Shown here: piece by piece, positions 1 through 11,775 of the stretch
Position numbering within the stretch: the stretch's first letter is position 1
How the letters are laid out: the number at the start of each line of letters is the position of its first letter
Assembly (NCBI GenBank): GCA_017462405.1
Contig: JAFTRF010000114.1
Location: 1-11,775, forward strand
From: Clostridia bacterium
GTDB taxonomy: Bacteria; Bacillota; Clostridia; Oscillospirales; Acutalibacteraceae
DNA length: 11,775 bases
Direction: 5' to 3'
Notes under the pieces: generated by a model
What the model was told of the DNA's origin: nothing
Database searches by the model: none
Seen by the model: the letters and a program-made list of their open reading frames with translations, nothing else
Translations under genes and position numbers: made by a program

Positions 1-770
1 ATGCCTATGTACCGATGAAGATCAACTGTGGCGATATGGAATTTATCGATACCCCGGCCTTGGATCTTGCGGATATGGGCGCCAAGCTGAAAAAGAGCAA
101 GGAACGCTCCGGCACCTCCTGCCCCAACGCACAGGAATGGCTGGATGCTTATGAGGGCGGCGACTGTGTATTTGCGGTCACAATCACCGGTACCCTGTCC
201 GGCAGCTACTCCGCTGCACGACAGGCGAAGGCCGATTATGAGGAAGCTCATCCCGGTGCGCGGGTACATGTCATCAATTCGTTGTCCGCCGGTCCGGAAA
301 TGGAAATGATCCTGTACAAGCTGCGGGACCTGATTGATGAGGGCAAGGATTTCGACACCATCAAGGCTGAGATCACCGAATATCAGAAGCATACCCGTCT
401 GGGCTTTGCGCTGCTGTGTATGGACAATCTGGCACGCAACGGCCGCGTCAGCAAAGCGGTCGCCAAGATCGCCGGTGTGCTGAATATCCGTGTGGTCGGC
501 AAGGCCTCCAACGAGGGTACGCTGGAGCCTCTGCACAAGGCACGCGGCGAAGCCAAGATGCAGGATGCGCTGATGACCGTGCTGGCCGACGAGGGCTATA
601 ACGGTGGCTGGGTGCTGATCCGCCATGCCGGAAATGCCGAATCGGCAGAAACGCTGCGCCGCTGCATCAAGAAAAAGTTCCCCCGTGCGCGCGTGGATAT
701 TGATACCTGTGCGGCTCTGTGTACCTACTATGCCGAAACCGGCGGTATGCTGGTCGGCTTTGAAATCTGA
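1..770 (+). CDS. DegV family protein (fatty-acid-binding, EDD fold); 5' end lies upstream of the window
   Basis: ORF 15..770. The frame stays open to position 3 with no stop. Residues TSCPNAQEWLDAYE and VTITGTLSGSYSAA..VHVINSLSAGPEM match DegV hallmarks (TSQPSP..YE; SS.LSGTY..V.VIDS.S.S.G). About 30 N-terminal residues of a typical DegV are missing, so the M at 15 is internal. Confidence 0.85.
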   Translation, partial: AYVPMKINCGDMEFIDTPALDLADMGAKLKKSKERSGTSCPNAQEWLDAYEGGDCVFAVTITGTLSGSYSAARQAKADYEEAHPGARVHVINSLSAGPEMEMILYKLRDLIDEGKDFDTIKAEITEYQKHTRLGFALLCMDNLARNGRVSKAVAKIAGVLNIRVVGKASNEGTLEPLHKARGEAKMQDALMTVLADEGYNGGWVLIRHAGNAESAETLRRCIKKKFPRARVDIDTCAALCTYYAETGGMLVGFEI

Positions 771-789
771 TTTTATTGATGTGCATATG

Positions 790-836
790 AAAACTCCCGG
801 AAAACGCACGATGGTGTGTCTTCCGGGAGTTTTTTC
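790..836. terminator. Bidirectional rho-independent terminator between convergent DegV and PHP genes
   Basis: Perfect 10-bp stem ACTCCCGGAA (793-802) / TTCCGGGAGT (821-830) with an 18-nt loop. It is flanked by an A-run on the left and TTTTTT (830-836) on the right, so a U-tract follows the hairpin on either strand. Confidence 0.8.
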
Positions 837-867
837 GTGTCGGATGGTTGATTTCCGGGATGGAAGA

Positions 868-1662
868 TCAGCGGCAGATGGGAGCCAGGTCATCTTCCTT
901 CAGCCCAAGCAGATTGGCGATGATGTCTGCATTGGGGTAGAAGTCGTGCTGCTTGTTGTCGTGGGAGTCGCTGCCGAAGGTAAACTTGCAGCCGTAGTCC
1001 TTTGCCAGCGAGAACATCCGCATGTGGCAGTCATCGGCGATCTGCTGCGGCGTCATATTTTTGGAATAGGCCACATTGATCTCAAATGCGATATTCTTTT
1101 CCGCCGTTTTGTCAAACAGGCGCTTGAAGGTATCGTCGGGGATCATTTCGATAAGGATTTTCGGGTCAAAGGGCATCAGACAGACATCGAACTGATGCGC
1201 CATGGCGGTGATGTAGCGGCTGACCTTGCTGTTTAGGATATCCTCGTAGGCCTGCACCATGAATTCGACGTGCTTGTCGTAGTTGGTGATATATTCCTTG
1301 GGCATGATCATGTGGGTGTGGGAGTTGGGGACCACGATGAAGTCAAACTTTTCGGCTTCAGCCTCGGTGATGGCGACCTCCCGGCGGGGTGTGTGGTACT
1401 CCGTCTCACAGCCGAAGTACAGCTGCAGACCAGGTTCATTGACCTTTGCCAGTTCTGCTTTCAGCTGGGCATTGTGCTCGAAGGGATGTGCGCGGTAGAA
1501 GCCACGGGCACCCGGAATATTGCCGTCACCGAAGTGGTCGCTGAAGCCGATTTTCTTCAGGCCCAGCTTTTTGGCGGTGGCAACGTAATGCTCCACCGTT
1601 GCAGAGTCCTGTCCGCAGATGGAATAATGGGTATGTACATGGAAGTCGTGGGTGATTTTCAT
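868..1662 (-). CDS. PHP-domain metal-dependent phosphoesterase (histidinol-phosphatase family)
   Basis: 264-aa ORF. N-terminal HVHTHYS plus downstream SDH..GCE..H..H..FGSDSH motifs are typical of the PHP fold. Strong RBS (GGAGGGAG) lies 8 nt upstream of the ATG at 1662. Confidence 0.8.
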   Translation of the reverse strand: MKITHDFHVHTHYSICGQDSATVEHYVATAKKLGLKKIGFSDHFGDGNIPGARGFYRAHPFEHNAQLKAELAKVNEPGLQLYFGCETEYHTPRREVAITEAEAEKFDFIVVPNSHTHMIMPKEYITNYDKHVEFMVQAYEDILNSKVSRYITAMAHQFDVCLMPFDPKILIEMIPDDTFKRLFDKTAEKNIAFEINVAYSKNMTPQQIADDCHMRMFSLAKDYGCKFTFGSDSHDNKQHDFYPNADIIANLLGLKEDDLAPICR

Positions 1663-1719
1663 AAAAGCTCCCTCCGTAGTTCGTATTTCCGGTGCCGCAG
1701 TACGCTCCGGTCTGCTTTT

Positions 1720-1748
1720 ATTATAGCAGAAAAATAAATATCCTGCAA
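1720..1748 (-). promoter_or_regulatory. Sigma-70-type promoter for the PHP gene (-35 TTGCAG, 17-bp spacer, -10 TATAAT, read on the - strand)
   Basis: Reverse complement of 1720-1748 reads TTGCAG-N17-TATAAT. It sits about 60 bp upstream of the PHP start codon. Confidence 0.6.
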
Positions 1749-1778
1749 CAGTTTTCTGCTATCCTTGCTATTTTCTGC
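1723..1778. promoter_or_regulatory. Candidate operator: perfect 11-bp inverted repeat ATAGCAGAAAA (1723-1733) / TTTTCTGCTAT (1752-1762), plus a third half-site copy TTTTCTGCGAA (1771-1781)
   Basis: Seen directly. The left arm overlaps the -10 of the PHP promoter. The third copy lies in the spacer of the WYL-operon promoter. Confidence 0.55.
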
Positions 1779-1792
1779 GAATGGTGTATAAT
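1765..1792 (+). promoter_or_regulatory. Sigma-70-type promoter for the WYL regulator operon (-35 TTGCTA, 16-bp spacer, -10 TATAAT)
   Basis: TTGCTA 1765-1770 and TATAAT 1787-1792. It is followed by RBS GGAG (1815-1818) and the ATG at 1827. Confidence 0.6.
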
Positions 1793-1826
1793 AAATAATA
1801 TATTCCAGACGAAAGGAGTGTGTACG

Positions 1827-3080
1827 ATGTCTGTCTATCGGGAGCTGATCAAAAATTTTGAAAAAATCCGTAAAATCATGCGTGAGTTTTACGTCTACGG
1901 CTTCCGCAACCGGGAGGAATACCGCGGCAAAAGTGCCCGCTCCTACGACGATGAACGCCGCCGGCTGGAAAGCTGGCTGGGCAATCATATGCGTTTCGTA
2001 CATACCCCGGAAGGAAAAAATGTATTCATCTCCATCGACAGCCGAACCGAACCGTGCAATCCCTTGTATCAGGCATGGAAGGCCAAAAGCTTTACCGACG
2101 GCGACATTACCTTGCATTTCATTTTGTTCGATATTCTGCATAATCCGTCGGTGATGCTGTCCCTGAAGGAGATCCTGACGGCGGTGGACTCTTATCTTTC
2201 TGCAACCGGCAGTGCGATGGTCTTTGACGAATCTACCGTCCGCAAAAAGCTGAAGGAGTATACCGAACTGGGGCTGATTGTGGGCGAAAAATCCGGAAAA
2301 AAGCGGATGTACCGTCGCGCCGATGCGTTTCCGGACGAACTTCCGCCCGATGTCCTGCATTATTTTTCTGAAGCCGCACCGTGCGGTGTCATCGGGTCGT
2401 TTTTGCTGGACGGCCGGCCGCCGATGGACGGTTGCTTTGGTTTCAAGCATCACTACATTACTTCTGCAATGGACAGCGAGGTGTTGGCAGACCTTTTTTC
2501 CGCCATGCAGGAAAAGCGTATTGTCACGGTGTCCAATCTGAGCCGTCGCGCCGATGAACCGAAGCGGATGCGCATCATTCCACTGCGGGTGCTTATCAGC
2601 GTGCAGAGCGGACGGCAGCATCTGATGGCGTATCACCCGGAAAACAACATGATCAAGGCCTTCCGGGTGGATTACCTGTCCGATGTCCGTCCGGAAGAAG
2701 TCTCACCGCGTTTTGATGAACTGCGGGCCGAGCTGGACTGGATGCAGACGCGGATGTGGGGTGTGACCGTCCGCGGACGTACCGGCATCCCGGCCCGGAC
2801 GGAACACGTGGAATTTACCGTACGGGTCAAGCCCGGAGAGGAGCATATCATCCAGCGGCTGGAGCGGGAAAAGCGCGTTGGCTATGTGGAGCAGCTGGAC
2901 GAGCAGACGTGGCGATTTACGGCGGATGTGTACGACAGCGGCGAGCTTCGTCCGTGGATCCGGTCGTTTCTGTGCCGCATCAGCAGCCTGCATTGCTCCA
3001 ACCGTGCGGTGGAAAATCAATTCCGCAATGATCTGGACGCAATGTACCGGATGTACGGCATCGGGGAGGAAGGGACATGA
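1827..3080 (+). CDS. Transcriptional regulator with unknown N-terminal domain, winged HTH, WYL domain and WCX-like C-terminal domain (PafB/PafC-like)
   Basis: The ORF track starts at 1692, but the first ATG with an RBS (GAAAGGAG, 8-nt spacer) is 1827, giving 417 aa. wHTH-like segment SLKEILTAVDSYL..VRKKLKEYTELGLIV. WYL-domain signature RMRIIPLRVLISVQSGRQHLMAYHPENNMIKAFRVDYLSDV. WCX-like C-terminus ..DSGELRPWIRSFLCRISSLHCSNRAVENQF. Stop overlaps the next start (ATGA at 3077-3080). Confidence 0.75.
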   Translation: MSVYRELIKNFEKIRKIMREFYVYGFRNREEYRGKSARSYDDERRRLESWLGNHMRFVHTPEGKNVFISIDSRTEPCNPLYQAWKAKSFTDGDITLHFILFDILHNPSVMLSLKEILTAVDSYLSATGSAMVFDESTVRKKLKEYTELGLIVGEKSGKKRMYRRADAFPDELPPDVLHYFSEAAPCGVIGSFLLDGRPPMDGCFGFKHHYITSAMDSEVLADLFSAMQEKRIVTVSNLSRRADEPKRMRIIPLRVLISVQSGRQHLMAYHPENNMIKAFRVDYLSDVRPEEVSPRFDELRAELDWMQTRMWGVTVRGRTGIPARTEHVEFTVRVKPGEEHIIQRLEREKRVGYVEQLDEQTWRFTADVYDSGELRPWIRSFLCRISSLHCSNRAVENQFRNDLDAMYRMYGIGEEGT

Positions 3081-3982
3081 TCTTTCATGAGATTCATTCG
3101 GTATATTACCGTACCGTGGGGAAATTACTGCGCGCCCTGCTGGTCGGCGTGTCGTCCGAAGCAGATTTACGGCGCATCATACAGGAGAATGCTTTTGAAG
3201 AAAGCATCCTGACGATTCTGCCGGCACTGAAGGAAGGCAAATGGCCATTGATGCGCCCGGACCGGACGACGCCTCTGCGGCATCCGCCGACCCAGCCGCT
3301 GACCCTGCTGGAAAAGCGTTGGCTGAAGGCCATCCTGCTTGACCCGCGTATCCAGTTGTTTGATTTATCCGTACATGGGCTGGAGGCGGTGATGCCGCTG
3401 TTCACCACGGCGGATTACTGCATCTACGACCAATACACCGACGGCGATCCGTACACGGATGCCGGGTATCAGGAGCGCTTCCGGCGGATCCTGTCTGCGG
3501 TACGGGCAAAACAGCCGCTGAAACTGGAAGTAGAGTGCCGCCGGGGCGGAACGGAATGCCTGACGGTATGTCCTGCCCGGTTGGAATACTCCGAAAAAGA
3601 CGACAAGTTCCGGTTGCGCTGCGGCGGTGCCCGGCGCAAGGTCATCAACCTGGCGCGCATTGTATCCTGTGTCCCGGCGGATCCGGAGGGGAGTTTTGCT
3701 GCACCGCTGCCGCTTGTCAAACGAAGCGTTTCGCTGAAGATCCGGAATGAACGCAATACCCCGGAGCGGGTACTGCTCCATTTTGCCCATCTGGAAAAGC
3801 AGGCCGTACGGGAAGACGACGGTCGTTATCTGGTGCATCTCCGCTATGATGCGGAGGACGAAACTGAAATGCTCATCCGTATACTGAGTTTCGGCCCGAT
3901 GGTCGAGGTTGTTGCCCCGGAACGCTTCCGGAATTTAATCATTGCACGGCTGAAAGCACAAAAAAGCTGCGGACCAATCTGA
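3077..3982 (+). CDS. Second, paralogous WYL-domain / WCX-domain regulator, translationally coupled to the first
   Basis: 301 aa. RBS GGAGG lies 7 nt upstream. WYL-like core LTVCPARLEYSEKDDKFRLRCGGARRKVINLARIVSCV. Clear WCX-type C-terminus RYLVHLRYDAEDETEMLIRILSFGPMVEVVAPERFRNLIIARLKA. N-terminus MIFHEIHSVYYRT.. resembles the MSVYRELI.. start of the first gene. Confidence 0.7.
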   Translation: MIFHEIHSVYYRTVGKLLRALLVGVSSEADLRRIIQENAFEESILTILPALKEGKWPLMRPDRTTPLRHPPTQPLTLLEKRWLKAILLDPRIQLFDLSVHGLEAVMPLFTTADYCIYDQYTDGDPYTDAGYQERFRRILSAVRAKQPLKLEVECRRGGTECLTVCPARLEYSEKDDKFRLRCGGARRKVINLARIVSCVPADPEGSFAAPLPLVKRSVSLKIRNERNTPERVLLHFAHLEKQAVREDDGRYLVHLRYDAEDETEMLIRILSFGPMVEVVAPERFRNLIIARLKAQKSCGPI

Positions 3983-3999
3983 GTTCGCAGCTTTTTTTC
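3962..3999 (+). terminator. Rho-independent terminator at the end of the WYL operon
   Basis: Stem AAGCTGCGGA (3964-3973) / TCGCAGCTT (3985-3993), followed by TTTTTTT. The stem overlaps the last codons of the second WYL gene. Confidence 0.75.
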
Positions 4000-4420
4000 C
4001 GTGATTTTTCCAGATGGATGCGATAAAATAATCCTGCAAGGTCACTTCATGTGGTGCAGTCCACCGCACCATGGTACGTCCGGCGCTGCCGCGCACGTAT
4101 GCCGAAGGATTTTTGCACTTGGAGCGGGTTCGAATCCCGCCCGTAATGCGTTGGATCGCAATTGTGCCCTGACCCGGCACACGCCGTGTAACAACGGCTC
4201 AATGATTTATGTGAATGCGGCCGCGCCGCCCCGTACGGAACTCTTGCGGTATCCGACGAGGCAGTACGGCGACAGCCTTGTCCCGGAATCTCCCCGCTGT
4301 GTGACACCGGCAGCCAGAAGTCCAGACTTCCCGCTGCCGGACGATCCTCCGGGCATTCCGGGCCGCTCCGCCGTATGTGCGTCCGCAATCCGCTATCACC
4401 CTCAAGGAGGTATATATATT
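4000..4420 (+). ncRNA. Candidate structured non-coding RNA or long 5' leader upstream of the SPFH-rtcB genes, containing a tRNA-like T-arm
   Basis: About 420 bp with locally elevated GC and no RBS-preceded ORF. GCGGG-TTCGAAT-CCCGC (4124-4140) is a canonical tRNA T-stem-loop (GGTTCGAATCC). Several further hairpins follow: GGTGC..GCACC 4053-4070, TGTGCC..GGCACA 4163-4182, GCCG..CGGC 4183-4199. Strand and exact ends are not determined. Confidence 0.35.
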
Positions 4421-5518
4421 ATGAAAAAGATCATCATCAACGAAAACCAGCGCGGTTTCCTGTTTAAAAACGGTAAGTATGTCCGGATGCTGTCTGCCGG
4501 CAAATATTATCTGTTCGGTGGCCGGGAAATCGAAATCGTATCTATGGAACAGCCCATCGGTTCTGCCCGGTGCGCCTTGAACACCCTGCTGGCTGACCCG
4601 AACATTTCCGCATCTGCGGCTGTCGTCGAAGTCGGGGATCAGCAACTGGCACTCCACTTCGTCAACGGTCAGTTTGCGGAGGTGCTCCGCCGTGGCACGT
4701 ATGCCTATTGGTACGATCCCGACCACCACGCGTTTCAGCTGGTGGATATTTCCGCCCAGGAGGTCGGTGCGGACGTTCCGGAATACATTTTCAGCAAGAT
4801 CCCGCTGTCGTGGTACACCCGGATCGAAGTGGCAGAATACCAGAAAGCGCGCCTGTACGTTAACCAGAAGTTCGTGCGTCTGCTGGATGCGGGCACGTAC
4901 TATTTCTGGAAAAACGGCGCAAAAGTAGACGTAGGCTATGTGGACACCCGTCTGACCCAGCTGAACATCACCGGTCAGGAAATCCTGACCCGCGATAAGG
5001 TTGCCTTGCGGATCAACTTCGTTTGCCGCTATCGGGTGACCGACTATATAAAAATCGCCACCGAAATCGACGACTTTGCCGAGCAGCTGCACGTCACGGC
5101 CCAGCTGGCCCTGCGGGATTATGTCGGCAAGTACAAGCTGGACGAAATTCTGGAAAACAAAGAGGAGCTTTCCCGGTTTGTCTTTGACCGGCTGAAAGCA
5201 GAGGAGCAGGCGTTGTTTGTGGAAATCGTGGATGCCGGCGTCAAGGACATCATCCTGCCCGGCGAGATCCGCGACATCATGAACACCGTCCTGATTGCTG
5301 AAAAGCGGGCGCAGGCCAACGTCATCACCCGCCGCGAGGAAGTCGCGTCTACCCGTTCGCTGCTGAACACTGCAAAGCTTATGGACGAAAACCAGACGCT
5401 GTATAAACTCAAGGAACTGGAGTACATCGAGCGCATCTGCGAAAACGTGGGCACCATCCAGCTTAACGGCAACGGAGACGTGCTGTCGCAGCTGACCGGC
5501 TTGCTCCGGAAAAGCTGA
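4421..5518 (+). CDS. SPFH / band-7 (stomatin-prohibitin-flotillin-HflK/C) domain protein, soluble, with a triplicated N-terminal motif
   Basis: RBS AAGGAGG with a 10-nt spacer and the ATG at 4421, giving 365 aa. The ORF track extends to 4001, but that N-terminal extension is not protein-like. SPFH core: KVALRINFVCRYRVTDY..LALRDYVGKYKLDEIL..FVEIVDAGVKDIILPGEIRDIM..AEKRAQANV. No hydrophobic N-terminal helix. Confidence 0.85.
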   Translation: MKKIIINENQRGFLFKNGKYVRMLSAGKYYLFGGREIEIVSMEQPIGSARCALNTLLADPNISASAAVVEVGDQQLALHFVNGQFAEVLRRGTYAYWYDPDHHAFQLVDISAQEVGADVPEYIFSKIPLSWYTRIEVAEYQKARLYVNQKFVRLLDAGTYYFWKNGAKVDVGYVDTRLTQLNITGQEILTRDKVALRINFVCRYRVTDYIKIATEIDDFAEQLHVTAQLALRDYVGKYKLDEILENKEELSRFVFDRLKAEEQALFVEIVDAGVKDIILPGEIRDIMNTVLIAEKRAQANVITRREEVASTRSLLNTAKLMDENQTLYKLKELEYIERICENVGTIQLNGNGDVLSQLTGLLRKS

Positions 5519-5567
5519 CCGCGCACCATCCGACCACATTCATTCCTTACAGAAAGGAGAAACCATC

Positions 5568-6776
5568 ATGATTGAAATTACAGGAAAATACAATTCCGCC
5601 GTGTGCTATACCGATCAGGTGGAGCCGGAAGCATACAAGCAGATACTGACGGTATGCAATGAAGAAGCCTTTCAGCACAGTAAAATCCGCATCATGCCTG
5701 ACGTTCACGCCGGAAAAGGCTGTACCATCGGCACCACGATGACCATCACCGACCGGGTCGTGCCCAACATGGTCGGGGTCGACATCGGCTGCGGCATGTA
5801 TACGGTTTGTCTCGGACAGACCGACATTGATCTCGCACAGTTTGATGCGGCTGCACACGAGATTCCCAGTGGCCGCGCGGTGTGGCAGGGACGGCAGGAG
5901 AAATTCGACCTGACGGCACTGCGCTGTTTCCGCAGCCTCAAGGATACCAAACGGCTGGAGCGCAGCCTCGGTACGCTGGGCGGTGGCAACCACTTCATTG
6001 AAATCGATGTGGACGAGGACGGCAACAAGTATCTGATCATCCACTCCGGCAGCCGGAATCTGGGGACACAAGTTGCGGAAATCTATCAAAATTTCGCCGT
6101 TGACCTCAACTGCGGCAAGGAAGTCTACTTCCAGCGCCGCGATGAAATCATCCGCACCTACAAGGCCTCCGGTCGTAAAAGTGAAATTGCCTCCGCGCTG
6201 AAGGCATTGGCCAAAAGCTTTGTGTCTCAGCCGCTGACCATGCCCAAGGAGTTGTGCTATCTGTATGGCTCGCTCATGGATGATTATCTCCACGACCTGG
6301 CCCTCTGCCAACACTTCGCCCTGCGCAACCGCGAGAAAATGGCCGAAATCCTGTTAGCAAAGACCGGACTGCAGGGCGGCGAAGCTTTCCAGACCATCCA
6401 CAATTATATTGATGTGGATGAGATGATCCTCCGCAAGGGTGCCGTGTCGGCAAAGGTGGGGGAGAAACTGCTGATTCCGATCAATATGCGTGACGGCAGC
6501 CTGCTGTGTGTCGGCAAGGGCAACCCGGACTGGAATTGCTCCGCGCCGCACGGTGCTGGACGGTTGCTGTCCCGCTCGATGGCGCGCGAACAGCTGACCA
6601 TGGCAGAATATCAGGCCGAGATGGCAGGCATTTACACGACCTGCGTTTCGGCGGGTACGCTGGACGAATCGCCCATGGCCTACAAGCGCATCGACGACAT
6701 CGTGGCACATATCGATCCCACTGCAGAGATCATTGCGCGTCTCCGACCGATTTACAACTTCAAGGCATCGGAATAA
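5568..6776 (+). CDS. rtcB: RNA-splicing ligase RtcB (3'-phosphate / 5'-OH RNA ligase)
   Basis: 402 aa. Motifs IMPDVHAGKGCTIGT, GVDIGCGM, GGGNHFIEI..IIHSGSRNLG, CSAPHGAGR and ESPMAYKRIDDI align with the E. coli RtcB active-site motifs. RBS AAAGGAG with an 8-nt spacer. The 49-bp gap after the SPFH gene has no terminator, so the two are likely co-transcribed. Confidence 0.95.
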   Translation: MIEITGKYNSAVCYTDQVEPEAYKQILTVCNEEAFQHSKIRIMPDVHAGKGCTIGTTMTITDRVVPNMVGVDIGCGMYTVCLGQTDIDLAQFDAAAHEIPSGRAVWQGRQEKFDLTALRCFRSLKDTKRLERSLGTLGGGNHFIEIDVDEDGNKYLIIHSGSRNLGTQVAEIYQNFAVDLNCGKEVYFQRRDEIIRTYKASGRKSEIASALKALAKSFVSQPLTMPKELCYLYGSLMDDYLHDLALCQHFALRNREKMAEILLAKTGLQGGEAFQTIHNYIDVDEMILRKGAVSAKVGEKLLIPINMRDGSLLCVGKGNPDWNCSAPHGAGRLLSRSMAREQLTMAEYQAEMAGIYTTCVSAGTLDESPMAYKRIDDIVAHIDPTAEIIARLRPIYNFKASE

Positions 6777-6796
6777 ATTTATACTGTAACACAGGA

Positions 6797-6838
6797 AAAG
6801 GGGTGTACTTGCAGCTTTTTGCAGTACATCCCTTTTCC
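6797..6838 (+). terminator. Rho-independent terminator after rtcB
   Basis: Stem GGGGTGTACT(t)GCA / TGCAGTACATCCC, about 12 bp with one bulge and one G·U pair. Loop TTTTT, followed by TTTTC. Confidence 0.7.
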
Positions 6839-6841
6839 CAT

Positions 6842-6870
6842 TTGCATTCCGGTGCGCTTCGTGCTATAAT
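6842..6870 (+). promoter_or_regulatory. Sigma-70 promoter with extended -10 (TTGCAT, 17-bp spacer, TGcTATAAT) for the hydrolase gene
   Basis: TTGCAT 6842-6847, TG at 6862-6863 and TATAAT 6865-6870. The start codon is 36 bp downstream. Confidence 0.65.
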
Positions 6871-6905
6871 GGAGAAAATCATTCATAAAGCGAGGTTTTG
6901 ACGCG

Positions 6906-7646
6906 ATGGCAGCAACATCAAAGAAACGCAGAAAAGGTCTGCGGATCACGCTCATTTCCATTTTGTTGGTATTCACACTGTTGACCGGCGGTGTGCTTGT
7001 AGTCATGCTGAATCCCTGTCCGGCTGATCAGTCAGCCATAGAATCCTTTTTACCGGAGGCCGCAGACGGTGTCACCGACGGCTCGTATACGGTTTTTGCA
7101 CCGGATGATCCCGTAGCCGGATTCATCTTCTATCCCGGCGCGCGGGTGGAGCACGAAGCGTACATTCCGCTGATGCAGGCGTGCGCCGCAAAGGATATTC
7201 TATGTATTCTGGTGGAAATGCCTATGGATTTCCCGTTGCTGTGGGGCAATGCCGCTGATGGGCTACAGGACAAATATCCGGAAATCGACCAATGGTACAT
7301 CGGAGGGCATTCGCTGGGCGGCTATATGGCGGCCGGTTATCTGGGCGACCACGCAGACGATTATGTTGGATTGATTTTGATGGCTTCGTATACGGAAACC
7401 GATCTGAGTGGCACCGGGCTGGATGTCCTGACCATTTACGGCAGTGAGGATAGCGTTCTGAATAAAGAACGCTACGAAAAGGGGCTGACCCTGCTGCCGG
7501 AAGGCTATACGGAAATCGTCATTGATGGCGGTTGTCATGCATATTTCGGGATGTACACCGGACAGGATGGCGGCGATTTGCCGGTGACAAACGCAGAACA
7601 GCTTCTTATGACCGCTGATGCCATCCGGACATTCGTCGAAAAATAA
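6906..7646 (+). CDS. Membrane-anchored alpha/beta-hydrolase (putative esterase/lipase)
   Basis: 246 aa. N-terminal basic stretch plus hydrophobic helix (LRITLISILLVFTLLTGGVLVV). Nucleophile elbow GGHSLGG. Downstream conserved Asp and His (GSEDSV, GGCHAY). Confidence 0.8.
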   Translation: MAATSKKRRKGLRITLISILLVFTLLTGGVLVVMLNPCPADQSAIESFLPEAADGVTDGSYTVFAPDDPVAGFIFYPGARVEHEAYIPLMQACAAKDILCILVEMPMDFPLLWGNAADGLQDKYPEIDQWYIGGHSLGGYMAAGYLGDHADDYVGLILMASYTETDLSGTGLDVLTIYGSEDSVLNKERYEKGLTLLPEGYTEIVIDGGCHAYFGMYTGQDGGDLPVTNAEQLLMTADAIRTFVEK

Positions 7647-7678
7647 TGCAAAAAACGCAAATTATTTTGCAAAAAGGG

Positions 7679-7707
7679 TTGACAAATGAATCGGGCTGTG
7701 ATATACT
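7679..7707 (+). promoter_or_regulatory. Consensus sigma-70 promoter for tRNA-Ala (TTGACA, 17-bp spacer, TGaTATACT)
   Basis: TTGACA 7679-7684. Extended -10 TG at 7699-7700 plus TATACT 7702-7707. The tRNA 5' end is about 20 nt downstream. Confidence 0.75.
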
Positions 7708-7727
7708 AACCAACGTCGAAAGGACAT

Positions 7728-7803
<76 letters not shown>

Positions 7804-7804
7804 T

Positions 7805-7843
7805 AAAACGGTAGCAATCGTAATGGGTTCTACCGTTTTTTTG
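7805..7843 (+). terminator. Rho-independent terminator after the tRNA
   Basis: Stem AACGGTAG (7807-7814) / CTACCGTT (7830-7837), followed by TTTTTTT. Confidence 0.8.
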
Positions 7844-7847
7844 TTCA

Positions 7848-7918
7848 GAAAATATTGCACGAATACGTCATGGAAATATCACATGAGCGAATATTTGTTT
7901 CATGAAAATATCGCATGA
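7848..7918 (+). repeat. Three direct copies of a roughly 15-bp motif (GAAAATATTGCACGAA, GGAAATATCACATGA, GAAAATATCGCATGA), plus an inverted partial copy; candidate integrase arm-type sites
   Basis: Copies at 7848-7863, 7872-7886 and 7904-7918. Inverted copy AAATATTCGC (reverse complement of 7887-7896). They lie 45-115 bp 3' of the tRNA end. Confidence 0.45.
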
Positions 7919-8002
7919 ACACTTTATGCAGCTTTTTCAGAACAAAAAAAGAAGTCACCGCACCTCCCTTGCAGGTCTGCCAAAACGATGCAAGAAAAAT
8001 GG

Positions 8003-8030
8003 TTGACTTCTCAAAGACCTGTGTTATAAT
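8003..8030 (+). promoter_or_regulatory. Orphan near-consensus promoter with extended -10 (TTGACT, 16-bp spacer, TGtTATAAT)
   Basis: TTGACT 8003-8008, TG at 8022-8023 and TATAAT 8025-8030. No downstream protein-coding gene on this strand. Confidence 0.7.
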
Positions 8031-8036
8031 CGAATC

Positions 8037-8272
8037 ATGATTGATTACAACACAAGTAATTTCCGGGGAGACGCATGAAGTTCCATTCTTGCAGTTTTGG
8101 TGCAAGGAGGTACAAAGCCGTCCGAAAGGTTCGCCAAAACCATTCGGGAAGCGTTTGCGTATTCTCTGTATGAGACGCACGAGAATTCCGTTCTTGCACT
8201 AGCCATGCAGAACAGAATTGTAAGCTGATCTGTCGGTCGCCAAACCTTCAGACGGTGTTCGGGCGTTTCTTT
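8037..8272 (+). ncRNA. Candidate small RNA of about 235 nt between the tRNA and the integrase gene; direction converges on the integrase
   Basis: Bounded by the promoter at 8003-8030 and a U-tract (8266-8272) after an imperfect hairpin. Internal hairpins CCGAA-GGTT..AACC-TTCGG (8109-8137) and TGCGT..ACGCA. Only 13-aa and 32-aa ORFs, each without a well-spaced RBS. Confidence 0.4.
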
Positions 8273-8395
8273 TTTTGTCTAAAAATGGACTTTTCCTGCC
8301 TGCCACAGCATGAAAAGAAACATTGTACTCTTACTATACACCCCTTTTGAATAAAAAGCAATAGTTCAACATTGATTTTTGAGATTTTGCGAAGA

Positions 8396-8520
8396 TTTTT
8401 GCGCGCAAAAAGCCCTGCTCCGTAGGCCAGAAATGCTTTCCAATACAGCAGATCCCGGAATAATAAGAGTTCCAGGAGTCGTGATGGAGGCAAATCAAGC
8501 CTTGTCGGAGCAGAGCTTTT
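8396..8520. repeat. Long inverted repeat AAAAGCCCTGCTCCG / CGGAGCAGAGCTTTT closing an 83-nt loop, adjacent to the perfect palindrome TTTTTGCGCGCAAAAA (8396-8411); probable terminator region between convergent transcripts
   Basis: Arms at 8407-8422 and 8506-8520, with 14 of 15 bases complementary. On the - strand the structure directly follows the integrase stop (8525) and is followed by a T-run. Confidence 0.5.
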
Positions 8521-8524
8521 TATT

Positions 8525-9382
8525 TTATTCAAAAACTTTGAGAAGCTGATTCTTCAGATAGTCTTGGTCAGGGTGTACATAGCGACGGGTAGTGAACGCT
8601 GGATTGGTATGTCCGAGAATCTTAGACAGGGCGGTGACTTCAATACCTTTTTCAATCGCGCGTGTAGCGAAGGTATGACGATATACATGCGTGGTCAGGT
8701 TCGGCAGATTGGCGGCTTTCCGCAGCCGAAGATAAAGCCCTTTCAGTACCTCTGTGCTGATCTGCTGGGAAGTGGAGGTCTGAAATACATATGCATTCTG
8801 AGGTATACCATCATGGTGAAGATCAGTCAGCAGCGCTACCATTCTGGAGGTCAGCGGAACACGACGGACACCGGCTTCGGTCTTGGAGGTCTGAATATTG
8901 AGCCAGCCCTGACACAGATCGACATCGCTCCATTTCAGATTCTGCAACTCAGATCTGCGAAGCCCGGTGTACAGGAAAAAAATCACAACATGACCCAACG
9001 GGTCGTTGAGGGCAGCCTTTTCAAGTCGCGCCTGTTCGTTTACAGTCAGACCATCTACATTTTTTTCACATGCGTTTCGGGGTACGGTCAATCCGTTGCT
9101 GGGGGAGGACGTAATCAGGTTGTTCTTTACCGCATAACACAAAGACGACGTAAAGATACTACGGATTTTTTGCAGTGTGGATTTGGATAAATGTGTGGAG
9201 AGCGTATTCAGGGCATCCTGCAACATTACGTGTTTGATTTCCTCGATTTCAGTTTGCATCAGGTCAGGAAAATGCTTATGCAGGGTTTTGATGAGGTGGA
9301 CATACATGGTTGTGGTGGAGGTTGTAACTTTTGGACGCATATATATATCCATCCATTGTTGCAGCCAATGCGAATAGGTCAT
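8525..9382 (-). CDS. Tyrosine site-specific recombinase / phage-type integrase
   Basis: 285 aa. N-terminal SAM-like region TYSHWLQQWMDIY..STTTMYVHLIKT. Catalytic motifs GLRRSEL, HVYRHTFAT, LGHTN and RRYVH (R..HxxR..H..Y). Confidence 0.9.
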   Translation of the reverse strand: MTYSHWLQQWMDIYMRPKVTTSTTTMYVHLIKTLHKHFPDLMQTEIEEIKHVMLQDALNTLSTHLSKSTLQKIRSIFTSSLCYAVKNNLITSSPSNGLTVPRNACEKNVDGLTVNEQARLEKAALNDPLGHVVIFFLYTGLRRSELQNLKWSDVDLCQGWLNIQTSKTEAGVRRVPLTSRMVALLTDLHHDGIPQNAYVFQTSTSQQISTEVLKGLYLRLRKAANLPNLTTHVYRHTFATRAIEKGIEVTALSKILGHTNPAFTTRRYVHPDQDYLKNQLLKVFE

Positions 9383-9590
9383 GAAAAATCCGTCCTTTCG
9401 TAAAATAGAATGGGGTTTCTTTCAGCATCTTATCAGATTTTACCAAAATAAGAGACGATTTTTTCAGTTGACGAACAACAGAGAGAAGCTCAGTAGATAA
9501 CTTTTCACTGACAATCTCAAAGTGCGCCTCACATGCGTTCAAGAAATCAAGGCCGGATTCGTTTGCGCTAATATCAGAAACAAGTTGCAT
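9276..9590 (-). CDS. Hypothetical small protein overlapping the 5' end of the integrase gene
   Basis: 104-aa ORF. Strong RBS AAGGAGGG with a 7-nt spacer. A perfect sigma-70 promoter lies upstream. The last roughly 35 codons overlap the integrase start in another frame (107 nt). That overlapping portion looks low-complexity, so the true C-terminus is uncertain. Confidence 0.4.
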   Translation of the reverse strand: MQLVSDISANESGLDFLNACEAHFEIVSEKLSTELLSVVRQLKKSSLILVKSDKMLKETPFYFTKGRIFHDLFALAATMDGYIYASKSYNLHHNHVCPPHQNPA

Positions 9591-9628
9591 GCATATTTCC
9601 CTCCTTAAAAAGAGAATATTTTACAAAA

Positions 9629-9657
9629 ATTATACCGTGTGTTTTTTGCTCTGTCAA
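9629..9657 (-). promoter_or_regulatory. Perfect consensus sigma-70 promoter (TTGACA, 17-bp spacer, TATAAT) on the - strand, driving the small ORF and integrase
   Basis: Reverse complement of 9652-9657 is TTGACA. Reverse complement of 9629-9634 is TATAAT. Spacer is 17 bp. Confidence 0.75.
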
Positions 9658-9666
9658 ACGAACGAG

Positions 9667-9741
9667 CCAGTTCTGAAGGGTAAACGCGAGGTTTCCGACA
9701 AAATTCACAGAATGTTTACGCTGCCTCCCAGTTCTGAAAGG
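9667..9741. repeat. Two direct repeats CCAGTTCTGAAGGG / CCAGTTCTGAAAGG, 61 bp apart, just upstream of the -35 of the - strand promoter
   Basis: Copies at 9667-9680 and 9728-9741, 13 of 14 identical. Candidate regulator or recombinase binding sites. Confidence 0.5.
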
Positions 9742-9770
9742 AATTTGTATTTTCAAAACTGCAAATCGCA

Positions 9771-9809
9771 AAAAAGATGTCCGAGTCACTTCAGACCCGG
9801 ACATCTTTT
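9771..9809 (-). terminator. Rho-independent terminator after the sortase gene (- strand)
   Basis: Perfect 12-bp stem 9772-9783 / 9798-9809 with a 14-nt loop. On the - strand it is followed by TTTTTTG. The sortase stop codon lies within the 3' arm. Confidence 0.8.
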
Positions 9810-10807
9810 CACTTTCCATAGAATGCTTCATACCCGTCGCGGATGGCCTCATCGGACGGTCTGGAGGCCGTGATGAAATCCAGCGCATAGTATCGGTCCG
9901 GCCAGAGGCGAACGGGATTTTTCTGGTAGGCCGATGTATCAACAGCATCCATACTTTCGTCATCCCGAAGCCGTCGGGCAATGATTACCGTCCGGTCGCC
10001 CCAGAAAAAGTAGTCGCAGGTGGACATAACGAGATAGGAATCGTCGATTCTGGGGTCATCCGGAATGTAATATGCGGACCGTATACGAGCCTGATAGATA
10101 TACGCATTGAACTGCTCCTCGTGGACAAAAGCGGTATTCGTATACGGAAACAACGTAGTTTCGTACTTGCTGGCGCGACAAACGGCGATGATTTTCCATT
10201 GACCCTCACGGTAGATGGTATCAAACGTAAACGTCGGATGCTTCTTCAGAAAGTCGAATTTCTTGAAAAGCATGAGCTGACCGAACATCAGATCGTCATA
10301 CTCCATGTTGTGTCCGTACATAACCAGTATTTGCGACTGAGGAGACAAGGCGCAGTTCCCGGCAATATACAGACTGCCGTATTTGTCGAAGCGACCGTCA
10401 GGGTCTTTCTTGAGATAATAGTCCGGGTTATCCGGAGTAAAAAACACGGGATGGTCCAGACTTGTTCCGGGTATTTTCAGCCATCCGGCGGTATCCTCGT
10501 TGCGGTTCAGCATGGGACGGAATTTATCCAGCACCTCAAGCGGTTCCATCGTCGGCGGTTTAGAACTGGTATCGGAAGAGGCAGGAGGATCTGGAGTGGG
10601 CTGCCCGTCGCCGTTGCCGGACCATCCGGAGGACGCAGCGGAAGACGAGCTGCCGTACAGGAGGTCCTTGTATTGATTGAGGGTATTCTGGTTCTGGGCC
10701 GGGGCGATCACCAACTCATAGGCCAGCACGGCACCGCTTCCAAGAAAGGACATCAGCAGAATTGCAAACAGGCTGCGGAACAATCGTTTGTGAGTTTTCT
10801 TTTTCAT
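9809..10807 (-). CDS. srtB: Class B sortase (SrtB-like transpeptidase)
   Basis: Start chosen at the ATG at 10807 (RBS GAGAGGAG), giving 332 aa. The ORF track extends to 10882 but that stretch lacks an RBS. N-terminal membrane anchor. Segments GWLKIPGTSLDHPV, ILVMYGHNM, YLVMSTCDY and RTVIIARRL align with S. aureus SrtB (GWIKLSGTSLNYPV, TILYGHHV, IMTLSTCED, RIVVVAKI). Confidence 0.9.
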   Translation of the reverse strand: MKKKTHKRLFRSLFAILLMSFLGSGAVLAYELVIAPAQNQNTLNQYKDLLYGSSSSAASSGWSGNGDGQPTPDPPASSDTSSKPPTMEPLEVLDKFRPMLNRNEDTAGWLKIPGTSLDHPVFFTPDNPDYYLKKDPDGRFDKYGSLYIAGNCALSPQSQILVMYGHNMEYDDLMFGQLMLFKKFDFLKKHPTFTFDTIYREGQWKIIAVCRASKYETTLFPYTNTAFVHEEQFNAYIYQARIRSAYYIPDDPRIDDSYLVMSTCDYFFWGDRTVIIARRLRDDESMDAVDTSAYQKNPVRLWPDRYYALDFITASRPSDEAIRDGYEAFYGK

Positions 10808-10938
10808 GCGTAATTTCTCCTCTCGATTAAAAAGAAAACCGCCCACTCCCACCAAACCAAAAAGGCAGAGTAAGCGGTTCATGTAAATTCGGTTGTTGAT
10901 TGCCTGAGAGTTCGTCAGGCCGTCGCCTTCGCCTCAGA

Positions 10939-11370
10939 TCAGAACGGCAGGTCCTCGTCGCTCAGGTCCACGTTCTCGTACTGCGGAGTCGCTCCTGCGG
11001 ATGCTCCGGTGCCGTTGACCGCCGGTGCGGACGCAGTGGCATTGCTTTTCTTCGACCCTACAGGGAAGTGGATGCTCTCGGCGATGATTTCGATGGCCTT
11101 GCGGTTTACACCGTTTTTGTCCTTGTAGGTCCGGGTCTGCAGACGACCCACAATGCCTACGCCATCACCCTTGTGGAAATACTTCGCGATGCGCTCGGCA
11201 TTGTTGCGCCACGCGACACACTCGAAAAAATCTGAATCGTATTCGCCATTTGCGTTTTTGTAGTCTCGTGCGACAGCGACAGCAAACGTCGAAACGGAAA
11301 TGCCGTTCGGGGTGGTTTTTACTTCGACGTCCTTGGTCAGACGGCCTTCGATAATAACAGTGTTCAACAT
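10939..11370 (-). CDS. ssb: Single-stranded DNA-binding protein
   Basis: 143 aa. OB-fold N-terminus (MLNTVIIEGRLTKDVEV..GISVSTFAVAV). Gly/Ala-rich linker. Acidic C-terminal tail DLSDEDLPF. RBS AAGGAG. Confidence 0.9.
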   Translation of the reverse strand: MLNTVIIEGRLTKDVEVKTTPNGISVSTFAVAVARDYKNANGEYDSDFFECVAWRNNAERIAKYFHKGDGVGIVGRLQTRTYKDKNGVNRKAIEIIAESIHFPVGSKKSNATASAPAVNGTGASAGATPQYENVDLSDEDLPF

Positions 11371-11392
11371 GATAGATTACTCCTTTTCAGAA

Positions 11393-11770
11393 TTAAATGT
11401 TTTGAGATGCGCTCATTTCCGCAATGATGCGCTCGCTGTCCCGCAAGAAGCGGACATAATTGGCCATGATCCACGCATTTTTGTGTTCGTTACACCGAAC
11501 CAAAATCTCGTAGAACTCCTCGTCCTTCAACTGTACGGTTCCCTTGACAGAAACTTTGTACGTGCCAGAAACAATGGAGGTCGTGCCGTTTGCACCTTGC
11601 TGGATTTTGCCCGTGCCGTTTTCGACGGTAATCATCCAAGGATAGGTTTTCACCTTTCCGTTGTACTGTTGCTGACGCACAATGCTGAGTTTTGTGACCT
11701 TTGCGTCGCCGCCACCGGTAGCAATGCACTTCGTTTCTGGCTCGATCGTAACATCTCGTCCGGTGGTCAT
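11393..11770 (-). CDS. Hypothetical beta-rich protein of about 125 aa, immediately upstream of ssb; no family recognised
   Basis: ORF with a 22-bp gap to ssb, so likely the same operon. The frame is open to the window edge, so the real start may lie beyond 11775. Confidence 0.5.
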   Translation of the reverse strand: MTTGRDVTIEPETKCIATGGGDAKVTKLSIVRQQQYNGKVKTYPWMITVENGTGKIQQGANGTTSIVSGTYKVSVKGTVQLKDEEFYEILVRCNEHKNAWIMANYVRFLRDSERIIAEMSASQNI

Positions 11771-11775
11771 GCCCC

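Follow-up and report, generated by a model that had tools for sequence, protein, structure and literature searches.

A conserved cassette of two WYL regulators, a structured leader RNA, a membrane-free SPFH protein and RtcB in Clostridia, with a predicted role in RNA repair

The window, a stretch of 11,775 nucleotides from a Clostridia bacterium, carries on its forward strand two genes for WYL-domain proteins (WYL1 and WYL2), a structured RNA, a gene for a soluble SPFH protein and a gene for the RNA ligase RtcB. The order WYL1-WYL2-RNA-SPFH-RtcB, at 1827-6776, recurs across 80 species-level Clostridia genomes. The features are as follows.

1765-1792, forward strand: candidate sigma-70-like promoter for the WYL pair, TTGCTA-N16-TATAAT (consensus scan, 10/12 matches)
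1827-3080, forward strand: WYL1, a 417-aa wHTH-WYL-WCX regulator (Pfam, PADLOC, AF2 and Foldseek, homologue length)
3077-3982, forward strand: WYL2, a 301-aa WYL-WCX protein with a helical N-domain (Pfam, PADLOC, AF2 and Foldseek)
3957-4003, forward strand: hairpin resembling a terminator, flanked by runs of A and of U, where WYL2 ends (dG -22.6 kcal/mol, z -5.2)
3984-4003, forward strand: the invariant 20-mer, TTCGCAGCTTTTTTTCCGTG, which spans about -52 to -33 and is the candidate operator for WYL1 and WYL2 (family conservation)
4024-4029, forward strand: -10 hexamer TAAAAT of the leader/SPFH/rtcB promoter (conserved block tggTAaaaT)
4035-4198, forward strand: leader RNA domain A (family covariation and minimum-energy fold of the window), with P1 (4035-4043 with about 4107-4117), P2 hairpin (4051-4072), P3/P4 (4073-4103), the T-arm, P5 (4145-4163) and two further hairpins (4164-4180 and 4183-4198)
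4124-4140, forward strand: tRNA T-arm mimic GCGGGUUCGAAUCCCGC (partial Rfam match, family conservation, covariation)
4262-4378, forward strand: leader RNA domain B core, nested long-range helices (covariance model, compensatory changes)
4404-4410, forward strand: ribosome-binding site AAGGAGG of the SPFH gene (read from the sequence, conserved in the family alignment)
4421-5518, forward strand: soluble stomatin-type SPFH ("slipin") protein, 365 aa (Band_7, stomatin PDB matches, repeats, hydropathy)
5568-6776, forward strand: RtcB RNA ligase, 402 aa (Pfam RtcB, 8.4e-61; alignment to P. horikoshii RtcB)
6794-6838, forward strand: strong hairpin closing the operon (dG -32.1 kcal/mol, z -6.5)

All the parts named in a preliminary description of this DNA (WYL pair, SPFH protein without transmembrane segment, RtcB and structured RNA) were thus found by Pfam, PADLOC, Foldseek and covariation, albeit with two corrected gene starts: WYL1 begins at 1827 and not at 1692, its homologues being 417 aa long, and the SPFH gene begins at 4421 and not at 4001, behind its ribosome-binding site. 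An integrated element is located near the cassette within the window.

The stop of WYL1 and the start of WYL2 overlap by 4 nt (ATGA, 3077-3080), and the two genes are translationally coupled. In Pfam, WYL1 matched the WYL family (1.3e-7) and, weakly, WCX, and WYL2 matched WCX (5.3e-9); the PADLOC WYL model matched WYL1 at 3.7e-13 and residues 129-294 of WYL2 at 2.6e-12, and a search of NCBIfam with the WYL proteins gave no match. Sequence searches of the PDB with the single WYL proteins and with profiles yielded marginal matches only (PafBC chains at E 0.42 in the profile search), and predicted structures were therefore needed for matching the WYL fold. With AlphaFold models of both proteins, Foldseek returned DriD, PafBC, BrxR and CapW at E values of 1e-9 to 1e-7, reaching 1.4e-9 for WYL1; the WYL2 model (pLDDT 76) matched PafBC and DriD at 1e-8. 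A winged HTH had been expected in the first regulator, and residues ~95-165 of WYL1 are indeed confidently modelled as a winged-helix region that matches wHTH proteins. The helical N-domain of WYL2 (residues 1-95) is partly confident, with pLDDT below 50 over residues 42-72, and is not clearly an HTH; judging from the model, WYL2 may lack a working one.

The two proteins had been described as paralogous and PafBC-like. Both do combine WYL and WCX regions, but comparison of the two families with hhalign (E 0.006, 6% probability) makes the paralogy a remote one. The likeness to PafBC, the actinobacterial DNA-damage activator, and to DriD of Caulobacter holds for the HTH-WYL-WCX architecture (Foldseek E 1e-9 to 1e-8) and, for PafB/PafC, also for the tandem arrangement of two paralogous WYL-WCX genes, but not beyond these; sequence similarity is marginal (E about 0.4), and on that ground orthology with actinobacterial PafB/PafC is rejected. 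WYL1 further differs by an extra N-terminal segment of ~90 residues, modelled with low confidence, and the presumed target of the pair is a predicted RNA-repair operon.

The SPFH protein matched Pfam Band_7 at 1.5e-25, and its best PDB matches, down to 2.7e-18, were stomatin 16-mers; profile positions 138-345 align to residues 78-286 of stomatin in 9oh9_A, and to 34-236 of the best match, 9wmj_A. According to this alignment the SPFH domain is followed by a coiled-coil oligomerisation region, as in the membrane cages of stomatin/slipin, HflK/C and QmcA, which share an SPFH domain with a C-terminal helical region. In contrast to these, an N-terminal membrane anchor or hairpin is absent: no hydrophobic segment was found in the protein (maximum Kyte-Doolittle 19-residue mean 1.18), in agreement with its earlier designation as membrane-less. 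The N-terminus consists instead of a ~135-aa module of two repeats. The protein had also been called triplicated, which is correct for an N-terminal beta-motif of ~65 aa with copies starting at residues 8, 73 and 139, but not for the SPFH domain, which is single and begins with the third copy. The two-repeat module occurs once in the window, whereas relatives with lengths of about 500, 637 and 787 aa match it in up to 7 stretches; it is an expandable repeat module. Homologues of the SPFH protein are numerous (7559 among 8000 scored candidates at E <= 1e-5).

RtcB exhibits the motifs PDVHxG, DIGCG, GGNHF, HSGSR and HGAGR when aligned to P. horikoshii RtcB (PH1602), and its catalytic residues, the metal-binding Cys/His and the GMP-accepting histidine, are by this alignment intact. 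No RtcR (CARF/sigma-54) or RtcA domains were found among the ORFs of the window.

The conservation of the arrangement was followed across related loci. The WYL pair lies directly upstream in 43 of 52 informative loci, and RtcB follows SPFH on the same strand in 57 of 68, as it does in the window. No conservation was found between related loci in the genes flanking the cassette, which therefore behaves as a unit. With four genes and an RNA conserved together, the adjacency is not confined to this strain, which was the outcome named earlier as fatal to the proposed module. The conservation is not complete, and the loci without an upstream WYL pair (9/52) or an adjacent RtcB (11/68) count against the mechanism proposed below. 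In Citrobacter, a nucleotidyltransferase stands in place of RtcB beside the SPFH homologue; because of this replacement and of the loci without RtcB, the RNA-SPFH pair, and not the ligase, is the constant core. In some loci rtcB is followed by a gene for RlaP, a nucleotidyltransferase with links to RNA repair. Cultured gut species with members of the cassette family are Ruthenibacterium lactatiformans, Oscillibacter valericigenes and Subdoligranulum variabile.

Since WYL regulators often control defence islands, the cassette might serve anti-phage defence or abortive infection and not repair, and its occurrence in differing genomic contexts, indicating that it moves, as well as the integrated element in the window, would fit such a role. 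On the other hand, PADLOC matched generic WYL models only and neither SPFH nor RtcB, a search of 50,697 phage records found no homologue of the SPFH protein, related loci have no toxin or nuclease as a conserved neighbour, and the catalytic motifs of RtcB are intact. We regard a defence function as improbable.

The promoter region of the leader, SPFH and rtcB lies between WYL2 and the RNA. The invariant 20-mer at 3984-4003 was matched exactly in 61 of 80 loci, once per locus and once in the window, where none is expected by chance. Part of it is formed by the 3' half of the terminator-like hairpin at 3957-4003; in loci without an adjacent WYL2 the 5' half of the hairpin is absent and the 3' half is retained. 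A spacer of 20 nt separates the 20-mer from the -10 hexamer in 51 of 65 loci, and an extended -10 with TG at -15/-14 is present in 46 of 65, albeit not in the window, which counts against the preferred reading. P1 of the leader RNA begins 5 nt after the -10, and the transcript should accordingly start at the first leader helix, near 4035, and continue through the leader into SPFH and rtcB.

The 20-mer is our candidate for the binding site of the WYL pair. The preliminary description had pointed, among other DNA, to 1711-1792, but that region is unconserved between loci. The assignment of the promoter at 1765-1792 is likewise weak, because the regions upstream of WYL1 are not conserved. A motif CTGCGAA at -52 of WYL1 in the window was considered as part of an operator common to the WYL1 and leader promoters, and was rejected as a chance occurrence because the sequences upstream of WYL1 bear no relation to each other in 48 loci.

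Centred near -42 and overlapping the -35 region, the 20-mer has a position suggestive of activation by a WYL heterodimer in contact with RNA polymerase. The pair could alternatively be a repressor like BrxR and CapW, both among its structural matches, that occludes the -35 region until it is released by its ligand. WYL proteins have been described as repressors of defence operons (PMC11888443), and an extended -10 promoter needs no activator. However, the TG extension is absent from the window promoter, DriD and PafBC, which match best in structure, are activators, and a centre near -42 would be the classical class-II activator position, clear of the -10 and the start site. We hold repression to be a possibility of some weight, though doubtful, and retain activation as the working model.

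The intergenic region downstream of this promoter folds better than its shuffles (z = -4.0) and is a conserved structured RNA, a ~385-nt leader of two domains 5' of the SPFH gene. It had been singled out as GC-rich, but its 58% GC is ordinary for the contig, and related leaders range from 36 to 63%. In domain A, 96% of cells are paired across the family and 11 pairs exhibit changes on both sides; none of 500 shuffles reached the observed covariation values. P1 is complementary in 63 of 64 sequences, and the minimum-energy fold of the window leader alone reproduces P1-P5. Domain B exhibits compensatory changes in 29 of 33 predicted pairs in the family, and a covariance model built without the window recognised it there with 34.5 bits (E 3e-7). 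With the held-out covariance model, 33 of 36 searched sources (30 unused in model building, among them the window) yielded the RNA upstream of SPFH. The window RNA, with a score of only 34.5 bits, is a divergent, minimal copy, which again counts against the preferred reading.

A scan of Rfam (E <= 1; the window and 12 related loci) assigned the leader to no family, and riboswitches and the large non-coding RNAs GOLLD, ROOL, raiA, OLE and HEARO were not matched. The one similarity was that of the 17-nt T-arm fragment to tmRNA, a partial match in the tmRNA/tRNA clan (E 0.005). The T-arm motif is found in about 61 of 81 leaders and its stem covaries (CG/UA in 28/10 sequences, GC/AU in 31/8). Many relatives also possess a hairpin like an anticodon arm with a 7-nt loop, which in many species reads YUGUNAA; U33-G34-U35 is the signature of Asp/Asn/His/Tyr tRNAs. 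The window RNA has neither this arm nor the GGAUACCG loop.

These tRNA-like traits raise the alternative of a genuine small tRNA-like gene (b7a-tRNA), an independent cloverleaf transcript next to otherwise unrelated leader sequence. ARAGORN called a tRNA in 5 of 81 leaders, with inconsistent identities, but none in the other 76 and none at 3983-4420 of the window; a cloverleaf was not found in the window leader, although the T-arm mimic is present and conserved. An acceptor-like complementarity is perfect (7/7) in 32 of 56 sequences. The candidate acceptor stem, formed by GUGUAUG and CGUAUGC, is 87% paired with zero compensatory change and loses to the competing helices P3 and P5, which do show such change. 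Moreover, P1 joins the 5' end of the transcript to the "D-arm" position, and the covariation of domain B, which lies 100-250 nt downstream, is just as strong. An independent tRNA-like gene is therefore very improbable, and the tRNA-like piece appears to be the T-arm only, inside a two-domain leader, with a tRNA acceptor stem unsupported. A genuine tRNA-Ala at 7728 was the sole match of the Rfam tRNA model in the window.

A second alternative is that the leader is purely cis-regulatory, like a riboswitch, T-box or attenuator, and gates SPFH-rtcB by metabolite, tRNA or protein without forming a ribonucleoprotein with SPFH. It lies on the same strand between promoter and ribosome-binding site with no terminator-like site between, its covarying fold is complex and, as in riboswitches, contains invariant loops, and the 3' strand of P3 and the 5' strand of P5 are also mutually pairable (87% of cells), which would allow two conformations. 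In contrast, its consensus contains neither a helix sequestering the ribosome-binding site nor an intrinsic terminator, it matched no Rfam riboswitch, and in 9 loci an additional ORF lies between the RNA and SPFH. Full-length proteobacterial SPFH homologues, as in Citrobacter, adjoin rtcR, and the leader beside this same SPFH subfamily carries a T-arm-like hairpin. That a leader with a T-arm is retained where the regulator is RtcR instead suggests an RNA-protein partnership, and we consider the purely cis-regulatory reading rather unlikely. The domain B covariance model, run with filters off, found no match in the Citrobacter leader, and outside the T-arm the proteobacterial RNA is at most a putative homologue.

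The gene set itself is already in the literature. The SPFH insertion with its upstream RNA had been thought undescribed, but a system of RtcB, a Band-7 protein and a predicted "b7a-tRNA", proposed as a ligation cofactor, was put forward by Burroughs & Aravind in 2016 (as cited in bioRxiv 10.1101/312249), and an SPFH gene lies within the Pseudomonas rtc locus (PMC13086221). As of 2018, the roles of the Band-7 protein and the tRNA-like RNA in RNA repair were unvalidated predictions (10.1101/312249), and our literature searches yielded no experiments on SPFH together with RtcB. As far as they are described second-hand, the systems of Burroughs & Aravind (NAR 2016) likewise have SPFH beside RtcB with a tRNA-like element immediately upstream, are spread across phyla and have an RlaP-type nucleotidyltransferase as occasional partner. 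They differ in that here the T-arm (with the anticodon-like arm in relatives) is embedded in a ~385-nt two-domain leader, whose covarying helices leave no acceptor stem supported. Three findings go beyond these predictions, namely the leader with its size and a fold that is not that of a tRNA, the arrangement of the 20-mer and the -10, and the SPFH repeat module; for the leader, no description was found in the literature searched, which did not cover the full text of Burroughs & Aravind 2016, and it may be new.

CARF and WYL transcription factors have been presented as sensors regulating RNA-repair pathways in a 2022 paper from the Aravind laboratory (PMC9503650), which cites Burroughs & Aravind 2016 for WYL-domain transcription factors. 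Together with the rtcR-adjacent homologues of Citrobacter, this is consistent with the earlier suggestion of WYL factors as an alternative to RtcR. As in RtcR-rtcBA of E. coli and Salmonella, an RtcB operon is under a dedicated, here predicted, nucleic-acid-sensing regulator, and as in the Salmonella system with Rsr/Ro and the Y RNA YrlA, the ligase is accompanied by a scaffold protein and by an RNA that has a tRNA-like domain. In contrast to these systems, RtcR, RtcA and Ro are missing from the window, SPFH takes the place of Ro, and the promoter is of sigma-70 type with a conserved -10, TG-extended in most loci.

We infer that the cassette is probably the version, common in gut Oscillospirales-type Clostridia, of the predicted Band-7(SPFH)/RtcB RNA-repair systems, and give the same fair degree of credence to the mechanism as a whole. 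WYL1 and WYL2 would act as a PafBC-like heterodimer on the 20-mer, with their WYL domains binding a signal of nucleic-acid damage, which would be either ssDNA or RNA fragments ending in 2',3'-cyclic-phosphate or 5'-OH, and ligand binding would turn transcription on, somewhat more likely by activation from the class-II-like position than by relief of repression. The leader RNA, possibly processed, would associate with an oligomeric, membrane-free SPFH assembly, and the resulting RNP would recruit or organise RtcB, which would reseal cleaved tRNA, rRNA or tmRNA. The known WYL regulators DriD, PafBC and CapW bind ssDNA and not RNA, which counts against sensing of RNA fragments. A bolder version, which we think quite unlikely, makes the leader a new class of large structured RNA and the dedicated partner of a repeat-extended SPFH cage, free of membrane, in a vault-like cytosolic RNP that baits or senses ribonuclease toxins; the T-arm and, in many species, the YUGUNAA loop would mimic tRNA, the WYL pair would sense the products of cleavage, and RtcB would rejoin them.

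In this family the Band-7/RtcB system is compact, strongly conserved and accessible to experiment. The family occurs in cultured gut species, and it offers a precisely defined candidate operator, a predicted transcription start and an RNA whose secondary structure can be tested. If this RNA is a stable component of an RNP, it would be added to the few large structured bacterial RNAs and would link SPFH scaffolds to RNA biology.

In the window, which spans an entire 11,775-nt contig of a Clostridia MAG, two regulator genes, WYL1 and WYL2, precede an intergenic leader RNA, a gene for an SPFH/Band_7 protein and rtcB, as listed here together with the features of the downstream flank.

Features of the window (plus strand unless marked)
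1827-3080, +, WYL1, regulator gene
3077-3982, +, WYL2; its start codon and the stop codon of WYL1 share the sequence ATGA
438 nt between WYL2 and the SPFH gene, +, intergenic region holding the leader RNA
about 4035-4198, +, domain A of the leader RNA
4421-5518, +, SPFH/Band_7 protein
5568-6776, +, RtcB
6794-6838, strong hairpin 3' of rtcB
7728-7803, tRNA-Ala(GGC)
8525-9382, -, tyrosine integrase
9809-10882, -, sortase-like protein
10939-11370, -, SSB, with one further ORF beyond

The upstream flank encodes DegV and a PHP phosphoesterase, both unrelated to the cassette. Downstream, an alpha/beta hydrolase gene is followed by the tRNA-Ala, integrase, sortase-like and SSB genes in DNA of lower GC. 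The stretch 7728-11775 is probably a mobile element integrated at tRNA-Ala, with no relation to the cassette; GC falls to 0.40-0.44 over this interval.

An alignment-based scan with one genome per species gave 80 loci whose SPFH proteins are 65-76% identical to that of the window. Nearly all are from Oscillospirales-type MAGs, with the isolates Ruthenibacterium lactatiformans and Oscillibacter valericigenes among them, and the SPFH gene was also found on a Subdoligranulum variabile replicon. When the window's proteins were compared with the 80 loci by tblastn, WYL1 and WYL2 lay directly upstream of the SPFH gene in 43 of the 52 loci with at least 3 kb of upstream sequence, RtcB lay directly downstream in 57 of the 68 with at least 1.5 kb downstream, and the complete four-gene set was present in 32/48. 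The association of the WYL pair with SPFH-rtcB, proposed in the preliminary description, thus extends well beyond one strain. The DegV, PHP and hydrolase neighbours recurred in none of the related loci (tblastn), and clustering of all ORFs revealed no further conserved neighbour except an RlaP-family nucleotidyltransferase (PF10127), encoded 3' of rtcB in a few loci (e.g. L081, 9168-9935, and L008, 10359-11114). Since the gene order recurs and the flanks and other neighbours do not, the cassette is a unit. Where RtcB is missing, the genes 3' of the SPFH gene are unrelated; in one such locus (L037, 9237-10112) a HIRAN-domain protein is encoded there. In about nine loci an extra ORF of ~221 codons, with a hydrophobic N-terminus and no Pfam match, separates the SPFH gene from the leader RNA (7318-7983 in L045; same position in L041, L056, L063 and L064).

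WYL1 matched the Pfam WYL profile (1.3e-7) and, weakly, WCX, and the only Pfam match of WYL2 was to WCX (5.3e-9); the PADLOC WYL model, which spans both domains, matched WYL1 at 3.7e-13 and WYL2 at 2.6e-12. Sequence searches of the PDB with these proteins gave marginal matches. AlphaFold models built from 28-sequence alignments (pLDDT 60 for WYL1 and 76 for WYL2) retrieved DriD, PafBC, BrxR and CapW by Foldseek, with E values of 1e-9 to 1e-7. The winged-helix region is confidently modeled in WYL1, and the N-domain of WYL2 is modeled as helical, partly with low confidence. Similarity between the WYL1 and WYL2 families is remote. The sequence coding for the C-terminal end of WYL2 (…QKSCGPI*) doubles as the 5' half of a hairpin at 3957-4003 with A and U runs on its flanks, so that the invariant C-terminal QKSC of this family may reflect constraint from the DNA/RNA element no less than from the protein.

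The candidate operator of the WYL pair is an invariant 20-mer, TTCGCAGCTTTTTTTCCGTG (3984-4003), present as one exact plus-strand copy in the window and in each of 61/80 loci. It is retained even in loci that lack both an adjacent WYL2 and the 5' half of the terminator-like hairpin, and so belongs to the downstream unit. The distance from its end to a -10 hexamer (TAAAAT and variants) is 20 nt in 51/65 loci, a TG at -15/-14 is found in 46/65 (the window has none), and the first RNA helix begins 5 nt past the -10 in 49 loci. Computed from these spacings, the 20-mer spans approximately -52 to -33, which would place it where class-II activators bind. Upstream of WYL1 no sequence is shared across the loci.

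The leader RNA had no Rfam match beyond a 17-nt fragment of its T-arm mimic, and ARAGORN made no tRNA call in the leader of the window and made one in only 5/81 relatives. In domain A, helices P3, P4 and P5 and the T-arm are 96% paired across 39 distinct sequences, with 11 pairs changed on both sides, values reached by 0/500 shuffles. P1 pairs the 5' end of the transcript with a segment past P3 in 63/64 sequences, and the minimum-energy fold of the window's own sequence reproduces P1-P5. A tRNA-acceptor-like pairing was also considered and was rejected, being 87% paired but with zero compensatory pairs. Between P1 and the T-arm, relatives carry one or both of two additional hairpins, the first resembling an anticodon arm and the other a second T-arm; the window's leader is the shortest version, with neither. 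The anticodon-arm-like hairpin lies 6-7 nt 5' of the T-arm (e.g. 293-309 of the intergenic region in L013, 197-211 in L003), and YUGUNAA is the usual sequence of its 7-nt loop (CUGUCAA in seven cases, CUGUAAA in four, CUGUUAA in two, UUGUGAA and others). This loop has the U33-G34-U35 pattern of Asp, Tyr, Asn and His tRNAs, which are the queuosine-modified tRNAs and the targets of colicin E5.

Domain B shows compensatory changes in 29/33 predicted pairs. Its covariance model, built without the window, matched upstream of the SPFH gene in 33/36 sources, 30 of the 36, the window included, being outside model building. The match in the window (4262-4378; 34.5 bits, E 3e-7 within the window) indicates a real yet divergent member.

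The SPFH protein is of stomatin type, profile positions 138-345 aligning to human stomatin, and hydropathy of the window's protein revealed no hydrophobic anchor. Three copies of a ~65-aa motif start at residues 8, 73 and 139, the third being the opening of the SPFH domain. The first two form a module of ~135 aa, present in 481 cluster representatives (E <= 0.001). Up to 7 stretches match it in SPFH representatives of about 365, 500, 637 and 787 aa (the longer homologues being P0002/P0004, 637-638 aa; P0361, 496 aa; P0363, 787 aa), and the module is therefore expandable. In the major vault protein, repeat domains precede an SPFH-like shoulder, and the two-repeat module may be likened to these, loosely. 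RtcB keeps the motifs aligning with the metal ligands and GMP-histidine of the P. horikoshii enzyme.

Previous work, as summarised in a 2018 preprint (10.1101/312249), showed that some bacteria encode RtcB beside a Band-7 protein and a predicted 'b7a-tRNA' (Burroughs & Aravind 2016), the latter described in the preprint as unvalidated. In 2022 the same group (PMC9503650) named transcription factors of the CARF and WYL types as sensors regulating RNA-repair pathways, with the 2016 study cited for the WYL-domain factors, and an SPFH gene lies inside the Pseudomonas rtc locus (2026; PMC13086221). Full-length SPFH homologues with 33-35% identity were found in Burkholderia, Citrobacter and E. coli. 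On a Citrobacter freundii replicon (L082) the slipin gene diverges from rtcR, and the 450-nt leader between them (5546-5995) contains a sigma-54-type promoter, TGGCACGCTTCTGGCA, and a T-arm-like hairpin, GTGGGTTCGATTCCCA, with a small hairpin immediately 3', an order common to the Clostridial leaders. The domain-B model had no match in this region. The slipin gene of Citrobacter and E. coli (L082, L083) is directly followed by a nucleotidyltransferase gene, and rtcB is absent. Based on the 2016 prediction as summarised, the 2022 listing and the Citrobacter rtcR neighbour, the gene set belongs to a kind already predicted, and its WYL pair occupies the place held elsewhere by RtcR.

The best-supported account of the cassette, whose anatomy and conservation are what we observed, has four steps. 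The WYL pair would sense a nucleic-acid damage signal and control the promoter via the 20-mer; a leader-SPFH-rtcB transcript would be produced; a soluble, oligomeric SPFH protein, together with the RNA, would serve as scaffold or cofactor; and RtcB would reseal broken RNAs. That the pair binds the 20-mer, what its ligand is, in which direction control acts, and whether the leader RNA is processed and associates with SPFH are matters of inference. Relative to Rfam and the literature found, three features are new: how far the RNA really extends and how it folds, the candidate operator, and the geometry of the promoter.

Follow-up and report, generated by a model that had tools for sequence, protein, structure and literature searches.

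In the 11,775-nt window (the whole stretch of DNA that was analyzed), a two-gene WYL regulator operon (WYL1-WYL2) is followed on the + strand by an SPFH gene and an RtcB gene. Pfam assignments for the ten largest open reading frames (ORFs) of the window comprise DegV, PHP, WYL, WCX, Band_7, RtcB, hydrolase, integrase, and sortase; one ORF had no match, and no TROVE (Ro/Rsr) domain was found among the ten. The SPFH fold starts right at the beginning of the SPFH protein, which aligns to stomatin, whose solved structures are 16-chain assemblies; judging from its sequence, the SPFH protein looks soluble. The WYL proteins had no matching PDB sequence. Between the WYL operon and the SPFH gene lies an RNA locus framed by the following features.

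3960-3998, + strand: terminator of the WYL1-WYL2 operon, a perfect hairpin (AAAAAAGCUGCGGAC / GUUCGCAGCUUUUUU) with a U-run
4003-4029, + strand: putative promoter region, with the block GTGATTTTTCCAG kept within the clade and a -10-like TAAAAT at 4024-4029
4404-4410, + strand: Shine-Dalgarno sequence AAGGAGG, 5' of the SPFH start codon
4421-5518, + strand: SPFH gene, start ATG at 4421-4423; protein P0001 is 100% identical over 365 aa
5568-6776: RtcB gene, adjoining SPFH on its 3' side
7728-7803: tRNA-Ala, the sole tRNA found in the window by ARAGORN and the Rfam tRNA model

The terminator is the upstream boundary of the RNA locus. The 5' arm of its hairpin overlaps the coding end of WYL2, the U-run follows directly after the hairpin, and the sequence is kept in the loci L081, L083, L005, and L050. 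A terminator scan did not report the site at 3960-3998, probably because A/U runs lengthen the stem, and the hairpin-type Rfam matches over it (3952-4008) are chance matches. An earlier, sequence-only reading of this DNA had described a GC-rich, ORF-less region between this terminator and the SPFH start. Position and composition were both confirmed, GC being 0.56-0.64 over 4001-4400 versus 0.37-0.46 in other intergenic DNA (1600-1900, 7800-8500, and 9300-9700). In the strict sense the region is not ORF-less, since a frame from GTG 4001 (4001-5518) runs into SPFH and minus-strand ORFs are present; it is nonetheless non-coding, the ORFs over 4001-4420 being artefacts of the high GC.

A consensus promoter scan of the locus found no promoter, and the candidate promoter at 4003-4029 was placed by conservation only: in relatives, an extended -10 (TGGTAAAAT) stands a set distance ahead of a UUGCAAGG motif. 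The start of the RNA is accordingly a prediction, at about 4035-4037. Two GATTTTT direct motifs that had been pointed out in this region are located correctly but do not make a conserved repeat. The first falls in the conserved promoter region; the T-run of the second occurs only in the window, relatives carrying GGATCACTTGCAC at that place. A functional repeat was rejected because the two motifs are not kept together. At the other end of the locus, the Shine-Dalgarno sequence and the ATG are positioned about 18-35 nt past the final RNA helix, no terminator intervening, and the spacer from the last conserved helix to the Shine-Dalgarno sequence is poorly conserved, A/U-rich, and unpaired in consensus folds.

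Architecture of the RNA

By sequence comparison, the stretch from about 4036 to about 4386 is one multi-domain, non-coding RNA of about 350 nt, in three parts: a 5' junction domain, a permuted tRNA-like module, and a long 3' rod. Its elements, from 5' to 3', are listed here.

4036-4117, + strand: 5' domain, in which the closing helix P0 encloses the hairpins P1b and P2
4036-4048 with about 4105-4117, + strand: P0, GCAAGG..ACUUC with GAAGG..UUUGC, from the fold and a few compensations
4051-4054 / 4061-4064, + strand: P1b, GUGG / CCAC, judged by eye from alignments
4071-4102, + strand: P2, with the inner hairpin GGC-GCU-GCC at 4082-4090; family structure mapped onto the window
4124-4140, + strand: T-arm mimic, 5-bp stem GCGGG/CCCGC with loop UUCGAAU
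4147-4160, + strand: D-arm mimic UGCG-UUGGAU-CGCA, 3' of the T-arm, on which the alignment to model R1 (below) and the YrlA model agree
4164-4180, + strand: hp1, GUGCC-CUGACCC-GGCAC, a capped hairpin after the D-arm; pairs 75-86 and 77-84 covary
4183-4198, + strand: hp2, GCCGU-GUAACA-ACGGC, a second capped hairpin, from alignment and fold
4217-4386, + strand: 3' rod domain, made up of an outer helix and a core
4217-4226 with 4377-4386, + strand: putative outer helix of the rod, GCGGCCGCGC with GUGCGUCCGC, from sequence and folding
4263-4377, + strand: core of the rod, with the conserved motifs GCCUUGUC, GCCAGAAG, UUCCCGC, and GGCCGC

In the 5' domain, the compensations in P0 are GCAGG/CCUGC, GCAGA/UCUGC, and ACAGG/UCUGU. 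P2 comprises 11 pairs in 52 sequences, with covariation at 71-89 (AU in 33, GC in 19) and 77-81 (AU in 26, CG in 20), and it has invariant G-U pairs that fit the + strand only, as they would be A-C on the other strand. The strand was assigned from such conserved G-U pairs because folding z-scores (-3.4 on the + strand, -4.6 on the - strand) do not tell the two apart.

The T-stem-loop that the sequence-only reading had named at 4124-4140 (GCGGG-TTCGAAT-CCCGC) is present there on the + strand (GCGGGTTCGAATCCCGC). Its loop has the tRNA T-loop signature U54 U55 C56 R57 A58, closed by the G53-C61 pair, and for the core GGTTCRANYCC the window has two occurrences, this one and that of tRNA-Ala, where 0.10 would be expected by chance. 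Among 48 relatives, the stem covaries (C-G to U-A in 8, G-C to A-U in 9) while the loop positions are invariant. The same reading had seen no acceptor, D, or anticodon arms. A D-arm-like hairpin does exist, at 4147-4160; its GG-containing loop corresponds to GCCA-GUGGUU-UGGU in relatives, and the loop UUGGAU is invariant in four clade members. The acceptor-like hairpin, of 6-8 bp in canonical RNAs, that most relatives carry between the T and D arms is indeed absent: in the R1 alignment it is cut from 19 to 4 nt, leaving CCGUAA at 4141-4146, and an independent form without it is present in L065. As to an anticodon arm, the loop on hp1 is a GNRA or UUCG tetraloop in relatives, 5 nt long in clade relatives, and the 7-nt CUGACCC in the window. 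It was therefore rejected as an anticodon-arm mimic, and the tRNA-like module has no anticodon-loop target, its hp1 caps being tetraloops or loops of 5-7 nt that are not conserved.

Within the 3' domain, conservation is high in the internal loops; two elements of the canonical family, the GGAUACCG hairpin and helix 3, have been lost in the window's clade. A small ORF in this domain was considered and rejected, since, read by eye, the 41-42-codon ATG ORF of L012 and L034 stands in another frame with respect to GGAUACC in L001, and the window offers no ATG for it. Both folding and alignment close each domain locally, and no terminal stem uniting the 5' and 3' ends was found. Long-range pairing of the 5' GCAAGG with CCUUGC of the 3' domain was rejected because, of 14 U-to-C changes in the 3' motif, only 2 are matched by a compensating change; GCAAGG pairs instead with the nearby CUUGC after P2.

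Conservation of the RNA and its linkage to SPFH

Alignment of orthologous regions upstream of SPFH-rtcB revealed abundant covariation. In the tRNA-like module, 94.8% of cells are paired versus 28-51% in slid controls, with 106 double-sided changes versus 34 in shuffles. In the 3' domain, 31 of the 34 pairs have changed on both sides, and 88% of cells are paired versus 35-45% in slid controls. Covariance models of the tRNA-like module (R1) and of the 3' domain (R2, from 51 relatives) were built without the window's clade. R1 scores 29.6 bits at 4120-4179 of the window (E about 2e-6; next best 6.5 bits), and R2 scores 37.2 bits at 4263-4377 (E about 3e-10; next best 9.3 bits). The true tRNA-Ala reaches only 4.2 bits with R1. 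By these model scores the window RNA is a member of the family, above chance.

About 80 Oscillospirales-type genomes and 29 metagenome contigs carry the RNA ahead of SPFH-rtcB, and the order WYL1-WYL2-RNA-SPFH-RtcB is kept in most of the 80 genome loci. Far from the T-arm being absent in relatives, an SPFH-anchored search found the T-loop motif upstream in 82 of 86 loci. An RNA-only pattern applied to metagenomes gave 29 true copies, 27 of which have a substantial SPFH match immediately downstream; of the two exceptions, one contig ends too soon and one has a match of 24 residues only. From either starting point, the RNA is linked exclusively to SPFH. The RNA is always at the 5' end of the operon and fills the whole 5' untranslated region (UTR). 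In most metagenome copies without an extra ORF, 38-52 nt separate the end of the R2 match from the start codon, and the spacing to the first start codon is held even where an extra ORF is inserted before SPFH. This pairing of RNA and SPFH occurs in many gut and rumen Clostridia.

The family is not uniform. In an Acutalibacteraceae subclade (L002, L005, L029, and L050), the tRNA-like module is mostly or wholly lost while the 5' and 3' domains are kept; in the window's clade the T-arm and D-arm persist, but the acceptor-like and GGAUACCG hairpins are gone. These whole and partial losses imply that whatever role the elbow has is dispensable in some lineages.

T-arm RNAs that are possibly related also precede slipin genes in Enterobacteria and Burkholderia; these are distant slipins, at 33-35% identity, of E. 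coli, Citrobacter, and Burkholderia. The enterobacterial copies have a closed hairpin and a UGGUU loop after the T-arm, and in Burkholderia L085 ARAGORN calls a standard-order tRNA-like cloverleaf at 4666-4738. R1 gives about 22 bits on the proteobacterial RNAs and R2 does not detect them, so homology across phyla is borne by the T-arm region alone; the 3' domain look-alikes GAUGCCGUG and CAGGCAAAAAGG were unconfirmed by R2 and were set aside. The Citrobacter operon, for which annotation is available, is under RtcR/sigma-54 control, and its slipin is followed by a nucleotidyltransferase, not RtcB. This persistence of the RNA-slipin pairing under another regulator and with another enzyme points to SPFH, and not the regulator or RtcB, as the partner of the RNA. 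A phage origin of the locus was rejected, as no SPFH homologue was found in 50,697 phage records and seven IMG/VR pattern matches proved not to be family members.

Relation to known RNA families

At gathering thresholds, Rfam scans of the window and of 23 further loci, related or distant, picked up nothing but true tRNAs, a lysine riboswitch, and STnc430, all elsewhere, and permissive scans yielded just pieces of T-arms and noise from hairpins; no Rfam family, whether YrlA, tRNA, or riboswitch, matches the site. The YrlA model (RF02553) reaches 15.1 bits (E 1.3-4.3) at 4092-4193, against a gathering threshold of 69. It has no match at E up to 10 in the canonical relative L012, and none at the gathering threshold in 20 related loci. 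At 4124-4140, neither ARAGORN nor the Rfam tRNA model (RF00005) finds anything in the window, and ARAGORN calls a tRNA at the site in only 3 of 60 relatives. A standard-order tRNA or pseudo-tRNA was rejected on the ARAGORN results; moreover, the sequence 3' of the T-arm folds into a strongly covarying local hairpin, which makes a normal acceptor stem impossible.

Band-7/SPFH-associated tRNA-like RNAs are a computationally predicted, uncatalogued class. The prediction of one such RNA, b7a-tRNA, reportedly originated with Burroughs and Aravind, Nucleic Acids Res 2016;44:8525, and the class is absent from Rfam 15. Wang et al. (2018, bioRxiv 10.1101/312249) present b7a-tRNA as a predicted noncoding RNA by a Band-7/SPFH gene and RtcB, a Band-7 counterpart of Y RNA and an analogue of YrlA, "strongly resembling an authentic tRNA." Set against that account, the window RNA likewise lies beside SPFH with RtcB, on the same strand as SPFH, and has tRNA-like features, among them a T-arm with the T-loop consensus; the Burkholderia L085 cloverleaf also fits the account. 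The window RNA departs from it in having T and D arms only, in permuted order and without a complete cloverleaf, and in that the tRNA-like part covers about 60-75 nt within a conserved RNA that has three domains and totals 350-430 nt, which makes it far bigger and more complex than a "tRNA-like gene." In our view the window RNA belongs, as a clostridial representative, to the Band-7/SPFH-associated tRNA-like RNAs, b7a-tRNA having been compared by description only.

The Y-RNA-like or tRNA-mimic noncoding RNA was one of three possibilities raised in the sequence-only reading and came closest to the truth: the RNA is conserved and structured, has a tRNA-like module, and in relatives shows the permuted order of YrlA, but by the Rfam score it is not YrlA. 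[quoted passage not shown] 2014, RNA 20:1715, PMC4201824). YrlA genes lie in RtcB RNA-repair operons; in M. smegmatis the RNA and its protein partner share one precursor, with YrlA on the 5' side. Mycobacterial YrlA and YrlB are trimmed from the rsr precursor. Canonical relatives of the window RNA have the same order of T-arm, closed acceptor-like hairpin, and D-arm, with strong covariation. In the window, the acceptor-like stem-loop is deleted and the order is T-arm, 6 nt, D-arm, the weak cmscan alignment to YrlA assigning the two arms in the same way. The differences are that no Ro/Rsr (TROVE) gene is found among the ten largest ORFs of the window, that the folds and alignments examined show separate 5' and 3' domains in place of a long Ro-binding stem formed from the two ends, that the RNA is three to four times longer, and that its protein partner would be SPFH. 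The permuted arrangement of the tRNA elbow could either have been kept as in YrlA or have arisen independently.

The mascRNA/MEN-beta elements (RF01684) are eukaryotic, standard-order cloverleaves that are cut by RNase P and RNase Z. They resemble the window RNA in that a tRNA-like module sits inside a longer RNA and could direct processing by tRNA enzymes; unlike them, the SPFH-linked RNAs have an acceptor-like stem that is loop-closed or absent. The match itself is weak and at chance level (14.2 bits at 4109-4147).

Possible roles of the RNA

To our knowledge, the sole characterized RNA cofactors of bacterial RtcB operons are the Y RNAs bound by Ro. The RNA described here would be a second class, one that travels with a different scaffold, a soluble stomatin-like SPFH protein. 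The reading that we favor, with chances that we see as about even, is that it would be co-transcribed with SPFH and act as the RNA partner of the protein, as Y RNA does for Ro. The WYL pair would switch the operon on, so that the RNA is produced alongside RtcB and a stomatin-like, cytosolic SPFH protein, and the RNA may then be trimmed from the mRNA, as the mycobacterial Y RNAs are from theirs. In an SPFH particle it would be the RNA subunit, with its 5' and 3' domains bound to the SPFH oligomer and its tRNA-like elbow presenting a surface on which RtcB, other tRNA-handling enzymes, or damaged tRNA could dock, in parallel with a Y RNA that tethers Ro to an effector.

A purely cis-acting leader, a structured cis-regulatory leader being another possibility of the sequence-only reading, is an explanation that we consider possible but doubtful. 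The folded 5' UTR would bind SPFH, RtcB, a WYL regulator, a small ligand, or an RNA fragment, and binding would control how well the SPFH-rtcB mRNA is translated or how stable it is, as in feedback where the bound factor covers the nearby ribosome binding site; the free RNA would have no role. The transcript always begins with the RNA, which lies 38-52 nt from the first start codon in most copies whichever gene leads and is separated from the coding sequence by no terminator, and the internal loops of the 3' domain resemble binding pockets. An expression platform, however, is lacking: no terminator-like site was found within 4000-4420, no alternative terminator/antiterminator, and no conserved helix that would sequester the Shine-Dalgarno sequence before the start codon, yet protein-mediated control remains compatible with this. 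At about 350-430 nt in three domains, the RNA is also far beyond the size of a typical leader, and the RNA-slipin pairing that holds under RtcR/sigma-54 with a different downstream enzyme argues for a partnership with the protein and not for a device tuned to one operon.

That a tRNA mimic adjoins a ligase that seals cleaved tRNAs, together with a suggestion in the literature that YrlA could be a competitive inhibitor of anticodon nuclease, raises the prospect of a sentinel or decoy, whose tRNA-like module would bait tRNA-targeting ribotoxins or serve as an RtcB substrate, cleavage and re-ligation of the leader reporting RNA damage and tuning operon expression. We judge this improbable, given that the stem in the anticodon position is tetraloop-capped (GNRA/UUCG) or has non-conserved loops and so does not mimic an anticodon loop, that Salmonella YrlA is not cleaved by anticodon nuclease, that the module is lost in some lineages, and that the Citrobacter slipin precedes a nucleotidyltransferase, not RtcB. 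A non-functional origin is scarcely credible, whether as a decayed tRNA 3' half left by integration, another possibility of the sequence-only reading, or as an N-terminal coding extension of SPFH from GTG 4001. A tRNA-Ala gene and an integrase do lie 3.3-5 kb downstream, and the frame from 4001 is open into SPFH. Against both stands the conservation of the element, with compensatory changes, in about 80 species and on 29 metagenome contigs. The tRNA relic is refuted by the conservation of the element, with covariation, in 82 of 86 loci, and by the 4.2 bits of the true tRNA-Ala with R1. The coding extension was rejected because the SPFH homologues listed are almost all 365-371 aa long and cover the query from ATG 4421, in relatives the frame stays open upstream for a median of 11 codons, and close relatives differ by 1- and 2-nt indels.

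Returning to the RNA as a partner of SPFH, we can tentatively draw a fuller picture by analogy, although we think it rather less than likely to be right in full. The RNA would be a dedicated subunit of a cytosolic stomatin-like cage with RtcB or a nucleotidyltransferase, the whole forming a bacterial RNA-repair ribonucleoprotein comparable to Ro-Y RNA or to the small RNAs of vaults. The permuted elbow would be the docking site for damaged tRNAs or for enzymes that act on tRNA, and the 5' and 3' domains, both conserved, would represent a new protein-binding RNA architecture. If the RNA is such a subunit, a widespread class of large structured RNAs, in Clostridia and perhaps Proteobacteria, is missing from Rfam. 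At such loci, annotators leave about 450 bp blank or risk a spurious ORF or pseudo-tRNA, and the R1 and R2 covariance models could seed an Rfam family. Cultured carriers exist, namely Ruthenibacterium lactatiformans 585-1 (locus L040), Oscillibacter valericigenes Sjm18-20 (L069), and some E. coli and Citrobacter strains, among them E. coli STEC639 and Citrobacter freundii (L084, L086), which makes the 2016 prediction directly testable.

Gene layout and the gap upstream of SPFH

The window is the complete contig (11.8 kb) of a Clostridia metagenome-assembled genome, with genes assigned by Pfam as follows:

15-770, DegV
868-1662, minus strand, PHP phosphoesterase
1692-3080, WYL-domain regulator (WYL + WCX)
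3077-3982, WYL-family regulator (WCX only)
4421-5518, SPFH/Band-7 "slipin"
5568-6776, RtcB
6906-7646, alpha/beta hydrolase
7728-7803, tRNA-Ala(GGC)
8525-9382, minus strand, tyrosine integrase

The tandem WYL-family genes (1692-3982) overlap by 4 nt (ATGA), an arrangement that recalls a PafB/PafC pair and is kept upstream of the RNA described below in most related loci; no sequence relatives of either protein were found in the PDB. At 7728-9382, tRNA-Ala(GGC) is followed by AT-rich DNA (GC 0.38 to 0.46) and the minus-strand integrase; an integrated element probably has its border here, just 3' of the repair cassette. The terminator named in the sequence-only reading is a perfect hairpin and U-run (3960-3998) that ends the WYL operon. 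The 5' arm of this hairpin is coding sequence of the second WYL gene, and the hairpin and the CCGTGAT following it are conserved in sequence across species (loci L005, L050, L081, and L083); the terminator scan did not report it.

That reading had also described the 438-nt gap before SPFH as GC-rich, marked by a T-arm, and free of ORFs. The gap indeed has a GC content of 0.56 to 0.64, versus 0.37 to 0.46 in the other intergenic stretches of the window, and the T-arm GCGGGTTCGAATCCCGC lies at 4124-4140, its T-loop core recurring in the window only in the true tRNA-Ala (chance expectation, 0.1). The description as ORF-less needs amendment in that an open frame from GTG 4001 runs into SPFH. This frame is not coding: SPFH homologues among the matches listed are almost all 365 to 371 aa, their alignments covering the query from the ATG at 4421; in relatives, the upstream frame stays open for a median of 11 codons; and indels of 1 and 2 nt distinguish the nearest relatives. 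ARAGORN found nothing in the gap, and neither did the suggested Rfam covariance scan at gathering thresholds. Apart from the T-arm and hairpin noise, permissive Rfam scans returned only a full-length but weak alignment to YrlA (15.1 bits versus a gathering threshold of 69); in it, the T-arm is already joined by a D-arm-like hairpin farther downstream.

Architecture and covariation of the RNA

The orthologue alignment that had likewise been suggested revealed covariation in the tRNA-like module, the 3' domain, and the 5' hairpin. Our sample comprised 80 genome loci with SPFH orthologues at 65 to 76% identity, mostly from Oscillospiraceae, Acutalibacteraceae, and unclassified Clostridia and including the isolates Ruthenibacterium lactatiformans and Oscillibacter valericigenes; three short contigs with SPFH 82 to 87% identical were added. 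Nearly all loci have the T-arm ahead of SPFH, in the coding orientation (T-loop motif in 82 of 86), and the conserved stretch extends beyond it: it begins at an extended -10 box (TGGTAAAAT) and stops ~25 nt short of the ribosome binding site.

Module structure was scored in 48 canonical relatives, where the order is T-arm, a closed 6- to 8-bp acceptor-like hairpin immediately 3' of it, 1 to 2 nt, a D-arm (GCCA-GUGGUU-UGGU), and a last stem capped by a GNRA or UUCG tetraloop. Module cells are paired in 94.8% of cases, versus 28 to 51% with slid partners, and 106 are changed on both sides, versus 34 in shuffles; in the acceptor-like hairpin, covariation is seen at five of the six pairs. The T-loop retains U54-U55-C56-R57-A58 and its closing G-C pair, and the D-loop retains GG; in tRNA, these T-loop nucleotides and the D-loop GG form the elbow. 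The 3' domain forms a long, irregular rod that bears a side hairpin (GGAUACC) and a branch; 31 of its 34 pairs are changed on both sides, and 88% of cells are paired (35 to 45% in slid controls). The 5' domain hairpin (GCG.GUGCAC..GGN...NCC....GUGUAUGC) combines covarying pairs (AU 33/GC 19; AU 26/CG 20) with invariant G-U pairs. A closing helix, P0, of GCAAGG..CUUC at the 5' terminus with GAAG..CUUGC, in which only a few compensations occur, probably surrounds both this hairpin and another small one. Folding z-scores alone did not discriminate between strands; the conserved G-U pairs place the RNA on the plus strand.

At the predicted +1, the start of the RNA in relatives (e.g., L012:880-890) contains an 8-bp DNA palindrome, CTTGCAAG, whose counterpart in the window is CCTGCAAGG (4033-4041). 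The palindrome is largely explained by P0 but could also be an operator for the WYL regulators. Many relatives also have a second T-arm-like hairpin (UGGGGUUCAACUCCCCA) 23 to 42 nt upstream of the main T-arm (loci L001, L003, L006-L008, L020, L022, L026, L028, L030, L031, L038-L040, L043, L052, L054, L061, L071, and L080), with a GNRA-capped stem before it in some (e.g., L040). This points to a second partial tRNA-like unit, of standard order, or to an ancient tandem duplication; the hairpin is absent from the window.

Covariance models of the tRNA-like module (R1) and the 3' domain (R2), both built without the window's clade, match the window's own copy:

4120-4179, R1 match (tRNA-like module), 29.6 bits, E about 2e-6; next best in the window, 6.5 bits
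4263-4377, R2 match (3' domain), 37.2 bits, E about 3e-10; next best in the window, 9.3 bits

With R1, the genuine tRNA-Ala reaches only 4.2 bits, which, together with the conservation of a covarying structured RNA in relatives, speaks against the earlier suggestion of a degenerate tRNA relic. Acceptor and D arms had both been thought missing: in the R1 alignment, the acceptor-like hairpin is indeed deleted (19 to 4 nt), and the D-arm is equated with UGCG-UUGGAU-CGCA at 4147-4160. The hairpin-less form and the invariant UUGGAU loop are common to the three nearest relatives, and the hairpin was lost independently in L065. The window's clade has also lost the GGAUACCG hairpin while its other helices are kept by compensatory changes, e.g., CUGAAAAC/GUUUUCAG to CCGGAAU/AUUCCGG; a ~45-nt two-hairpin insert before the T-arm, present in its three relatives, has further been lost from the window. 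In a subclade of four loci (L002, L005, L029, and L050), the tRNA-like module is degraded or lost, with the 5' and 3' domains retained. These lineage-specific losses of parts indicate that the RNA is modular and that the window copy is a minimal version.

Linkage to SPFH within and beyond Clostridia

Most loci long enough to show gene order have the cassette WYL1, WYL2, a gap of 440 to 700 nt, SPFH, and RtcB. In a reverse test, the pattern from the 3' domain alone was scanned against metagenome contigs. Among the matches listed, 29 of 80 metagenome stretches are true R2 matches (52 to 111 bits), and 27 of these have a substantial SPFH match directly downstream, at 38 to 52 nt in most and at ~680 nt with an extra ORF between. 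The remaining two are a contig that is cut off too early and one whose SPFH match spans only 24 residues. At L094:3094-4312, where the 3'-domain copy scores 107 bits, only the first 24 SPFH residues are recognizable in 1.1 kb downstream, and the cassette may be decayed or rearranged. No copy of the RNA was found in viral collections.

Eight genome loci (~10%) have an ORF of 206 aa, or 205 to 209 aa across copies, which has no Pfam or NCBIfam match and is inserted between the RNA and SPFH (L041:3366-3983; also L016, L045, L046, L063, L064, and L070; a longer form fused to a DUF4275 domain, L056:2939-3961). The RNA still heads these operons, and the ORF occupies the RNA-proximal start position. 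Some SPFH homologues (P0002, P0004, and P0076) of ~638 aa, about twice the usual length, are 44 to 59% identical across the whole query and may be tandem-duplicated or fused slipins.

Slipins at 33 to 35% identity occur in Burkholderia, Photobacterium, Citrobacter, and some E. coli, and proteobacterial slipin operons have T-arm leaders (L086:4540-5000, L084:4460-5003, and L085:4480-5010). The Citrobacter order is divergent rtcR, a sigma-54-type promoter, a ~290-nt leader, slipin, and a nucleotidyltransferase, with RtcB not adjacent; the nucleotidyltransferase likewise follows slipin in E. coli STEC639, and both enterobacterial leaders contain a sigma-54-type promoter sequence. R1 matches the T-arm in these leaders; in the E. 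coli leader (22.1 bits), a closed hairpin and a UGGUU loop come after it. Two T-arms are present in the Burkholderia leader, and one of them belongs to a standard-order tRNA-like cloverleaf in which GAAA replaces the anticodon loop (ARAGORN call, "tRNA-???"). R2 did not detect the proteobacterial leader RNAs, so the clostridial and proteobacterial RNAs resemble each other only in their tRNA-like region. Whatever the phylum, regulator, or enzyme, the partner that stays the same is the SPFH protein.

Class of the RNA and its possible role

On the strength of covariation and gene context, we conclude that the predicted element (~4036-4386) is a real RNA of three domains, strand-specific and placed at the 5' end of the SPFH-rtcB transcription unit, with a tRNA-elbow mimic and an apparently exclusive linkage to SPFH. 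It is absent from Rfam, and it is neither YrlA nor a tRNA nor a relic. The sequence-only reading, a Y-RNA-like or tRNA-mimic ncRNA, was thus essentially right in kind, although the YrlA score excludes that family itself. The class that suits the element best is the predicted Band-7-associated tRNA-like RNAs (b7a-tRNAs), of which it would be a new, minimal member from Clostridia; the abstract of the 2016 paper by Burroughs and Aravind reportedly mentions SPFH/Band-7 modules together with a cognate non-coding RNA, a tRNA-like molecule presented as novel.

Wang et al. (bioRxiv 10.1101/312249) credit the prediction to Burroughs and Aravind (2016) and describe the RNA as proposed to be functionally redundant with YrlA and as then unvalidated. 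YrlA itself has the arm order T, acceptor-like hairpin, D, a circular permutation (Chen et al. 2014, PMC4201824), and the relatives' module matches it in this order. An SPFH gene lies inside the Pseudomonas rtc locus according to one 2026 paper. Literature searches for b7a-tRNA, Band-7 with tRNA-like, and SPFH with RtcB found no experimental follow-up; ncRNA-discovery surveys among the matches listed do not mention rtcB; and, as far as checked, the RNA's extent and architecture are not catalogued. This class, predicted in 2016, unvalidated, and not in Rfam, can be tested directly with the comparative data and cultured hosts gathered here.

Transcription would run from a predicted promoter at ~4003-4029, starting near 4036. 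By analogy with Ro and Y RNA, the transcript may be the RNA partner of a soluble stomatin-like SPFH oligomer, with the tRNA elbow as a candidate docking module; we give such a ribonucleoprotein roughly an even chance. The SPFH fold begins right at the start of the protein, which aligns to stomatin, solved as 16-chain assemblies. The main rival, a cis-acting, protein-bound leader, is a distinctly less probable but serious candidate, and since the RNA is necessarily co-transcribed with SPFH, these data do not separate the two. The ribonucleoprotein is nonetheless favored, because no expression platform was found and because the RNA-SPFH pair persists under unrelated regulators.

Follow-up and report, generated by a model that had tools for sequence, protein, structure and literature searches.

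A conserved non-coding RNA gene and a predicted overlapping antisense unit at the integrase end of a Clostridia integrative element

Between a tRNA gene and the integrase gene of a mobile element, the DNA analysed here carries a near-consensus promoter that points into a stretch without a conserved open reading frame, which raises the question of what this promoter produces and what the product might do. The window, as we call the whole stretch of 11,775 bp, is an entire metagenome-assembled contig of a Clostridia bacterium. On its + strand, host-type genes (DegV, WYL, WCX, SPFH, RtcB and a hydrolase) are followed by a tRNA-Ala(GGC) gene (7728-7803, + strand; found with ARAGORN, Rfam tRNA 61.4 bits), which is the flanking integration target of the element. 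The - strand encodes a 285-aa tyrosine integrase (int, 8525-9382; PF00589), a sortase-like gene and a single-strand binding protein (SSB). The integrase lacks the N-terminal arm-binding region, aligns to positions 164-444 of the 611-position profile phrog_1 and is identical to an NCBI entry named "MAG: site-specific integrase [Clostridia bacterium]". The RNA locus described below occupies the low-GC gap from the tRNA gene to int.

An earlier note on this DNA had proposed a promoter TTGACT-N16-TGtTATAAT without a coding sequence behind it, two repeat modules, a terminal U-tract and convergence with the integrase gene, and we recovered each of these features. The sigma-70-type promoter P(+) (8003-8030, + strand) consists of TTGACT (8003-8008), a 16-nt spacer and TATAAT (8025-8030), with 11 of 12 matches plus the TG in our scan; an A-rich stretch lies directly upstream and the predicted start is near 8037. 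The modules CGCCAAAACC..TTCGGG and CGCCAAACC..TTCGGG are found at 8132-8149 and 8238-8263, the U-tract corresponds to a T7 at 8270-8276, and int runs towards it on the - strand. Based on folds and conservation, we predict a structured small RNA of about 240 nt, RNA(+) (8037-8276, + strand), which would comprise a 5' hairpin H0 (8043-8061), two larger units and a U7 (8270-8276). Its predicted terminator t+ combines the 3' strand of P1' (8258-8269), the stem that closes the second unit, with this U7. A simple terminator scan missed t+, since the stem of this terminator pairs over a long range to close a three-way junction.

Five related loci were found, which makes six together with the window. 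L002 and L003, whose integrases are 69% and 57% identical to that of the window at the protein level, were reached through integrase homologues, and in both of them the gap beyond int is 82-84% identical to the window at the DNA level over about 500 nt (alignment A1). L016, with an integrase of 46-50% identity, carries a shorter version of the cassette beyond the integrase. A first pattern scan of metagenomes returned no loci, and a second one gave 18 matches including two real loci, L035 and L036. All six loci share one layout, namely the 3' end of a tRNA or tmRNA gene, the cassette and a convergent short tyrosine integrase, except that in L036 the retained cassette is followed by an IS200-like gene instead of int. 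The target neighbour is tRNA-Ala(GGC) in L002, as in the window, tRNA-Pro(GGG) in L035, with an identical 3' end in L003, and the tmRNA 3' end in L036. This common layout at differing targets indicates that the cassette travels with the integrase and not with the host. The cassette is 85-86% identical at the DNA level, compared with only 63-75% (DNA) and 57-69% (protein) for int, and L003 and L035 differ by 3 substitutions in a 528-nt block. P(+) was recovered by the scan in L002, L016 and L036 and by pattern in all six loci, and the tail UUCGGRCGUUUCU6-7 is likewise common to all six. The conserved block extends over about 7944-8520, which is wider than the interval marked in the earlier note.

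The distribution of the cassette is restricted to one integrase clade with at least 46% identity. Integrase relatives at about 40% identity (L004-L015 and L045-L052) have other neighbours and lack the RNA, a blastn search of phage and plasmid collections gave no match, and pattern scans of viral contigs yielded nothing or chance matches. The integrase query against the genome collection retrieved a single, irrelevant relative with 28% identity. L040 was rejected as a member: although it resembles the family at the 3' tail, the spacing of its promoter is wrong and the covariance model of the unit (R1, see below) gives E = 0.33. The comparison with Rfam that the earlier note had suggested was carried out with the 4227 models of Rfam 15, which include c4, Phage_pRNA, riboswitches, ribozymes, 6S, T-box and integrase-associated motifs. 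At gathering thresholds the tRNA alone passes in the window, a permissive search of 7800-8560 gave chance-level matches (E >= 0.9) far under threshold, and no family covers the RNA in L016, L036 or L003. The RNA family is previously uncatalogued.

The RNA gene belongs to an integrative mobile element that inserts at tRNA or tmRNA 3' ends. From the tRNA terminator to the cassette, the window contains three direct repeats GRAAATATYRCAYGA (7848-7928, + strand; detected as repeat families D1 and D2 here and in L003), bracketed by inverted T7GTTC/GAACA7 tails (7836-7852 and 7934-7950). Their copy number differs among the loci, and the repeat region is highly variable between L003 and L035; the repeats may represent accessory recombination sites. 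A second copy of the attachment site, marking the other end of the element, was found neither in the window nor in L002. In addition to the SSB of the element in the window, RepL and DpnD/PcfM-like proteins are encoded in L002.

The body of RNA(+) is built from tandem units of about 105 nt, each with a closing stem P1, a hairpin A and a hairpin B that meet in a three-way junction. Unit 1 (8066-8171, + strand; 90 bits with R1) is closed by P1 GGGGAGACGCA/UGCGU.AUUCUCU, carries the loops A1 GUUUUGG (8094-8100) and B1 CGCCAA (8132-8137) and folds alone. Unit 2 (8172-8275, + strand; 96.6 bits) is closed by P1' GAGACGC.CGAG/UUCG.GCGUUUC and carries the loops A2 CUAGCCA (8199-8205) and B2 CGCCAA (8238-8243). 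A single unit is present in L016 and L036, and two are present elsewhere. When folded singly, 10 of 10 units adopt the identical junction, and 95.2% of the cells in the unit alignment are paired compared with 34-52% in slid controls. Among nine distinct units, double (compensatory) changes occur in 13 of 28 pairs against 6.5 +/- 1.6 in shuffles, with 0 of 500 shuffles reaching 13; G-U pairs are frequent and one is invariant. Searching the 149 kb of collected loci with R1 returned these 10 units only. The family is tiny, with two of its six loci nearly identical, and the covariation consequently rests largely on the comparison of paralogous units.

Taken alone, the fold of the window is modest and alike on both strands (z = -2.18 for + and -2.25 for - against shuffles), so that the case rests on the comparison with the relatives, where z-scores of -4.55 and -5.53 were obtained. 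Across the loci, the RNA body is more stable as + strand (-75 to -88 versus -59 to -67 and -39 to -41 versus -25 to -26 kcal/mol), an advantage of 7-26 kcal/mol over the - strand. A conserved ORF was sought on both strands of the loci and none was found. Conservation, covariation and strand asymmetry back the earlier proposal of an ORF-less + strand small RNA that runs from promoter to terminator and contains two paired hairpin modules. We conclude that 8037-8276 on the + strand is a genuine non-coding RNA gene, the transcript itself being predicted from sequence.

The opposite strand contains a second unit, absent from the earlier note, which overlaps RNA(+) and is conserved in the six loci. 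Its transcription would begin near 8326 at P(-), a convergent promoter TTGCTT-17-TATAGT (8333-8361, - strand), and the predicted product RNA(-) of about 380 nt would cover RNA(+) and P(+) completely. One candidate for P(-) with a 17-nt spacer is present in each of the six loci. The scan of the gaps in L002, L016 and L036 found exactly two promoter-like sites in each, oriented convergently, and called P(-) with 9 of 12 matches in L002 and 10 of 12 with TG in L016 and L036, where the sequence is TTGACT-17-TAAAAT. In the window, L003 and L035, P(-) is weak (8 of 12 matches, -35 TTGCTT), and the scan of the window did not call it and reported a different, non-conserved site.

RNA(-) is predicted to end at the intrinsic terminator t- (7944-8012, - strand), which appears in the minus-strand fold of all six loci and consists of an outer stem GAGAAGUCAACC/GGUGACUUC, an inner hairpin CUUGCA..UGCAAG and a U7 (7950-7944). 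The 5' arm of t- corresponds to the -35 region of P(+) read on the opposite strand. The hairpin with a run of U6-7 is kept in 6/6 loci, with compensatory arms in L016 and L036; the arms differ between the subfamilies yet remain complementary. In the four two-unit loci, the segment over P(+) and t- is 7-15 kcal/mol more stable as minus strand. The strand preferred for folding thus switches between the RNA body and the promoter-proximal segment, as two convergent, separately terminated transcripts predict. Overlapping convergent promoters with a terminator for each transcript characterise a cis-antisense pair, and both are found here at the level of prediction, with P(-) at 8/12 in the window.

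Two further structures were seen on this strand. Hx (8017-8056, - strand) is an inverted repeat CCTGTGTTATAATC..GATTACAACACAAG around the -10 box and start of P(+), which forms a hairpin of 14-15 bp in the minus-strand fold of the window and has an equivalent in all other loci, with another sequence in L016 and L036. An Rfam hairpin model also matched here weakly and below threshold (7946-8060, - strand); Hx is either a hairpin possible in RNA(-) alone or an operator. H3 (8290-8317, - strand; CUUUUC.UGC/GCA.GAAAAG), a conserved hairpin located between t+ and the start of RNA(-), would be the 5' stem-loop of RNA(-), and the alignment, read without statistics, contains compensatory versions in L002 and L003. 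On the + strand the loop of H3 reads YGCCAMA and resembles the B loops. In models of free RNA(-), the probability that t- forms is 0.91-0.99 for five of the six loci, the window model alone differing, so that t- looks constitutive; it also forms in the model of bound RNA(-). Downstream of t- in the integrated state there are only repeats and the tRNA/tmRNA 3' end, and with no gene beyond t- on the minus strand a regulated output is not visible when the element is integrated. Countertranscript-driven attenuation of the pIP501/pT181/pCF10 type was rejected on these two grounds, since that mechanism would need a leader terminator that depends on bound antisense RNA, an anti-terminator fold in the free leader, and a regulated gene further downstream.

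The two classes of hairpin loops behave very differently. Among the A loops 11 of 15 columns vary, compared with 34 of 229 elsewhere (Fisher p = 2e-6), whereas the B loops read CGCCAA in all two-unit loci, a motif recurring in four hairpins. All three substitutions between L003 and L035 fall in the 7-nt loop A2. Positive selection on A2 cannot be claimed: given a dS of 0.144 for int, three changes within 7 nt have P = 0.08, and either neutral baseline is uncertain because the divergence between L003 and L035 is patchy. Kissing between A and B loops as a conserved feature was likewise rejected, since the perfect complementarity of the A1 loop GUUUUGG to the B1 loop CCAAAAC in the window is kept in no relative. 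The predicted RNA(-) is the only perfect partner of RNA(+), and for most A loops the sole 7-nt complement within their own locus lies directly opposite, on the other strand. As a side observation, the A loops inconsistently resemble anticodon loops, with U at position 2 and often a purine at position 6.

Based on these data, the likeliest mode of action is a cis-encoded sense/antisense pair with mutual control of RNA levels and additional promoter interference, a reading to which we assign a probability of about 0.5 and in which production, pairing and regulation are all deduced from sequence. According to this model, the near-consensus P(+) would drive the ~240-nt RNA(+), ended by the closing stem of unit 2 plus U7, and P(-) would produce the ~380-nt RNA(-) back across the RNA gene and P(+), stopping at t- over the -35 box. 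An abundant and tightly folded RNA(+) would meet RNA(-) through its hairpin loops, the two RNAs would then join in an extended duplex and adjust one another's level, and convergent transcription would add interference between P(+) and P(-). The pair would in this way regulate the element. Simple antisense pairing does not account for the stems that close the units, for the three-way junctions or for the invariant CGCCAA B loops in four hairpins. In a more speculative extension, which we consider unlikely, the A loops would be specificity determinants, an "identity tag" for the own antisense partner or for kin in an RNA-based immunity or incompatibility, the CGCCAA loops would dock a common protein, and RNA(+) would serve as a modular scaffold.

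The main rival is a stand-alone RNA(+) that binds a protein or acts in trans, either as a scaffold or decoy that is bound at its CGCCAA loops and its 3' U-tail or through base-pairing to mRNAs of the host, with the antisense promoter incidental or tuning. We regard this as possible, if doubtful. The fold is more elaborate and more conserved than perfect antisense pairing needs, the B loops are invariant while the A loops are variable, the YGCCAMA loop motif recurs in hairpins outside RNA(+), and P(-) is weak in two-unit loci. On the other hand, the positions of P(-) and t- are kept in both subfamilies despite unalignable surroundings, and full-length complements of most A loops are provided by the antisense strand only. 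No preferred target of the RNA was found in the element, the int start being average, and no protein partner can be named. A minor rival, improbable in our judgement, places the function at the DNA level: the hairpins would form in single-stranded DNA and act as a single-strand origin or promoter or as a transfer origin, or the region would be an accessory arm of the attachment site. The region does adjoin the attachment site and the direct repeats, and it recalls Frpo of the F plasmid and the ssoA-type origins of rolling-circle plasmids and ICEBs1 in being a strand-specifically hairpinned non-coding region of an SSB-encoding element (with RepL and DpnD/PcfM-like proteins in L002) with promoter hexamers in hairpin arms, the -35 box in all loci and the -10 box in the two-unit loci. 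The one-unit loci L016 and L036 have the -10 box unpaired in a loop, which suggests that a duplex single-strand promoter is not conserved. Different from Frpo and ssoA, the cassette also has ordinary double-strand promoters, canonical and correctly spaced, about 7 nt ahead of each structured part, and in every locus a U-run immediately follows the closing stem on either strand; many G-U pairs, invariant or frequent, speak against a DNA-level function as well.

The position next to int makes a regulator of the integrase an obvious further candidate, and the earlier note had suggested that the convergent RNA controls integrase expression or excision. RNA(+) or its read-through would be antisense to the int mRNA, or RNA(+) would pair with the int leader, and thereby control integration or excision. 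The cassette adjoins int, converges on it and occurs in the sole clade of at least 46% identity, being absent from the integrase relatives at about 40%. This suggestion nevertheless did not hold up well and appears quite improbable, as the RNA is separated from int by t+, by the opposing promoter and by the bidirectional terminator of int. This last terminator is a hairpin GCCCTGCTCCG..CGGAGCAGAGC with T-runs on both strands (8412-8516; columns 700-820 of alignment A1), whose arms are kept in L002 and L003 despite sequence changes and whose loop holds an insertion of about 74 nt in the window. Moreover, the int translation-start region is a mid-rank duplex partner of the RNA among all segments of the element, without enrichment of complementarity, and L036 keeps the cassette though an IS200-like gene follows in place of int. 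Another recombinase-related explanation comes from the bridge and seek RNAs of IS110/IS1111 elements, structured non-coding RNAs with two similar variable-loop modules at the element end beside the recombinase (PMC11208158; review PMC13604230). By analogy, the two modules found here, also variable in their loops and located beside a recombinase at the element end, would specify target and donor DNA for the arm-less integrase, and close relatives indeed use three targets, tRNA-Ala, tRNA-Pro and tmRNA. A guide function is very improbable, though: the neighbour is a tyrosine integrase (PF00589, phrog_1) and not an IS110/IS1111-type DEDD recombinase, two members carry one module only, and the variable terminal hairpin loops match neither the target nor the element end, with no target-specific match of at least 8 nt in either sense between the RNA and its own attachment region. 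Loops even differ between elements with the same target, both A loops between the window and L002 (tRNA-Ala) and loop A2 between L003 and L035 (tRNA-Pro). Our search of the literature turned up neither an RNA-guided tyrosine recombinase nor an account of the arrangement seen here. Scarcely credible, finally, is a gene for a small protein, either the basic peptide offered as an option in the earlier note or a type I toxin accompanied by an antisense RNA. The window does contain the ORFs of 13 aa (8037-8078, + strand; seen on reading the sequence) and 32 aa (8075-8173, + strand), the latter with GGGGAG 4 nt ahead of its ATG, and type I toxin-antitoxin pairs of mobile elements typically have convergent RNAs that overlap; like txpA/RatA and bsrG/SR4 of B. 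subtilis, the predicted transcripts are small, convergent and overlapping with an own promoter and terminator each. Yet the ATG of the 32-aa ORF is deleted in L002, its frame shifts after 7 codons in L003 and L035, L016 and L036 lack any + strand ORF, and L016 has no ORF of at least 20 aa on either strand. Single-base indels are scattered throughout alignment A1, and the 32-aa peptide is basic and not hydrophobic. Thus the conserved small toxin ORF required for a type I system is absent on both strands, and, in contrast to txpA/RatA and bsrG/SR4, the overlap is complete and not limited to the 3' ends.

Returning to the sense/antisense pair, the proposed arrangement would work along lines familiar from plasmids, conjugative elements and phages, whose cassettes for control or immunity rely on antisense RNA. 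It resembles ColE1 RNA I/RNA II, R1 CopA/CopT, pIP501 RNAIII, pT181 RNAI and pCF10 Anti-Q/Qs, the last of which has the convergent promoters PQ and PX, in its short multi-hairpin RNA, strongly transcribed and fully complementary to a longer convergent transcript (features predicted here), in hairpin loops of 6-8 nt and in its carriage on mobile elements. A further likeness is that loop sequences drift while stems are kept, which is expected because both partners come from the same DNA. In contrast to these cassettes, there is neither a rep nor a tra gene downstream of the opposing transcript, whose terminator looks constitutive. Further differences are the tandem closed three-way junctions, the overlap of the terminators with the opposing promoters and the location at the int/att end of an integrative element.

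Among phage RNAs, P1/P7 c4, P4 CI, P22 sar and lambda OOP are comparable as small, terminated and structured RNAs of temperate or integrative elements. In P1 and P7, specificity differences between close relatives are confined to the recognition loops, and phage antisense RNAs act on defined mRNAs (ant/icd, cII). The cassette has no sequence or structure match to these immunity and antisense RNAs, no target mRNA of that kind was found for it, and duplicated three-way junctions are found only here. Lambda sib is likewise a structured RNA element beyond the int 3' end beside the attachment site; it is part of the int transcript and an RNase III site. In our case, the structure lies opposite to the int strand behind its own promoter, and int has its own terminator.

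What emerges is an uncatalogued family of structured RNAs with a covariation-backed fold in the rarely annotated gap between int and tRNA or tmRNA genes. Its architecture is unusual: closed three-way-junction units occur singly or duplicated, the closing stem doubles as the predicted terminator, the predicted antisense terminator overlaps the sense promoter, and one loop class is frozen while the other varies. If the reading of the A loops as identity tags were true, duplication of the unit would add a second specificity and explain the one-unit and two-unit forms, and it would also explain why two near-identical elements differ over 528 nt just in one 7-nt loop. Should the pair control the activity of the element or discriminate against relatives, it would represent an RNA-only control module for integrative elements of Clostridia; without such a role, it would still be a compact natural case of convergent promoters with interlocked terminators.

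The integrase encoded beside the cassette, that is, the non-coding RNA gene with its predicted convergent antisense unit RNA(-), is only 285 aa long (int, 8525-9382, minus strand). Its match is confined to positions 164-444 of the 611 positions of the phrog_1 profile, and it therefore lacks the usual N-terminal arm-binding region. Nevertheless, three different target genes are found among close relatives of this short integrase: tRNA-Ala, tRNA-Pro and tmRNA. Next to the tmRNA gene, in L036, the cassette is intact and is followed, at the expected position of int, by an IS200/IS605-type transposase-like ORF (738-1031, minus strand). Upstream of int, the window carries a 104-aa ORF (9276-9590, minus strand), which shares about 107 nt with the start of the integrase gene in a different frame. 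Its counterparts in the related loci L002 and L003 encode 81 and 90 aa, respectively, and stop about 100 nt before int. None of these three ORFs has a Pfam or PHROGs match, and the small ORF might encode a recombination directionality factor. On the 3' side of int, the loop of the bidirectional terminator hairpin (8423-8505) holds an insertion of about 74 nt that is absent in L002 and L003 (columns 721-794 of the alignment of these loci with the window).

Besides, the motif YGCCA(A/C)A recurs on the plus strand in the loops of four hairpins (7975-7990, 8132-8140, 8238-8245 and 8300-8307) and could represent a protein-binding site. Two of these loops lie outside the predicted small RNA RNA(+) (8037-8276), namely in the predicted RNA(-) terminator hairpin (7944-8012, minus strand) and in hairpin H3 (8290-8317, minus strand); read as antisense RNA, all four would present UUGGCR. 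Within the first structural unit of RNA(+), the loop of hairpin A, GUUUUGG (8094-8100), is a perfect complement of the loop of hairpin B, CCAAAAC (8134-8140), a complementarity of the window that is not kept in the relatives.

The stretch that separates the tRNA terminator from the cassette holds three copies of the direct repeat GRAAATATYRCAYGA (7848-7928), which are bracketed by the inverted tails T7GTTC (7836-7852) and GAACA7 (7934-7950). L003 contains repeats of this type in higher copy number (4810-4931), and it is in the repeat region that the near-identical loci L003 and L035 vary most. These repeats may serve as accessory recombination sites.

The host side of the window harbours a cluster on the plus strand (1692-6776) encoding WYL-domain, WCX-domain and SPFH/Band 7 proteins together with the RNA ligase RtcB; the cluster resembles a module for RNA repair or stress. 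Since this cluster is absent beside the L002 cassette, it is unrelated to the cassette RNA. None of the loci yielded the distal end of the element. Its relative in L002 (4910-5488 and 11-1611) encodes RepL, DpnD/PcfM-like, DUF3990 and DUF3791 proteins, and this gene content suggests a plasmid-like integrative, mobilisable element.
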